NCBI GenBank assembly: GCA_040399905.1
Contig: JBBARG010000008.1
Span: 40,650 to 104,649, forward strand
Origin: Burkholderiaceae bacterium
GTDB taxonomy: Bacteria; Pseudomonadota; Gammaproteobacteria; Burkholderiales; Burkholderiaceae_D
DNA: 64,000 nucleotides
Direction: 5' to 3'
Part shown: one piece after another, positions 1-64,000 of the stretch
Layout of the letters: the number at the start of each line of letters is the position of its first letter
Position numbering within the stretch: position 1 is the first letter of the stretch
The notes under the pieces: model-generated
Database searches by the model: none
What the model was told of the DNA's origin: nothing
What the model saw: only the letters and a program-made list of their open reading frames with translations
Made by a program: the position numbers and the translations under genes

Positions 1-708
1 CTTGGCATCGCCTTCACCGCGTACTGACTCTGCATCACGATAGGCTTCTGCCAATATGACGGTTCGCTGACGATCCGCATCGGCACGAATCTTTTCTGAT
101 TCAGCCGAACCGGTTGAACGCAGTTCATTGGCAACCCGCGCGCGCTCGGATTTCATACGCTCGTAAACTGAGTTATTAATCTGCTCGACATAGTCGACGC
201 GTTTGAGGCGCACGTCAATGATTTCGCCGCCGATCTGCTTGGCTTCTTCGGCGACCTTTGAACGAATCGCATCCATGACCTTGCTGCGCTCGCCCGAGAT
301 CACTTCACGCACGGTGCGCTTGGTGATTTCGTCGTTGAGTGCAGCCTTGATGATTTGCGCCATCCGGTCTTGCGCGCGCCGCTCGTCACCGCCGAAGCTG
401 ACGAAATAAAGGCGTGGGTCGACGATGCGCCATTTGACGAAAGCATCGACCAGAATGTTTTTCTTTTCTGCCGTAATGAAACGGTCAGGCTCCGGCGTAT
501 CCAGCGTCAGGATGCGCTTGTCGAGGAATATCACGTTCTGGAACGGCGGCGGCAGTTTGAAATGCAGACCCGGTTCCTTGATCACTTGCTTGACTTCACC
601 TAACGCAAACACGATGGCGTACTGGCGCTGGTCAACTACAAACAAGGTTGACATCAGGATCGTCAGCGCAATCAGCGCCGCGATAACAGTGGAAATAATG
701 CGGTTCAT
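1..708 (-). CDS. hflC: HflC protease modulator, 5' part (runs off the left edge)
   Basis: Manual translation from ATG at 708: MNRIISTVIAALIALTILMSTLFVVDQRQYAIVFALGEVK. It overlaps the hflK stop and follows hflK. Not in the ORF track because it is truncated. Confidence 0.93.
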   Translation of the reverse strand, partial: MNRIISTVIAALIALTILMSTLFVVDQRQYAIVFALGEVKQVIKEPGLHFKLPPPFQNVIFLDKRILTLDTPEPDRFITAEKKNILVDAFVKWRIVDPRLYFVSFGGDERRAQDRMAQIIKAALNDEITKRTVREVISGERSKVMDAIRSKVAEEAKQIGGEIIDVRLKRVDYVEQINNSVYERMKSERARVANELRSTGSAESEKIRADADRQRTVILAEAYRDAESVRGEGDAK

Positions 709-1982
709 CAGCGTGACTCCCGATCGCGTGTGCTTCGGCTGTCGCGGCTGCGATCGCCTGAACGGCTGCTGTCAAATGCTGGCAAGCCTTCGGTAACTGG
801 AGCAGCAGGAACAGGTGTCTGTGCCGCTGCCGATTCAGCTGCAGTCTGCGCAATCAGCTTGTCGAGTGGAAGATAGATCATGCTGTTGTTGGCCTTGGTA
901 TCAACCATGACCTTGGTCGTACTGGTAAAGATCTGCTGCATGGCTTCGATGTACATGCGGTCGCGCATGACGGCAGGCGCTTTTTGATATTCGACCAATA
1001 TCTTGGAGAAACGCGATGCTTCACCTTCTGCATTTGCCACCACACGGGCACGGTAACCTTCGGATTCTTGCATCAGACGCGAAGCAGCACCGCGTGCTTT
1101 CGGCACGACGTCATTAGCGTACGCCTGACCTTCGTTTTTCTGACGTTCACGATCCTGTCCAGCCTTGACTGCATCGTCAAACGACGCCTGCACCTGCTCA
1201 GGTGGTTGCACGCCCTGCATGGTGACGTTGGTGACGAGCACGCCAATCTTGTAGTTGTCCAGAATTTTCTGCATCAAAGCGCTGGTATCGAAAGCGACTT
1301 TCTCGCGACCTTCATAGAGCACAAAGTCCATCTTGCTCTTTCCGACGATTTCTCGAATAGCTGTCTCTGCAGCTTGCTTAACGGTTTCTTCCTGATCGCG
1401 ATTGTTGAATACCCATTGCGACGCATCCTTGAGCCGGTATTGAACGGCGAACTGGATGTCGATGATGTTTTCGTCGTCGGTCAACATCAAAGATTCGCGT
1501 GGCATCTTGTTGCGCACGTTATTCCGATAGCCTACTTCAACTGTACGCACTTGCGACAGGTTGACGACTTCATGCTGCTGTATAGGATAAGGCCAGCGCC
1601 AGTTGAAACCGGGCGGCGTCGAATGGCTGTATTTACCGAAACTGAGAACAACACCAGTCTGGCCTTCCTGCACGATGAAGAAGCCGCTGACTAACCAGAG
1701 AAAGAAAATAACAATGGCGATTACGCCTGCGCCGATGCCGGCGCCGCGTGCATCACCAGCGTTGCCGCCGTCGTTAGGTCCGCGGCCACCGCCTTTACCG
1801 CCGAACAAACGGTTCAGACGCTGATTGAAATCACGCCATAGCTGATCGAGATCAGGCGGTCCATCGGATGGCTTCTTGCCCTCTTGTCGGGACTCCTGCT
1901 CTTTATCATTTGAACCGCGGCCCCATTGGGGATCGTTCAATGAAAATTTCAGGCCGAATTTCTTGATTATGGATCCGAGCAT
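708..1982 (-). CDS. hflK: HflK FtsH protease modulator
   Basis: N-terminal NDPQWG...GPPDLD motif, one TM helix, SPFH domain; hflX-hflK-hflC order. Confidence 0.96.
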   Translation of the reverse strand: MLGSIIKKFGLKFSLNDPQWGRGSNDKEQESRQEGKKPSDGPPDLDQLWRDFNQRLNRLFGGKGGGRGPNDGGNAGDARGAGIGAGVIAIVIFFLWLVSGFFIVQEGQTGVVLSFGKYSHSTPPGFNWRWPYPIQQHEVVNLSQVRTVEVGYRNNVRNKMPRESLMLTDDENIIDIQFAVQYRLKDASQWVFNNRDQEETVKQAAETAIREIVGKSKMDFVLYEGREKVAFDTSALMQKILDNYKIGVLVTNVTMQGVQPPEQVQASFDDAVKAGQDRERQKNEGQAYANDVVPKARGAASRLMQESEGYRARVVANAEGEASRFSKILVEYQKAPAVMRDRMYIEAMQQIFTSTTKVMVDTKANNSMIYLPLDKLIAQTAAESAAAQTPVPAAPVTEGLPAFDSSRSGDRSRDSRSTRDRESR

Positions 1983-2023
1983 TCTTTCGCGTTCCGGTCT
2001 AGAAAATGTTTTGATTATGAATG

Positions 2024-3136
2024 CTAATCAGATTCGTGATGTACTACTGCTACCGTCTGCTTTCCGGACACGCCCGCCTGCGCGCATTCGGCCATCGATT
2101 GCCTCAGCAAGTTCATTCCGCTGCCAGTCTGGGCACTCACAAAGACACGGCGAATTTTATCATATTCATCATACTCAACAGCAGGCTCCAGCCCGGCCAC
2201 GTCTATCTTGTTCCAGACCAGAATTTGCGGAATATGGTCTGCGCCGATTTCGCGCAATACCGCATTGACTTGCTCGATCTGGTCATTCCTGACCGGACTG
2301 GCGGCATCGACGACATGCAATAGCAAATCGGCATGAATCGTTTCCTCCAGCGTCGCCCGGAAGGCCGCCACTAACTGAGTGGGCAACTCACGGATGAAGC
2401 CTACGGTGTCGGACACGACGACATTGCCGGCTTCGCCCAGATGCACTCGGCGCGATGTGGTGTCGAGCGTAGCAAACAGTTGGTCCGCTGCGTATACGCC
2501 CGCCTTGGTCAGGTTATTGAATAACGTTGATTTGCCGGCATTCGTGTAGCCCACCAGCGATACTGAAAAAGTGTGATTGCGTTCGCGCGCACGACGCTGC
2601 GTATTGCGCTGGCGCTGCAGCTTTTCCAGCTTGGCGCGCAGGGCTTTGACGCGTTCGCCGATTAGCCGACGGTCGGTTTCAAGCTGTGTTTCACCTGGAC
2701 CGCGCAAACCGATACCGCCCTTTTGGCGCTCAAGGTGGGTCCAGCCGCGGATAAGACGGGTTGCCAGATGTTGCAACTGCGCGAGCTCAACCTGCACCTT
2801 GCCTTCATGGCTCTGGGCGCGCTGCGCAAAGATGTCGAGGATCAGGCTGGTCCGGTCCACCACGCGAACTTGCAGGTGGCGCTCCAGATTACGTTGTTGA
2901 GCTGGCGACAGCGCGTGATTGAAAATCACGAGCTCGATATCAAGGTCGGTGATGGTGTCGCGGATTTCATCAGCTTTGCCTGAGCCGACAAACAGCGCGG
3001 CATCGGGGCTGCTGCGCCGCCCCGTCACGCTCGCAACAGGCTGCGCTCCGGCCGACTTCACCAATAAAGCTAATTCTTCAAGGCTGGCGACGAAATCGCC
3101 CTTGCCGAAATCTACGCCAACCAGGACTGCACGCAT
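2024..3136 (-). CDS. hflX: GTPase HflX
   Basis: GYTNAGKS, DQLFATLD, DTVGF and NKID G-motifs. Start placed at MRAVLVG because the longer ORF overlaps hfq. Confidence 0.96.
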   Translation of the reverse strand: MRAVLVGVDFGKGDFVASLEELALLVKSAGAQPVASVTGRRSSPDAALFVGSGKADEIRDTITDLDIELVIFNHALSPAQQRNLERHLQVRVVDRTSLILDIFAQRAQSHEGKVQVELAQLQHLATRLIRGWTHLERQKGGIGLRGPGETQLETDRRLIGERVKALRAKLEKLQRQRNTQRRARERNHTFSVSLVGYTNAGKSTLFNNLTKAGVYAADQLFATLDTTSRRVHLGEAGNVVVSDTVGFIRELPTQLVAAFRATLEETIHADLLLHVVDAASPVRNDQIEQVNAVLREIGADHIPQILVWNKIDVAGLEPAVEYDEYDKIRRVFVSAQTGSGMNLLRQSMAECAQAGVSGKQTVAVVHHESD

Positions 3137-3152
3137 TAAAGGATGCAAGGAA

Positions 3153-3389
3153 TTATTCAGCTTCAGGTTCGGTGCTGATGTTGACAGCACGAGCAGGCAC
3201 GACAGTGGAAATGGCGTGCTTGTAGACCATTTGAGTTACGGTATTGCGCAGTAAGACCACATACTGATCGAAAGATTCGACGTGACCTTGCAGCTTGATG
3301 CCATTGACGAGGTAGATTGAAACCGGCACATGCTCTTTTCTCAAGGCATTGAGGAATGGGTCTTGTAACAGTTGCCCTTTGTTGCTCAT
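3153..3389 (-). CDS. hfq: RNA chaperone Hfq
   Basis: [14 protein letters not shown]...[11 protein letters not shown]; GGAG RBS before ATG at 3389. Confidence 0.98.
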
Positions 3390-3535
3390 GGAAGCTCCGT
3401 AATGTTGTCGAGTACAGTTATCGAGTACAGCAGATGATGGCGCTGTATAAAAAATCAAGCGCACCGAAAAAAAAGCCTAATCTGAATGTAATCTATTTTG
3501 CACTAAAGTGGCAAACGCCGTTGCGCAATTGCAGA

Positions 3536-4873
3536 TTATTCCTGCTTGTCGAATGGGTTCTTTCCTGAGCGCAACTGTATGCGCAAAGGCGTACCCACCA
3601 GCCCGAAGGTTTCCCGAAAATGTTTTTCGAGGAAGCGCTTGTAGTTGGCGTCGATGGCATCGAGCGCATTGCCATGAATGACGATGATAGGCGGGTTTTG
3701 GCCGCCCTGATGCGCATAGCGCAGCTTCGGACGAATCGACCCCTTGCGCCGCGGCTGCTGATGATCTACCGCTTCCTGCAAGGCGCGTGTCAGTTGTGGG
3801 GTTGGCAGCTTGACCATCGCAGCTTTGTAGGCAGAATCAACTGACTTCATCATCACCGGAATGCCAGTCGACTTCAGCGCCGAGATGTAATGGAATTTAG
3901 CGAAGGACAAGAAGCTCAGCTTGCGGTCGATATCGCTTTTGATTTCATCGCGCCGGTCTGAAGTCAGGCCATCCCACTTGTTCACACCAACCACCAGCGC
4001 CCTGCCCGACTCAAGAATGAAGCCGGCAATGTGAGCATCCTGTTCCGAGATATCCTGCTGCGCGTCCAGCAATAGCAAGACGACATTCGCATCCGAGATA
4101 GACTGCAAAGTTTTAACGACTGAAAATTTCTCGATCGCTTCAAAGACTTTGCCGCGCCGACGTATGCCTGCGGTGTCGATCAGCGTGTAATGCTGGCCTT
4201 CGCGCTCGAACGGAATTTCGATCGAGTCGCGGGTCGTGCCGGGCATGTCAAAAGCAATGACGCGCTCTTCACCGAGCAAGGTATTGACCAGCGTCGATTT
4301 ACCCACGTTAGGGCGACCGACGATGGCAATCCTTACGCCGCGACTTTTTGACTCTTCTTCCGTCGTCGGAGGCATCTGCGCAAACGCGATGTTGAGTGAC
4401 TCTTCAACCAGATCTGCTACGCCATCGCCATGCGCGGCTGAGATCACGTACGGGTCACCCATGCCAAGCTCATAAAAGTCAGCCGCAACTGACGTGTATT
4501 TCATGCCTTCGGATTTATTCACGACCAGCATGACCGATCGACCTGACTTGCGCAGGAAGTCCGTGATGGTTTTGTCGTGCGGCGTCAGACCCTGACGACC
4601 ATCGACAATGAAAATGACAATGTCGGCTTCGGCCACAGCCTGTTTGGTCTGCTTGGCCATCTCATGCATGATGCCTTCTTTGGCTACCGGCTCGAAACCG
4701 CCGGTATCAATGACCAAAAATGGACGCTCACCCATTCTGCCTTCGCCATAATGGCGGTCACGGGTCAGGCCCGGCATGTCGGCGACGAGCGCGTCGCGTG
4801 ACCGGGTCAGCCGGTTAAACAAGGTTGATTTGCCGACGTTTGGTCGGCCCACTAATGCAATTACCGGCTTCAT
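3536..4873 (-). CDS. der: Ribosome biogenesis GTPase Der (EngA)
   Basis: Two tandem GRPNVGKS G-domains and a C-terminal KH-like domain. Confidence 0.98.
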
Positions 4874-4894
4874 CTATTTCCTAGCTACTCATTC

Positions 4895-6043
4895 CTAGTT
4901 GGCAGTCAATGCGAGCAACTTGCCCGCTTGCGTCTGCACAATCAAACTTGATCCTGACACGACCGGCGTGGACTTGATGGCACTGCCATCGGTAGCCACG
5001 CGGGCAATCATGCTGCCCTCTTCGCGCGACAGGAAATGTATATAACCTTCACGGTCGCCAACTACGACGGCGCGACCGAAAGAAACGGGAGCAGACAACC
5101 TGCGCCATGACAGTGAAGTGTTACGCCACTGGCTAGCACCGCTGTCACGCGTGAATGCGAGCAAATTGCTGCGTTCGTCGGCAGCAAAAACAAAGCGTTC
5201 GTCGATGCCGGCACCGACTTCAGCCGACAATTCACGCGCCCAGCGCAGCGCGCCGTTGGTGATGTCTGCACAGGCAATACGGCCCTGATAGGTAGCGGCG
5301 CAAATATCGCGCCCTGTCATGACGGGTGTGCCCGATACATCGACTACACGCTCGAGTTCGGTCGCGCCACGCGGCTCGGCAATAGCGGCTTCCCAGCGCA
5401 CAGCGCCGTTGAGCAGCGACACTGCCAGCAATCGACCCGCCGGCAAAGCGACATACGCATAGCCTTCGGCGATGACAATGCCGGGTGCTGCGCGCAGAGT
5501 CAACGCAGGTGCGGTGCGCTGCAAGAACCAGCGCCGCGCGCCGGTTTCGGCATCAAGGCCGACTAGGCGGTTATCCAGACTGCGCACGACAACCATGCCA
5601 CGACCTACGGCCGGCGACGACAGGACTTCGCTACTGGCCTGGTATTTCCACAGGCTTTTGCCATTGGCTGCGTCAAACGACAAAATGACGCCATCAGCAC
5701 CGGCAACAACGACACTGGTGCCGTCACTGCCAACGCCGGCAGTCAGGCCAACGCCTGCGTTAATGCGCCACAGGGTTTTACCACTGAGCGCATCAAAACT
5801 GGCGATGGTGCCATCTGCACTGGCGACGTACAACTTGTCGCCTACCAGGGCCGGCGAGAAAACGTACTCTTCAGATTTGCCAATACTTGCTGACCAAACG
5901 GTGCGCAAGACCATGGTTTGCTTGAATTCAACCAGCGGCGCAGGATTATTGCGCGGCCCTTTGCTGGCAAACGGATTCAGCGACGAGCAACCCGTTAGCA
6001 AAATGGCAGCAGCAACAAGAACTGACTTGGCAAATTTATGCAT
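4895..6043 (-). CDS. bamB: Outer membrane assembly lipoprotein BamB
   Basis: Lipobox LTGC, PQQ-type beta-propeller repeats, GATELER motif; lies between yfgM and der. Confidence 0.93.
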   Translation of the reverse strand: MHKFAKSVLVAAAILLTGCSSLNPFASKGPRNNPAPLVEFKQTMVLRTVWSASIGKSEEYVFSPALVGDKLYVASADGTIASFDALSGKTLWRINAGVGLTAGVGSDGTSVVVAGADGVILSFDAANGKSLWKYQASSEVLSSPAVGRGMVVVRSLDNRLVGLDAETGARRWFLQRTAPALTLRAAPGIVIAEGYAYVALPAGRLLAVSLLNGAVRWEAAIAEPRGATELERVVDVSGTPVMTGRDICAATYQGRIACADITNGALRWARELSAEVGAGIDERFVFAADERSNLLAFTRDSGASQWRNTSLSWRRLSAPVSFGRAVVVGDREGYIHFLSREEGSMIARVATDGSAIKSTPVVSGSSLIVQTQAGKLLALTAN

Positions 6044-6057
6044 GGTGTTCCTTCCGC

Positions 6058-6705
6058 TTACGCAGCTTTGGCTGGCGCAGCGCCGAGTGCATCAAGCTTC
6101 AATTGAATCAGCTGACGCGCAGGGTTTTTGATTTCTGTCTTATCGAGAGCTGCCTTGTAGGCTTCACGGGCCAGATCTGTCTTGTTCTGGGCGACCAGCA
6201 AGTCGCCGCGGCGGTCAGCTACCAAAGCCGCGAACTGCTCGGGGAAACTGCCTTCCAGGGTTTTGAGGCCTTCGTCATACAGCTTCTCGTCCAGCAGTAC
6301 GCCAGCCAGTCTGACTTTGGCAATTGATTTGAATTCTTCGCTGCGGCCATTCTCGACAATCCACTGCAGGTGAGCCTTCGCAGCTTTCAGGTCATTCGTA
6401 TCAAACGCCAGTTTGGCAGCAGACAACGACCCCATTTGCGCATAGGCAGTGCGGCTGAATTTATCTTTGATGTCAGCAGCGGCGCGCGCAGCTTTGGCGG
6501 CATCTTTGGCATCGACAGCCTTGACGATTTCTTCATACAGCAGCGCTGCTTTTGCAGACTGGTCGCGCTGATAGTATTTCCAGCCGGACCAGCCGGAGAA
6601 AGCCAGCAGCACTGCAATCAGCACCCAGGTCGTCAGGTTGCCGTATTGCGCCCACCATGCTTTGAAGGTGTCGAGTTGTTCTTGCTCTTCGTGATCGTAT
6701 GCCAT
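6058..6705 (-). CDS. yfgM: YfgM-family TPR membrane protein
   Basis: MAYDHEEQEQLD..KAWW..YG N-terminus, TM helix, TPR-like repeats; synteny with hisS and bamB. Confidence 0.9.
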   Translation of the reverse strand: MAYDHEEQEQLDTFKAWWAQYGNLTTWVLIAVLLAFSGWSGWKYYQRDQSAKAALLYEEIVKAVDAKDAAKAARAAADIKDKFSRTAYAQMGSLSAAKLAFDTNDLKAAKAHLQWIVENGRSEEFKSIAKVRLAGVLLDEKLYDEGLKTLEGSFPEQFAALVADRRGDLLVAQNKTDLAREAYKAALDKTEIKNPARQLIQLKLDALGAAPAKAA

Positions 6706-6714
6706 GATTATTTA

Positions 6715-8080
6715 TTAAGGATGGTAGTGAATGTGGCCGGCATGGTCGTGTCCATGCTCGTCTTTGCCAATGATATGGTCGATCAGATGATCAACCACGG
6801 CATCGAGTGCTACGGTGTGCTGGTTATGTTCAACGTCGGTTTCGCGCAAGTGTTTTACGGTCGCAACCTGCTTTGCCATTTCGTCTTCACCGAGGATTAC
6901 GGCAAATGAAGCGCCACTGCCATCGGCGCGTTTCATCTGGGATTTGAAGCTACCGGCACCGCCAGACGATGCGCAATGTAGCACAACATCGAGTCCGGCA
7001 TCGCGTAAACGTTCCCCCAGCACAAAGGCTTGCAGTTGCGCCGCTTCACCCTGATGCACCAGATATACGTCGCACTGGTTAGGTGAATATTGCTCGCCAG
7101 ACGCTTTCATCAGTTCCAGCAAGCGCTCGACACCCATGGCAAAACCGACTGCCGGGGTTGGCTTGCCGCCAAAAATTTCAACCAGCGGGTCATAGCGACC
7201 GCCGCCGCAAACTGTGCCTTGCGAACCGAGCTGGTCGGTGACCCACTCGAAGACGGTACGGTTGTAATAGTCCATGCCGCGCACCAGCCGCGGATTGATC
7301 GTGAACGGCACCGCGTTATGGCGCAAGAGTGCTTGTACACCTTCAAAGTGCGCGCGTGATTCGTCGCCCAGATAATCAAGCAGCTTCGGTGCTGCATTGA
7401 CCAGCTCTTGCATAGCCGGATTTTTGGTATCAAGAATACGCAGCGGATTCGTATGCAGGCGGCGCTTGGCTTCCGCGTCCAGCAGTTCACTGTGCTGTTC
7501 AAAATAAGCGATCAGGTCTGCGCGATGGCGGTTGCGCTCGGCAGCGTCGCCGATGGAATTGAGCTCCAGCCGTATATCCGTCAGGCCCAAATCATCCCAC
7601 AGTCGCTGGCACAGCATGATCAGTTCGGCATCAATGTCCGGACCGGTAAAGCCTATGGCTTCTGCGCCGACCTGATGAAACTGCCGATAGCGACCACGCT
7701 GCGGACGCTCATGACGGAACATCGGACCGGCGTACCACAAGCGCTTCGGGCCGTCATAGGTCAGATTGTGTTCAAGCGCGGCGCGCACAACGCCTGCCGT
7801 GCTTTCAGGACGCAGTGTCAGTTCGTCGCCGTTCATGCTATCGGTGAAGGAATACATTTCCTTTTCGACGATATCGGTGACAACGCCAAGGCCGCGAGCA
7901 AACAGCGCAGTCGGCTCAACGATAGGCGTGCGGATCTGCTGGAAGCCATAGCTCTTCAACACCGTCTGCACCGTGTTTTCAAACAACTCCCACAACGGCG
8001 CATCGCTCGGCAGAATGTCATTCATGCCTTTGACGCCGAGGATCTTCTCGGCCTTCTTGTTTTCTGCTTTATTTTCTGGC

Positions 8081-8094
<14 letters not shown>
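6715..8094 (-). CDS. hisS: Histidyl-tRNA synthetase
   Basis: [30 protein letters not shown] and GGRYD motifs. Confidence 0.98.
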
Positions 8095-9355
<1,261 letters not shown>

Positions 9356-9362
9356 CGTTAGT

Positions 9363-10418
9363 TCACTTGATGTTGAGCTTGGCCACATTGTCGCGTGCGC
9401 CAGTTTTCAAATTCAAAGACTGCCCGCGCAGGCGCACATCAACACCCGTTGCATTGCCAACGACCAGTACGACTGGTTCTTTCACTTCAAATTTTTCAGT
9501 GGTACCCGCACGCATCAGACGCGAAATCAGTTTGACGCCGTTCTGGTTACTGATTTCTACCCACGTGTCTTCACGCAGCTTGATTTCGAGTGCGTTCATG
9601 GGATCGATTAAGGCATTCGGTACCAAGGCTGGTGCCGCTGCCGTAGTAACAGCTGCTGATGCAACAGCTGCCGGAGCAACAGCTGAATTTGGCGCTTTGC
9701 TTGCAGGCGCAGCAGCAGCTGGTTCCGGCACAGGCTCGGCGATTACTACCTCATCCGCAGCGGCAGCAGTTTCGGTGTCTGCCGCAGGGAAAAATGGCAA
9801 CTCAGTCAGCCAACCCATCTGCCGGCCGGCAAACGCAAACATCAACAGAAAAATCAATACCAGTGCTGCAATCCCCGTCATGCGACGCGCGCTATTGCCG
9901 CGATGACGAACACCCGACGAATAACGTCGACCAGGAAAAGTCACTGCCGGCAACGGGCGACGCAGCACCATGGGATCAAATGCAGGATTCGGTTCGTTCG
10001 AAATCATTTCGACCAAAGGGGCCGGATCAAGCTCTAACAATTTTGCGTACGAGCGTATAAATCCGCGCACGATCGCCATGCCCGGCAAAGAAGCAAAGTC
10101 ATTGGCTTCGAGCGCAGCAATCTGCCTAGTCGCAAGTTTGAGTTTGGATGCAGCTTCCTCAACCGACCAGCGCAATTCTGCGCGACGGGCTGCGAGCCGT
10201 TCGCCCGGCAACTCGGGTGGAAGCTCTGGTGGCAACTCCGCTGGCAACTCCGATGGCAACTCGGCTTGTACCGGTGCCTCATCCTGCAGGAAATTTGCCA
10301 ACGCTTGTTCTTCGCTAAGCTGCGCTGAAGCATCAAGAGGAATCTGGTTTTTGTTTTCTGTATTCACTGGTTTCGCTTCAGCGGATTCACTCGTCAATTC
10401 ATTTTTTTTATCATTCAT
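9363..10418 (-). CDS. rodZ: RodZ-like protein (HTH-TM-DUF4115)
   Basis: HTH region ALEANDF..LPG...[13 protein letters not shown] helix, C-terminal beta domain VVGNATGV; position between pilW and ispG. Confidence 0.88.
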
Positions 10419-11208
10419 CCGATTCACCACGAAGGTAGGCAACTAGTTGCGGAGAGTCCGGAAACAAGCGGCGCAGTTGCGAAGCAAGGCTCTGCTCTGC
10501 ATTGCGGTCACCTAGTTTTTTCTCAATCCGGATTGCCATCAGCAGATGGTCAGCGGCCATGGATTCACCATTCACTGCCAGCAGGATATGCTGCTGAGCA
10601 TGACGGTAGTCGGCGCGCTTATAAAAAATTCTTGCAAGATTCGCGTGCGCGATGGCATTGCGCGGATCTGCTTCTACGACACGTAATAGATATTGTTCGG
10701 CCAGTCCGGTGTCGCCATTGCGCAAGCTGCACAGGCCTGCATTCAGCAGTGCCTTGGCTGGCGTCGCATACGAACGGCTGGCAATGGCCCGCTCAAAATA
10801 TGGCATCGCGATAGCAGCGCGACCGGTCTGGCAATAAAACCAGCCTGCATTGTTTTGCAAGTCCGGACTGGCGGAATCCAGCCGCAGCGCCTGACGCAGG
10901 CTTTGTTCAGCTTCCGGTGTCTGACCCATCTGCATCAGGATCAATGCACGCATGCCATGCAGGTCTGCGCGTTGAGGACTGATCTGCAAAGCACGCTCGG
11001 TTTCCTGCAGTGCGCTCACGTATTGCGCTTCATCATAGTAAGCAGCAGCCAGCGCCATTCTGATTTCCGTGCGCCGTTGCAGGTCAGCCTGCTCGGCCAC
11101 TACCGGCGTATCACGCGACACGGCCGGCATTTGCGCGCAGCCGGTCAGCAGCGATGCAGCCAGCACCCACAAGAGAGGCAGAGTCAGGCGGAAACCAGAA
11201 AGCATCAC
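10411..11208 (-). CDS. pilW: Type IV pilus biogenesis/stability TPR lipoprotein PilW/PilF
   Basis: Lipobox LTGC, TPRs, NNAGWFYC and [12 protein letters not shown]; follows rlmN. Confidence 0.87.
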
Positions 11209-12368
11209 TCGGAGATCTCCACGATACGACCAAAATTTTTGCCGTATTTTTCTTGATAGCCCGCCATTTTCTGCATGCGGTCCTGCACGTTGGTGCGGTC
11301 CTGCACTTCACCGGCGAGCTGGCCGCAGGCGGCGTCGATATCATCGCCGCGCGTCTTGCGGATGGTGGTGACGATGCCGGCATCCATCAGAATTTGCGCA
11401 AAGGCCTTGATGCGCGGATTGGCGGAACGCAGCAAGCCCGACTCGGGGAATGGATTAAACGGTATCAGATTGAATTTACAGGACAGGTCGTGCTTTGCAA
11501 TCAGGGCCACCAGCTCACGCGCGTGTGCATCGGTGTCGTTAACGCCATCGAGCATGCAGTATTCGAGCGTGACGAAGTCGCGAGGCGCAAAGTCCAGATA
11601 GCGTTTGCAGGCAGCGATCAGTTCGGCGAGCGGATATTTTTTGTTTAGTGGAACGAGGTTGTCACGCAGCTTGTCGTTCGATGCATGCAGAGACACGGCT
11701 AGCGCAACAGCGCAGTCTTGCGACAGCTTGTCGATCATGGGCACTACGCCGCTGGTCGACAAGGTCACGCGGCGGCGCGACAGACCATAGGCGTTATCGT
11801 CGAGCATCAACTTCAAAGCCGTAACAGTCGGTTCGTAATTCAGCAGCGGCTCGCCCATGCCCATCATCACGACATTGGTGATCTGGCGTTCACCCTTGGG
11901 GCCGGGCGCAATGCCCTTGGTGCGACGTAATTCAAATTCTGCCATCCACAACTGGCCAATAATTTCGCCAACGCTCAGGTTGCGCGAAAAGCCTTGCTTG
12001 CCGGTCGAGCAGAAACGGCAGTTCACAGCACAGCCCGCTTGCGTGGAAATGCACAGCGTGCCGCGATTTTCTTCGGGAATAAAAACAGTTTCGACCGCGT
12101 TGCCATTGCCAACGTCAACCAGCCATTTGCGGGTGCCGTCGGTGGAAGTATGGTCACTGATGATGGCGGGTGCGGAAACTACAGCGCGCGTCTTGAGCTT
12201 GTCACGCAAAGACTTGGCCAAGTCGGTCATCGCCTCAAAGTCACTGGCGCCGTATTGGTGTATCCAGCGCTGCAGTTGCTTTGCGCGAAACGGCTTCTCA
12301 CCAAGCGCGCCGCACCAGGCGACGAGCTGCGCAGGATCGAGGTCCAGCAAATTGGTGAGAGTCGTCAT
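11205..12368 (-). CDS. rlmN: Dual-specificity RNA methyltransferase RlmN
   Basis: Radical [17 protein letters not shown] and IDAACGQL motifs. Confidence 0.97.
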
Positions 12369-12449
12369 GACAATGTCTTCTAATGCGATTCATTCTAGTG
12401 AGAACTTGAATGAATCGCGAGCCAACTAAGGTAAAAATTAGCGTAAAAA

Positions 12450-12875
12450 TTAACGTGAATAGACGTTCAGGGCCGGGAAGAAATAAGCAATTTCAACATT
12501 GGCGGTTTCTGCTGCATCGGAGCCGTGAACAGCGTTGGCATCGATGGAATCAGCGAAGTCAGCACGGATGGTGCCTTTTTCAGCCTTCTTAGGATCGGTC
12601 GCGCCCATCAGGTCACGGTGCGTCAGGATGGCGTTTTCGCCTTCGAGCACTTGCACGATCACTGGACCGGAGATCATGAAATCAACCAGGTCTTTGAAGA
12701 AAGGACGGGCAGCGTGCACAGCGTAGAAGCCTTCTGCTTCAGCGCGTGAGAGTTGCATCATGCGAGCAGCGATAATTTTCAGGCCGGCGCCTTCAAAACG
12801 CGAGTAGATCTGACCGATCACGTTCTTTGCTACGGCGTCAGGTTTAATGATCGACAGGGTGCGTTCGATTGACAT
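12450..12875 (-). CDS. ndk: Nucleoside diphosphate kinase
   Basis: [12 protein letters not shown] and catalytic NAVHGSD; GGAG RBS before ATG at 12875. Confidence 0.98.
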
Positions 12876-13108
12876 CTGTAAAAACTCCAATAAAAATAAG
12901 GGGTTAGGAAAGGGAATGCGGTTTTCAATTAGCCGCGGATTCTACCATGAAAGCACCCCTGAAAGGCAGGCGGCGCGTGCCTTATGTGCCGACAGCACTA
13001 GGCAATTTCGGCTAGACTGACAATTAATATATCGATCAGCTATTATGTTTTTGACAGCGCCCGCTAAATGCTGTTAGTTTTGCATCAAATATTTTTAATG
13101 GAGGTCAC

Positions 13109-13801
13109 ATGAACCAATCCTTTCAACCTGCCTACAGCGCCAGCGCGGACAGCCTGCTGGTACGCCATCGCGTGCTGCGCAACACATACTGGCTGCTTGC
13201 ACTCTCGATGATCCCCACCATTCTGGGTAGCTGGCTGGGTCTGCAGATGCATTTCTCGCTATTCGAGAGCAGCCCGTTGATAGGCTTTATCGCTTTCATG
13301 GCAATCGCCTTCGGTTTTTTCTATGCCATCGAAAAAACCAAACATTCCAGCACCGGCGTGTTTGTGCTGTTGGGCTTTACCTTCTTTATGGGCCTGATGT
13401 TGTCTCGCATGCTTGAGCAGATTCTGCATTTTTCAAACGGCAGCTCACTGATCATGACGGCCTTTGGTGGCACGGCTGCAATCTTCGCTGTCATGGCCAC
13501 AGTCGCTACCACCAGCAAGCGTGATTTTTCAGGCATGTCGAGCTGGCTGTTCGCTGGGGTGCTGGTGATCTTGCTTGCTGGCGTCGCCAACATCTTCCTG
13601 CAACTGCCTTTGCTGCAAGTGGTGATCTCGGCGATTTCCGTGGCGATTTTCTCTGCCTACATTTTGTATGACGTGCAGCGCGTCCTCAACGGCGGCGAAA
13701 CCAACTACATCTCAGCCACGCTGGCGATCTATCTCGATCTTTACAACATCTTTGTGAATCTGCTGTCGCTGCTGGGCATCTTGGGTGGCGAACGCGATTA
13801 A
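13109..13801 (+). CDS. yccA: Bax inhibitor-1/YccA family membrane protein
   Basis: VLRNTYWLL, about seven hydrophobic segments, GETNYISAT..YLD.YN.F C-terminal motif. Confidence 0.9.
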   Translation: MNQSFQPAYSASADSLLVRHRVLRNTYWLLALSMIPTILGSWLGLQMHFSLFESSPLIGFIAFMAIAFGFFYAIEKTKHSSTGVFVLLGFTFFMGLMLSRMLEQILHFSNGSSLIMTAFGGTAAIFAVMATVATTSKRDFSGMSSWLFAGVLVILLAGVANIFLQLPLLQVVISAISVAIFSAYILYDVQRVLNGGETNYISATLAIYLDLYNIFVNLLSLLGILGGERD

Positions 13802-13833
13802 GTCACTGGGCAAGTAGCGTATTCGTAGGCTTC

Positions 13834-13859
13834 AAGCCCTCCTTCACGGAGGGCTTTTT
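13834..13859 (+). terminator. Intrinsic terminator between convergent yccA and rlmD
   Basis: AAGCCCTCC-TTCAC-GGAGGGCTT followed by a T-run. Confidence 0.85.
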
Positions 13860-13923
13860 GTTTGCTGAAACCTATTCGTGCCAATGTGATCAAGCGGGCA
13901 AGTAAAATACACTCAGCGCAATT

Positions 13924-15276
13924 TCAATCAATCCGGTTAAACACCGCAATCGATTCCACATGCGCGGTATGCGGGAACATATTGATGACACCAGCCTGCG
14001 CCAGCGCATAGCCGCCGCCATTGACCAGCAGTCCGGCATCACGCGCCAGCGTGGCCGGATTGCAGGAGACATAGACGATGCGCCTGGGACGTAATTCAGG
14101 ATCGATGGCCAGTAAACCGGCAAGTGCCTGACAGACTTCCATCGCGCCATCGCGTGGCGGGTCGATCAGCATGCGGTCAAACTTACCGAGCTTGCGCAAA
14201 TCTTCGAGCGATAACTCGAACAGGTTACGGGTGAAGAACGTCGTCTTGCCATCAAGGCCGTTGACACGCGCATTCTCCAACGCGCGTTCTGTCAACGTGT
14301 TGCTGCCTTCAATACCGACGACCTCGCGCGCCTGCGTGGCCAGCGGCAAGGTGAAATTACCGAGACCGCAGAACAAGTCAGCGACACGGTCTTGCGGCTG
14401 CACGTCCAGCAGGCGCAGCGCACGCTGCACCAGCACGCGGTTGATCTGATGGTTGACCTGCGTGAAGTCGGTTGGCTTGAACGGCATTTTCACGCCGAAC
14501 TCGGGCAACAGATATTGCAGCGTCTGCGTCTCGGGATAAAACGGCACGGCCGTCTCCGGTCCTTTTGATTGCAGCCACCAGTTGACTTGCCATTCATCTG
14601 CAAAAGCGATGAGTTTTTCTTTGTCAGCGTCCGATGGGGGCGCCATCACGCGCAAGACCATGGCGATAATTTTTCCATCGACGCCATCGCCTACGGCCAG
14701 CTCAATCTGCGGCAACAGATCGCGAATAGAGAGCGACGCCACCAGCGCACGCACGGGTACCAACATGGCTGATACTTTAGGTGGCAAGATCGCGCAGGTT
14801 TTCATGTTGGCGATGTAGCCGGATTTCTTTTCGTGAAAACCAATCAACACCCCGCCCTTTTTCCCGACGTGGCGCACCGACAGACGCGCCCGATAACGGT
14901 ATCCCCAGTCAGGACCATAGATGGGACGCAGCATGATGGCCGGCTGAACACGGCCGATATGGCGCAGGCTGTCTTCGAGCACGCGCTGCTTGGACGCGAC
15001 CTGCGCCGATGATTCCAGATGCTGCATTGCGCAGCCGCCGCAGGTACCAAAATACTCGCACTTGGGTTTGACCCGCAGGCCGGATTCGCGCAGCAGTTCC
15101 AGCATATGGGCCGCTTCCCATTTGGATTTGATGCGAAAAGACTTGAAACGAATTTTTTCGCCCGGCAGTGCGCCCTCGACGAACACGACTTTTCCCGGCG
15201 TGCCATCAGGATTGTCCAGATGGCCTACGCCGCGCGCTTCCATATCGAGTGACTCGATAACGATGATGTCTTGCAT
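13924..15276 (-). CDS. rlmD: 23S rRNA (uracil-1939-C5)-methyltransferase RlmD
   Basis: TRAM domain, CEYFGTCGGC Fe-S motif, DLFCGLGNF, IDPPRDG, YVSCNPATLARD and MFPHTAHVE. Confidence 0.95.
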   Translation of the reverse strand: MQDIIVIESLDMEARGVGHLDNPDGTPGKVVFVEGALPGEKIRFKSFRIKSKWEAAHMLELLRESGLRVKPKCEYFGTCGGCAMQHLESSAQVASKQRVLEDSLRHIGRVQPAIMLRPIYGPDWGYRYRARLSVRHVGKKGGVLIGFHEKKSGYIANMKTCAILPPKVSAMLVPVRALVASLSIRDLLPQIELAVGDGVDGKIIAMVLRVMAPPSDADKEKLIAFADEWQVNWWLQSKGPETAVPFYPETQTLQYLLPEFGVKMPFKPTDFTQVNHQINRVLVQRALRLLDVQPQDRVADLFCGLGNFTLPLATQAREVVGIEGSNTLTERALENARVNGLDGKTTFFTRNLFELSLEDLRKLGKFDRMLIDPPRDGAMEVCQALAGLLAIDPELRPRRIVYVSCNPATLARDAGLLVNGGGYALAQAGVINMFPHTAHVESIAVFNRID

Positions 15277-15352
15277 AAATTGAGGGAAAGGAAAAAAACC
15301 GAGAGTCCGCGATTTTACCGCTAGTTCGCGTCCCGACCTGCCCGCGACAACA

Positions 15353-16372
15353 TCACAGCAAGGAATCCTTGCCGACGCCGCGCTCCATCATTGCGTGCTT
15401 CAACCGAACCAGCCCTTCCTGCTGAATCTGCCTGACCCTTTCGCGCGTCACACCCATCTCCTCAGCCAGTTCTTCCAGTGTCGCAGGGTCGCCGTGGTCG
15501 AGCCCGAAGCGGCGCATGATGACGAGGCGCTGCTTGATGGGCATGGTGTGCAGCCAGTTTCGTAACAGCAGAAGCATCTCATGATGCTCGGCGTGTGCTT
15601 CTGGCCCGCCCTCTGTCGCGTCTGCCAGCAAGTCCAGCAAGCTTGATTGAGGATCGCCATCGAGCGGCGTATCAAGCGAGGTCACATGATCTGCCATGGA
15701 CAGCGTTGCCTGCACTTCTTCAACCGTGCGCTCGACCAGATGCGCTATGTCTTCGATGCTGGCATCGTGGCCATTCGACTGGCGTGCTTCAAGGTGGTAC
15801 TTCGCTCGCAATACCAAATTGAGCTCGCGTATCCTATGCACCGGCAAACGTATCGTGCGCGCCTGATTCATGATTGCGCGCTCTATGCTTTGCCGTATCC
15901 ACCAGGTCGCATAAGTAGAAAAACGAAAACCGCGCTCAGGTTCGAATTTTTCTATTGCATGGATCAAACCGAGGTTGCCTTCCTCTATGAGGTCGAGCAA
16001 AACAACGCCGCGATTCACGTAGTGCTTGGCGATCGACACGACCAGCCGCAGGTTATGTTCAATCATTGTCTGGCGCGCAGAAAAATCCCCTTGTCTGGAT
16101 AAAGTAGAGAAATGGATTTCCTGCTCGACTGTCAGCAAAGCGCGCAGCCCTATCTGGTTCAGATAACGCTGCGTAGCATCAGTAGAAAGTTCAGCGGCCA
16201 GTAAAGAGCGTAATTCTTCCAGACCTGCGACCTGCAGTTCTGGCTCTTCATGCACTGTGTCTTTGGTGACAGGGTCGCCGAACGTGCCGTCGACACCGTC
16301 AATTGCCGGCATGCCGGTCAGTTCTGCTGGTATATCGCCATCGTCCGGCGACTCACAGGCTTTGCGTGTCAT
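15353..16372 (-). CDS. rpoS: RNA polymerase sigma factor RpoS
   Basis: Sigma70 regions NLRLVVSIAK, GFRFSTYATWWIRQSIERA and TRERVRQIQ; directly downstream of nlpD. Confidence 0.93.
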   Translation of the reverse strand: MTRKACESPDDGDIPAELTGMPAIDGVDGTFGDPVTKDTVHEEPELQVAGLEELRSLLAAELSTDATQRYLNQIGLRALLTVEQEIHFSTLSRQGDFSARQTMIEHNLRLVVSIAKHYVNRGVVLLDLIEEGNLGLIHAIEKFEPERGFRFSTYATWWIRQSIERAIMNQARTIRLPVHRIRELNLVLRAKYHLEARQSNGHDASIEDIAHLVERTVEEVQATLSMADHVTSLDTPLDGDPQSSLLDLLADATEGGPEAHAEHHEMLLLLRNWLHTMPIKQRLVIMRRFGLDHGDPATLEELAEEMGVTRERVRQIQQEGLVRLKHAMMERGVGKDSLL

Positions 16373-16386
16373 TTGACGACTGTCTT

Positions 16387-17337
16387 TTAACGGTTAGGTA
16401 GCAGACCGGCAGGATCAACGGGCTTGCCCAGCTGACGGATTTCAAAATGCAGCTTGACGGTGTCGGAATCGGAATCGCCCATTTCAGCGATTCTTTGTCC
16501 TTTTATGACGTTTTGACCTTCCTTGACGAGGATGGTTTTGTTGTGTGCGTAGGCCGACACCAAGCCTTCGTTATGGTCAACGATGATGAGGTTGCCATAG
16601 CCACGCATATTTTGCGCATACAACACCGTGCCATCGCTGGCTGCCATCACTGGCTGGCCTGACAGGCCGGCAATATCTATGCCTTTGCGTGTTTGTTCAA
16701 ATGCTTTGATAACCTTGCCATCCGTAGGCCAGATGAAACGCACATTGCCGTTTGCCAGCGATTCTTTTTTATCATTGTCAGGTACGCGCGGCTGTAGTGA
16801 TTTATCTGACTGCGGTTTTTCTGACTGCAGCTTTTCCAACTGCTGAGACTGCTGCTGCATTTCAGCGAATGTCTGATCCGAATACAAACGCTTCTCGCCT
16901 GCAGGACTCGTCTTGGCGCCAGCTAAGGACGGTAAATTTTTACGAGGTAAGGCTTGCGCACCGTCCAGCGGGCGCACTTCAATACCGGAATCGAGATTGA
17001 CTGTGCCGACTTGTGGACCTTCCGGCGGCACAACGCGCAGCGACTGTCCTACCTTGATATCGTTGGCATTAGCCAGACGATTCCAGTCAACCAGATCGCG
17101 CCAGTTCTGACTGAACTGCTGCGAGATACGTAATAGCGTATCGCCTTTTTTTACCGTATAAAAACCTGGCTGATCAGCCACCAGCGTAGTCGGCTCGGCA
17201 TCTTTTTTTGCTGCCGCTTTAGGCGCAGTTTTAATACCGGTACGGTCATCAATGGGCGCATTGGAAGGCATTTCTGCGCACGAAGACAACAGCGCAGCGC
17301 CGAGGACCAGAAGAGATAGAGATAAGGAATTTTTCAT
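16387..17337 (-). CDS. nlpD: LysM/M23 lipoprotein NlpD
   Basis: Lipobox LSSC, LysM YTVKKGDTL, M23 domain with degenerate zinc site (RKGIDI, KLHFEIR). Confidence 0.92.
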   Translation of the reverse strand: MKNSLSLSLLVLGAALLSSCAEMPSNAPIDDRTGIKTAPKAAAKKDAEPTTLVADQPGFYTVKKGDTLLRISQQFSQNWRDLVDWNRLANANDIKVGQSLRVVPPEGPQVGTVNLDSGIEVRPLDGAQALPRKNLPSLAGAKTSPAGEKRLYSDQTFAEMQQQSQQLEKLQSEKPQSDKSLQPRVPDNDKKESLANGNVRFIWPTDGKVIKAFEQTRKGIDIAGLSGQPVMAASDGTVLYAQNMRGYGNLIIVDHNEGLVSAYAHNKTILVKEGQNVIKGQRIAEMGDSDSDTVKLHFEIRQLGKPVDPAGLLPNR

Positions 17338-17361
17338 CAGCAGATCATGTTCATTCTGCAT

Positions 17362-18246
17362 TTAACCAAGCGTGCCGGGCTTCAAAGGCACAAAGTGGCA
17401 ATGCTCGAGGGTTTCTGTTGTCCACTCATTACGGCTAACGCGGCAGATCAATTGCAGCACCTGATTGCGATTTCCAACCGGTGCGACAAGACGACCGCCG
17501 ATGGCCAGCTGATCAAGCAAAGCCTGCGGCACTTCCAGACCGGCTGCCGCCAGAATAATGCCGTCAAATGGGGCAACCTGCGGGAAACCCAGCATACCAT
17601 CCCCATAGTGCAACCGAAGATTGGCAATGCGTAATGGCCGCAAGTTGTTGCGCGCCAGTTCGTGCAAGGGCTTGATGCGCTCTATCGAATAGACTTCCTT
17701 TGCCACCTGCGCCAGCACGGCAGCCTGATAGCCGCAACCGGTGCCGATTTCTAGAACCTTGTCGAGCTTGCCGGTGGCAGTGGCCCGCATGACTTCAATC
17801 ATGCGCGCGACAATATACGGCTGCGAAATGGTCTGGTGATAGCCAATCGGCAAAGAAGCATCGATGTATGCCTGACTGGCCAGTCCCGGCTCCAGAAAAT
17901 AATGGCGCGGCACTGCTTCCATGGCGGCCAGTACTTGCTGGTCTTTCACGCCTTGCTGCGCAACCCGCTGCACCATTGCCCGGCGCACCGCTTCCGACAC
18001 CAGCGGCTGATTTGCCGGGCGCGCGGCTACAGTATTAGCACTAGCTGATTTTTTTTGCAGCGCTGAAGCTGGCGCATGTGGCGAACGGGGTGCATGTCGT
18101 GCAGCGTTCTGCGTGGCTGTCTGCGTGCTGTGACTGCGTGGCGGAACAAAGGAGCGATTACGACCGACATCGCCCGTAATAGAATCAAGCGTCAGCGGAA
18201 AACGCTTTTTGCCGTCGCCCTTACCGTCACTCTTACCATCGCTCAT
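17362..18246 (-). CDS. pcm: Protein-L-isoaspartate O-methyltransferase
   Basis: [17 protein letters not shown] and [13 protein letters not shown]; surE-pcm-nlpD order. Confidence 0.95.
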
Positions 18247-18980
18247 GCCAGCGCCTGCTTCAAGCGTTCAAGCTGCGATACATGGGTCAGGTCGATCTGC
18301 AGCGGGGTGATGGAAATGCAGCCATTCGCTGTCGCATGAAAGTCCGTGCCTTCGCTGACTTCCTTGGCTTTACCAACCGGACCGATCCAGAAAATTTCAT
18401 TACCGTGCGGGTCAGTGCTGCGTATGACCGGCTCGGATTCATGGCGCTTGCCCAGACGGGTTGCCACGATGGTTTGCAGACTTTCGTAAGGCAGGTTTGG
18501 GATATTCACGTTCAATAAAAACGGTTTCTGCAACGCGTCCAGCCGGCGCAATACGATGTCTTTGGCAACCCGCGCTGCCGCATCAATATGCGCCCAGCGA
18601 TGATCTACCTGTGAAAACGCAATCGACGGTATACCAAACAGAAAGCCTTCGGTGGCAGCAGCGACGGTACCGGAATAAAGCGTGTCGTCGCCCATGTTCT
18701 GGCCCTGGTTAATGCCGGAGACAACCAGATCGGGACGGTAATCCAGAATACCGGTCAGTGCGATATGCACGCAATCGCTGGGCGTGCCGTTGACCGAGTA
18801 AAACCCGTTGTGGGCTTTGACCACGCGCAGCGGTTTATCCAGCGTCAGCGAATTCGATGAACCACTGCGGTTGCTGTCTGGCGCTACCACGACAATATCG
18901 GCGATGCCAGCCAGTTGTTCGGCCAGTGCATTGATGCCCGGAGCGAGGTAGCCATCGTCGTTGCTAATCAGGATTCTCAT
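18243..18980 (-). CDS. surE: 5'/3'-nucleotidase SurE
   Basis: [27 protein letters not shown] and YSGTVAAA. Confidence 0.98.
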
Positions 18981-19043
18981 AGCAGGATTCTACCTTATGT
19001 ATGCGGAGTAAAAGGCAACGGCGCTAGGCTACGGCATCATTGG

Positions 19044-21056
19044 TCATTCCTGCGGAATGTTCGCCCCACCCTGCAAAAACGCCTGCACCTCGCCCAACTC
19101 GCGCGTGCGCGCAAACGGCGGCAGGCTCTGCCAGATCCGTTTGCCATACGGCTTGGAAATAAGGCGCGGGTCGCAGATCATGAGCACGCCGCGGTCGGAC
19201 TCGTCGCGAATCAGCCGACCGGCGCCCTGCTTCAGATTAATGATCGCTTCCGGCAGTTGATGATGCATGAAGCCATTCATGCCGCGCTGCTCCATTTCGG
19301 AAATGCGTGCCGCCAGCACAGGATCGTCCGGCGGCGCAAACGGCAGCTTGTCGATGATGACGACCGACAGCGCATCGCCACGCACGTCCACCCCTTCCCA
19401 AAAGCTCTGGCTGCCGATCAGCACGGCATTGCCAGCGGCGCGAAATTGCGCGAGCAATTCCGTGCGGCCGAGTTCGCCCTGTACCAGCAACGGCCATGGC
19501 AATTTGCGGGCAGCGAATTCTTCGCGCAAACGCTCGGCCGCGCGCTTGACTGCGCGCAGCGTGGTGCACAGCAAAAAGGCACGGCCGCCAGCGGCTTCGA
19601 TGACGGGTAAGGCCGCATCAATGACGGCGTCGGTATACGCCGGTGAATTCGGTTGTGGCAAGTCTTTAGGTACATACAGCAAAGCTTGCTGCTGATAGTC
19701 AAACGGACTGGGCCAGGTCAGCGCCAGTTCATCTTTCAAACCCATCTGCGCGGTGTAGTGGCTGAAATCATTTTTCACAGCCAGCGTGGCCGAGGTGAAG
19801 ATCCAGCTGCGCGGCGTACCTTCGCGCTGCTTGCTGAAAATAGGTGCAATCGATAGCGGCGTCTGATGCAATTGCAAGGACTGCGAAAACGCTTCGGCCC
19901 ACAGCACTTTTTCAGGCTGGTCGGTTGAGCCAGCTACGCCGGCCGCAGGCTGCGCGCCCCACGCTGCCCATTGCACCGCCATTTCTATGGCGCGCACACG
20001 GCACTGCTCAATTGTCTCGGCACGTTCGGCCTGCGAGGTCAGCGTCTCTATCAATTGCTGCAGCATCGCTTTCAAATGCTCGAGTGCCGGAAAGAACGGG
20101 CTGCTGGCAGCGATCTGATGATGCGCGAGCTTCATGCCTTCGGACGGGAAAGCCAGTCTTAAGTCGCGCGCGGCTTTTTCAACCGTAGTCACGGCCTTGG
20201 GCCAGTCGGCGCCATCGCGCGCATGTGTCAAGCCTTCGGCCAGCACGTCGCGACACAGCTCCATGACTTGCGAGGTCGAAACCGTCTCGCCAAAGAACAG
20301 CGTAGCGGTGTCGGGCAGCTGGTGTGCTTCGTCGAAAATGATGGTGTTGGCAGTCGGCAGCAGTTCGGCGACGCCGGTGTCTTTCAGCGCGACATCGGCA
20401 AAGAACAAATGGTGATTAACCACCACCACATCGGCCTGTTGCGCTTCCTTGCGGGCTTTCATGACGAAGCAGTCCTGATAGTGCGCGCATTCGGCGCCAA
20501 GACAGGTTTCGCGGGTGGAAGTGACCAGATTCCAGATCAATGCGTTTTCCGGAATCTTGGACAGCTCGGCCTTGTCACCGCTGGAAGTGGTTTTCATGAA
20601 GCGCGAAATTTCGCGCAGATAACCGACATCTTCACGCGCAGTCAGCCGGCCATTTTGCAAGGTGCGGTCCAGATGCAAATGACAAACGTAATTCGAGCGC
20701 CCTTTTAACAGCGCCACAGTGACCGGCACATTCAGGGCTTTACGCACTGTTGGTATATCGCGCAGGAATAACTGGTCTTGCAAGTTTTTGGTGCCGGTCG
20801 ACACAATCACTTTGCCGCCCCACAGCAAGGCCGGCACCAGATAGGCAAAAGTCTTGCCGGTGCCGGTGCCGGCCTCGGCCAGCAGCGTGCCCTGACGCGC
20901 TATCGCGTCGGCAATGGCGCGAGCCATGTCGGTCTGCGACTGACGCGGATGAAAGTCCGGTATGCCGGCAACCAGCCTGCCGTCAACGGCAAACAACTGG
21001 TCTATCTCGGCGTCATGCGTGGAAGCCGGGTCGATTACGGCAAGTTGATCGGTCAA
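19044..21056 (-). CDS. ATP-dependent DNA helicase, DinG/YoaA family
   Basis: EAGTGTGKT, Fe-S cysteines, DEAH box, FWEGVDV and KQGAGRLIR. Confidence 0.93.
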   Translation of the reverse strand: MTDQLAVIDPASTHDAEIDQLFAVDGRLVAGIPDFHPRQSQTDMARAIADAIARQGTLLAEAGTGTGKTFAYLVPALLWGGKVIVSTGTKNLQDQLFLRDIPTVRKALNVPVTVALLKGRSNYVCHLHLDRTLQNGRLTAREDVGYLREISRFMKTTSSGDKAELSKIPENALIWNLVTSTRETCLGAECAHYQDCFVMKARKEAQQADVVVVNHHLFFADVALKDTGVAELLPTANTIIFDEAHQLPDTATLFFGETVSTSQVMELCRDVLAEGLTHARDGADWPKAVTTVEKAARDLRLAFPSEGMKLAHHQIAASSPFFPALEHLKAMLQQLIETLTSQAERAETIEQCRVRAIEMAVQWAAWGAQPAAGVAGSTDQPEKVLWAEAFSQSLQLHQTPLSIAPIFSKQREGTPRSWIFTSATLAVKNDFSHYTAQMGLKDELALTWPSPFDYQQQALLYVPKDLPQPNSPAYTDAVIDAALPVIEAAGGRAFLLCTTLRAVKRAAERLREEFAARKLPWPLLVQGELGRTELLAQFRAAGNAVLIGSQSFWEGVDVRGDALSVVIIDKLPFAPPDDPVLAARISEMEQRGMNGFMHHQLPEAIINLKQGAGRLIRDESDRGVLMICDPRLISKPYGKRIWQSLPPFARTRELGEVQAFLQGGANIPQE

Positions 21057-21129
21057 AATAAAGGGAATCCGCTATGAAAAATGCTTGTGACAAGCTGCAT
21101 TTTACCTGTTGCGGCAGGAAGCTCGCAGA

Positions 21130-21333
21130 CTATGCCGGGATATCCGGCACCAGCTGCATTTTTAATTGATTGATCTGGTCTTTCAACTGCAGCTTGCGCT
21201 TCTTGAAGCGACGCAGCTGTAAGTCATCAGCGCGTCCTGCTTCTATGAGCAGATCAATCGCCGAGTCCAGATCACGGTGCTCTACTTCGAGAGCGACCAG
21301 CCTTTCCAGAACCTGTTCGAGGCGTTCTGTCAT
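21130..21333 (-). CDS. DUF465/YdcH-like small coiled-coil protein
   Basis: EHRDLD..I...D.LQLRRFKKRKLQLKD pattern. Confidence 0.8.
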   Translation of the reverse strand: MTERLEQVLERLVALEVEHRDLDSAIDLLIEAGRADDLQLRRFKKRKLQLKDQINQLKMQLVPDIPA

Positions 21334-21821
21334 GGTTTGTTCACTGGTTCGGTTACTGGCTCATTGGCGGTTGCTTCATTCGGTGCTGACTCTGGGCGCG
21401 CAGCCCCCTTAAAAGGAATGCCCGTACCGTCCTGCGGCAATGCCGCATTGCGCTGTCGTTCGGCCACACCGCGGTCACGCTCGTCGGCTTTTTCTTTACG
21501 CAGATAGGCACTGGCTTCGATTTCAACTTTGCGTATCGCAGCGAGCGCCTGACGACGACGATCTTTGGCGCGATCGAAGCAGATCGACATGAAGAATTTT
21601 TCCATACAGGCGTTACGAGTCTGCGTGTAGTCGTCCTCAACTTCCTTGCGTATTGCTGTCACTTCAGCCAGCGCCGCAGAGGCTTCGGGCACAGTTTGAA
21701 TTGAGCCGGTCGGATAGTGATTCACGAGCGCGTCCTCACGCTTCACTTGCGGCGAAGCGGCCGTCGCCAGATTGAGCACGAACAGAAGCAGCAGAGGCGG
21801 TAAAACTGAAAAAAATCTCAT
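21330..21821 (-). CDS. Hypothetical exported helical protein
   Basis: Signal-peptide-like start MRFFSVLPPLLLLFVL; CMEKFFMSICFD cysteine pair; stop overlaps the DUF465 start. Confidence 0.7.
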   Translation of the reverse strand: MRFFSVLPPLLLLFVLNLATAASPQVKREDALVNHYPTGSIQTVPEASAALAEVTAIRKEVEDDYTQTRNACMEKFFMSICFDRAKDRRRQALAAIRKVEIEASAYLRKEKADERDRGVAERQRNAALPQDGTGIPFKGAARPESAPNEATANEPVTEPVNKP

Positions 21822-21884
21822 CAGGTTCTTTCTTGATGCTGCAAACGATGCTGTAATCGATGCGGCCAACACATACAGAAAATA

Positions 21885-23006
21885 TCAGGCGATAGCATCA
21901 ACGGTCTGACGACGCTGACTTTCTTTATATTCCAGCGACTGCATTTCAATGATGCGCGATACGGTACGGTGGAATTCATTGGCCAGCGTGCCTTCGGTGT
22001 AAAGCAGTTCAGGCGCGGCTTCGGCCGACATCACTAGCTTGACTCTGTGATCGTATAGCACATCAATGAGCCACGTAAAGCGCCGCGCTTCGGAAGCCAT
22101 GGATGCCGACATGACCGGCACCTCCGACAAGATCACGGTATGGAAGCGGCTGGCTATTTCAAGGTAATCATTTTGCGAGCGAGGGCCGCCGCACAAGGTC
22201 GCGAAATCAAACCAGATCACACCACCGGCGCGGCGCAGGCAGCGCACTTCACGCGATTCAATCTTGATGCGCGGCTCTTGTTCGGCCGTCTCGGCAATAC
22301 TGGTAAATGCATGGCGCAATGCCTGATCGGATTTCGCACCTAACGGCGTGTGATAAGCATCAACCTGATCCATTGCGCGCTTACGATAATCGACGCCAGC
22401 ATCAACATTGATTACATCCAGCTTTTCTTTTAGCAGCGCAATTGCCGGCAGCATACGGTCGCGATGCAAGCCGTCCGGATAGAGGCCATCGGGAGCGTAA
22501 TTGGATGTGAAAACGAAGGACACCCCATTTTCAAATAGCGCCGTCAGCAGGTTATAGAGAATCATTGCATCGGCAATATCCGACACATGGAATTCATCAA
22601 AACAAATGAGCCGGTATTTGCGGGCGATGCGTTTGGCGACGACATCTAGCGGATTCTCGACACCCTTTTGTTCGTCGAGCTCGCGATGCACGCCGCGCAT
22701 GAATTCATGGAAGTGCAGGCGCGTCTTGCGCACCACCGGCACCACCAGATAAAAGCTGTCCATCAGGAAGGATTTGCCGCGACCGACACCGCCCCACAGA
22801 TACACGCCGCGCGGTACTTCCGGACGGGTAATGATGCGCTTGATGCGATGCGAGCGCTGAGAAAGATAAGATGCCCATTCATCATAGCCCTGCTGCAAGC
22901 GTGCAACCGCTGCTACTTGCGCAGGGTCGGACTCATAGCCGCGCTGCGCCAACGCTTGCGCGTAAAACTCGGTAACGTTCATATTATTATTATTTGCATC
23001 CGGCAC
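21885..23006 (-). CDS. zapE: Cell division ATPase ZapE (AFG1 family)
   Basis: GVYLWGGVGRGKS, RLHFHEFM, CFDEFHV and TSN motifs; downstream of lpdA. Confidence 0.93.
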   Translation of the reverse strand: MPDANNNNMNVTEFYAQALAQRGYESDPAQVAAVARLQQGYDEWASYLSQRSHRIKRIITRPEVPRGVYLWGGVGRGKSFLMDSFYLVVPVVRKTRLHFHEFMRGVHRELDEQKGVENPLDVVAKRIARKYRLICFDEFHVSDIADAMILYNLLTALFENGVSFVFTSNYAPDGLYPDGLHRDRMLPAIALLKEKLDVINVDAGVDYRKRAMDQVDAYHTPLGAKSDQALRHAFTSIAETAEQEPRIKIESREVRCLRRAGGVIWFDFATLCGGPRSQNDYLEIASRFHTVILSEVPVMSASMASEARRFTWLIDVLYDHRVKLVMSAEAAPELLYTEGTLANEFHRTVSRIIEMQSLEYKESQRRQTVDAIA

Positions 23007-23008
23007 AG

Positions 23009-23419
23009 CTAGAGCGGCGTCATGTCGACAAGCACCTGCTCCGGATAGTCGTGACGCCAGCCGCTGACGGGAAACCCCATGCCCAGCGAAATGCCCATGC
23101 CGCCACCGCTGCCTCCAGCAATACCTACGCCTAAGCGCGAACCGCTACCGCCGCCGCCCTGACCACGATGGATAACTTCGGAAGTGCGATAGCCCGCCTT
23201 CTCGCATACGACGCGCAAATCGCCAGCCGGCTGTCCAACCGTTACGATACCAGGCGTCTGCACGATCCAACGGCCGGCACCGGTCTCGACCACGCACGTT
23301 GCGCCATCAAGTGGCAGTGATTTTGTCGTCGACAGAATGGTGACTTTGCCAGAGTAAGGTGGCAGGCCGGCGCAGGCTGTCAGCAGCAAAGTCGTCAGGA
23401 TGATGGAAACACGAATCAT
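23009..23419 (-). CDS. Hypothetical Gly-rich lipoprotein
   Basis: Lipobox LTAC, a cysteine pair, Gly-rich C-terminal segment. Confidence 0.7.
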   Translation of the reverse strand: MIRVSIILTTLLLTACAGLPPYSGKVTILSTTKSLPLDGATCVVETGAGRWIVQTPGIVTVGQPAGDLRVVCEKAGYRTSEVIHRGQGGGGSGSRLGVGIAGGSGGGMGISLGMGFPVSGWRHDYPEQVLVDMTPL

Positions 23420-23496
23420 GAAACCCTCTCCTTATCGTTAACTATGTGTGCGCTTTTGGCGGCTGTTAGAAAATTCGAATTTTTTTGTCTAGTAAC

Positions 23497-23599
23497 GAAA
23501 GACGCTGGGTTCCAGCTTTCGCTGGAACGACGGTAGTAGAGGTGGCGAGGTCTAAATATCTACCGTCGCCCCAGCGCAGGCTGGGGTCCAGCGTCTTTC
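23497..23599. repeat. REPIN-like element (inverted doublet of palindromic REP units), copy 1
   Basis: GAAAGACGCTGG-G-TTCCAGC-TTTC-GCTGGAA-C-GACGGTAG, a 23-nt spacer, then CTACCGTC-G-CCCCAGC-GCAG-GCTGGGG-T-CCAGCGTCTTTC. Confidence 0.85.
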
Positions 23600-23658
23600 A
23601 TCGCATAACAAAAACAAAAGCTTAGTGCCTGCTGAATCCCAAACTCTATCTAATCACA

Positions 23659-25092
23659 TCAAAAATTAAGCGACCGCTTATCCACCGCCAGCGCAGCTTC
23701 CTTGGTTGCTTCCGACAAGGAAGGATGCGCATGGCAAATGCGTGCAATATCTTCGGCCGAGGCGCGGAATTCCATTGCGACCACAGCTTCCGAAATCAGC
23801 TCGGATGCCATCGGGCCGATGATGTGCACGCCAAGAATTTCATCGCTTTTTGCATCAGCAAGAATCTTCACCATGCCGGACGTATCACCCAGCGCGCGCG
23901 CACGGCCATTGGCCATGAACGGAAAGCTGCCGGCTTTATAGGCTATGCCTTCAGCTTTGAGTTGTTGCTCGGTCTTGCCGACCCATGCAATTTCAGGCGA
24001 CGTATAAATGACCCACGGAATAGTGTTGAAGTTCACATGACCATGCTGGCCGGCGATACGCTCGGCAACGGCCACGCCCTCTTCTTCGGCCTTGTGCGCC
24101 AGCATCGGGCCGCGCACGACATCACCCACAGCCCAGACATTCGGCAAGCTGGTGCGGCAGTCTGCGTCAACGGCAATGAAGCCGCGTTCGTCGAGTTTCA
24201 AACCGACGGATTCCGCATTGAGACCAATGGTATTCGGCACTCGACCGATGGAGATGATCAGGCGATCAAACACGGCCTTGTGTGCCGCGCCTTTGTCGTC
24301 GGTGTAGTCAACGCTGACGTTGTCTTTGCCGGCCTTGATGGTGCCGATCTTCACGCCCAGATTAATCGCCAGTCCCTGCTTCACAAACAGCTTGTGCGCT
24401 TCCTTGGCGATCTGATCATCAACGGCACCGAGGAATGTCGGCAAGGCTTCGAGCACGGTGACTTCTGCACCCAGACGACGCCAGACACTGCCCATTTCCA
24501 GACCAATGACACCCGCGCCGATTACACCGAGTTTTTTCGGCACGCCGTCGATGTTCAAAGCACCGGTGTTGGACAGAATCAGTTTTTCGTCAAATTCGGC
24601 ACCTGGCAAAACGCGCGGGTTCGAACCGGTGGCGATGATGACGTGCCTGGCCTTGAGGGTTTCGCTGGCTGCGCCGGTGACGGAGACTTCATAACCGTCT
24701 GCGTCTGCCTTGGCGAATGCGCCACGACCGTGGAAAAACGTGACTTTGTTTTTCTTGAGCAGGTACAGGATGCCGTCGTTGTTTTGTTTAACGACGGTGT
24801 CCTTGCGACCCAGCATCTGGCCAAGGTTGAGCTTGAGGCCTTTGACTTCGATGCCATGCTCGGCAAAGCCGTGACCGGCGTGTTCGAAATGCTCTGAGGA
24901 CTGCAGCAGCGCTTTCGATGGAATGCAACCGACATTGGTGCAAGTGCCACCCGGTGCGGGACCGCCTTTGTCGTTTTTCCACTCGTCGATACAGGCAGTA
25001 GAAAAACCGAGTTGTGCGGCACGGATGGCGGCGATGTAGCCGCCGGGGCCGCCACCGATTACGACTACGTCAAAATTTTTGGACATGGCCAT
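23659..25092 (-). CDS. lpdA: Dihydrolipoyl dehydrogenase (E3)
   Basis: GGGPGGY, redox-active [14 protein letters not shown]-terminal HAHPSLSE. Confidence 0.97.
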
Positions 25093-25096
25093 CCCC

Positions 25097-26347
25097 TTAC
25101 AGATCGAGCAGCAAACGCGCTGGATCTTCCAGCGCTTCTTTCATCGCTACCAAACCAAGGACCGCTTCGCGACCGTCAATGATGCGATGGTCATACGACA
25201 TCGCGAGGTAGTTCATTGGACGGATCACGATCTGGCCGTTTTCTACGACGGCGCGATCCTTGGTCGCATGCACGCCGAGGATGGCTGATTGCGGCGGATT
25301 GATGATCGGGGTCGACAACATGGAACCGAACACGCCGCCATTCGAGATCGAGAAAGTACCGCCGGTCAGTTCTTCCAGCGTCAGCTTGCCGTCGCGGGCT
25401 TTGACGCCGAACTCACCGATTTTCTTTTCGATGTCGGCAATCGACATCTGGTCAACGTTGCGCAGAATAGGCACGACCAGACCGCGTGGCGATCCTACGG
25501 CGATGCCGATATCGAAGTAGCCGTGATAGACCACGTCATTGCCATCAATCGATGCATTGATGACTGGGTATTTTTTAAGCGCAGCGACAGCGGCTTTGAC
25601 GAAGAACGACATGAAGCCGAGCTTGACGCCGTGTTCCTTCTCGAACTTGTCTTTGTACTTGTTGCGCAGGTCCATGACCGGCTGCATGTTGACTTCATTG
25701 AACGTCGTCAGGATGGCGTTGGTCGCTTGCGATTGCAGCAGACGCTCGGCGATACGGGCACGCAGGCGGCTCATCGGTACGCGTTGCTCAGGGCGACTGC
25801 CCAGGTCCATTGCAGCAGGACCGGCCACAGCAGGCAAGGCAGCAGCAACTGGACGTGGCGCAGCAACAGCAGGTGCAGGGGCCGGCTTGGTTTCGAGCGC
25901 ATTGATCACGTCACCTTTGGTGACACGGCCATCTTTGCCAGTGCCGGCAACAGCGGAAGCCGACATGTTGTTCTCGGCCAGCATTTTGGCAGCAGCGGGC
26001 ATCGCAATTGAACCGGATGCAGCAGGTGCTGCAGCAACTGGAGCGGCGGCGGCTGGTGCGGCGGCTGGTGCTGCCGTTGCAGCCGGCACTGCGGCGCCGG
26101 CCGTCGCTTCGGTATCGATACGCGCGATCAGTTCACCAGCGACGACAGTGCTGCCATCGCCACGAATGATTTCAACGATCACGCCTTGCGCTGGGGCTGG
26201 CAGTTCGAGCACGACTTTGTCGGTCTCGATATCAATCAGGTTTTCATCACGGGCGACAGCTTCGCCCACTTTTTTATGCCACTGCAGTAAAGTCGCTTCT
26301 GCGACGGATTCAGATAACTGCGGTACGACTACATCAAGAATTGCCAT
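25097..26347 (-). CDS. sucB: 2-oxoglutarate dehydrogenase E2
   Basis: Lipoyl motif [10 protein letters not shown]3-binding [10 protein letters not shown], catalytic DHRIIDG. Confidence 0.97.
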
Positions 26348-26407
26348 GACACTCTCCGTTTCGGGTTGTTCGTGCAGCGCACCGGCTTCCGGTACGCAGA
26401 CGGGTCT

Positions 26408-29263
26408 TTATTTGGTCAGTACGAAGCCTTTGAGCTTCGAAAATGCGGTTTCGATCAACGCCTTTTGCTGCGCGTAGTGCTTGTCGTAGTAACCGACAGC
26501 AGGCGATGCGCTGGCAGGACGTCCGGCGTAAGCCAGCTTCTGGCCATCGCCGAGGTTCTCGAAAATGTTGTGCTGGATCTGGAACCACGGGCCCTGATTT
26601 TGCGGCTCGTCCTGTACCCAGACCAGTTCATTGAAATTCGGGAAAGCCTTCAGTTCCGCAGCAAAGGTCTTGTGCGGGAACGGGTACAGCTGCTCGACAC
26701 GGATGATCGCGGTATCGGTCTGGCCGCGTTCTTTGCGTGCATTGACCAGGTCGTAATAGACTTTGCCGGAACAAGCCAGTACGCGCTTGACCTTCTTCGC
26801 GTCGATCTTGTCGTCAACTTCGCCGATCACGGTATGGAACGAGCCCTTGGCCAGTTCCGTCAGCGCTGAACCGGCATCCTTGTTACGCAGCAGCGACTTC
26901 GGCGTCATGATGACCAAAGGCTTCCGGAACAGGCGAATCATCTGACGACGCAGCAGATGAAAAATCTGCGCGGCCGTGGTGGGTTGCACCACTTGCATGT
27001 TGTTGTCGGCGCACAGTTGCAGAAAACGCTCGATACGTGCCGACGAGTGTTCCGGTCCCTGCCCTTCATAGCCATGCGGCAGCATCATGACCAGACCGTT
27101 TGCACGGCCCCATTTAACTTCGCCAGAGCTGATGAACTGGTCGATGACGACTTGCGCGCCATTGGCGAAGTCACCGAACTGTGCTTCCCAGATGGTCAGC
27201 GTATTCGGCTCGGCGGATGAGTAACCGTATTCGAAAGCGAGCACCGCTTCTTCGGACAGCACCGAGTCAATGACCGTGAACGGCGCTTGCTGATCCGAGA
27301 TGTTTTGCAGCGGAATATAGGTGCCGGCATCCCAGCGTTCGCGCTTCTGGTCATGCAGCACGGCGTGTCTGTGCACGAAGGTGCCGCGACCGGCGTCCTG
27401 ACCGGTGATGCGGATCGCATAACCGGAAGCCAGCAATGACGCAAAACCCAGATGCTCGCCCATGCCCCAGTCGAGATTCATCTCGCCACGGCCCATGGTG
27501 GCGCGGTCGCCCAGTACTTTTTCTACCAGTGGGTGCGGCTTGAAATCTTCCGGCACGGAGGTAATGCGCGCAGCCAGTCGCTTGAGTTCCGCCATCGGCA
27601 CGGCGGTGTCGGCAGCGTCAGTCCATTTACGGTTCAGGAACGGCAGCCAGTCAACAGCGTACTTGCTCTTGAAGTTGGAGATGACCGGGTCGATCGTATG
27701 ACGGCCCTCATCCATCGCATCGCGGAAGGCCTTGACCATTTCGTCGCCGCCGTCAGCAGCAATCGTGCCCTGTGTGGCGAGCTTGTCGGCGTACAGCTTG
27801 CGGGTGCCAGGATGCTGGCCGATTTTCTTGTACATCAGCGGCTGCGTCAGTGCTGGCGTGTCTTGCTCGTTGTGGCCAAGTTTGCGATAGCAAACGATGT
27901 CGACCACGATATCTTTCTGGAACTGCATGCGGAAGTCGAGCGCGATTTGCGTTGCGAACACCACCGCTTCCGGATCGTCGCCGTTCACGTGCAGCACAGG
28001 CGCTTCGATCATCTTGACCACGTCCGAGCAGTACAGCGTAGAACGCGAGTCGCGCGGGTCGGAGGTGGTGAAACCGATCTGGTTGTTGATGACGATGTGC
28101 ACCGTACCGCCAGTGCCGTAGCCACGGGTCTGCGCCAGATTCAGCGTTTCCATGACCACGCCCTGCCCAGCGAAAGCGGCGTCGCCGTGCACCAGAATTG
28201 GCAATACTTGCAGGCCGTCCTTGTCACCGCGGCGGTCCATACGCGCCTTGACCGAGCCTTCAACGACGGGGTTGACGATCTCGAGGTGCGAAGGATTGAA
28301 CGCGAGCGACAGATGAACCGGACCACCGGCGGTCGAGATGTCGCTTGAGAAGCCCTGATGATATTTGACGTCGCCGGCTGGCAGGTCGTCACCGTGCTTG
28401 CCTTCGAACTCGGCAAACAGTTCCTGCGGCATTTTGCCGAGGATGTTGACCAGCACATTCAAGCGGCCGCGATGCGCCATGCCGATGACGATTTCCTGCA
28501 CGCCCTGATTACCGGCGCGCTGAATGGTTTCGTCCAGCGAGGCGATGAAGCTCTCACTGCCTTCGAGCGAGAAGCGTTTCTGACCGACGTATTTGGTGTG
28601 CAGATAACGCTCCAAACCTTCGGCCGCTGTCAGGCGGTCGAGGATGTGGGTTTTCTGGTCGCGGCTGAAATTGCCAGTGGCGCGGCTTGACTCCAGACGT
28701 TCCTGCATCCAGCGCTTTTGCGTTGGATCGGTCATGTACATGAATTCGGCGCCGATCGAACGGCAGTAGGTATCGCGCAGTGCTTGCAACAAGTCGCGCA
28801 GGCTGGCTTGCTCGCTACCGAAATAGGTGTTGCTGATGTTGAACACGATATCCATGTCCGCATCGGAGAAGCCGTAGAACGCTGGCTCGAGTTCCGGCAG
28901 CGATGGACGTTCCTGACGCTGCAGCGGATCGAGGTTGGCCCACTGAGTACCGAGGAAGCGATAGGCTGCGATCAACTGCGTAACGGCGACGCGCTTGCGG
29001 CCCATCTCGGCATCAGCCGATGCGTTAACGGTGCGGATAGGACCCTGCTTGGCGCGTTCGGCAAACGAGGCCACAACAGGCGCATGCGCTACATCGGGAC
29101 GGTCACTGCCATCGACTGCGGGTACGTGCTGCATCGCGTCGAAATACGCGCGCCAGTTGTCAGGTACAGAGCCGGGATTGAGAAGATAGGCCTCGTACAA
29201 TTCTTCCACGTACGGTGCGTTACCTCCAAACAGATAGGAGTTGGATTGAAACTGCTGCATCAT
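26408..29263 (-). CDS. sucA: 2-oxoglutarate dehydrogenase E1
   Basis: GMAHRGRLN, TPP motif HGDAAFAGQG...NNQIG and WEAQFGDF; start placed at the ATG after the AAGGTG RBS. Confidence 0.97.
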   Translation of the reverse strand: MMQQFQSNSYLFGGNAPYVEELYEAYLLNPGSVPDNWRAYFDAMQHVPAVDGSDRPDVAHAPVVASFAERAKQGPIRTVNASADAEMGRKRVAVTQLIAAYRFLGTQWANLDPLQRQERPSLPELEPAFYGFSDADMDIVFNISNTYFGSEQASLRDLLQALRDTYCRSIGAEFMYMTDPTQKRWMQERLESSRATGNFSRDQKTHILDRLTAAEGLERYLHTKYVGQKRFSLEGSESFIASLDETIQRAGNQGVQEIVIGMAHRGRLNVLVNILGKMPQELFAEFEGKHGDDLPAGDVKYHQGFSSDISTAGGPVHLSLAFNPSHLEIVNPVVEGSVKARMDRRGDKDGLQVLPILVHGDAAFAGQGVVMETLNLAQTRGYGTGGTVHIVINNQIGFTTSDPRDSRSTLYCSDVVKMIEAPVLHVNGDDPEAVVFATQIALDFRMQFQKDIVVDIVCYRKLGHNEQDTPALTQPLMYKKIGQHPGTRKLYADKLATQGTIAADGGDEMVKAFRDAMDEGRHTIDPVISNFKSKYAVDWLPFLNRKWTDAADTAVPMAELKRLAARITSVPEDFKPHPLVEKVLGDRATMGRGEMNLDWGMGEHLGFASLLASGYAIRITGQDAGRGTFVHRHAVLHDQKRERWDAGTYIPLQNISDQQAPFTVIDSVLSEEAVLAFEYGYSSAEPNTLTIWEAQFGDFANGAQVVIDQFISSGEVKWGRANGLVMMLPHGYEGQGPEHSSARIERFLQLCADNNMQVVQPTTAAQIFHLLRRQMIRLFRKPLVIMTPKSLLRNKDAGSALTELAKGSFHTVIGEVDDKIDAKKVKRVLACSGKVYYDLVNARKERGQTDTAIIRVEQLYPFPHKTFAAELKAFPNFNELVWVQDEPQNQGPWFQIQHNIFENLGDGQKLAYAGRPASASPAVGYYDKHYAQQKALIETAFSKLKGFVLTK

Positions 29264-29400
29264 ATTGCTCACCTTTTTCTTCGCGCTTCGCGAGATTGGA
29301 GGGTTATGGATTCCACGAATCCAGGAAAACCTTCTGCTTCACGGGCTTACCGTTCGACAGATTGCACTGCAAATTCAGGGCTGAAGGATACCATACTGAC
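29264..29400 (-). promoter_or_regulatory. Structured sucA 5' leader, possibly the betaproteobacterial sucA RNA motif
   Basis: Hairpins GGATTC-GTG-GAATCC and TCGCG-AAG-CGCGA just upstream of the RBS. Position matches the known sucA motif; family identity not verified. Confidence 0.4.
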
Positions 29401-29481
29401 TTACTTGCCAGAGAAAACGTGGCATATGTACGATCTTTATGGGCTTCCGGGTGCAGCGTTATATTGGGATAAAAGTAAGAA

Positions 29482-29868
29482 CTAAGCGAGCCAGACTGGA
29501 CCCTGATATTGCGCGACGGTGGCGTCATTGGTCAGCAAAGTAATCCCTTCTGTCATTGCCTGAGCAATTAGCAAGCGATCAAAAGGATCTTTGTGAATCG
29601 GAGCTAGCGTATCGATGGCGAGCACGTGCGCGCTATCAATCGACAACTCCAAATAGCCGTTATCGAGCAGTCCGCGCCGCAGAAGTCGTGCATCGATTTG
29701 GAAATCAGGGCGATTCAAGCCGCGCTTGATGGCGATCTCCCACAAACTCGCCGCACTGAAGATCAAGACATTTGCTGGATCGCTCATCAGTTCGAGCGCT
29801 CGAGCTGGCATGCGTTCGCTGCCAGCCGCGGCCCACAGCAGCAGATGCGTATCCAGCAGCAGCTTCAC
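29482..29868 (-). CDS. vapC: PIN-domain (VapC-type) toxin
   Basis: LLLDTH, SAASLWEIAIK and HKDPFDRLLIAQA acidic PIN motifs. Confidence 0.92.
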   Translation of the reverse strand: MKLLLDTHLLLWAAAGSERMPARALELMSDPANVLIFSAASLWEIAIKRGLNRPDFQIDARLLRRGLLDNGYLELSIDSAHVLAIDTLAPIHKDPFDRLLIAQAMTEGITLLTNDATVAQYQGPVWLA

Positions 29869-30110
29869 GCATCCGCTCCGAACAGTGCTTCTATCTCGCG
29901 GGCACCCATGGAGTTGAAATCGTCAGGCACTTTGCATTGCCCGGCCATGAATCCGAAACGCTGCATGGGCACCGGTTCAGGCGCATCCAGCGCGCTTACC
30001 TTCACTAGCGGTTTGCCAGCCTTGGCGATAACGAAAGACTCACCCTGCGCTGCCAGATCGACCAGTTTGGAAAGCTGCGTTTTTGCCTCATCAATGTTGT
30101 AGCTTTGCAT
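29865..30110 (-). CDS. Phd/YefM-family antitoxin
   Basis: NIDEAKTQLSKLVD.A..GE..VIAKAGKP; 4-bp overlap with the toxin. Confidence 0.92.
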   Translation of the reverse strand: MQSYNIDEAKTQLSKLVDLAAQGESFVIAKAGKPLVKVSALDAPEPVPMQRFGFMAGQCKVPDDFNSMGAREIEALFGADA

Positions 30111-30237
30111 GACCGCACCCGCATAGTCAGTTTTAACAAGTCAAGTCTATACCATGCTGTGCAGTCGCAGCAAACCGGACTTACAAAAAGAAAAAACGGG
30201 TCACAAGGACCCGTTTTTACCAGTACGCGATTTGCGA

Positions 30238-31539
30238 TTAGCGATTTGCTATTGGCTTGACGTCGCGCGGTGCTTCGCCAACGAACAACTGGCGTGGACG
30301 GCCAATCTTTTGCTCTGGGTCGGAGATCATTTCATTCCACTGCGCGATCCAGCCGACGGTACGCGCCATCGCAAAAATACCGGTAAACAGCGAGACTGGA
30401 ATGCCGAGCGCGGACTGCACGATGCCTGAGTAGAAGTCGACGTTCGGATAGAGCTTGCGGGAGACGAAGTAGTCGTCTTCCAGCGCGACTTTTTCCAGCG
30501 CCATGGCCAGCTTGAACAGCGGGTCGTTTTGCAGGCCCAGTTCTTCCAGCACTTCGTGGCAGGTCTCGCGCATCAGCTTGGCGCGCGGATCGAAGTTCTT
30601 GTACACGCGGTGACCAAAGCCCATCAGCTTGACGCTGGAGTTCTTGTCTTTGACTTGCGCTATGAAGGCCGGTATGTTTTCAACGGTGCCGATCTCTTTC
30701 AGCATATTCAATGCTGCTTCGTTAGCGCCACCGTGTGCAGGACCCCACAGGCAGGCGATGCCGGCCGCGATACAGGCGAATGGATTCGCACCTGACGAAC
30801 CAGACAGGCGAACCGTCGAGGTGGAGGCGTTCTGCTCGTGGTCTGCATGCAGGATCAGGATGCGATCCAGTGCACGCACCAGCACGTCGTTTACCTTGTA
30901 GTCTTCAGCCGGATTGGCGAACATCATGCGCATGAAGTTTGCGCTGTACGACAGGTCGTTGCGTGGATAAACGAAAGGCTGGCCCATCGAATATTTGTAC
31001 GCCATGGCGACCAGCGTTGGCATTTTCGCGATCAGGCGAATCGCCGACACTTCGCGGTGATGCGGGTCATTGATGTCGAGCGAGTCATGATAGAACGACG
31101 CCAGCGCGCCGACGGTGCCAACCAGTACCGACATAGGATGCGCATCGCGACGGAAACCGCGGAAGAAAAATTGCATCTGCTCGTGCACCATCGTGTGCTT
31201 GGTGACGGTATCGACGAATTTCTTTTTCTCGGCAACGTTTGGCAGTTCGCCATTCAACAGCAGATAGCAGGATTCGAGGAAGTCGCAATTGACGGCTAGC
31301 TGTTCGATCGGATAGCCGCGATACAGCAGTTCACCTTTGTCACCATCGATGTAGGTGATCGACGAATTACAGGCGGCAGTCGACATGAAACCCGGGTCGT
31401 AGGTGAACTTGCCGGTTGCGCCGTAGAGCTTGCGGATATCGATGACGTCCGGTCCGACCGTGCCTTTGTAGATAGGAAAATCTATCGGGGGCGAACCGTC
31501 GGAAAAGGATAGCGTGGCTTTGGCGTCAGATTGGGTCAT
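30238..31539 (-). CDS. gltA: Citrate synthase (type II)
   Basis: [29 protein letters not shown] and YPNVDFYSG. Confidence 0.98.
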
Positions 31540-31624
31540 GGCTCTACCTTCGAAAATGAAGTGGTAATTAATTAAAAAATTCAGTCTTTTGCTGCGATGT
31601 TTTGTTTTTGTTTGCTATGGAAAA

Positions 31625-31717
31625 CACTGGATCCCAGCGTTCGCTGGGATGACGGTAGAGATTTCAGATGCTTCCATACTACTACCGTCGTTCCAGCGAA
31701 AGCTGCAACCCAGCGTC
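31625..31717. repeat. REPIN-like element, copy 2 (inverted relative to copy 1)
   Basis: CTGG-A-TCCCAGC-GTTC-GCTGGGA-T-GACGGTAG, a 23-nt spacer, then CTACCGTC-G-TTCCAGC-GAAA-GCTGCAA-C-CCAGCGTC. Confidence 0.85.
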
Positions 31718-31773
31718 GTTTGCTTCTATCTCTAAGAAAGAAACAAACTCGCCATTAATGTCTTAGCCTGCAT

Positions 31774-32049
31774 TTAAGCCTGCCGCAAACGTGCCAACAA
31801 TGCACGCACATGCGGTAAATCGAGCTCATCTTTAGGCTCGTTATTGCCCAACAGCAGGCTCATCAAATCGTTATCCGTCAATTCCAGAATTCGCGTCAAC
31901 GCATCAACGTCAATATCTGAAAGCGTACTCTCGTGCGCATCCAGAAAACGGGTCAGGATCAAATCGTTTTCCAGCAGGCCGCGCCGGCTGCGCCAGCGCA
32001 AACGCGCGCGGCGGGCCGGATCGTCCTGATGGGATTCAGTCATTTGCAT
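31774..32049 (-). CDS. sdhE: Succinate dehydrogenase assembly factor SdhE
   Basis: RLRWRSRRGLLENDL motif; follows sdhB. Confidence 0.93.
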   Translation of the reverse strand: MQMTESHQDDPARRARLRWRSRRGLLENDLILTRFLDAHESTLSDIDVDALTRILELTDNDLMSLLLGNNEPKDELDLPHVRALLARLRQA

Positions 32050-32759
32050 CAGACCGCGCGGCGAACGAGCAATTCTTTGATCTTGCCGATTGCCTTGTTC
32101 GGATTGAGTCCTTTAGGACATACATCGACGCAGTTCATGATCGAATGGCAACGGAACAAGCGGTATGGATCTTCCAGATTGTCCAGACGTGCAGCGGTGT
32201 CTTCGTCGCGGCTGTCGGCGATGAAACGATACGCTTGCAGCAGGCCGGCCGGGCCGACGAACTTGTCCGGATTCCACCAGAACGACGGGCACGAAGTCGA
32301 GCAGCAGGCGCACAAAATGCACTCGTACAAACCGTCGAGTTCTTCGCGCTCTGCCGGCATTTGCAGACGTTCTTTTTCCGGCGGGATCGTGGTGTTGACC
32401 AGGAACGGCTTGATCGAATGATACTGCTTGAAAAAGTTGGTCATGTCGACGATCAGGTCGCGAATGACCGGCAAGCCCGGCAGCGGACGTAGCACGATAG
32501 GCTGGGATAACTCGTTCAGGTTCGTGGTGCAGGCCAGACCGTTCTTGCCATTGATGTTCATGGCGTCGGAGCCGCACACGCCTTCGCGGCAGGAACGACG
32601 CAGCGCGAGCGAATCGTCGACATCGGACTTGATGCGCTGCAAGGCGTCGAGCAGCATCTTGTCGGTGTCTTGCAGCTCGACCGTCAGGTCTTGCATGTAA
32701 GGCTTGGCATCCTTGTCCGGATCGTAGCGGTAGATTTGAAATTTGACTGTACGTGGCAT
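32049..32759 (-). CDS. sdhB: Succinate dehydrogenase Fe-S subunit (operonic copy)
   Basis: [22 protein letters not shown] and [12 protein letters not shown] cluster motifs. Confidence 0.98.
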
Positions 32760-32771
32760 GATGTTTTCGCT

Positions 32772-34550
32772 TTAGAAAGTACGTGCTTTAGGCTTGAAGG
32801 TTTCCACCGTCAATGGCTTGGTCACAACAGGCTTGTAGTCGAGGCGATTGCCTTCGGAATACCACAGCGAGTGCTTCATCCAGTTTTCATCGTCGCGCTT
32901 GTCGAAATCGCGATGCGCATGCGCGCCGCGTGATTCTTTACGGGCAGCAGCGGAGACGATGGTGGCCTTGGCGGCTTCGATCAGGTTGTCCAGCTCCAGC
33001 GCTTCAACACGGGCTGTGTTGAAAACCTTGGACTTGTCCTTGAACGCTACCTGCTTGCGACGCTCGTCGAGTTCGGCAATGGCTTTGACGCCCTGCTGCA
33101 GCAAATCATCGGTACGGAACACGCTGCAATACTGTTGCATCGCGCCGCGGATACCGTTGGCGACATCTTGCACGCGCTCGGAACCCGTGGAGGTTTCCAG
33201 CTTGTCCATACGGTCCAGCGCTTTGTCCGCGCCATCGGCAGGCATGTCCTTGTGGCTCTGCGCCTTCAGGTTCGAAGCAACGATATGGTTGCCGGCGGCG
33301 CGACCAAAAACCAGCAGGTCGAGCAAGGAGTTGGTACCCAGACGATTGGCGCCATGTACCGACACGCACGCGCATTCGCCGATGGCGTACAAGCCATTGA
33401 CGATGGTGTTCGGATTGCCGTTTTTCGGCGCAACAACCTGACCGTGAATGTTGGTCGGGATGCCGCCCATCTGATAGTGAATCGTCGGTACGACAGGAAT
33501 GGCTTCCTTGGTAGCGTCGACATTGGCGAACTTGTGGCCGATTTCCAAAATCGATGGCAGACGTTTCCTGATGGTCTCGGCGCCGATGTGACGCAGGTCC
33601 AGCAGCACGTGATCCTTGTTCGGGCCGCAGCCGCGACCTTCCTTGATTTCCTGATCCATCGAACGCGAGATGAAGTCACGCGGCGCCAGATCTTTCAGAG
33701 TCGGCGCATAGCGCTCCATGAAACGCTCGCCTTCGCTGTTGATCAGAATGCCGCCTTCGCCGCGCACGCCTTCGGTAATCAGCACACCTGCACCAGCTAC
33801 ACCGGTTGGGTGGAACTGCCAGAATTCCATGTCTTCGAGTGGCAAGCCGGCACGTGCAGCCATGCCCATACCGTCGCCGGTATTGATGAACGCATTGGTC
33901 GACGCAGCCCAGATACGGCCAGCGCCACCGGTAGCGAAGATGGTGGTCTTGGCTTCGAGGATCAGCATTTCGCCGGTCTCGATTTCGAGTGCGACTACAC
34001 CGATGACGTCGCCTTCGGCGTCACGCACCAGATCAATCGCCATCCATTCAACAAAGAAGTGGGTCTTGGCGCGCACGTTACGCTGGTACAGCGTGTGCAG
34101 CATCGCATGCCCAGTACGGTCAGCAGCGGCGCACGCACGTTGCACCGGTTTTTCGCCGAAGTTTGCGGTGTGGCCGCCGAACGGACGCTGGTAAATGGTG
34201 CCGTCAGGATTGCGGTCAAACGGCATGCCGAAGTGTTCAAGTTCGTAAACAACTTTTGGCGCTTCGCGGCACATGAATTCAATCGCGTCCTGGTCGCCGA
34301 GATAGTCACTCCCCTTGACGGTGTCGAACATGTGCCAGTACCAGTTGTCTTCCGACATATTGCCGAGTGACGCACCGATACCGCCCTGAGCTGCAACTGT
34401 GTGCGAGCGAGTCGGGAATACTTTTGACAGCACGGCGACGTTGAGACCGGCTTCAGCCAGTTGCAGCGACGCGCGCATGCCGGAGCCGCCGGCACCGATG
34501 ATGACGGCGTCGAAACGGCGGGATGGAATACCTGTTTTTATGGCTGACAC
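32772..34550 (-). CDS. sdhA: Succinate dehydrogenase flavoprotein subunit
   Basis: GAGGSG, FAD-His [10 protein letters not shown] and HGANRLG; GTG start at 34550 with a GGAG RBS. Confidence 0.97.
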
Positions 34551-34552
34551 GA

Positions 34553-34918
34553 TTACACTCTCCAAAGAATCTGCACCGTCCAGCCGGCGCATGCGACCAG
34601 CCACAGTATCGTTAACACTTGCAGCAGCAAACGAATTGCTACTGGCTTTACGTAGTCCATCCAGATGTCGCGCATGCCTACCCACACGTGGTAATACAAC
34701 CCGAAGAAGGTGACGAGGGCAAACAGCTTGAACCACTGCTGCGCAAACAGACCGGCCCAGCCCTCATAGCTGAACTCGCGTGCGCCGAAAAATACAACCA
34801 GCAAAACGATGGTGAAGACCGCCATCACGATGGCGGTAATGCGCTGCGCCAGCCAGTCTTTGAGACCATAGTGCGCGCCGACGACCAGACGCTTGGGTCC
34901 GATATTATTGTTAGCCAT
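34553..34918 (-). CDS. sdhD: Succinate dehydrogenase membrane anchor subunit
   Basis: [27 protein letters not shown]; three TM segments. Confidence 0.95.
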
Positions 34919-35329
34919 TTAAAACGCTCCGAACAGTTTAAGGGCAACCAGCACGGCCAGCGGAATGCTGACAGCAAACACGCTGATTGCGGATTTGGCT
35001 GCGCCTTCTTTTGTAAGACCAATGTGCAGGTCCATGATCAGGTGACGGATGCCGGCGCAGAAGTGATGCAGATACGCCCACGACAACGCAAGAATGAACA
35101 GCTTGACCAGCCAGTGACTGACATAGCCCTGCAGATGGGCAAACGAAATTTCTGAGGTGATGCTCTGGTCGAACAGGTACAAAATAAACGGCAGCAGCAG
35201 GAACATCATGAACCCGCTGATGCGATGAAAAATCGACACCATGCCGGCAGCCGGCAAGCGGTAATTCATTAGCTGCGTGATGTGGATGTTAGTAAATTGC
35301 TTACGTGTTTTCTTTATTGCTTCAGTCAT
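34919..35329 (-). CDS. sdhC: Succinate dehydrogenase cytochrome b556 subunit
   Basis: SIFHRISG and HHFCAGIRHLIMD. Confidence 0.95.
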   Translation of the reverse strand: MTEAIKKTRKQFTNIHITQLMNYRLPAAGMVSIFHRISGFMMFLLLPFILYLFDQSITSEISFAHLQGYVSHWLVKLFILALSWAYLHHFCAGIRHLIMDLHIGLTKEGAAKSAISVFAVSIPLAVLVALKLFGAF

Positions 35330-35466
35330 GGGCGTCCTTTGAACCGGTTCTTTTGTGGCTACGTCAGCAAACTGCTTGATTCTATCTGTTTCAGTTTCTT
35401 TTTATTTGTTGAGGCTGCAAATACGGGCAACGAAGGCTTTGCAATGCATTTAACTTAGTCTTGGTT

Positions 35467-36258
35467 TTAGCTTAATTCATTGTGATAATGGTGATCCGCT
35501 GTCACATATAGTGCGCGCCGCACTTCGACTGGCTTATCGCCATAGGTGTAGGACACCCGGTCGACGCTCAGCAACGGCACACCTACTTCTATTTTCAGCA
35601 TCTCGGCCGCGGCTGCATCGGCCGACACGGCACGCAATTTTTCTGATGCGCGAATCATCTGTGTGCCGAACTCGGCTTCAAACAAGCCGTACATCGGGCC
35701 TTTATATTCCACCAGACGTTCAGCAGTCAGTCCTTTGAAAATGGCGCCAGGCAGCCAGATCTCTTCGAGGATGGTTGGAATGCCGTCAAAAAACTGCACG
35801 CGCTTGATGAAGATGACGGAATCGCCCGCCTTAATGTCGAGAACGCGCGTGACCTCGGCCGGACCGCGCATGCGTTTGACTTCGATAATATGATTTTCAG
35901 GCTGGTGCGCTTCGCCAGCGTCTGGCATCAGGCGCAGAAAACGAAATTGCACACGCGCTTCATGATGGGTCGCGACAAAAGTGCCCTTGCCCTGACGACG
36001 GATCACCAGATTTTCGGCGGACAATTCATCAATGGCTTTTCTGACGGTGCCCTGACTGACTTTGAATCGATACGCGAGTTCGACTTCGCTCGGAATCAAC
36101 TCACCCGGCTTCCATTCACCGGATTGCAAGCTCTGCACGATCAACGATTTGATCTGCTGGTAAAGCGGGCTGAAAGTCGGCGAATTGACAACAACGACAG
36201 GCGTACCGGTGGCGGCAGGCGTGTTCAGATTGGCAGTTGGCGAAACGGTTTGACTCAT
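35467..36258 (-). CDS. GntR/HutC-family transcription factor (TCA-cycle regulator, SdhR-like)
   Basis: wHTH PLYQQIK...PSEVELA..FKVSQGTVRKA..RRQGKGTFV plus UTRA domain; between mdh and sdhC. Confidence 0.88.
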   Translation of the reverse strand: MSQTVSPTANLNTPAATGTPVVVVNSPTFSPLYQQIKSLIVQSLQSGEWKPGELIPSEVELAYRFKVSQGTVRKAIDELSAENLVIRRQGKGTFVATHHEARVQFRFLRLMPDAGEAHQPENHIIEVKRMRGPAEVTRVLDIKAGDSVIFIKRVQFFDGIPTILEEIWLPGAIFKGLTAERLVEYKGPMYGLFEAEFGTQMIRASEKLRAVSADAAAAEMLKIEVGVPLLSVDRVSYTYGDKPVEVRRALYVTADHHYHNELS

Positions 36259-36312
36259 AGCTGCTAATTTCACCATAATTCACCCATTTCCGTCCAGAAA
36301 ATTTAGCAGTAA

Positions 36313-36332
36313 TATGTCTTATATAAGATATA
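36313..36332. promoter_or_regulatory. Palindromic operator, probably for the adjacent GntR regulator
   Basis: TATGTCTTATATAAGATATA with a perfect 12-bp core TCTTATATAAGA, in the divergent gntR/mdh intergenic region. Confidence 0.65.
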
Positions 36333-36446
36333 AGATGATCGTTGACAGCTTGAGTGTACAAGCCTAAACTCGCGAGCAAAGTTTCCAGCACTTCACGATT
36401 TCCCCGTCTTTTCTTTTGATTACTTTGACTACTTTGGAGATTCAAC

Positions 36447-37436
36447 ATGGCTAAAGCCCCAATGCGCGTTGCTGTCACCGGCGCTGCCGGTCAGATCGGC
36501 TACTCTTTATTGTTCCGTATTGCCAATGGCGACATGCTTGGCAAAGACCAGCCTGTGATCCTGCAATTGCTGGAAATCCCGGACGAAAAAGCGCAGAAGG
36601 CCTTAAAAGGCGTGATGATGGAAATCGACGACTGCGCATTCCCGCTGCTGGCCGGCATGACTGCCCACGCTGATCCGATGACGGCATTTAAAGATATCGA
36701 CGTCGCGCTGCTGGTTGGTGCTCGTCCACGCGGCCCGGGCATGGAGCGCAAGGACCTGCTCGAAGCCAATGCGCAAATCTTCACCGTGCAAGGCAAGGCG
36801 CTCGACGCTGTCGCTTCACGCAATGTGAAGGTTCTGGTCGTCGGCAACCCAGCCAACACCAACGCCTTCATCGCCATGAAATCGGCACCGAACCTGCCAG
36901 CGAAAAATTTCACCGCCATGCTGCGTCTGGACCATAACCGCGCTCTGTCGCAAATCGCTGCCAAGACCGGCAAACCAGTTTCGTCTATTGAAAAGCTGTG
37001 CGTGTGGGGCAATCACTCCCCTACCATGTACGCTGACTATCGCTTCGCCACCATTGACGGCAAATCCGTCAAGGAAAGCATCAACGACGAAGCATGGAAC
37101 AAGGACGTGTTCCTGCCGACGGTTGGCAAACGCGGCGGCGCCATCATTGAAGCGCGTGGCCTGTCGTCAGCAGCATCGGCTGCCAACGCAGCGATCGACC
37201 ATATCCATGACTGGGTTCTGGGCACCGCCGGCAAATGGACCACGATGGGCATTCCATCAGATGGTTCGTATGGCATTCCTAAAGACACCATGTTCGGCTT
37301 CCCTGTCACCACCGAAAACGGTGAGTACAAAATCGTTCAAGGCCTGGAAATTGATGCATTCTCGCAAGAGCGCATCAACCTGACTCTGAAAGAACTGACT
37401 GAAGAGCGTGACGGCGTCAAGCACCTGCTGCCGTAA
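36447..37436 (+). CDS. mdh: Malate dehydrogenase
   Basis: [31 protein letters not shown] and WGNHS. Confidence 0.98.
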
Positions 37437-37450
37437 TTCGTTTTAGTCTG

Positions 37451-37483
37451 GTGGCAGATACGCAAGTATCTGCCACTTTCTTT
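37451..37483 (+). terminator. Hairpin/terminator after mdh
   Basis: GTGGCAGATAC-GCAA-GTATCTGCCAC followed by TTTCTTT. Confidence 0.75.
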
Positions 37484-37517
37484 GTTACCTTCACCACCAG
37501 ATTCCTTCCCCTCCTTC

Positions 37518-38489
37518 ATGCATCCGTCCGAGGTTTTGTTTCAGGGTACGCAGCAGCCGATTTCGATTCCGGCCTGCGACCACTATGCCGGCTCGGAAAA
37601 ACTGATGCATAAGTCGATGGCCCTGCAACAGCAGATGGGCCCCGTATTCGATATCACCTTTGACTGTGAAGACGGCGCTGCCGCCGGCAATGAAGCCGCG
37701 CATGCGCAATTGGTCGCGAACCTGATCGCCAGTGCTGACAATCAGCATGGCCGCATCGGTGCGCGCGTGCATGATGTGGGCAGCCCGTATTTCGAGCAGG
37801 ACGTAGAGCTGATCTGCGCGACGGCGGCTACCCGCTTAGCCTATCTCGTCATTCCCAAAGTGGACGGCGTAGCGCAATTGCGCGCTGCCATCGCAGTCGT
37901 AAAGCGCCACGCGCAAGCGGCGGGCCGCAGCGACCTGCCGATTCATGTACTCATAGAAACCCATGGCGCGCTGCATGAAGTGTGGGATATCGCCGCGCTA
38001 CCCGAAGTGGAATGCCTGTCCTTCGGCATTATGGATTTCGTCTCTGCGCACTACGGCGCAGTACCCGGTGCCGCAATGCAAAGCCCGGGACAGTTTGCGC
38101 ACCCGTTGATAGCGCGCGCCAAATTAAAGATTGCTGCGGCCTGTCATGCTCACGGCAAAATTGCCTCGCATAATGTGACGACGGCAATTCGGGATTTGTC
38201 GGTGGTTGCCAACGACGCTGCACGTGCAGCGAATGAATTTGCTTTTACCCGGATGTGGAGTATTCATCCGGATCAGATTGTGCCGATACTGGCGGCATTT
38301 ACGCCCGCTGAAGAAGAAGTCGGCATCGCTATCGAGATTCTCGCTGCAGCACAGGCGCTGCAATGGGGCCCGATACAACACCACGGTAAGCTGCACGACC
38401 GGGCCAGCTACCGTTATTACTGGACGATATTACAAAAAGCCAGACGCAGTGGACAGGCCTTACCGCAGAAAGCCGCCAGTCTGGTTTAG
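37518..38489 (+). CDS. HpcH/HpaI aldolase / citrate lyase beta (CitE-like) protein
   Basis: DCEDGA, LVIPK, LIETHGAL, SFGIMDF and WSIHPDQI motifs. Confidence 0.85.
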   Translation: MHPSEVLFQGTQQPISIPACDHYAGSEKLMHKSMALQQQMGPVFDITFDCEDGAAAGNEAAHAQLVANLIASADNQHGRIGARVHDVGSPYFEQDVELICATAATRLAYLVIPKVDGVAQLRAAIAVVKRHAQAAGRSDLPIHVLIETHGALHEVWDIAALPEVECLSFGIMDFVSAHYGAVPGAAMQSPGQFAHPLIARAKLKIAAACHAHGKIASHNVTTAIRDLSVVANDAARAANEFAFTRMWSIHPDQIVPILAAFTPAEEEVGIAIEILAAAQALQWGPIQHHGKLHDRASYRYYWTILQKARRSGQALPQKAASLV

Positions 38490-38517
38490 CAGGAATTTCG
38501 GCGAGGAGACTAGCCGC

Positions 38518-38850
38518 ATGAAAAACGCATGGAAAGTTGTACTTTGCATAGCCGCATTAGTGAGCGTGCAAAAACAGGCAGCAGCAACGGAGCTGGTCTG
38601 CGAATTAGGTCAGCGGATGGCGATGCGGGGCGACGAAAAAGTCGATAGCGTCATCGAACTGATCTGGCAGGGACAACGCTACAACTTGCAGCGGGTGGCC
38701 ACCAGTACAGGCGCCAACCGCTTCGAAGATAGCAGCAGCGGGCTGGTGTGGATAGGCATACCGGCCAAGGGCATGTTACTGGATGCCCGCCACGGCAGGC
38801 CGCTGGCGAATGAATGCAGGACAGCCGCACAGGGGCGGCTGGCAAGGTAA
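38518..38850 (+). CDS. Hypothetical periplasmic protein (MliC/PliC-like beta-barrel possible)
   Basis: GAGGAG RBS, signal peptide, two cysteines, TSTGANRFED..SGLVWI motif. Confidence 0.65.
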   Translation: MKNAWKVVLCIAALVSVQKQAAATELVCELGQRMAMRGDEKVDSVIELIWQGQRYNLQRVATSTGANRFEDSSSGLVWIGIPAKGMLLDARHGRPLANECRTAAQGRLAR

Positions 38851-38937
38851 CAAAAAAGATGAGCAGCGCAAAGCTACTAAGCGCTGCTCATCGATAAAAG
38901 ATTTTTTAATTTCGGTAAACAAAAACAAGGAGAGCAC

Positions 38938-41649
<2,712 letters not shown>

Positions 41650-41657
41650 GTCTGACT

Positions 41658-41687
41658 CTGGCCGACAGAAATGCCGGCCAGTTTATT
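41658..41687 (+). terminator. Probable terminator after acnA
   Basis: CTGGCCG...CGGCCAG followed by TTTATT. Confidence 0.55.
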
Positions 41688-41717
41688 CATTAAAACAAGT
41701 TTTATGCGGAGACAAGT

Positions 41718-41918
41718 ATGTGGAAAATTCTAGTAGCCTTCATCATTTTTGCAGCAGTCGCGTTGACTCTCGTCTTTAACATGGGCGACAAGATCGACAT
41801 GCAAGGTGAGTCGGCCGGCCATGAAATTTCTGCCGAAACCAAGGCACCGGCAGCACCGGCGGACGCACCAGCACCAGCAGCACCAGCAGCACCAGCGGCA
41901 GAAGCAGAAAAGAAATAA
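41718..41918 (+). CDS. Small single-TM protein with Ala/Pro-rich tail
   Basis: GGAG RBS; hydrophobic N-terminus, GDKIDMQGE, APAAP repeats; followed by a terminator. Confidence 0.7.
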   Translation: MWKILVAFIIFAAVALTLVFNMGDKIDMQGESAGHEISAETKAPAAPADAPAPAAPAAPAAEAEKK

Positions 41919-41947
41919 GCGGTCTGTCTGCGCTCTGCCTGAGTTCG

Positions 41948-41972
41948 AAAGCGCGGCTTGCCGCGCTTTTTT
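41948..41972 (+). terminator. Intrinsic terminator
   Basis: AAAGCGCGGC-TT-GCCGCGCTTT followed by TTT. Confidence 0.8.
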
Positions 41973-42047
41973 ATTCTGCGGCTGTATTGAGTCGATGGAT
42001 GCCGTATCCTATAAACTCTTGTTTTTGTATCATTCAAATAAAGACCG

Positions 42048-43297
42048 CTATGCGCCGTTCGCCCAAGACCCCTTCCCGCAAATTTTCTGCCGACAGCCAG
42101 CGTCTGGCGACACTGGCACAGTCACTGGTGCAAGCAGCCAGCCGGATCGAACAACGCAATTGGGAAAACCGGCTAGACAGCGCCCTGGAAAAGCTCTTGA
42201 GCGGCAACCAGCAGTTGTTGATCGATAGCGCGCTCGACCATTTGTTTCATACCGATCTGGCGGCCTATGACGGCTTGCTCGATGCCGTCGAGGCAAACAG
42301 TGCCAGCTGTGCGATCACGCATGAAGGCCAGCAGCATGATGCACTGCTGATGGCAATACCGATACTGGCCTGGACACGCTTTTCCATACCAGCCGGCCCG
42401 ATATCAGAAGAACTGCAGCAAACCATTACTGCGCATTTGCACGGCCATGTGCTGGCAGCCGATGCGCGTGCTGCGGTAGCGCCAATGCTGTTCGCCATCG
42501 ACCAGCTGCCGCGCAGCTATTGCGATACTTACTTACTGACCCACCGCATGGCGCAAGCGGCACTGTCCGGCATGGCTTTGCAGATGCCCACTGACTTGCC
42601 CGAGACGGCTCCCTTTCTTGCCGATACACGCTTCGTGCTGCTGACCGTGACGGCACCGGCCGGCACGCCTTTGCTGCGCTGGCAGGAAGAGGCATCTGGC
42701 ACCAATCTGCTAGCCAGCACGCAGGCAGTGCTGGCCCAATGGCAGGCGCAGGCCGGCCCCAACCTGCAGCGTCTATTCCCGGGCTGCGGCACCGAACTGC
42801 TGCTGCCGGAGGCGTACTACGTCGCCTGCCGTGATGCAGATAAAAAGATACGCCCGGTCTCCATACGCGCCGCTGTTCATTACCTGACGTATGCGTTAAC
42901 AATAGAAGCCGCTCAGATCGCCGCCGTCGTTGCCGGCTTCGGCGAAGAAAACAATGACATGGGCATTGATGAATACCGCATCAGCTTTACCGTCGCAGAT
43001 AATCCCGATGTATTTTATGGCGTGGTCTGGCCGCTGTATGACGAAGAAAGCGGCGAGGACGAGATGCAAGCCATGCCGCTCAGAAGACCAGCCGCCGCTG
43101 CGCCGGTGTCACCGCTGCAGCAGATCGTCAGCCTGCTGCGCGAAGCCGGCATCACCCGCATTACCAAGCCAGAAATTTTGTTCACGCCGGAATTCTGCGA
43201 CGACTGCGGCGCTCCGCTGTTTTGCGATCATGCTGAAGAACTGGTGCATGCTGAAATGCCGGAAGACACGCCGCAATCTGGTACGCATTTACATTAA
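42048..43297 (+). CDS. Conserved hypothetical protein (DUF2863-like)
   Basis: Long ORF with a C-terminal FCDDCGAPLFC...H metal-binding motif; family recalled, not verified. Confidence 0.65.
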
Positions 43298-43681
43298 CCA
43301 AGGCTGAACAAAAGCAAACCAGCCTCCGAGCAAAAACACACCAACGCTACCCAGATAAATACGCAAAGATAGTTGTCTCGTTCTGAGGCAGTTTTCTCGC
43401 AGCTTGATGTCTAGCGGACACGGCGCGTTTCTGCCGCGCCATTGCAAGTAACCGCTCAAGCTCAGCATCAACCCGGCAAACATAAAGACGACAGCTTTGT
43501 TCTCACTGAGCCAGACGATGTCTGGGAAAAAAGAAATCAGCGAAGACAAGCTGGCGCCCGCACCTATTGCCACTAGCAGCGCCGGTAAGGCACAACAGAC
43601 CAGCGTGCCGGAACTGGCAAACAAGCTGATTACGCTGGCAAACAAATTATTGGTAGGTTCGGCGACGTAATCCGATTTCAT
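43289..43681 (-). CDS. MerT/MerF-like inner-membrane metal transporter
   Basis: Cys pair in the first TM segment (TLVCCALPALL), three hydrophobic segments, second Cys pair CPLDIKLRENC in a loop. Confidence 0.7.
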   Translation of the reverse strand: MKSDYVAEPTNNLFASVISLFASSGTLVCCALPALLVAIGAGASLSSLISFFPDIVWLSENKAVVFMFAGLMLSLSGYLQWRGRNAPCPLDIKLRENCLRTRQLSLRIYLGSVGVFLLGGWFAFVQPWLM

Positions 43682-44004
43682 TTCTTCGCCCCGCTTTCCA
43701 CCTTGAATTCAGCCACCGTTTTGGTGATGGATTCTGTTTTGACGACGTCATAGCCAGCGTCCTTGATTTCGGCCGCGATGGCAGCTTCGTTCAATGCCGA
43801 TCCTTCCTTACTTTCGACCACGACTATTTTTTTCTTCAAATCGACAAACACGGCTTTTGTTTCAGTCATTTTCGAAAGACGCTTTTCTATGCCTTGCGCG
43901 CAAAATGCGCAGACCATTCCGTTGACGGTTACTTTCATGCTCGATGCTGCCCATGTTACTGAGCTTGCGAAGATCAGGCTCAAAGCCAATATGATTTTTT
44001 TCAT
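43678..44004 (-). CDS. Periplasmic heavy-metal-associated (HMA, MerP/CopZ-like) protein
   Basis: Signal peptide plus VNGMVCAFCAQGIEK (GMxCxxC). Confidence 0.88.
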   Translation of the reverse strand: MKKIILALSLIFASSVTWAASSMKVTVNGMVCAFCAQGIEKRLSKMTETKAVFVDLKKKIVVVESKEGSALNEAAIAAEIKDAGYDVVKTESITKTVAEFKVESGAKK

Positions 44005-44016
44005 TTCATGCTCCAC

Positions 44017-44667
44017 TTAAAATATGTACATAAAATTAAACCGCGCTTGTCCTGAACCATTCATGCCCGCCTCAACGAAGTAGCGGTTATGGATGAGCCT
44101 GAGCATTGGCGTGATTTCGTTTTTGTCTGACACAAAGCTCATGCGTCTCGCTTCAAGAATGAACCAGGGCTGGATTTCGTCGTAGTTCACTTCATAAAAA
44201 GAAAAGCCGGCGCGGGCCGAGACTATCGAATCATGAATAGCCTGCCCCTGATACGTTCTGGCATTGGCCGACAAATAAACGCGCGTGGTTTCATAATCAA
44301 CTTGCACGCCCGGCGAGGCAGTCAACTTCGCGGCAGACAAGCCAGACATCGTGGATTCACCAATGCCACCGATGAACCAGATATTGGCCTGTGCGTCTGG
44401 CATGTTCCATCGCTTGAGCAAGCGGGTATAGGTCAACTCGTTATTGTCGAAAGTGTGATGCTTGTCTTCCGAGCGCATCATGATGCTGGTGACGCCTAGC
44501 GCATCGCGCGATGTGAGAGCTTTATTGACTGTCAGTTCACGATAATTCGGGGTGTATTCACCCATCGTCATCCAGCTGCCCTTGAAACCCATAGGGGCAG
44601 CACGCACAGTAAAAGCTAGTCCGCAAAGAATCGGCAGCAGAATAAGCCGCATTAATGTTGACGTCAT
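44017..44667 (-). CDS. Hypothetical exported protein, probable small outer-membrane beta-barrel
   Basis: Signal peptide, alternating hydrophobic beta-strand patterns, C-terminal aromatic FNFMYIF. Confidence 0.6.
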   Translation of the reverse strand: MTSTLMRLILLPILCGLAFTVRAAPMGFKGSWMTMGEYTPNYRELTVNKALTSRDALGVTSIMMRSEDKHHTFDNNELTYTRLLKRWNMPDAQANIWFIGGIGESTMSGLSAAKLTASPGVQVDYETTRVYLSANARTYQGQAIHDSIVSARAGFSFYEVNYDEIQPWFILEARRMSFVSDKNEITPMLRLIHNRYFVEAGMNGSGQARFNFMYIF

Positions 44668-44963
44668 TTGCGCTTCTCCAGCGCAGTTACTTCTAGCGCG
44701 CCGTCTTTGATGACAACTTGAAAGCGTACTTTTTCGCCTGCCTGAAATTCTTTGAGAGGTACATCCTTAGCAACATCAAACAGCATCGTCATGCCCTCCA
44801 TGCCAATGCTGTTGATGCGCTCGTGATTAAGGACTATACGCAAGCGCTCCGGCTCGACTTTTTTGATCTCTGCTTTAACCCATTCTGTTTCAGCCCATGC
44901 CGGCAGCGCGAGTGCCATGATTGCCGCGTATGCAAATACGCAAGCAACAAGAATTTTTTTCAT
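44664..44963 (-). CDS. CusF-like periplasmic Cu(I)/Ag(I) chaperone
   Basis: Signal peptide; HERINSIGMEGMTMLF (His/Met/Met ligands, Met at the Trp position); GEKVRF OB-fold motif. Confidence 0.85.
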   Translation of the reverse strand: MKKILVACVFAYAAIMALALPAWAETEWVKAEIKKVEPERLRIVLNHERINSIGMEGMTMLFDVAKDVPLKEFQAGEKVRFQVVIKDGALEVTALEKRK

Positions 44964-45038
44964 GATTTTTCCTTGAAAGTTAGCATCCAATAAATCGATA
45001 TCTCCTGCAAAAAAACAGGCGGATTTTGGGTATGAAAC

Positions 45039-45407
45039 TTAAGGAATCGGTGGTTTCGAGAAGTGCGCGAGATCGGCGCTGATAAAAGATCTGCCGCTGA
45101 CTTCAGGGATCAGACTTTGATTTATAGAGGGGAAAAACAAAATTCCGGAATGGGAAAAACCGAAGGACATGCAGAGCTGACAAGCCTTGCAAGAAGATTT
45201 TCCTGATTTGGCACCAATGTCGTGCCGACCTTGCGCCGACTGGCTTTTCATCATGGGACAGTCGTCCATCATGGCAGCATCATCTTGTTCGGAAACCTGC
45301 ATGCTCATGCTGGCCGGCTGCACTACTTGAAAATTCATGCTTTCTGCTGCCCACAAACGCAGAGGCAGAGTTATAAGAAGCAGTAGCAATGTTGATTTCC
45401 TGAACAT
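45039..45407 (-). CDS. CopL/DUF2946/CutF-like Cys-rich leader protein
   Basis: Signal-like N-terminus, Met-rich middle, CKACQLC motif, C-terminal FSKPPIP; first gene of the metal operon. Confidence 0.65.
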   Translation of the reverse strand: MFRKSTLLLLLITLPLRLWAAESMNFQVVQPASMSMQVSEQDDAAMMDDCPMMKSQSAQGRHDIGAKSGKSSCKACQLCMSFGFSHSGILFFPSINQSLIPEVSGRSFISADLAHFSKPPIP

Positions 45408-45525
45408 GAGCTGGAATTTATCACGCTGTATCTTTTCGTGCTGATGAGTACAGATTCTTTGCATCAGATCGCTTATTTGCGTTGAACCGCCACCGCGCCT
45501 GGAAGGATTTGCAGGACCTGCTCTC

Positions 45526-45534
45526 TGATATAAT
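45526..45534 (+). promoter_or_regulatory. Extended -10 promoter element for tRNA-Pro
   Basis: TG-A-TATAAT ending 11 nt before the tRNA. Confidence 0.6.
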
Positions 45535-45545
45535 TCGCAACTAGT

Positions 45546-45622
45546 CGGGGCGTAGCGCAGCCTGGTAGCGTACTTGCATGGGGTGCAAGGGGTCGAGTGT
45601 TCGAATCACTCCGTCCCGACCA
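45546..45622 (+). tRNA. tRNA-Pro (GGG)
   Basis: 77-nt cloverleaf CGGGGCG...; anticodon arm CTTGC-AT-GGG-GT-GCAAG; TTCGAATC T-loop; encoded CCA. Confidence 0.96.
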
Positions 45623-45991
45623 TAAATATGCCGGCATAATCAAGCGCCTTTTCAAGCGTGTAGTGGATTATTTTGCTTGGCTACCTTACGGCTGGAAAAT
45701 CCACCGTCAGAGGAATCCGCAATAAAAATAACCAAGAAATAATAATCGACGCCAGCGTGAAGCTTAAAATTTCCTGTGCCTGATTAAAAAGCTGAATTCA
45801 AGCATGCGCCATGTCAGCCAAAGCATCTATATTGGCCACTTCGTGATCCGTCGCTGACCGAACCCGTAATTAGTTAATCAAGACACATCAGGGCGGTTTC
45901 GCTCAAGTTGCGAAACGCCCCTTGGCCTGTCGGCAAAAGTACTGGATCAGCAGCAAAGTGCTGCTGCAGGTTCCAGTGCTTCTACATCCTG

Positions 45992-48184
<2,193 letters not shown>

Positions 48185-48755
48185 TTATTGCTCCTTATGT
48201 TGCAGGTAAGCGGCGATCAACTGAAAGACTCAGGGTCTTGTTCATGGATAACGCCAGCAGTGTTGAAACAGGTTTAGCGGACTCGATGGAGGTAGCTAAA
48301 CAGCTTGCCTTCCTAATGCGCGAGCGGGAGGAAGGCGAGAGTTTCTAGCCAGCTTGGATGATTGATCTGATGCGCTTTCATTTGAGCTCCAAAAGTGTTG
48401 AGAAAGAAAGTACGCTTTGACTTTAACTTAAACTATCAACATATGAAAATTGATTGTTTAAATATATGGGATAGGAGAAATCTTATGCGGCGGGGTCTAT
48501 GCAGGGATGTCTGGTCCAAATTTTTGCCCCTGCGTGCGCTTGATCTTGAATTGGATGTAATTCTTGTGTGAATCATCCCCACTCACAACACGACAATTAT
48601 CTCTGGTGCGGGGTGTATCAATTTTCAATTGCCGACCTGTGTCGATTTACAGGCACGGGTAACCCTGCACTCAACAAAGAAAAAATCTCACCAGACCGGA
48701 GGAGAAAAGAACGGTCTGGCGAGCAGGCAAAACCTTCACAACAATTAGAGTCGCA

Positions 48756-50939
48756 TCAGAACGCGTACTTCACACCGGCCTGGAAGGTACGTGGCATACC
48801 GACCAAAATACCGCGAGTGCGATCCACAACGTAGGTATGGTCGGCGAGGTTTTTACCTGCAACGAACAAAGTGGCTTTACCTACTGTGTAGTTAACCGTG
48901 GCGTTCCAGATGCCATATGCATCGATCGGGCCGGTGCGGCCATCACCAGTCACGTTTACAGTCGACGTGTTGGCAAAGTCGCTGAACTGCTTACCGACGT
49001 ATACGTACTCAACCCGCGTATTCCAGTTTTCCGATGACTTGTAACCGAGCGTGATTGTGGCTTGATGCTCTGGTGCGTAAGGCAAGCGCTTGCCAGTTTG
49101 ATTAACCTCGGCCGTTCCATTCGGACGATTGAAGGCGGAACGCTGCTCTGCAGTTGGCAAGTAAGTCAAAGCGGCGCGGACGAACAGGTTGCCTGCCAGC
49201 TGGGAGGTGAGCTTGTCAATTTGCCCGGCAAACTCAAGTCCTTGGTACAGAGCCTTACCCTCGGAGTAGTTGGTACTGGTGCTGGAAGCGCCGCCACCGG
49301 CTATGCTGCCGGCCTGCACATTGTTGCTGAAGTCGTTGCGGAATAGTGCGACATCGATGAAGCTGTGTCGCGTAGGCGAAGTACGCAAACCGAGCTCCAT
49401 GTTGACGCTGCGTTCAGGATTCAAGTCAACCGTACCACCTGCGCTATCAATCGCATCTTCGACACGCGCTGGGCTGAAGCCTTTGTGGATGCCGCCGTAG
49501 ACGACGGTATCGCTGCTGGCGCGGTAGGTGGCGCCAACGCCTGGAATGACTTCAGTCATTGAATCTTTGCCACGCCCCTGACCTGAAAGGTAACCGATAC
49601 GTTCGTTGCGAATATTTTCGAGACGAACAATCGGTGTCACTGCGAACTGCTCGCTGAATTCAAACCGGTTGGCGACGAAAGTCGACAGCGCCATCGTTGT
49701 GCGCTTCTGGTCTTCCTGCAGGTGTGTGACGCCACTGGTGTCACCATTTAGATATTTAGTGTAGTTCTCGTAACGAAGTTGCTTTCTTTCCTGCGACTCG
49801 CTATGCACCTTGATACCGTACTCAAGCTGGTTATTCATGCCGAACGCGGTGTGGTTTTGCTGAACTCGCGAATCTATACCTAAGGTTGTGTAGCTGCGCA
49901 GACGGCCGTTCACCTGACAACCGTCTACTGTGAGTACATCGCCGTTAATACGCGTGCTTCCGGAAGGACAGTCCAACGTACTTGACGCCTGCCGCCACCA
50001 GTTACGATCAAATTGTGCGCCATAGACACTGGTAGTCAGCGTCTTGCCAGCACCAAGATTCAAGAGGTGGGTTGCTGACACACCGGTACGTTTGAAATCA
50101 AGATGGTCGTTCTTGAAAGGATTGTAGCGGGCACCCTGCCGTGCGAATTCCTTTTCGGTCAAGCCCGAGTAGGTGTTGGTCGAATTTTCATCGTAATGGG
50201 TAGCACGCAGGATCAGTTTGTTATGCGAATTCAAATCACCAGCCCACTTGAAGTTCAGGTCATTGATCGCGCTGTGAACGTTATCGCGCGCGCCATCCGA
50301 CTCCTTGCGGTATGCATCCAGAATCGCGCCATTGCCGGTCACCATCAGATGGCCATTCAAGTAACCACGTGTGCCGGCGGCCAGACCGACGAGGCCTCCA
50401 AATGCCTTTTGCGGCTCCGGTGTGATGTAGTTGATGACGCCGCCAGCGGTTTGCGGACCGAAGCGCAGCACTTGGCTGCCCTTGCTGACTTCGATCGAAT
50501 CGTAGCGATCAATCGGCGGATGATAGTAGCTGGCGTTGTCGCCATAAGGTGCAAACGACAGTGGCAGGCCGTCTTCCAGCAGCAGAACTTTGGTTGAGCG
50601 CGTCGGGTTCAGGCCACGAATGCCGATGTTGGGACGCAGCCCCAGCCCTTCTTCATCCCGCACATGCACGCCTGGCACTTTACGCAGCGCCTCATTCACT
50701 GAAAACACGCGGCTTTGCTCCAACTCTGCCGCATCCACAATGTGCGCAGAACCCTGACTAAATTTCGAATTTGATTGCGTGCCGATGACGTCCACACGTG
50801 GAAGAGTCGGCTCTGTCGCTGCGGCCACTGTCTGGGCGTGAAGTTCGGCGTGGCTTCCCATGCTCAGCAAGACTGCAATGGCCAGCGGAGTCATTTTCAA
50901 GGAAGGTGGACACATGAAACGGCGCGACGGATACATCAA
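48756..50939 (-). CDS. TonB-dependent receptor, FecA-like
   Basis: Signal peptide, plug RGLNPTRSTKVLLLEDGLP..APY, barrel ending KNLAD..Y...PRTFQAGVKYAF. Confidence 0.9.
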   Translation of the reverse strand: MMYPSRRFMCPPSLKMTPLAIAVLLSMGSHAELHAQTVAAATEPTLPRVDVIGTQSNSKFSQGSAHIVDAAELEQSRVFSVNEALRKVPGVHVRDEEGLGLRPNIGIRGLNPTRSTKVLLLEDGLPLSFAPYGDNASYYHPPIDRYDSIEVSKGSQVLRFGPQTAGGVINYITPEPQKAFGGLVGLAAGTRGYLNGHLMVTGNGAILDAYRKESDGARDNVHSAINDLNFKWAGDLNSHNKLILRATHYDENSTNTYSGLTEKEFARQGARYNPFKNDHLDFKRTGVSATHLLNLGAGKTLTTSVYGAQFDRNWWRQASSTLDCPSGSTRINGDVLTVDGCQVNGRLRSYTTLGIDSRVQQNHTAFGMNNQLEYGIKVHSESQERKQLRYENYTKYLNGDTSGVTHLQEDQKRTTMALSTFVANRFEFSEQFAVTPIVRLENIRNERIGYLSGQGRGKDSMTEVIPGVGATYRASSDTVVYGGIHKGFSPARVEDAIDSAGGTVDLNPERSVNMELGLRTSPTRHSFIDVALFRNDFSNNVQAGSIAGGGASSTSTNYSEGKALYQGLEFAGQIDKLTSQLAGNLFVRAALTYLPTAEQRSAFNRPNGTAEVNQTGKRLPYAPEHQATITLGYKSSENWNTRVEYVYVGKQFSDFANTSTVNVTGDGRTGPIDAYGIWNATVNYTVGKATLFVAGKNLADHTYVVDRTRGILVGMPRTFQAGVKYAF

Positions 50940-50967
50940 GCTCTCCTACTACAATTGAGTTAACGAG

Positions 50968-50987
50968 AATAAGAACGATTCCTATTA
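50968..50987 (-). promoter_or_regulatory. Putative Fur box upstream of the TonB receptor
   Basis: Minus strand TAATAGGAATCGTTCTTATT resembles the Fur consensus; about 30 bp from the start of an iron-receptor-type gene. Confidence 0.5.
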
Positions 50988-51038
50988 CCCACAATTGTAA
51001 GCAATTAGTCAGCCTTTATTATCGGAATTTACTATCAA

Positions 51039-51052
51039 TTGATGTACATCAA
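51039..51052. promoter_or_regulatory. FNR/Anr box
   Basis: TTGAT-GTAC-ATCAA is an exact consensus match, inside the perfect 18-bp palindrome AATTGATGTACATCAATT (51037-51054). Confidence 0.8.
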
Positions 51053-51211
51053 TTTATTTTGGCTATCAATTCTTAACTGAAAGCGGCTTATCAAGCCAAA
51101 TGAACAAAGTCCTTAGCCCGCGCTCAAATTGAAGAATTGATAAAAAAACGGATGCTTCCAGAATTACAAGCCTCTGTATGGCATGCCGAAAACTGCAACG
51201 AAGGAAATTCG

Positions 51212-51928
51212 GTGACCAATAACGCTGCCATCAAACTGAAAATTTTTCGTTACGATCCAGACCGTGATGATCGTCCTGCCATGCAGGACATAGCGATTGT
51301 TCCTGAGCACGGGGATAGGATGCTGCTGGATTTACTCGAACGAATACGGCACCAGATTGATGACAGCCTGTCCTTCCGTCGCTCTTGCCGCGAAGGCGTC
51401 TGCGGCTCGGACGGGATGAATATCAACGGCAAGAACGGGCTCGCTTGTCTCGCCAACCTGAAAGAATTAACACAACCGATTGTGCTGCGCCCCCTTCCCG
51501 GGCTGCCGGTCATTCGCGATCTGATCGTCGATATGACCTCGTTCTGGAAGCAATACCATTCGATCAAGCCGTTCTTGATCAATGACACGCCGCCGCCTGA
51601 ATTGGAACGTTTGCAAAGCCCGGATGAACGTGATCTGTTGAACGGACTCTACGAATGCATACTGTGCGCCTGCTGTTCCAGCGCCTGCCCTACCTACTGG
51701 TGGAATCCGGACAAGTTTGTTGGTCCGGCCGGTCTGCTGCAGGCGTATCGCTTCATCGCTGACAGCAGGGACACGGCGCTGGCAGAACGGCTCGACAATC
51801 TCAATGATGCATACCGGTTGTTTCGTTGCAGAACCATCATGAACTGTACCGACGTCTGCCCGAAGGGATTGAATCCGGCTGCCGCCATCAGCAACATTCG
51901 CAACTTACTGGTTAAACGCTCCGTTTAA
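51212..51928 (+). CDS. sdhB: Orphan second succinate dehydrogenase Fe-S subunit
   Basis: All three cluster motifs intact ([34 protein letters not shown]); GTG start after an AAGGA RBS; highly similar to 32049-32759. Confidence 0.92.
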   Translation: MTNNAAIKLKIFRYDPDRDDRPAMQDIAIVPEHGDRMLLDLLERIRHQIDDSLSFRRSCREGVCGSDGMNINGKNGLACLANLKELTQPIVLRPLPGLPVIRDLIVDMTSFWKQYHSIKPFLINDTPPPELERLQSPDERDLLNGLYECILCACCSSACPTYWWNPDKFVGPAGLLQAYRFIADSRDTALAERLDNLNDAYRLFRCRTIMNCTDVCPKGLNPAAAISNIRNLLVKRSV

Positions 51929-52266
51929 TTTCCAGCTATTCAGACAGCATGAAGGCATCGCTTTAAGTGAATGCCAATTGCGCCCTCTCCCCTGTCAACA
52001 CTAATTTGAAGTGCAAGCACGTCTGAATAAGTGCTGCACGTTTTTTCGACACGAATACATTGTCGATAAATTTGCTTAGCAAAATGCAAGTAAAGATTCT
52101 TGCAAGAAATTGAATACTTCTATGTAACTAATTATTTTTGTAAATATGTGCTTCGGGACAAAAAGTTTCTACTTTGCGGAATACTATGTACAGAGTTAGC
52201 GACAAATTCGTAATTGAAGAACGCTAAAAATACACGCGCTCACTCAACAAGATAAGGACATCAAAA

Positions 52267-53196
52267 ATGATGAAAATCCGTTCCCTGCTTTTCGTACTGG
52301 GGATGCTATTGAGTTCTGCGTCTTCAGCGACGGTTCAAGTCAGCATTGGCATCAACTTACCCCTTTATCCGAACCTTGTCGTCGTTCCCGGTTATCCCGT
52401 GTACTACGCACCGCAACTACATGCGAACTACTTTTTTTATGACGGCATGTACTGGGTCTATCAGAATGACTACTGGTATTCGAGCTCTTGGTACAACGGC
52501 CCTTGGTGGATTGTGGGGCCAGAGCTCGTACCCGTATTTATTTTAAGAATTCCTGTTCGTTACTATCGCCAACCGCCTGCATTCTTCATTGGGTGGCGCT
52601 CTGATTCTTCGCCGCGCTGGGATGAACACTGGGGCCGTGACTGGAGCCAGAATAGAAATGGTTGGGACAGATGGGATCACCGCTCTGCACCACGACCCGC
52701 AGCCCTGCCTTTGTACCAACGCGACTATTCCGGCGATCGGTATCCAAAACAATTAGAGCAGCAGCAAGAGCTGCATCAGCGTAATTACAATCACCAACCC
52801 CGCGATCCAGTGGTCCGGCAGCGCTATCAAGAACAGTCATCACAATCACGTGATGAAGAGATGCAGAGTTCACCGCCAAACTCTGCACAGCAAGGACGAC
52901 CGGAATTTCAGGATCAGCGACGGCAGCAACGGCAAGACAGGGATCTGCGTGAACAAGCAGAACGTGAACAGTCAGGACGTGAACAATCAGGACGCGATCA
53001 ACGAAGACGCGAACAGTCCTCACGAAATGATGGCATAGAAACCAACAGCGACATGCAAAGGCCAACACGTCCAAACTTTGAGGAAGGTCGTCCTGAATAC
53101 CAGGAGCGCCGGCAACGATCGCAGCCGGCTCCGGAATTTCGCGATCAGCAGAATCCAAATCGTGGGCAGAAAGAGCGCAGGGGTGGCAACGAATAA
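52267..53196 (+). CDS. Hypothetical secreted protein with Tyr/Trp/Pro-rich domain and Arg/Gln/Glu-rich tail
   Basis: AAGGA RBS, signal peptide, YWVYQNDYWYSSSWYNGPW segment, low-complexity tail. Confidence 0.72.
   Translation: MMKIRSLLFVLGMLLSSASSATVQVSIGINLPLYPNLVVVPGYPVYYAPQLHANYFFYDGMYWVYQNDYWYSSSWYNGPWWIVGPELVPVFILRIPVRYYRQPPAFFIGWRSDSSPRWDEHWGRDWSQNRNGWDRWDHRSAPRPAALPLYQRDYSGDRYPKQLEQQQELHQRNYNHQPRDPVVRQRYQEQSSQSRDEEMQSSPPNSAQQGRPEFQDQRRQQRQDRDLREQAEREQSGREQSGRDQRRREQSSRNDGIETNSDMQRPTRPNFEEGRPEYQERRQRSQPAPEFRDQQNPNRGQKERRGGNE
52948..53022 (+). repeat. In-frame 15-bp tandem repeat, five copies
   Basis: CGTGAACAAGCAGAA/CGTGAACAGTCAGGA/CGTGAACAATCAGGA/CGCGATCAACGAAGA/CGCGAACAGTCCTCA encode REQAE REQSG REQSG RDQRR REQSS. 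Confidence 0.8.
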
Positions 53197-53319
53197 TTCA
53201 CGCAAATTCTTGCGTCAGAAATTTACCAAGATGAATGTACCAAGATGAATGTAACAAGATGAAATTGAATGACTTCAATTCTCTTAAAACTTTTATAAAT
53301 GACAAACAGGAGAACCAAG

Positions 53320-53766
53320 ATGAAATCATTTTTATTCGCGGCTTCAGTAGCTGTTGTAACGCTCACTACCTCAGCGTTTGCTGCTGATGTCGGTGTCTCG
53401 GTCAGCATCGGTCAGCCCGGCTTTTATGGGCGAATCGATTTAGGCAGCTTCCCTTCACGCCCGCCAGTGATTTACGGGCAACCCAGAATCATTGAACGAT
53501 CCGTTATTGTCGGGGATCCGGTTTACCTGCGCGTGCCACCTGGCCATCGTAAAAACTGGGGCAAGCATTGCGGTCAATATAATGCCTGCGGCGAGCAGGT
53601 CTACTTTGTGCAGGATAACTGGTATGAGCGTGAATATATTCCTCAGTATCGTGAGCAACATGGCGGCCGTGGGGATGACCGCGATGATCGCGATGACCGC
53701 GGTGGCAAGCACGGTAAAAATGGACATGGCCGACATGATAAAGATAACGGTCGCGGCCACAACTAA
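53320..53766 (+). CDS. Hypothetical secreted protein
   Basis: AGGAG RBS, signal peptide, VGVSVSIGQPGFYGRID, PVYLRVPPGH.KNW.KHC..YNACG..VYFV, DDR-repeat His/Lys tail. Confidence 0.78.
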   Translation: MKSFLFAASVAVVTLTTSAFAADVGVSVSIGQPGFYGRIDLGSFPSRPPVIYGQPRIIERSVIVGDPVYLRVPPGHRKNWGKHCGQYNACGEQVYFVQDNWYEREYIPQYREQHGGRGDDRDDRDDRGGKHGKNGHGRHDKDNGRGHN

Positions 53767-53895
53767 TTGATTTCAACAATTCCTCAATCTGCCTAAGCTC
53801 TTATGAGCGTAGGCGCATTGAGTGGCAACTCAAGAGCTGTTTTGTTAGTCGGCGTTTGCCATGACTGTAACTTTAAATTATCAAGGAAAAAAATC

Positions 53896-54237
53896 ATGAA
53901 TAAAACCAAACGCATTCCTGCCCTTATCTTTGCGGGTGTCATGGCAACCGCTCTGGGCTGCACCACCATGACTGGTCAGGACAAATCATCAACGACTAGT
54001 CGTGAGAGCACTGGTCAGTATGTGGATGACACTATCCTTACGACAAAAGTAAAAGCGGCAGTGCTGCAAGAACCTTTGCTGAAATCGTATGAAATAAATG
54101 TTGAAACCTACAAGGGTGTCGTACAGTTGAGCGGATTTGTAAGCTCGCAAGCAGAAATCAACAAAGCGGTAGAAATCACACGCACCATTAAGGGAGTTGT
54201 CTCTGTTAAGAACAACATGCTCGTCAAAGGCAAATAA
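53896..54237 (+). CDS. BON-domain (OsmY-like) lipoprotein
   Basis: AAGGA RBS, ALGC lipobox, GQYVDDTILTTKVKAA...INVETYKGVVQLSGFV. Confidence 0.9.
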   Translation: MNKTKRIPALIFAGVMATALGCTTMTGQDKSSTTSRESTGQYVDDTILTTKVKAAVLQEPLLKSYEINVETYKGVVQLSGFVSSQAEINKAVEITRTIKGVVSVKNNMLVKGK

Positions 54238-54248
54238 TTAAAATAATT

Positions 54249-55031
54249 TCAGTGCAGCGGCTCTGCTGCGCCCGGCATAGTCGAACCAGACATGCGCTGC
54301 ATGGGCGCTCCCAGCGTCGCTTCTTCAAACCATGCCTGAACTTGCTGCAAGTGTTCACGCTCATGTTGAAGAGCCGTTCTGAAGTTTGCCGCAATTGAAT
54401 CATGATGCTGGTTTTCAGCTAGCGCAATCAGCATTTCCCAACCGCTGTTGTCGGCCATTTCAGCAATCAGTATCGCGTGCAGCGATTGTGTGACTGTCGT
54501 GCGTGGGTCCAGGACGGCATTCATCAAGCCGCCAGATTCAATTCCGGCCAGATCGGCACAGGGTGTCTGTGCGGTAGGATCAGCACCGAGTCCCTGGATT
54601 GCATCAGCTACCATGGCGAAATGCGCTGCTTCCTGATCGCGAATCTGTATTAGCTTATCGAGTGGCACGGTCGTCGTGCCATTCTGTTCCAGCGCCTGAA
54701 CCTTGCAAATTAACGCGTCATATAGCCGGGTACCGCTGCGCTCGAAGGCAAGCCGCTCGCCGAGCTTGTCGATGAACAGCTGCGGCATGTTCCCGGTGAT
54801 CATGGAGGTCGCCGACGACATGACACCCGTAAGCGTGCCCGGTATGGGCACCGAGCCTAGTTCGTCTGCCTCAGTAATGTAATCAGCGCGCATGTCATCC
54901 AACGCCGAGGTGTCGGGATTGATGGAGTCATCCGGCATCACGTTGCGGGTTGCATCACTCATCGAGCTGCTATCAATTGGCGACATTTGTACGCCGGTTC
55001 TATTCATTCCCATTGCTGGCTGTTCTTTCAT
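54249..55031 (-). CDS. Ferritin-like domain protein
   Basis: Four-helix di-metal pattern LAFERSGTRLYD...QEAAH...AEMADNSGWE...HEREH; AGGAG RBS. Confidence 0.8.
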   Translation of the reverse strand: MKEQPAMGMNRTGVQMSPIDSSSMSDATRNVMPDDSINPDTSALDDMRADYITEADELGSVPIPGTLTGVMSSATSMITGNMPQLFIDKLGERLAFERSGTRLYDALICKVQALEQNGTTTVPLDKLIQIRDQEAAHFAMVADAIQGLGADPTAQTPCADLAGIESGGLMNAVLDPRTTVTQSLHAILIAEMADNSGWEMLIALAENQHHDSIAANFRTALQHEREHLQQVQAWFEEATLGAPMQRMSGSTMPGAAEPLH

Positions 55032-55085
55032 GTCTTCTCCTGTATTCGTAACAATGTATTCAGATGTATGAACGCTTAAGTGCGT

Positions 55086-56258
55086 TTAAGCGGCAACAGC
55101 TTGACGGCGTGCGAGTTCGGTACCGGGTATCCATACATAGCCGTTAGCGATGCTGTCGCTGGGCGAGCCGTCGGCGTTGATGCGCGTGCGGTAATCTATT
55201 GAAGCTTGGCTTTCATCCTTCTTGTCGACAAATTGCGTGCCGTTGGTACGCAGATCAACTTCCTGCAATAAGGTCTGCCGCACAAAATCACGCTGGCTGG
55301 CAAAAGAAATCGGCTCTGGTAAATCGCCAGGAAAAACTTCTGCCGGATCACGCCGCTCGTATTGCTTGAAAAGCTCGACCACATGATTGAAATGGCCGAG
55401 TTCATAATCAAGGAAGCGCTCCCAGATGGCCTTCACGCGCGGGTTCGTTTCCTGCTGCACGCAGCTGTAGTAGTTATAGACTTCGGTCGCTTCATGCATG
55501 AGCCATTGCTCCATCCATGTTTCCTGCGGATCGAGCAGCGATTCATACTGGGTCACATGCTGCTCTTCGATGGAGGCGATTTCAGCATACAGCTGACGCG
55601 CTACAGAGTCGGCGAACTGCGGACCAACATTCAAGTAATACTGGTTGACTTGAGTCTCGGTGGCAACAATCGTCAACGCCTGCAGCTTGGTAATCGGCGC
55701 AGCGGATGTCTTGTCGTAGGGTTCGCGCACATCATCTTCCGGCGCGCGGTGCTCGAGTTTGGTCGGCCGCCCCGGCAAAATATCGGTATAGCTCTGCAAG
55801 ATGTTGTTGGCATCTTTGCCTTCGACACGATCAAGCAGGGCTGAGTAACGATAAAGATGATCAAAGTCTTCTAGCATGCCAAAACGATAGACTTGCGCCA
55901 GATACGGATCCGGTTCACGTTGCGCCACTGCAGCCGTGATTTCAATAGCTGCCTGCTCATAGCCAATGGTAATTTCCAGCGGCGAATGATCGGGGCCGAG
56001 CAACCAGTTGACCAGTGTTGCCTGATGCTGTTCGATACGGCGCGTGCGTGCCAGTGGAATCCGCAGATCACGATTCATTCTTGCTGCCATATGCTGGAAG
56101 CGCTGCGATTGCTGCTCGATGCCATTCATCAAAATAACTCTTACCCGCGTAAAAGCGTCATCATCAAGCTTGCTGATTGGTTTGCCGACCATGTCGCGCC
56201 ATGTGAGATTTTGCTTGTCAAGCGGCGTGCCTTTTGAACTGAAGAGATTGAATGCCAT
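55086..56258 (-). CDS. Hypothetical protein, probable tandem ferritin-like di-metal domains
   Basis: Repeated carboxylate/His motifs NGIE..EQHQ, GYEQ..EDFDH, ATET..EEQH, HEATE..ELGH; AAGGA RBS before ATG at 56258. Confidence 0.7.
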   Translation of the reverse strand: MAFNLFSSKGTPLDKQNLTWRDMVGKPISKLDDDAFTRVRVILMNGIEQQSQRFQHMAARMNRDLRIPLARTRRIEQHQATLVNWLLGPDHSPLEITIGYEQAAIEITAAVAQREPDPYLAQVYRFGMLEDFDHLYRYSALLDRVEGKDANNILQSYTDILPGRPTKLEHRAPEDDVREPYDKTSAAPITKLQALTIVATETQVNQYYLNVGPQFADSVARQLYAEIASIEEQHVTQYESLLDPQETWMEQWLMHEATEVYNYYSCVQQETNPRVKAIWERFLDYELGHFNHVVELFKQYERRDPAEVFPGDLPEPISFASQRDFVRQTLLQEVDLRTNGTQFVDKKDESQASIDYRTRINADGSPSDSIANGYVWIPGTELARRQAVAA

Positions 56259-56528
56259 TTGCTTTTCCTTTTGCATAAAATTTTTTGACGCTGTGAATTT
56301 GACGCTGCGAAGCTGCCGAAGGCTTGCATCAAGCGACCACAGTTAAAAAAATCAGATGCCAAGTCGGGCGACAAGTTGCGGCGTTTTGCGTATGTATGTG
56401 CACGAACAGCTCACAAGCATCTATAGAGAAATGAATAGCGACGGCATGCATTTTTTACGCGCACACGCAACTTCAGCAGCCAAAAATTAGCCATATGCAG
56501 ATATCTCCCGCACTAGCCGGAGCTTGAT

Positions 56529-57299
56529 ATGGAAAAAATTTTGGAAGGCAAGAAAGGACTTGTTGTAGGGGTCGCTAATTCTCAGTCGATTGCATGGGGC
56601 TGTGCCCGCGCTTTTCATGAAGCCGGCGCAAGCCTGGCAATGACTTATCTCAATGAGAAAGCAGAACCACATGTGCGACCGCTGGCGGAATCGGCGCAGG
56701 CAGAGATGTTGCTGCCACTTGATGTTCGCAATGACATGCAGATGAAGACGCTATTTGATTCGATTGCGCAGCAATGGGGCAATCTCGATTTTTTGCTGCA
56801 TGCGATTGCCTATGCGCCCAAGGATGAGCTGCTGGGTCGGGTAACTGATACCTCCCGCCACGGCTTTATGGAAGCGATGGACATTTCCTGCCATTCTTTT
56901 ATCCGCATGGCTGCACATGCAGAGCCGCTGATGCGCGAAGGCGGTTGCCTGCTGACGACGACCTATTACGGCAGCGAGAAAGTCATCCCGCATTACAACA
57001 TGATGGGCCCGGTGAAAGCTGCACTGGAGAGCACGGTGCGCTACCTCGCGGCCGAGCTTGGGCCGACAGGCATTCGCGTCAATGCGCTATCTCCGGGGCC
57101 CGTGATGACTCGCGCAGCCAGTGGCATTGGGCACTTTGACGAACTGCTGCAACTTGCGCACAACAGGTCCGCGCAGCATCAGTCCATTTGCATAGACTGC
57201 GTGGGTGCTTATGCGCGATTTCTGGCCAGTGACGACGCACGGCTGGTCACTGGCAGCGTCGCCTACGTTGACGCAGGCTTCAACATCATGGGTGCTTAA
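56529..57299 (+). CDS. fabI: Enoyl-ACP reductase FabI-like (probable paralogue)
   Basis: GVANSQSIAWGCA, LLHAIAYAP, catalytic YNMMGPVKAALES and RVNALSPGP. Confidence 0.85.
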   Translation: MEKILEGKKGLVVGVANSQSIAWGCARAFHEAGASLAMTYLNEKAEPHVRPLAESAQAEMLLPLDVRNDMQMKTLFDSIAQQWGNLDFLLHAIAYAPKDELLGRVTDTSRHGFMEAMDISCHSFIRMAAHAEPLMREGGCLLTTTYYGSEKVIPHYNMMGPVKAALESTVRYLAAELGPTGIRVNALSPGPVMTRAASGIGHFDELLQLAHNRSAQHQSICIDCVGAYARFLASDDARLVTGSVAYVDAGFNIMGA

Positions 57300-57341
57300 A
57301 GCAAAAAACATCGCGCATATCAGTCAATGATGTAAATGATG

Positions 57342-58745
57342 TCAATGATGTCCGTCATGCCCGCCCGATGGTTTGCGCGCCTTCAGCTCGCCTTCTACAG
57401 GCTTGCCCTTCGCTGGCATTGACTGCCCGCCTGCTGCTTGTGATGTTGCGGCCTCCGGTAGCTTGCCGGTCCACTCCCATGCCACAGTCGAGGGTGGGTG
57501 TTTGTACCAGCCGGGGTTACTGTAGTCACCTCGTTTCTGATCTTTGCGCACTTTCAGCACTGTAAACATACCGCCCATTTCAACGGAGCCGAAAGGCCCG
57601 TCTCCGGTCATCATCGGCAACGTATTTTCGGGTAGCGGCATCTCCATGTCAGCCATGTCACCCATGCCGCGCTCACCCATCACCATATAGTCCGGCACTA
57701 ACTGATTGATCTTTTCTGCTATGCCGCGATGATCAACGCCGATCATGGTCGGCACCTGATGACCCATTGCATTCATGGTGTGATGCGACTTGTGGCAATG
57801 AAAAGCCCAGTCACCGGGCTCGGTTGCTTCAAACTCGATTGCACGCATCTGCCCTACTGCGACATCGACTGTCACTTCCGGCCAGCGCGAAGCAGGTGGC
57901 GTCCATCCACCGTCGGTGCCAGTGACCATGAATTCATGACCGTGCAAATGAATAGGATGATTCGTCATCGTCAAATTACCGAAGCGGATACGTACCCGGT
58001 CACCCTGACGCACATGCATGGAATCGATGCCCGGAAAAACACGACTGTTAAAACCAAACAAATTAAAGTCGAGCATGGTGTTGACTTTGGGCGTGGCGCT
58101 GCCCGGCTCGATGTCGAAGCTGTTCAACAGAAAAACGAAGTCGCGGTCGACGCGCATGAAGTCCGGATCTTTAGGGTGCGTGACCCAGAAGCCGTACATG
58201 CCCATCGCCATCTGCACCATTTCGTCAGCATGCGGGTGGTACATGAAAGTTCCGGCACGCTTGGCCACAAATTCGTAGACGAAGGTCTTGCCCGAAGCGA
58301 TAGAGGGCTGGGTCAATCCGCTGACGCCATCCATACCATTGGGCAGACGTTGCCCATGCCAATGCACGCTTGTGGCCTCCGGCAGACGATTCGTCACAAA
58401 GAGGCGAACGCGATCGCCTTCAACCACTTCAATTGTCGGCCCCGGTGACTGGCCGTTGTAACCCCATAGCTTGGCTTTCATGCCCGGCGCGAACTCGCGT
58501 TCGACTGGCTCGGCAACGAGATGGAATTCCTTGACGCCCTGATTCATGCGCCAGGGAAGTGACCAGCCATTGAGTGTCACAACCGGATAGTACGGTCGTC
58601 CATCCGGCGGCAACGGTGGCGGCACTGTCGCCGGGCCAGTCGCAACGGCAGCTTCGGGCAAGGACGCGGCGCCGACTCGGCTAACCAAGCCAGTGCCCAA
58701 TGCGACCAGACCAGCTGTGTTGAAGAACTCTCTGCGTGAAACCAT
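57342..58745 (-). CDS. Multicopper oxidase (Tat-exported)
   Basis: SRREFF Tat signal; HWHG, MYHPH, HPIHLHGH and HCHKSHH copper motifs; Met-rich region. Confidence 0.92.
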   Translation of the reverse strand: MVSRREFFNTAGLVALGTGLVSRVGAASLPEAAVATGPATVPPPLPPDGRPYYPVVTLNGWSLPWRMNQGVKEFHLVAEPVEREFAPGMKAKLWGYNGQSPGPTIEVVEGDRVRLFVTNRLPEATSVHWHGQRLPNGMDGVSGLTQPSIASGKTFVYEFVAKRAGTFMYHPHADEMVQMAMGMYGFWVTHPKDPDFMRVDRDFVFLLNSFDIEPGSATPKVNTMLDFNLFGFNSRVFPGIDSMHVRQGDRVRIRFGNLTMTNHPIHLHGHEFMVTGTDGGWTPPASRWPEVTVDVAVGQMRAIEFEATEPGDWAFHCHKSHHTMNAMGHQVPTMIGVDHRGIAEKINQLVPDYMVMGERGMGDMADMEMPLPENTLPMMTGDGPFGSVEMGGMFTVLKVRKDQKRGDYSNPGWYKHPPSTVAWEWTGKLPEAATSQAAGGQSMPAKGKPVEGELKARKPSGGHDGHH

Positions 58746-58758
58746 GATCTGGTCCTTT

Positions 58759-60165
58759 TTAATGTGCAGCACCAGTACCGGTAATAGCGCTGGCGGCCGG
58801 GCTAGCCGGCAACGACGCAGCGAGCATGCTGCCACCATGCATGGCGAATTGCAGCTCGGTGTCGGCGACCCAGAAATCGCGCTGCGCATTGATTGCCGCA
58901 TTGATGCTGGTAATTTGCGCGCGTGAATCGACGAGTAATTCGAACACGCTGGCAAGCATGCCGTTATAGCGAAGCAGTACTTCTTCAGAGATGCGTTTTC
59001 TGAGCGGGACGATCTCGTCGCGGTAATGACGTGATACTTCAAAATTGGTGCGGTAAGCCGAATAGGATTCGCGTGCTTCGGAACGTGCCTGCACCGCTAT
59101 GTCGGCAGTGCGCTGCAGCGAGCGCATGTAGATTGACTCGGCACGCCGCGTGCGCGCCGTACCCCAGTCAAATAACGGCAGCGACAATTCGACTGTATAG
59201 CCTTCAGCAAGGTTTGATCCGGTCGCGCTTTTATTTTGATAGCCTGCTTCGAGCACATTAACAAAACGTGTACTGCGGGTCAGGCCGAGATTTTTTGCCG
59301 TTGCCTCGGTCTCGAGTTTGGCGACTTGCACATCAAGCCGCTGCGCTATGGCTTTGGATTCGATTTCGTCAGCCGACATCAATGCGATTGGCAAATCCGG
59401 CAACCTGTCCGGCAGACTGATATTGGTCTGCTGCCCAGATAAACCCAGCAAACGAACCAAGCGCTCGCGTGTGGCAGTTTCGTCATGTACCGCACGTGCT
59501 ATTTGCGCCGTGACTTCAGCATTAAACACCTGTTCGCGTGCTGCATCGAGCTTGCTCCAGTTGCCGGCCTTTGCCATTCGCTGTGCCAGCTCCGCAGCAG
59601 ACTCAGTGGCAAGACCTACCTTACGCATGTAGCTCAAAGACTGCTTGGCTGCAACGGCCTGAAAATAAGCGCGGTGCGTATCGGCGACCAGTCGCACCGC
59701 TTGCAGTGCGGTTTGTATTTGTACCTGATTGAAACGACGTTCCTCAATCGCTTTGCGAAGCGGCATTGTCAGCAAGCCACCCAGATCCAGTAGCAGGGAG
59801 CGCTCCAATTCTGTTTCACCGCTACCTGACAGCCGGCCAAATTCAAAACGCGGATTACGCACGCGCCCCGCCTGCACCAAATCTGCTTCCGCCACTCCCA
59901 AGTCGGCCAGCGCTGACTGCAAACGTTTGTTGTTGAGTAGTGCAAGCTGCGCGGCACTATCTGACGTCAATGGGGCGGCGAGTAATTTTGCGATGCGTTC
60001 CTGAGTCTGCACAGCAGAAGCTTCGCTGTCGCGCTGCACTGATTGACCGGTGCGCGCCTGCGTCAATTCAGAGACGCGGTTCAAGCCGCCGTCTGGCGAA
60101 AAACTGGCGCAACCAGCTAAGATTCCAGTCAGCGTTAAAACGGTTATGCGATTTCTTGAAATCAT
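58759..60165 (-). CDS. TolC-family outer-membrane lipoprotein associated with the copper oxidase
   Basis: Lipobox LAGC, OEP repeats (LSLPLFDWG; LRYNGML.SVFELL); directly upstream of the multicopper oxidase. Confidence 0.88.
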   Translation of the reverse strand: MISRNRITVLTLTGILAGCASFSPDGGLNRVSELTQARTGQSVQRDSEASAVQTQERIAKLLAAPLTSDSAAQLALLNNKRLQSALADLGVAEADLVQAGRVRNPRFEFGRLSGSGETELERSLLLDLGGLLTMPLRKAIEERRFNQVQIQTALQAVRLVADTHRAYFQAVAAKQSLSYMRKVGLATESAAELAQRMAKAGNWSKLDAAREQVFNAEVTAQIARAVHDETATRERLVRLLGLSGQQTNISLPDRLPDLPIALMSADEIESKAIAQRLDVQVAKLETEATAKNLGLTRSTRFVNVLEAGYQNKSATGSNLAEGYTVELSLPLFDWGTARTRRAESIYMRSLQRTADIAVQARSEARESYSAYRTNFEVSRHYRDEIVPLRKRISEEVLLRYNGMLASVFELLVDSRAQITSINAAINAQRDFWVADTELQFAMHGGSMLAASLPASPAASAITGTGAAH

Positions 60166-60304
60166 GGTTTTATTCCGGCTTGGCAGTTACAAACGTAGTC
60201 GATTTGAACACTAGACTCAAAATCAAACCCATCGTCAAGCAAACGCATGCTCTCGAAAGCCAAATCAGATCAAATCAGTTAGCGCTTTGCAACTCAGAAA
60301 ATAT

Positions 60305-60739
60305 TTAGTTGGGGTCGCGCCTTAGCTTGCGGCGGTCCAGACCTTCATAAAGCGGCGTATCGATTGCGCCCGCCACGAGATGATGCCGCTGGCGATCCAG
60401 TGTCGCAAGAACGGTAGCAATGTCGGCTGCCTGAATATTCATTTCAAGTAAAACCTGCCTCATCAGGGTAACCATTTCTTCATATGCTTGGGCAGTGATG
60501 TTAAGCGGCTGGTGTGCAGCGCGCATGGCCTCGGTGTCATAAGGGGCAACGGGTTTACCCATGATGTAGGCAACAACGGCGATCTGATGGCGCAAGAGCG
60601 CTTCTTTGCTCATGCCATCCAGGTAGCGACGCAGGACAGAATTGGCAAGCCAGCGCTCGGTCAATTTGCTCACCATTTTAGTGGCCATTGGCACGCCGCC
60701 ATACTTGTCAAACAGCGTTTGCGATGACAAATCGTTCAT
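60305..60739 (-). CDS. Group I-like truncated haemoglobin with a C-terminal tail
   Basis: LFDKYGG start, E-helix RHQ, proximal MRAAH..LNIT, short 2/2 globin length. Confidence 0.75.
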   Translation of the reverse strand: MNDLSSQTLFDKYGGVPMATKMVSKLTERWLANSVLRRYLDGMSKEALLRHQIAVVAYIMGKPVAPYDTEAMRAAHQPLNITAQAYEEMVTLMRQVLLEMNIQAADIATVLATLDRQRHHLVAGAIDTPLYEGLDRRKLRRDPN

Positions 60740-60749
60740 AACTACAAAG

Positions 60750-60777
60750 CTTATAGTTGATATGGCGCAACTATAAG
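60750..60777. promoter_or_regulatory. Perfect 10-bp inverted repeat immediately upstream of the globin
   Basis: CTTATAGTTG-atatggcg-CAACTATAAG, 10 bp from the start codon. Confidence 0.6.
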
Positions 60778-61086
60778 TTACCTTTCCGTATTAAACAATT
60801 CAAAAGCTTATATTTCGTGTAATTAAAAAAATTTTACAAATTGACTTAACTATGTGAACGCTATAAGCCATACATTTAGAAAAATTACTTTCGGCGAAGA
60901 AAGCTTCGACACTCAAATTTTAAAAGAAATACAATTTTCACGTTTAATTCCGGCCAAATCCTTGCTCATAAGTATTTAATTGGTGCAATATTTCCAAAAA
61001 GCCATATAATTCAAGGCTCTAGAAATTTTCTACCAATCTGGACTCTCTGCTGGCTGCTTTGCGCCGCGCTACCGTTTAGGAATTCT

Positions 61087-62013
61087 ATGCAACTAATGTG
61101 GGTGTCTGGCCCCACTGGTGCCGTGCGCACTATCTCAATTACCGCTCGCAAAATGCTCATCAGCATATGCGCGCTGGCGTTCGCTTTGGTTACGACGGGT
61201 TTTCTGCTTTATCTGGTCGGCTTCAAAATTGCGATTGAAATACGTCCTGAACTGGCGCGCTCACTCGGCGGCGTGACGACCGAAGCCGAGCAGGAAAAAA
61301 TGGAATCGGTTTACCGCAATCGCTTGGCCAAACTCCAGGGCATGCTTGATTCAACGTCACAAGAAATACGTCAATTACAGACGCTGAAAAACCGTTTCAT
61401 GGAAATAGCTACGCCAGTAGGATTACGCGAAAAACGCAGCGCTGAAGATGGCAAAGGCGGCCCATTCGTCTCTTCCGAGCGTGATGCAAGCAGCCCACGT
61501 CAACCGCTAACCAACACACTCGACGATGCCGTTGATGAATTCGGCCAGTTCCAAAAAGTAGTGGGCAGCATGCGTCAAGACTGGGCCAGACAACTGACAT
61601 GGCTTTACACACTTCCGACCGGCGTGCCAGTGCGTGGTGATTTTCATGTGAGCAGCGGCTTTGGCATGCGTAATGATCCGTTCACCGGCACATTGGCGCG
61701 TCATGAAGGCCTCGATTTCACTGCAGCGGCAGGCACGCACATTGTGGTGACCGCAGATGGTGTTGTGACCCGCTCTGGTTGGGAAGACACCTACGGAAAT
61801 ATTATCGAAGTCACGCATGCCGAAGGCTTCGTGACGCGCTATGCACACATCAGCAAGCGCCTGGCAGTCGAAGGGCAGAAAGTTAAACGCGGCGATCACA
61901 TTGCCGATGTGGGCAGCACCGGTCGCTCAACGGGACCACATTTGCACTATGAAGTCTTCCGCTTCGGCCGCGTATTAAATCCGGCGCAGGTTCTACCGAT
62001 TGGTAATAGCTGA
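61087..62013 (+). CDS. M23 metallopeptidase with N-terminal TM helix and coiled coil
   Basis: Intact zinc motifs HEGLD (HxxxD) and GPHLHYEV (HxH). Confidence 0.92.
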   Translation: MQLMWVSGPTGAVRTISITARKMLISICALAFALVTTGFLLYLVGFKIAIEIRPELARSLGGVTTEAEQEKMESVYRNRLAKLQGMLDSTSQEIRQLQTLKNRFMEIATPVGLREKRSAEDGKGGPFVSSERDASSPRQPLTNTLDDAVDEFGQFQKVVGSMRQDWARQLTWLYTLPTGVPVRGDFHVSSGFGMRNDPFTGTLARHEGLDFTAAAGTHIVVTADGVVTRSGWEDTYGNIIEVTHAEGFVTRYAHISKRLAVEGQKVKRGDHIADVGSTGRSTGPHLHYEVFRFGRVLNPAQVLPIGNS

Positions 62014-62170
62014 CAATCGCAACAATCGCAATATTCAATATTTGCATCAGCATCACAAGAAAACTGCTTCTGTCTGAAGCCGGATTACATTTTCTTCATG
62101 CTGCGATAAAAAAACAAGTTCACGCAGGTTCAGGTTATATTGAATCTGAGCCAGACGAGGAGAGATGCAC

Positions 62171-62602
62171 ATGTTCCGCAAATTGAAACAAAACAAAATG
62201 ATGCCGACTCAGGAGAAGTTCGACACCCTGATCGGCGCCACGACCGAAATTTACGGCCGTCTGGTGCTGCTCGATAGCGTGCGGATTGATGGCAAAGTCA
62301 TTGGCAATATCGAGACGGCCAAAGACAAAAAAGTCACGGTTGCTATTGGCCGCTCAGGTGAAGTATCAGGCGACATTACTGCACATCGCGTGATGGTAGC
62401 CGGTAAAATCGAAGGCAATATTTACGCAACCGAGCGCGCGGAATTTCACAAAGATTCAGAAGTGCGCGGGGATATTACCTACGGCACGATAGGCGTCGAG
62501 CATGGCGCCAAATTGCTTGGCCTGGTGATCCAGGCGCAAAATAATTCTAGCAGCACGACAGATGCGCAGACCGTCATAAAAATGGCGCAAGAAAAGAAGT
62601 AA
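62171..62602 (+). CDS. Bactofilin (CcmA/BacA-like) 1
   Basis: DTLIG..TEIYG.L.....VRIDGKVIGNI beta-helix repeats. AGGAG lies 8 nt before ATG at 62171 but only 2 nt before 62165. Confidence 0.9.
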   Translation: MFRKLKQNKMMPTQEKFDTLIGATTEIYGRLVLLDSVRIDGKVIGNIETAKDKKVTVAIGRSGEVSGDITAHRVMVAGKIEGNIYATERAEFHKDSEVRGDITYGTIGVEHGAKLLGLVIQAQNNSSSTTDAQTVIKMAQEKK

Positions 62603-62622
62603 TCTTTTCTTACGCCATCCGC

Positions 62623-62652
62623 AAAGCCTGATTGGAAACGATCAGGCTTTTT
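62623..62652. terminator. Bidirectional terminator between convergent bactofilins
   Basis: AAAGCCTGAT-tggaaacg-ATCAGGCTTT with A-run on the left and T-run on the right; overlaps the stop of bactofilin 2. Confidence 0.75.
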
Positions 62653-63124
62653 TCTTGAGTTCGCCTTTTACAATACCACCGCGCTGGATGGTAATGCTCT
62701 TGAAGCTGACTTTACCGTCGACCACGGCGCGACTGCCAATAGTCAGGTCGCGGCAATCAAGCGCGCCGGAGAAGTTACCTTTGACGTTCATGGTGTCGCA
62801 CGTGACATTGCCATCCAAAACACCAGATACGCCGATCTGGATCGAATGCAAAGCCAAGGTACCGCGCACTGTGCCGTCAATGGTCAGATAACCGCTGGAG
62901 CGGATCTCACCGATAAACTCGAAACCTTCACTAATAATCGAAGGCTTCAGATTACCGTTGGCTGGTTTAACTAAACCATTTCCATTGGAAGTCTGATTAT
63001 AGTCAACCTCGCTGGGTACGGTGACAGCTTCAACTTCCGGAGGCGTAGTTTCGCTGGCAGGCGGAATTGTCTCGATAGGTGAGGCCATTTTTTCCCGTTC
63101 GTCGTTACGTTTCTTGTTGAACAC
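62642..63124 (-). CDS. Bactofilin 2 with a Pro/Glu-rich N-terminal extension
   Basis: SIISEGFEFIGEI...LTIDGTVRG repeats; GTG start after an AGGA RBS. Confidence 0.87.
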   Translation of the reverse strand: MFNKKRNDEREKMASPIETIPPASETTPPEVEAVTVPSEVDYNQTSNGNGLVKPANGNLKPSIISEGFEFIGEIRSSGYLTIDGTVRGTLALHSIQIGVSGVLDGNVTCDTMNVKGNFSGALDCRDLTIGSRAVVDGKVSFKSITIQRGGIVKGELKKKA

Positions 63125-63143
63125 GTCAATGTCCTGAAATCAA

Positions 63144-63512
63144 TTAAGCAATAGAGCTTGGCAAGCTTGAAGGACTGCCATCCCCCTCGATTTTTTGCAG
63201 CGCGCCTTGCAGGTCGCCGCCCTTTTCGATTTCAATCTCTGCATACTGGACTGAGCCCAGCGCTTTACCTGTAGAGCGAATAAACAAAGATTTTTTCGCA
63301 GTCAGTGTGTCATGAATCTCGCCGCGCAAATCGATGATGTCGGCAGTGACTTTGCCTTTGATGACGCCTGAGCTGGCAACGATAAGTTCACGCGCCGTAA
63401 TTTCGCCTTCAATGCTTCCTGAAATGGATGCGATATCCGGAACGATGAAGGATCCGCTCAATACGACGCCTTCGCCGACAGTCAGACATCCACTTTGATT
63501 AGAATCTGCCAA
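63144..63512 (-). CDS. Bactofilin 3
   Basis: LTVGEGVVLSG...ISGSIEGEI...G.VQYAEIEIEKGG repeats; TTG start 5 nt after GGAGG. Confidence 0.85.
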   Translation of the reverse strand: MADSNQSGCLTVGEGVVLSGSFIVPDIASISGSIEGEITARELIVASSGVIKGKVTADIIDLRGEIHDTLTAKKSLFIRSTGKALGSVQYAEIEIEKGGDLQGALQKIEGDGSPSSLPSSIA

Positions 63513-63840
63513 CAGTGCCTCCTGGGGTTTCAGTCAAATAAAAACACATTACAAGATTGTCACTGGGAAACTGCTTCACTCGCCAAACTTTACGAAAGCA
63601 AACTTATCCCTAAACATGCCAATTTGTATCTTAGGAGAAATTATACGGTGAATTGTGCGAAAAACAGTTAAAAATTAACGCAAGTTACTAATTATCATAC
63701 TGTTTTCATGTCGCAAAGCAGCATTGCATGGTGCTTTTAGCTGTGCAGACCAGAGAAAAGAAGATCAAATTATTGAAATAAATTATTTCTCATATTGAAA
63801 ATTGAAATTAGATTTATATGACGAGAGGGCAGATAATTCA

Positions 63841-63905
63841 TTTGTCTCCTCTATATCACCTCTTCAGGTATAGATTCAGCCCGCTCCCTGAGCGGGCTTT
63901 TTTTT
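63841..63905 (+). ncRNA. Anti-Shine-Dalgarno small RNA resembling the betaproteobacterial toxic sRNA family
   Basis: 5' TGTCTCCTC seed, stem CTATAT/GTATAG around a CACCTC loop, GATTC linker, terminator AGCCCGCTC-CCT-GAGCGGGCT plus T-run. Confidence 0.7.
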
Positions 63906-64000
63906 GGCCGAAGAAAGTGACAAAACGGACACCCGCATTGTGAATGAAGAAAATGAACTAGCTCAAACCTTGAGCAGGTCAAGAATGGATTCCAGCTCCA

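Follow-up and report, generated by a model that had tools for sequence, protein, structure and literature searches.

A lone, arginine-bearing sdhB paralogue of a freshwater betaproteobacterium as a candidate alternative iron-sulfur subunit of complex II

What might a lone second sdhB, encoding the iron-sulfur subunit of complex II, do in a genome that also carries a standard sdh operon? To our knowledge, bacterial complex II has been treated as a fixed four-subunit enzyme, the known alternatives being whole-operon duplicates. The question is raised by a 64,000-nt stretch of DNA from a Burkholderiaceae bacterium (assembly GCA_040399905.1, contig JBBARG010000008.1, positions 40,650 to 104,649; hereafter the window), whose source organism is a freshwater betaproteobacterium. 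The standard cluster lies on the minus strand in the order sdhC-sdhD-sdhA-sdhB-sdhE-gltA-sucA-sucB-lpd. It includes the operonic His-type sdhB1 (32049-32759; identified by reading frame, alignment and profile match), the only sdhA in the window (32772-34556, start approximate; 88-90% identity to Oxalobacteraceae SdhA), and the membrane-anchor genes sdhD (34553-34918) and sdhC (34919-35329), assigned from their translations and together spanning 34553-35329. The SdhC protein retains the S-x-x-x-R quinone-site motif (SIFHRISG). The second gene, sdhB2, lies ~16 kb from this cluster among genes for a TonB-dependent receptor, katG, unannotatable secreted proteins, a BON-domain protein and copper resistance. 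No sdhA, sdhC or sdhD was found within 16 kb of it, nor beside any of the orthologues or family members whose surroundings were available.

An earlier note on this DNA had described sdhB2 as an intact gene without sdhA/C/D neighbours and closely similar to the operonic copy, and the protein bears this out. The frame in the open reading frame listing runs from a TTG at 51137 to 51928, and the preferred start is a GTG at 51212, which places sdhB2 at 51212-51928 on the plus strand, stop included. The resulting protein has 238 residues, as do the database gene call (P0001) and almost all homologues, and a ribosome-binding site, GAAGGAA (51200-51206, plus strand), lies 5 nt upstream of the GTG and is conserved in all orthologous upstream regions. 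SdhB2 is 73% identical to operonic SdhB (170/233, gap-free) and scores 353.2 bits against the NCBIfam profile NF004616 (cut-off 228) and 259.6 bits against TIGR00384 (cut-off 88). All three cysteine motifs for the [2Fe-2S], [4Fe-4S] and [3Fe-4S] clusters are present, including CRTIMNCTDVCP, and correspond column for column to those of E. coli SdhB (1NEK_B), a protein of the same length and fold class (alignment E = 1e-98).

The differences gather at the quinone site. Four of its five residues, Pro160, Trp163, Trp164 and Ile209, are kept as in E. coli SdhB, and the fifth, His207, is replaced by arginine (codon AGA, 51830-51832, plus strand). Thus, SdhB2 reads FRCRTIMNC and CPTYWWN where the operonic protein reads FRCHSIMNC and CPSFWWN, as the earlier note had it. 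The second motif, C159-P-T-Y-W-W-N165 (51686-51706, plus strand), joins the last cysteine of CxxCxxCxxxCP to the quinone-site residues Pro160, Trp163 and Trp164 and carries S161T and F162Y. At the position of E. coli Lys230 there is also an arginine (codon CGC, 51899-51901, plus strand). E. coli SdhB differs from SdhB2 in having His207 and Lys230 and in being encoded by the last gene of sdhCDAB, whereas sdhB2 stands alone. Among the related structures, PDB 2WP9 is the E. coli H207T mutant.

SdhB2 is not just the operonic copy with His exchanged for Arg. It falls in an old and large family of lone sdhB genes of Burkholderiales that is monophyletic in 94 of 100 neighbor-joining bootstraps with columns 207 and 230 left out. 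Across its 114-119 homologues, Arg207 is found in 98% and Arg230 in 100%, whereas 95% of operonic His-type copies have Lys230. The control set of operonic genes came from a genome scan with the whole back-translated SdhB2, and consists of the matches listed, which are mostly operonic copies. The placement in the tree and the coupled K230R change rule out a recent duplication of sdhB1. S161T and/or F162Y occur in 86% of the closest homologues (operonic copies almost invariably have CPSFWWN), and Pro160, Trp163, Trp164 and Ile209 are invariant throughout the family. The changes diagnostic of the family relative to operonic SdhB, H207R, K230R, P200A, T223A and F111W, are mostly C-terminal and membrane-facing, and the N-terminal domain has no family-specific change. 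Purifying selection on sdhB2 is strong (dN/dS 0.03-0.05 against orthologues at dS 0.29-1.1). Wherever context was available, family members are monocistronic and their surroundings unrelated. They are widespread among Burkholderiales from soil and fresh water, and cultured carriers include Noviherbaspirillum massiliense, Massilia glaciei and Burkholderia ambifaria. Where transcripts could be consulted, RNA-seq assemblies of one Burkholderia organism contained both an orphan sdhB and its operonic paralogue, with similar contig depths; the source organism itself was matched in DNA metagenomes only, the single RNA run accounting for 5% of words. A literature search covering sdhB2, Burkholderia sdhB paralogues, the low-oxygen-activated locus, Herbaspirillum Fnr and the NsrR regulon returned no description of the lone family. 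We also considered whether sdhB2 might be part of the lxa locus of Burkholderia cenocepacia and rejected this, the lxa paper naming no sdh gene.

An intact gene under selection must find its partners elsewhere, which makes an alternative subunit of complex II the natural reading. We therefore lean towards interpreting SdhB2 as an alternative iron-sulfur subunit with a retuned [3Fe-4S]/quinone site, placed under lineage-specific control by a CRP/FNR-family regulator, an interpretation drawn from sequence comparison. Since no flavoprotein or anchor gene accompanies sdhB2 and the N-terminal domain shows no family-specific change, the most likely partners of SdhB2 would be the SdhA encoded in the sdhCDAB operon, at a distance of 16 kb, and the housekeeping SdhC and SdhD, although a second sdhC/D pair may exist outside the window. 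The resulting isoenzyme would differ by two altered basic residues beside the [3Fe-4S] cluster, the heme propionate and the ubiquinone pocket. In E. coli SdhB, R205 and K230 reportedly tune the [3Fe-4S] and heme potentials, as Cheng et al. are said to have found in 2013. Likely effects of the changes in SdhB2 would be shifted cluster and heme potentials, altered quinone handling and altered binding of Q-site ligands, without necessarily any change in catalytic direction.

Some known systems resemble this arrangement in part. The fungus Zymoseptoria tritici has alt-SDHC, a dispensable paralogue that takes the place of the standard subunit and changes the pocket for quinones and inhibitors. Like sdhB2, alt-SDHC is one extra gene for one subunit, but it belongs to a eukaryote, encodes subunit C and, instead of forming an order-wide family, is polymorphic for presence or absence. 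Ascaris suum, whose complex II (the PDB 3VR8 family) is among the structure matches of SdhB2, makes a stage-specific enzyme by exchanging the flavoprotein and the small anchor while keeping the iron-sulfur subunit, and mycobacterial Sdh1 and Sdh2 come from duplicated whole sdh operons. These forms also provide an alternative complex II according to the oxygen regime; in the case of sdhB2, the iron-sulfur subunit alone is duplicated.

The link to oxygen comes from the region upstream of the gene, where the earlier note had pointed to a perfect FNR palindrome ~160 bp away. The palindrome is there: an FNR/ANR-type element at 51034-51057, near-perfect over 24 nt (12-nt arms, 92% complementary), with the core TTGATGTACATCAA at 51039-51052, which matches TTGAT-N4-ATCAA perfectly and ends 160 bp 5' of the GTG. 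It is the single such match in the 64 kb, where 0.07 would be expected by chance and 6 of 100 shuffled sequences contained at least one. The anticipated co-occurrence of the box with the Arg residue fails because the box is degenerate or absent in all other family members checked, being confined to the source species and relatives at 98% identity. These (L092 and L093, dS 0.29) keep the half-sites with a changed spacer, the 97% relatives (L087, L089 and L091) have two mismatches in the core, and the 93% relative (L002) has lost it. The box is absent upstream of the other Arg-type sdhB genes examined (L001, L013, L051, L067, L094 and L096) and from all metagenomic lone sdhB loci, the best match there having two mismatches. 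In the upstream regions of 23 lone sdhB genes of the Arg type, a search covering the FNR box, TGA-N6-TCA cores, NsrR-type boxes, perfect 5-nt inverted repeats and shared 8-mers gave no shared regulatory motif beyond the window's own lineage. FNR-type control of sdhB2 is thus probably lineage-specific. In the source species and its nearest relatives, sdhB2 may well have been recruited through the palindrome to a CRP/FNR-family regulator of the FNR/ANR type (no gene for such a regulator lies within the 64-kb window), in which case its use would depend on the availability of oxygen or NO. The idea that the cell swaps one subunit of complex II under low oxygen therefore survives in part: the alternative subunit, with its changes at the [3Fe-4S]/quinone face, remains the natural reading, whereas a link to low oxygen would apply only to the lineage that has the box.

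The box may not belong to sdhB2 alone. It sits in the intergenic region common to sdhB2 and a divergent TonB-dependent receptor gene (48756-50939, minus strand; a reading frame with TIGR01783 and FecA-like matches below cut-off, whose orthologues have plug and barrel Pfam domains and conserved synteny). The site might therefore control the receptor gene, or both genes, with sdhB2 expressed from an oxygen-independent promoter of its own. Consistent with this, the centre of the palindrome is nearer to the receptor start (~107 bp) than to the sdhB2 start (~166 bp), and a sigma-70-like promoter, TTGATA-16-CAGAAT, lies at 51137-51164, ~90 bp downstream of the box, with its -35 block conserved in all relatives, including those without the box. 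Selection on sdhB2 is equally strong in the relatives that lack the box. However, promoter-like matches in this intergenic region are as frequent as in shuffled sequence, and the class II spacing (-41.5) between the box and a good -10 element was not found on either strand, so that the receptor side has no canonical arrangement either. We regard control of the receptor gene as possible, if doubtful.

The Arg207/Arg230 pair also occurs in a second kind of accessory locus. Betaproteobacteria carry sdhC'-sdhD'-sdhB' triads without sdhA (L067, L101, L111, L219-L221 and about 30 more), in which SdhB' has Arg207/Arg230 and is accessory to a standard operon. Like sdhB2, the triads encode this SdhB without a flavoprotein of their own; they differ from it in supplying cytochrome b and anchor subunits of their own, in forming a separate clade (95% bootstrap, mostly CPSSWWN) and in their frequent association with Rrf2/hemerythrin clusters. 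About 19 triad loci adjoin genes for an Rrf2 regulator, hemerythrins, DUF2249, a SufT-like protein, ferredoxin, ferredoxin reductase, cupin and NnrS, whereas neighbours of the Rrf2/hemerythrin type were found at 0 of 75 operonic His-type loci. These surroundings raise another explanation, that under attack on Fe-S clusters or heme by NO, oxidants or iron stress, an Arg-type SdhB, with or without anchors of its own, takes the place of the metal-bearing complex II subunits, the FNR-type site being the sensor route of one lineage. NsrR-like boxes 5' of sdhC' in L127 and L170 point the same way, as does the identical TTGAT-N4-ATCAA core of DNR, an NO-responsive FNR relative of betaproteobacteria (PMC1274295). 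Against it, the about 25 lone-clade loci all lack such neighbours and NsrR-like boxes, and the Rrf2 protein of the triads, with best matches to NsrR at 127.7 bits (below cut-off) and to RirA at 120 bits, is not assignable to one over the other. We consider stress replacement unlikely.

The two kinds of loci can tentatively be brought together in a broader scheme, which we put forward as speculative. Betaproteobacterial complex II may be modular, SdhA being common to a His207/Lys230 module and to accessory Arg207/Arg230 modules (the lone SdhB or SdhC'D'B') that regulators of oxygen, NO or Fe-S stress would switch in. The switches would be the FNR-type site in the window's lineage and Rrf2/NsrR-like operators elsewhere, and the [3Fe-4S]/heme/quinone junction of the accessory enzyme would tolerate or exploit the stress conditions. 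As far as our literature search reached, the lone Arg-type family and the sdhA-less triads are apparently undescribed. If true, a family of single-subunit replacements and its three-subunit sisters sharing SdhA would make respiration more flexible at a further level in Burkholderiales, to which Burkholderia, Massilia and numerous bacteria of soil and fresh water belong.

The earlier note had also suggested that the subunit swap could retune the direction of catalysis or resist natural Q-site antibiotics. The distribution of the residue makes Arg alone insufficient to conclude reversed catalysis or antibiotic resistance. Arg207 is native to the operonic SdhB of Kangiella and Rickettsiella (119 of 120 matches), and is thus normal in the operons of these aerobic Gammaproteobacteria. 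In the operonic SdhB of Kangiella and Rickettsiella/Aquirickettsiella, Arg207 (99%) accompanies Arg230 (99%) as in SdhB2; these proteins are 58-64% identical to SdhB2, branch outside the betaproteobacterial sequences and, unlike the lone sdhB2, are encoded in sdhCDAB-type operons (for example at the metagenomic locus L190). The residue is also found, although far from generally, in ordinary operonic betaproteobacterial SdhB (7 of 80, ~9%, among the matches listed), which goes part of the way to the objection that it might be common there. At the equivalent fungal position, all 20 residues gave viable strains (PMC7451986). Because Arg207 is native in the Kangiella and Rickettsiella operons, it is, as judged from these comparisons, compatible with a normal enzyme and a normal evolutionary state, and caution is warranted before it is read as a resistance marker in genome scans.

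A related proposal is that SdhB2 is an inhibitor-insensitive isoform that keeps complex II active amid natural Q-site inhibitors released by competitors or by the cell itself. Arg207 lies at the main hot spot of carboxamide resistance, and the claim that Botrytis SdhB H272R gives resistance to Q-site inhibitors is backed by the boscalid resistance of this allele (PMC7451986). The Botrytis cinerea alleles H272R/Y/L affect the same residue, and the Arg substitution is identical to that of SdhB2 (PMC7451986); however, they are recent fungicide-selected point mutations in a single essential gene, whereas SdhB2 has an old, fixed arginine coupled to K230R in a separate paralogue. S161T, F162Y and K230R line the same pocket, and the family is common in soil and freshwater Burkholderiales living among antibiotic producers. 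On the other hand, no biosynthetic or resistance genes recur beside family members, whose contexts are unrelated, and an inhibitor is not required to explain an arginine that is native in the sole operonic enzymes of Kangiella and Rickettsiella. A bacterial second sdhB acting as a self-resistance gene was not found in our literature search, and the gene context here and at other family loci rules out such a gene within a biosynthetic cluster. An inhibitor-insensitive isoform thus seems improbable. A role outside complex II, as a three-cluster ferredoxin-like subunit of another flavoenzyme or a soluble electron carrier, would fit the separation of sdhB2 from sdhA/C/D in every genome examined, but is very improbable given the retained quinone-site and anchor-facing C-terminal region with its family-invariant Pro160, Trp163, Trp164 and Ile209, the lack of an alternative conserved partner gene, and 73% overall identity to a bona fide SdhB.

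For SdhB2 as a complex II subunit, the Arg207/Arg230 pair would amount to a natural experiment on residues that mutagenesis and fungicide resistance have marked as important for the [3Fe-4S] potential and for quinone/inhibitor binding. Enzymes with this pair would be ready-made variants for enzymology and for studying why some enzymes are intrinsically insensitive to SDH inhibitors.

No RNA element was matched when the sdhB2 leader and the long spacer beyond the gene were scanned against Rfam, and a terminator candidate at ~52011-52046 (a hairpin followed by T6) folded no better than shuffled sequences (z = -1.2). Beside the receptor gene, a Fur box was considered and rejected, there being no match at ≤3 mismatches to the Fur consensus, which is that of E. 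coli. The region next to the receptor gene does contain a conserved palindrome, AATAAGAACGATTC(C/T)TATT.

The second sdhB of the window (sdhB2) is intact and closely similar to the operonic copy (sdhB1; 32049-32759, minus strand), as the earlier note had claimed. Its longest open reading frame, on the plus strand, opens with a TTG at 51137 and closes with the stop codon at 51926-51928; the GTG at 51212, five bases after GAAGGAA, is probably the actual start codon. Read from this GTG, SdhB2 has 238 residues, as do the database gene call for an identical protein (P0001) and nearly all SdhB2 homologues. It aligns to SdhB1 without gaps at 73% identity, both proteins score above the curated SdhB models, and all of the cluster cysteines are retained in SdhB2. 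Re-reading the motifs gave the same contrast as before, FRCRTIMNC (Arg codon AGA at 51830-51832) and CPTYWWN in SdhB2 versus FRCHSIMNC and CPSFWWN in SdhB1, and alignment to the solved E. coli enzyme places the Arg exactly at His207, the residue changed to Thr in the mutant enzyme of PDB 2WP9. sdhB1 is the last structural gene of its sdh set in a standard betaproteobacterial cluster (sdhC, sdhD, sdhA, sdhB, sdhE, gltA, then sucA, sucB, lpd). Within this TCA gene cluster, a PIN-domain toxin-like ORF (128 aa) overlapping an antitoxin-like ORF (81 aa) is inserted between sucA and gltA (29482-30110, minus strand). No partner genes adjoin sdhB2, again in agreement with the first reading, and the window contains a single sdhA. 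The organism is metagenome-assembled, from freshwater, and was found in no RNA data set; SdhA identities of 88-90% to the Paucimonas, Noviherbaspirillum, Herminiimonas, Collimonas and Undibacterium proteins place it in the Oxalobacteraceae.

The perfect FNR box reported about 160 bp upstream of sdhB2 is also real. TTGATGTACATCAA at 51039-51052 is the sole perfect TTGAT-N4-ATCAA within the 64-kb window (0.07 expected by chance), just one further site appears when one mismatch is allowed, and the box sits at the centre of a near-perfect 24-nt palindrome (51034-51057) and ends 160 bp 5' of the GTG. Its A/T flanks suit the FNR/ANR form better than the C/G-flanked betaproteobacterial DNR consensus (PMC1274295). 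The box lies in an intergenic region shared with a divergent TonB-dependent receptor gene (48756-50939, minus strand, starting at 50939), and the palindrome centre is ~107 bp from the receptor start versus ~166 bp from the sdhB2 start. There is no -10 element at class II distance from the box on either side, sigma-70-like matches in the intergenic region are not enriched over shuffled sequence, and the 64-kb window holds no CRP/FNR-type regulator gene. From its sequence the site may serve either gene, by activation or by repression. That it serves the receptor gene, the nearer of the two, is a tentative possibility, and one compatible with SdhB2 forming an isoenzyme of complex II. The stretch separating the receptor gene from the FNR site has two conserved palindromes (50968-50986 and 50991-51004): AATAAGAACGATTCCTATT, a perfect inverted repeat in relatives just upstream of the receptor start, and AATTGTAAGCAATT. 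Neither comes within three mismatches of the E. coli Fur consensus. Elsewhere in the window, a surE-pcm-nlpD-rpoS string (15353-18980, minus strand; SurE, PCMT, a LysM/M23 peptidase and a 339-aa sigma-70 family protein) indicates an RpoS-type stationary-phase sigma factor in the organism, which makes it a further candidate for regulating stress isoenzymes.

We compared orthologous loci at 98%, 97% and 93% SdhB2 protein identity, which share the synteny of receptor gene, sdhB2 and two secreted-protein genes. The 98% relatives retain both half-sites with a different spacer, TTGATGTGTATCAA; the 97% relatives have TTTATAAATTTCAA in place of the box, with the essential G gone, and carry a ~190 bp insertion in the sdhB2 leader; the 93% relative has no recognisable FNR-type site at the orthologous place. 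Given that the window has already diverged from the 98% relative by 0.29 at synonymous sites, the retention of 10 of 10 half-site bases is mild evidence that the half-sites may be under constraint in that sub-lineage. The insertion, G+C-richer than its surroundings, lies at 2520-2740 of contig L087 and at the same place in L088-L091, between a conserved TTGATAAAA block and the ribosome-binding site, in the same genomes that lack the FNR core. Upstream of six other lone Arg-type genes on named or long contigs, and of the lone genes among the metagenome-scan matches listed, the best match to the FNR box has 2-5 mismatches, and neither set has a TGA-N6-TCA core. Because the box was not found upstream of these other lone genes, the proposed survey for co-occurrence of Arg and FNR box came out negative; the box is a recent, local acquisition.

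The Arg itself is shared by a whole family. The 120 database proteins closest to SdhB2, from Massilia, Duganella, Noviherbaspirillum and other Burkholderiales, almost all read FRCR[TS]I[ML]NC, and 86% carry S161T and/or F162Y. Every closest homologue with visible context is a single gene in a differing neighbourhood without sdhA, sdhC or sdhD (for example beside Host_attach protein and SDR genes in N. massiliense, a SnoaL-like protein gene in another genome, shikimate kinase and sugar transporter genes in a third). As a control, 75 sdhB of sdhCDAB operons from named betaproteobacteria almost all encode FRCH[ST]IMNC and CPSFWWN. A neighbour-joining tree (E. coli root, columns 207 and 230 removed, 100 bootstraps) recovered the lone family as monophyletic in 94 of 100 bootstraps; the node uniting it with the operonic clade and Burkholderia orphans had a bootstrap of 82, and the betaproteobacterial sequences all came together at 99. 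Together with a dN/dS of 0.03-0.05 among sdhB2 orthologues, the tree indicates an old, selected paralogue family, and not a fresh duplicate with a resistance-like His-to-Arg mutation.

Five positions (E. coli numbering) separate the operonic copies from the lone family: Phe111 to Trp (93% of the lone family), Pro200 to Ala (85%), His207 to Arg (98%), Thr223 to Ala (97%) and Lys230 to Arg (100%), with weaker shifts at 227 and 228. Except for 111, all fall within the last forty residues, which we take to face the membrane anchors, the [3Fe-4S] cluster, the heme propionate and the ubiquinone pocket, as in the E. coli structure. Column-by-column comparison with the operonic copies revealed no family-specific change in the N-terminal [2Fe-2S] domain, which contacts the flavoprotein. 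Lys230 to Arg accompanies His207 to Arg three times over, in the lone family, in the sdhA-less triads described below and in a gammaproteobacterial group, and the few operonic betaproteobacterial copies with Arg207 have retained Lys230; this pattern suggests a functional coupling of the two changes. Cheng and colleagues (BBA 2013) reportedly traced the tuning of the [3Fe-4S] and heme potentials to SdhB Arg205 and to Lys230, a residue invariant elsewhere. We modestly favor a model in which SdhB2 would compete with or replace SdhB1 on the same SdhA and housekeeping anchors, giving an isoenzyme with altered electrostatics at the [3Fe-4S]/heme/quinone junction, whose SdhB2 level in this species may be tied to a CRP/FNR-type regulator; oxygen control of sdhB2 is held with less confidence than the model as a whole. 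Cells of Burkholderia ambifaria apparently transcribe both the orphan and the operonic sdhB: in four RNA-seq assemblies of one study, near-identical contigs cover the lone Arg-type gene (L049) at depth 6-14 and more divergent contigs, extending into long ones, represent the operonic paralogue at depth 10-23, contig depth being a poor measure of expression and DNA carry-over being possible.

Arg207/Arg230 SdhB' also occurs in triads (sdhC'-sdhD'-sdhB') without sdhA within up to 10 kb, found at no fewer than about 35 full-length metagenome loci and one Limnobacter genome locus (L067:4315-5752, L219:6632-8696, L221:7251-8696; also L101, L102, L111, L118, L158, L167, L198, L201 and at least ~25 more). 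Their anchors score above the SdhC and SdhD models and are 30-40% identical to the housekeeping anchors, and SdhB', mostly CPSSWWN, forms its own clade (95% bootstrap). The triads are common in Burkholderiales and Neisseriales (Usitatibacter, Crenobacter, Limnobacter, Oxalobacteraceae, Burkholderiaceae); some have a DUF488 gene between D' and B'. One genome's triad cluster includes an Rrf2 regulator, a SufT-like (DUF59) protein, two DUF2249 proteins, three hemerythrins, a ferredoxin-NADP reductase-like protein, a cupin and a DUF3470 ferredoxin, with NnrS additionally in a near-identical metagenome contig; the Rrf2 protein best matches NsrR (127.7 bits, below cut-off), with RirA close behind. 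This type of gene set accompanies triads or lone Arg-type sdhB at L219:1168-12262, L220, L101, L111, L122, L137, L169, L170, L173, L192 and L193, and in L122 a lone gene lies directly 3' of Rrf2-hemerythrin. NsrR-like boxes (AAGATrTAT-N5-ATAyATCTT) lie 5' of sdhC' in L127 (~613) and L170 (~1833), and one adjoins a globin-like gene in L138 (~1435). This context suggests that some Arg-type modules may be used under nitrosative or Fe-S stress. Homologues of the cluster neighbours recur beside at least ~19 other Arg-type loci, as against 0 of the 75 His-type loci in operons and 0 of the ~25 loci in the clade to which the window's gene belongs. The stress context is thus informative on the wider family and no evidence on this sdhB2. 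A stress-replacement role common to SdhB2 and the triads, compatible with the isoenzyme model, is rather doubtful.

Arg207 is also found in ordinary operons, which the earlier note had counted against its reading; this held in part. In betaproteobacteria, 7 of 80 operonic copies carry it (e.g. a Collimonas and several Burkholderiaceae). Screening metagenome contigs for DNA that encodes FRCRTIMNC gave at least 120 loci; the matches listed include at least 19 full-length complete sdhC-D-A-B operons, with SdhA 55-61% identical to that of the window, and at least four further betaproteobacterial Arg207 fragments have gltA downstream. A protein search from one of these complete operons (L190) led to Rickettsiella grylli, Aquirickettsiella and at least seven named Kangiella species, with Arg207 in 119 of the 120 matches listed (P0240-P0359). 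The operonic SdhB of Kangiella and Rickettsiella/Aquirickettsiella, in which Arg207 stands together with Arg230, are natural His207Arg enzymes in cultured aerobes. Arg207 fits an ordinary housekeeping succinate dehydrogenase, as the fungal results likewise suggest, every substitution at residue H272 having given viable strains (PMC7451986), and alone is no reason to expect reversed catalysis. That SdhB2 is an inhibitor-insensitive isoform is unlikely. In four Nitrosospira and Nitrosomonas MAG loci (L038, L070, L071, L083; some contigs short), a His-type sdhB adjoins gltA with no sdhA detected upstream, unlike the other betaproteobacterial operons in the set. A role of SdhB2 outside complex II is very improbable. 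SdhB2 has every sequence feature of the SdhB family except operon context and His207.

The isoenzyme model resembles eukaryotic subunit-isoform systems, the fungal alternative SdhC and the stage-specific subunits of Ascaris; it is unlike the whole-operon duplicates of mycobacteria in involving a single subunit. Lone sdhB genes are known in cyanobacteria, where the names sdhB1 and sdhB2 are in use. In a limited full-text check of the literature, neither the lone Arg-type family of betaproteobacteria nor the triads lacking sdhA turned out to have been described, and the latter seem undescribed. The finding is broader than a single gene, extending to a whole sdhB family, and less dramatic on two points: the FNR link is local, and Arg207 is a normal evolutionary state.

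Two signal-peptide proteins without a family match are encoded 3' of sdhB2 (52267-53196 and 53299-53766, plus strand), one with a Trp/Tyr-rich N-terminal half and a long Gln/Arg/Glu-rich tail, the other with a His/Gly/Asp/Arg-rich tail; both genes are syntenic with sdhB2 in all close relatives. They are followed by a gene for a BON-domain OsmY-like lipoprotein (53803-54237, plus strand). The minus strand at 54249-55031 encodes a 260-aa protein with weak, sub-threshold similarity to ferritin-like/COQ7 di-iron domains, which is conserved in the 98% relative (L092:6543-7325).

What the first reader, a model, noticed from the sequence alone, without database searches (positions are those of the whole stretch)
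61087..63512. M23 peptidase with three distinct bactofilins in a convergent layout
Seen: an M23 peptidase with intact zinc ligands followed by bactofilin 1 on the plus strand faces a two-gene bactofilin operon on the minus strand, sharing one terminator. Bactofilins 1 and 2 begin MFRK and MFNK, while bactofilin 3 (TTG start) lacks that motif. Established: M23-bactofilin pairs shape cells (Helicobacter Csd1/CcmA, Hyphomonas LmdC/BacA), and an N-terminal MF(S)K-type peptide targets bactofilins to membranes. Inference: a heteropolymeric cytoskeleton in which subunit 3 is recruited by co-polymerisation. It could drive curvature or a specialised morphotype in a lineage where this is little described.
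Basis: partly seen in the sequence, partly recalled or inferred. Interest (0 to 1): 0.62.

Follow-up and report, generated by a model that had tools for sequence, protein, structure and literature searches.

The report
M23 peptidase with three bactofilins
A freshwater Burkholderiales bacterium encodes a cell-wall-cutting M23 enzyme next to three anciently diverged bactofilin cytoskeleton genes; enzyme-plus-bactofilin pairs are a published cell-shaping module, but this three-bactofilin set, kept together across the whole order, has not been studied.

Summary
Window 61087-63512 encodes a bitopic M23 peptidase with intact catalytic residues, followed by bactofilin Bac1 (true start 62171, MFRK). 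Facing them is a bac3-bac2 operon (TTG and GTG starts). Bac1 and Bac2 carry MF.K membrane-targeting N-termini; Bac3 does not.

The M23-bactofilin pair matches the published LmdC/BacA module in gene layout and predicted architecture. The convergent layout is not special. In about 230 related loci from GTDB species-representative genomes, the same three bactofilin families and this M23 recur in at least four gene orders. In Comamonadaceae, Bac3 and Bac2 flank a second M23 peptidase, while M23-Bac1 lies elsewhere in the genome.

The three families are ancient paralogues (22-24% identity, each monophyletic). Of 74 Bac3 loci, 71 have Bac2 downstream. The M23's 19-residue cytoplasmic tail is its most conserved part (residues 1-10 invariant in 81/81).

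Best reading: a membrane-bound bactofilin scaffold positions the M23 through its tail, and Bac3/Bac2 form an accessory pair. Co-polymerisation and any effect on cell shape are untested. No paper found describes bactofilins in this order. Cultured relatives (Pernthalerella) exist. Verdict: a known kind of system in a conserved, uncharacterised three-paralogue form, of moderate interest.

The parts
61087..62013 (+). M23A: bitopic LmdC-like M23 (LytM) metallopeptidase, 308 aa. Cytoplasmic tail residues 1-19, TM about 23-45, two long periplasmic helices (66-108, 142-174), LytM domain about 188-303.
   Evidence: Pfam PF01551 3.2e-30. H206xxxD210, H254 and H285xH287 present; top hydropathy window at residues 23-41. 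AF2 topology at low confidence, pLDDT 58.7. All NCBIfam equivalogs (MepM, ShyA, DipM, Pgp3, NlpD, EnvC) score far below their cut-offs.
61087..61143 (+). Codons 1-19 of M23A: cytoplasmic tail MQLMWVSGPTGAVRTISIT, a predicted beta-hairpin and the candidate bactofilin-binding peptide.
   Evidence: Residues 1-10, V13, S17 and T19 are invariant in 81/81 orthologues. The tail keeps 88-91% identity while LytM falls to 64-67% and the TM to 34-52%. AF2 places strands at 2-7 and 12-17, but with pLDDT below 50. In LmdC a cytoplasmic beta-hairpin binds BacA (PMC10945521).
62157..62164 (+). Shine-Dalgarno sequence GAGGAGAG for bac1.
   Evidence: Read directly from the sequence; 8 nt upstream of ATG 62171.
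62171..62602 (+). Bac1: bactofilin, 143 aa, N-terminus MFRKLKQNK (MTS-type), pI 9.1. The most conserved of the four proteins.
   Evidence: Pfam PF04519 5.2e-22. Start conserved, ATG in 42/42. 87-100% identity in clade I, against 67-94% for M23A. PDB hits are only 6ria and 2n3d. pI.
62623..62650 (+). Intrinsic-terminator hairpin for M23A-bac1, with T-tract 62648-62653. Its 3' arm and T-tract are the reverse complement of the last bac2 codons (AAA AAA GCC TGA).
   Evidence: Terminator scan; MFE -18.5 kcal/mol and comparison with relatives; sequence. Metatranscriptome contig depth dips at 62532-62633.
62642..63124 (-). Bac2: bactofilin, 160 aa, GTG start, N-terminus MFNKKRND (MTS-type). A Pro/Glu/Thr/Ser-rich linker of about 50 residues precedes the core (62-156). 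pI 6.6.
   Evidence: Pfam PF04519 3.7e-20. GTG conserved. Best PDB match is Caulobacter BacA 2n3d, E 7.8e-8. Linker composition and pI.
63144..63512 (-). Bac3: bactofilin, 122 aa, TTG start, no MTS (N-terminus MADSNQSGCL), acidic (pI 4.6). Lies 19 nt upstream of bac2 in the same operon.
   Evidence: Pfam PF04519 3.5e-18. TTG in 40/40 clade loci. AF2 pLDDT 88 with a beta-helix at 10-107. Foldseek best match 2n3d BacA, TM 0.76/0.89, rmsd 1.7 A. A 629-nt metatranscriptome contig spans the bac2/bac3 junction.
63640..63645 (-). Candidate -10 box (TATAAT on the minus strand) of the bac3-bac2 operon, inside a conserved block (about 63620-63651). No recognisable -35.
   Evidence: GAAATTATACGG is invariant in 5 aligned relatives. 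Not reported by the two-hexamer scan. RNA contigs reach 63543, and a relative's contig reads on upstream. This is an inference.

Best explanation
The locus is the local form of a gene set conserved across Burkholderiales. It combines two modules.

Module A is a LmdC/BacA-type pair. M23A is a bitopic, catalytically intact M23 endopeptidase. Its short, invariant cytoplasmic tail is proposed to dock onto polymers of Bac1, a membrane-binding bactofilin. This would fix where the periplasmic LytM domain cuts peptidoglycan cross-links.

Module B is an older two-gene pair. Bac3 has no membrane-targeting sequence and is acidic. Bac2 has a membrane-targeting sequence and a long flexible linker. The two are co-transcribed and closely spaced. 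In Comamonadaceae this pair brackets its own second peptidase (M23B). In the window's lineage M23B is missing from the operon and module B sits tail-to-tail with module A.

The most likely mechanism is that Bac3 reaches the membrane only by assembling with Bac2 and/or Bac1, and that the combined scaffold tunes where and how strongly M23A is recruited.

Shown: gene identities, catalytic residues, N-terminal motifs, the Bac3 fold, conserved linkage, and tail conservation.
Inferred: tail-bactofilin binding, co-assembly, and any effect on cell shape.
For: Identity: Pfam, catalytic motifs and TM, Bac3 fold.

Match to the published LmdC architecture (short cytoplasmic N-terminus with beta-hairpin, TM, coiled coil, M23): AF2 secondary structure against the paper's description.

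Tail under the strongest constraint in the protein: 88-91% identity against 64-67% for LytM; residues 1-10 invariant in 81/81.

MTS: Bac1 and Bac2 have F2 and K4, plus further K/R. The published consensus is MFSKKKK, with F2 and K4/K7 essential.

Linkage: the four-gene cluster is present in nearly all of L001-L042. Of 74 Bac3 loci, 71 have Bac2 downstream. Bac1 lies within 2.5 kb in 61/67, and an M23 gene within 5 kb in 40/46. The cluster persists through gene orders I, I', II and III and a five-gene form in L159. In four Polynucleobacter MAGs, Bac1 stays with Bac3-Bac2 while M23A sits on another contig.

Module B with its own M23: 70/70 loci. M23B also has a conserved hairpin-like cytoplasmic motif.

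Ancient, co-inherited paralogues: each family is monophyletic, with 22-24% identity between families.

All three keep a hydrophobic residue at the BacA F130 polymerisation position.

Precedent for paralogue co-assembly: BacA/BacD and BacNOP.

Expression: metatranscriptome contigs cover bac1, bac2 and bac3, and one spans the bac3-bac2 junction.
Against: There is no direct evidence of any protein-protein contact, polymerisation, membrane binding or shape phenotype.

The M23A model is low-confidence, and the hairpin residues have pLDDT below 50.

Membership of the LmdC phylogenetic clade could not be tested.

In Limnohabitans the two modules lie about 640 kb apart, so they can operate unlinked.

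It is unknown whether the window's genome carries M23B elsewhere.

The loci surveyed are the best 80 hits of each search, so the linkage figures apply to the nearer part of each family.

Metatranscriptome contigs come from related populations, may contain DNA, and do not measure expression.
Confidence: 0.55

Rival explanations
1. Two independent systems that merely sit side by side. M23A+Bac1 is a self-contained LmdC/BacA module. Bac3+Bac2 form a separate scaffold with a different client, either another envelope enzyme or a function unrelated to peptidoglycan. The two polymers never mix.
For: In Limnohabitans/Comamonadaceae the modules are at separate loci and module B has its own peptidase, M23B. 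The window's two transcription units are convergent and separately terminated. Between-family identity is only 22-24%. Bactofilin paralogues can form filaments on their own (PMC5703909).
Against: Outside Comamonadaceae the modules stay within about 2.5 kb of each other despite repeated rearrangement. This includes a single three-gene bac3-bac2-bac1 operon (type II). It also includes genomes where Bac1 stays with Bac3/Bac2 rather than with M23A. Bac3 has no membrane anchor of its own.
Confidence: 0.25
2. Bac3 is a modulator rather than a structural co-subunit. As an acidic subunit without an MTS, it would cap filaments, break them up, or dilute the number of membrane anchors. That would lower membrane avidity and limit the size or lifetime of Bac2/Bac1 assemblies.
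For: Membrane binding of bactofilins depends on many weak MTS contacts arrayed on a polymer (PMC12448750), so inserting MTS-less subunits should weaken it. The pI values contrast sharply: 4.6 for Bac3 against 9.1 for Bac1. The weak TTG start is conserved in 40/40 loci, which suggests controlled dosage. Bac3 has a distinct conserved N-terminus.
Against: Bac3 has a complete canonical beta-helix and keeps a hydrophobic residue at the F130-equivalent position, as expected of a normal polymerising subunit. Nothing in the data separates capping from co-polymerisation.
Confidence: 0.12
3. The clustering is inherited synteny with no functional meaning, and one or more of the paralogues is redundant, as BacN is in Myxococcus or BacD in Hyphomonas.
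For: Auxiliary bactofilin paralogues without a phenotype are documented. All loci surveyed belong to one order.
Against: Gene order and orientation have changed at least four times while proximity was kept. All three proteins are under strong purifying selection: Bac1 87-100% and Bac3 85-98% identity where M23A is 67-94%. Start codons and N-terminal motifs are conserved.
Confidence: 0.05

Closest known systems
LmdC-BacA module of Hyphomonas neptunium and Rhodospirillum rubrum (Pohl et al. 2024, eLife, PMC10945521)
   Same: An M23 endopeptidase gene lies next to a bactofilin gene. The peptidase is bitopic, with a short cytoplasmic N-terminus predicted as a beta-hairpin, one TM helix, long periplasmic helices and a C-terminal M23 domain with intact catalytic residues. 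The bactofilin has an MF.K-type N-terminus. That paper already lists the pairing in 226 species, including one Burkholderiales member (Rubrivivax gelatinosus).
   Different: Here M23A-Bac1 are separated by 157 nt rather than overlapping. Two further bactofilin families (Bac2, Bac3) are linked to the pair. Related genomes carry a second M23 type flanked by Bac3 and Bac2. The tail sequence (MQLMWVSGPTG.VRTISIT) could not be compared with LmdC. Neither binding nor a shape role has been tested.
BacNOP of Myxococcus xanthus (Lin et al. 2017, PMC5703909)
   Same: Three clustered bactofilin paralogues with unequal flanking regions. They co-assemble into one scaffold and contribute unequally to it.
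   Different: The clients there are ParABS/PadC (chromosome segregation), not an M23 peptidase. BacNOP are in one operon, while the window has two convergent units. No PadC-like gene was noticed here.
BacA/BacB of Caulobacter crescentus and BacA/BacD of H. neptunium
   Same: A main MTS-bearing bactofilin plus an auxiliary paralogue that co-localises with it. BacD needs BacA for proper positioning. Like Caulobacter BacA, Bac2 has an MTS followed by a Pro-rich linker, and BacA is its best PDB match.
   Different: Those paralogues are not encoded next to each other. The Caulobacter client is the synthase PbpC. The auxiliary paralogue there is not known to lack an MTS in a conserved way.
Csd1/Csd2/CcmA helical-shape complex of Helicobacter pylori
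   Same: A bactofilin (CcmA) is encoded beside M23-family proteins and determines cell curvature.
   Different: H. pylori has one bactofilin and two M23 paralogues (active Csd1, inactive Csd2), plus Csd5/Csd7/MurF. The window has one M23 and three bactofilins. The match to the related NCBIfam Pgp3 model is far below its cut-off (67.6 against 300 bits).

Membership tests
Bactofilin (Pfam PF04519 / DUF583) | Bactofilin domain scoring above the Pfam gathering threshold | tested here: met
   Bac1 78.4, Bac2 72.4 and Bac3 66.1 bits, against a cut-off of 27.9.
Bactofilin (Pfam PF04519 / DUF583) | Right-handed beta-helical core flanked by short disordered tails | tested here: met
   Tested by structure for Bac3 only: AF2 pLDDT 88, strands 10-107, disordered 1-6 and 112-117; best Foldseek matches 2n3d (TM 0.76/0.89) and 6rib. 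For Bac1 and Bac2 there are only sequence matches to 2n3d and 6ria.
Bactofilin (Pfam PF04519 / DUF583) | Hydrophobic residue at the polymerisation interface (equivalent of C. crescentus BacA F130) | tested here: met
   HMMER alignments to 2n3d place L (Bac1), V (Bac2) and L (Bac3) at that position.
Bactofilin (Pfam PF04519 / DUF583) | Nucleotide-independent self-polymerisation | not testable with these tools
   Needs purified protein and electron microscopy or sedimentation.
MTS-bearing (canonical membrane-binding) bactofilins | N-terminal MFSKKKK-like peptide with F2 and K4/K7 (PMC12448750) | tested here: met
   Bac1 MFRKLKQNK and Bac2 MFNKKRND, conserved in orthologues.
MTS-bearing (canonical membrane-binding) bactofilins | The same feature, tested for Bac3 | tested here: not met
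   The Bac3 N-terminus is MADSNQSGCL, with no F2 and no Lys. The family motif M-A-[DE]-x-N-Q-x-G-C-L is conserved. No upstream start exists.
LmdC-type M23 endopeptidase | C-terminal M23/LytM domain with intact zinc ligands and catalytic histidines | tested here: met
   PF01551 3.2e-30; H206, D210, H254, H285, H287, invariant in alignment A3.
LmdC-type M23 endopeptidase | Bitopic topology: short cytoplasmic N-terminus and a single TM helix | tested here: met
   One strong hydropathy peak at residues 23-45; AF2 helix 20-52.
LmdC-type M23 endopeptidase | Periplasmic coiled-coil region between the TM helix and the M23 domain | tested here: inconclusive
   AF2 gives long helices at 66-108 and 142-174, but with pLDDT of about 50-60. 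No coiled-coil predictor was run.
LmdC-type M23 endopeptidase | Conserved cytoplasmic beta-hairpin that binds the bactofilin | tested here: inconclusive
   Strands are predicted at 2-7 and 12-17, but with pLDDT below 50. The segment is the most conserved part of the protein. Binding cannot be tested here.
LmdC-type M23 endopeptidase | Gene adjacent to a bactofilin gene | tested here: met
   bac1 starts 157 nt after the M23A stop codon. The pair is kept in L001-L067.
LmdC-type M23 endopeptidase | Falls in the LmdC clade of M23 peptidases (Figueroa-Cuilan et al. 2021) | not tested
   No LmdC reference sequence could be retrieved with the tools, and no NCBIfam LmdC model matched.
MepM / ShyA / DipM / NlpD / EnvC / Pgp3 (NCBIfam equivalogs) | Whole-protein score above the curated cut-off | tested here: not met
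   The best is MepM at 112.7 against 341 bits. All matches are to the LytM domain only.
BacNOP-type three-bactofilin scaffold | Three paralogues in one operon together with the PadC adaptor and ParAB clients | tested here: not met
   The window has two convergent units. The neighbours are a truncated globin on one side, and a small RNA plus merR-ihfA-pheTS on the other. Type II relatives do have a single bac3-bac2-bac1 operon, but next to M23A.

The most novel reading that the evidence does not exclude
Burkholderiales carry a two-module bactofilin system that has not been described. In it, a dedicated acidic subunit without a membrane anchor (Bac3) co-polymerises with an anchored long-linker subunit (Bac2). 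This would set the membrane avidity or curvature preference of the scaffold. In lineages that lost the module's own peptidase (M23B), such as the window's, the pair would have been rewired onto the single LmdC-like M23A/Bac1 module. If so, the composition of a mixed bactofilin polymer, and not one bactofilin alone, would decide where peptidoglycan is cut.
Probability: 0.25. Interest if true: 0.6.

Novelty: new variant of a known kind. Interest (0 to 1): 0.42.

Why it matters
Bactofilin-M23 modules are a recently established way for bacteria to localise cell-wall remodelling. Two questions remain open: how paralogous bactofilins divide the work, and whether they form mixed polymers (both raised in PMC5703909 and PMC12448750).

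This gene set offers a natural test case:
- three anciently separated families kept together across an order of abundant freshwater bacteria;
- one family conserved without a membrane anchor;
- natural variants with one or two M23 peptidases, and with fused or separated modules;
- axenic strains now available (Pernthalerella GE-M3, MaE-M21 and MsE-6; Polynucleobacter; Limnohabitans).

The invariant 19-residue M23A tail is a ready-made peptide for binding assays.

If nothing beyond the known LmdC/BacA mechanism emerges, the finding is still a useful annotation. These genes are currently labelled only 'CcmA' and 'MepM/NlpD'.

Tried and rejected
(1) ORF start 62165 for Bac1: rejected in favour of 62171, because of SD spacing and because all orthologues begin MF-.

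(2) 'Shared bidirectional terminator': downgraded. The T-tract is on the + strand only, and the hairpin overlaps the bac2 stop codon. Relatives use a different, symmetric terminator.

(3) Bac3 as a truncated or decaying copy: rejected. It shows 85-98% conservation, a confident complete beta-helix, and a conserved start and N-terminal motif.

(4) Recent tandem duplication: rejected by phylogeny. The families share 22-24% identity and each is monophyletic.

(5) The convergent layout as a meaningful design: rejected. At least four gene orders exist.

(6) RNA evidence: no isolate RNA-seq was found. Only metatranscriptome contigs from related populations are available, and these are qualitative.

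(7) The AF2 model of M23A from a shallow alignment (71-91% identity) came out with low confidence. It was used for topology only, and no fold search was run on it.

(8) Alignment A4 was too diverse for the locus search and was replaced by A5.

(9) Literature: no paper in the library treats bactofilins in Burkholderiales. 'Bactofilin' plus 'Burkholderia' gave only incidental mentions.

(10) The Pohl 2024 source table was searched for twelve betaproteobacterial genera; only Rubrivivax was found.

(11) Cell shape of Pernthalerella: not reported in the describing paper or in its held supplements.

(12) Not used: the large representative-protein search and the third homologue search. They return no taxonomy or genomic context, so they would not have changed the verdict.
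Full report
WHAT IS THERE

Pfam assigns them to Peptidase_M23 (3.2e-30) and to Bactofilin three times (5.2e-22, 3.7e-20, 3.5e-18).

The M23 protein (called M23A here, 308 aa) has:
- the full LytM catalytic set: H206xxxD210, H254 and H285xH287;
- a single hydrophobic segment at residues 23-45.

Against NCBIfam it matches MepM, ShyA, DipM, Pgp3, NlpD and EnvC only through the LytM domain, and far below every curated cut-off. It is therefore none of these named enzymes.

Reading the DNA and comparing orthologues fixes the starts:
- Bac1: ATG 62171 (MFRK), not the longer-ORF ATG at 62165. GAGGAGAG lies 8 nt upstream, and the start is ATG in 42/42 clade loci.
- Bac2: GTG 63124 (MFNK), with AGGA 7 nt upstream. 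GTG is used throughout the clade.
- Bac3: TTG 63512, with AGGAGG 5 nt upstream. TTG is used in 40/40 clade loci, and there is no upstream in-frame start.

bac3 and bac2 are 19 nt apart.

A single hairpin (62623-62650) lies between the convergent units. Its T-tract serves the plus strand only. Its 3' arm and T-tract are the reverse complement of bac2's last codons (Lys-Lys-Ala-stop). Relatives with longer spacers carry a separate symmetric terminator instead.

WHOSE GENOME

The window comes from a freshwater metagenome. The nearest reference is a Burkholderiaceae MAG, with M23A at 94% identity. The same four-gene cluster is in isolates GE-M3, MaE-M21 and MsE-6. These were recently named Pernthalerella gen. 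nov. (GTDB g__SYFN01), with genomes of 2.8-3.1 Mbp and 54-55% GC (PMC12381374 supplement). No cell morphology is given for them.

THE LAYOUT IN RELATIVES

Three scans of the GTDB species-representative genomes gave about 230 related loci. I classified their ORFs against the window's proteins.

The three bactofilins define three families. Each is monophyletic in a neighbour-joining tree (24, 23 and 23 members). Between families the identity is 22-24%, as low as to Caulobacter BacA or the Thermus bactofilin. The subtrees are broadly parallel. These are ancient, co-inherited paralogues.

The genes occur in several arrangements:
- Type I (the window, L001-L042 and others): M23A> Bac1> <Bac2 <Bac3.
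- Type I' (a subset of Polynucleobacter): Bac3> Bac2> <Bac1, with M23A on another contig of the same MAG in four cases.
- Type II (other Polynucleobacter, Curvibacter): a single-strand Bac3> Bac2> Bac1> unit, with M23A convergent or divergent beside it.
- Type III (Limnohabitans and other Comamonadaceae, 70/70 loci with enough flank): Bac3> M23B> Bac2. M23B is a second, 347-aa bitopic M23 peptidase. M23A> Bac1 lies elsewhere in the same genome, for example about 640 kb away on contig CAUPRM010000001.
- One genome (L159): all five genes in a row.

Among 74 Bac3 loci with enough downstream sequence:
- 71 have Bac2 downstream on the same strand: 67 within -1 to 33 nt, and 4 with M23B in between;
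- Bac1 lies within 2.5 kb in 61/67;
- an M23 gene lies within 5 kb in 40/46.

The convergent layout is therefore incidental. The association of the genes is not.

THE PROTEINS

M23A's cytoplasmic tail (MQLMWVSGPTGAVRTISIT) is its most conserved segment. It keeps 88-91% identity in all three groups of orthologues, while the LytM domain falls to 64-67% and the TM segment to 34-52%. Residues 1-10 are invariant in 81/81 sequences.

AF2, run on a shallow alignment, gives a low-confidence model (pLDDT 58.7). Its topology is a beta-hairpin (2-7, 12-17), a TM helix, two long helices and a LytM domain. This is the architecture published for LmdC, whose cytoplasmic beta-hairpin binds BacA (PMC10945521). 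M23B also has a conserved hairpin-like motif before its TM helix.

Bac1 and Bac2 carry N-termini that fit the published membrane-targeting consensus MFSKKKK, in which F2 and K4/K7 are essential (PMC12448750). Bac2 adds a Pro/Glu-rich linker of about 50 residues, like Caulobacter BacA, which is its best PDB match.

Bac3 has a different, conserved, acidic N-terminus (M-A-[DE]-x-N-Q-x-G-C-L). It is nonetheless a complete canonical bactofilin beta-helix: pLDDT 88, with TM 0.76/0.89 and rmsd 1.7 A to BacA 2n3d.

All three paralogues keep a hydrophobic residue at the BacA F130 polymerisation position. Their pI values are 9.1, 6.6 and 4.6 for Bac1, Bac2 and Bac3. In clade I, Bac1 is the most conserved protein (87-100% identity), ahead of Bac3 (85-98%), Bac2 (69-98%) and M23A (67-94%).

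EXPRESSION

Freshwater metatranscriptome assemblies contain contigs 85-99% identical to bac1, bac2 and bac3. One 629-nt contig crosses the bac3-bac2 junction. Depth drops at the hairpin, and no contig in these runs covers 63552-63857. This is qualitative only. The contigs come from related populations and may include DNA.

A block conserved in five relatives contains TATAAT on the minus strand at 63640-63645. It is a candidate -10 element for the bac3-bac2 operon.

HOW IT MOST LIKELY WORKS

Module A (M23A+Bac1) matches the LmdC/BacA module in gene layout and predicted architecture. A membrane-attached bactofilin polymer captures the peptidase's cytoplasmic tail and so localises peptidoglycan cleavage.

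Module B (Bac3+Bac2) is an older accessory pair. In Comamonadaceae it has its own peptidase. In the window's lineage it has none in the operon and sits beside module A.

Bac3 has no anchor of its own, so it probably reaches the membrane by assembling with Bac2 and/or Bac1. Published precedents for such co-assembly are BacA/BacD and BacNOP.

I give this combined model 0.55. The rivals are:
- two independent modules (0.25);
- Bac3 as a cap or avidity-diluting modulator (0.12);
- synteny without function (0.05).

None of the protein contacts, and no effect on cell shape, could be tested here.

COMPARISON AND NOVELTY

The M23-bactofilin adjacency is already published as a conserved module in 226 species, listed as pairs only. 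Among twelve betaproteobacterial genera I searched for in that table, only Rubrivivax appears. Co-assembly of several bactofilin paralogues is also known.

I could not find the following described anywhere:
- the three-family set conserved across an order;
- its conserved anchor-less member, always encoded just upstream of an anchored one;
- the two-peptidase and one-peptidase variants.

I therefore rate it a new variant of a known kind, of moderate interest. Part of its value is that cultured strains now exist in which it can be tested.

Noticed in passing
window 63843-63905 (+): Rfam RF02278 'Betaproteobacteria toxic small RNA': 66.1 bits against a gathering score of 50, E 2.7e-12. It ends in the terminator hairpin 63878-63898. 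Its CU-rich motifs are conserved in four relatives. It explains the otherwise orphan plus-strand terminator in the roughly 630-bp spacer between bac3 and a conserved merR-ihfA(HU/IHF)-pheT-pheS block that lies just beyond the window's end.
   Followed up: partly
window 62642-62653: The last codons of bac2 (AAA AAA GCC TGA, read on the minus strand) double as the 3' stem arm and T-tract of the plus-strand terminator of bac1. The same arrangement is seen in L001, L003, L025, L032 and L036, but not in relatives with longer spacers.
   Followed up: partly
window 63620-63651 (-): A sequence block invariant in five relatives contains TATAAT on the minus strand (63640-63645) with no recognisable -35. 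It is a candidate promoter element or regulator-binding site for bac3-bac2, giving a 5' UTR of about 120 nt.
   Followed up: no
window 15353-18246 (-): A classical pcm - nlpD-like - rpoS cluster. The second M23-domain gene of the window (16387-17361) is NlpD/ActS-like (178 bits, below the 311-bit cut-off). It lies between RpoS (462 bits, above cut-off) and protein-L-isoaspartate O-methyltransferase. It is unrelated to the bactofilin locus.
   Followed up: yes
window 57342-60739: The left flank of the cluster holds a truncated (bacterial-like) globin (60305-60739, PF01152) and two further long minus-strand ORFs. From their translations these look like a multicopper oxidase (57342-59042) and an outer-membrane efflux protein (58759-60165), but neither was run against a family library. 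This flank differs among relatives (only L001 also has the globin), whereas the right flank is conserved.
   Followed up: partly
L159 1038-4799; L130 4974-7812: Unusual variants. L159 has M23A>Bac1>Bac3>M23B>Bac2 as five consecutive same-strand genes. L130 (Polynucleobacter alcilacus) has Bac3>Bac2><Bac1 plus an extra Bac1-like gene directly upstream of M23A.
   Followed up: no
L001-L244 record titles: Many freshwater Burkholderiales MAGs carrying this cluster are deposited under implausible names: 'uncultured Bifidobacterium sp.', 'Bordetella parapertussis', 'uncultured Cellvibrio sp.' and 'Bacteroidetes bacterium'. One bin (ErkenSummer_bin-5019) holds both a type I cluster (L002) and a Limnohabitans-type Bac3 on a 1.5-kb contig (L194), which suggests bin contamination.
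   Followed up: no
window 62171-63512: The three bactofilins differ strongly in net charge: pI 9.1 (Bac1), 6.6 (Bac2) and 4.6 (Bac3). The two minus-strand genes use conserved non-ATG starts (GTG, TTG), while bac1 uses ATG. Both points hint at controlled stoichiometry or electrostatic pairing.
   Followed up: partly
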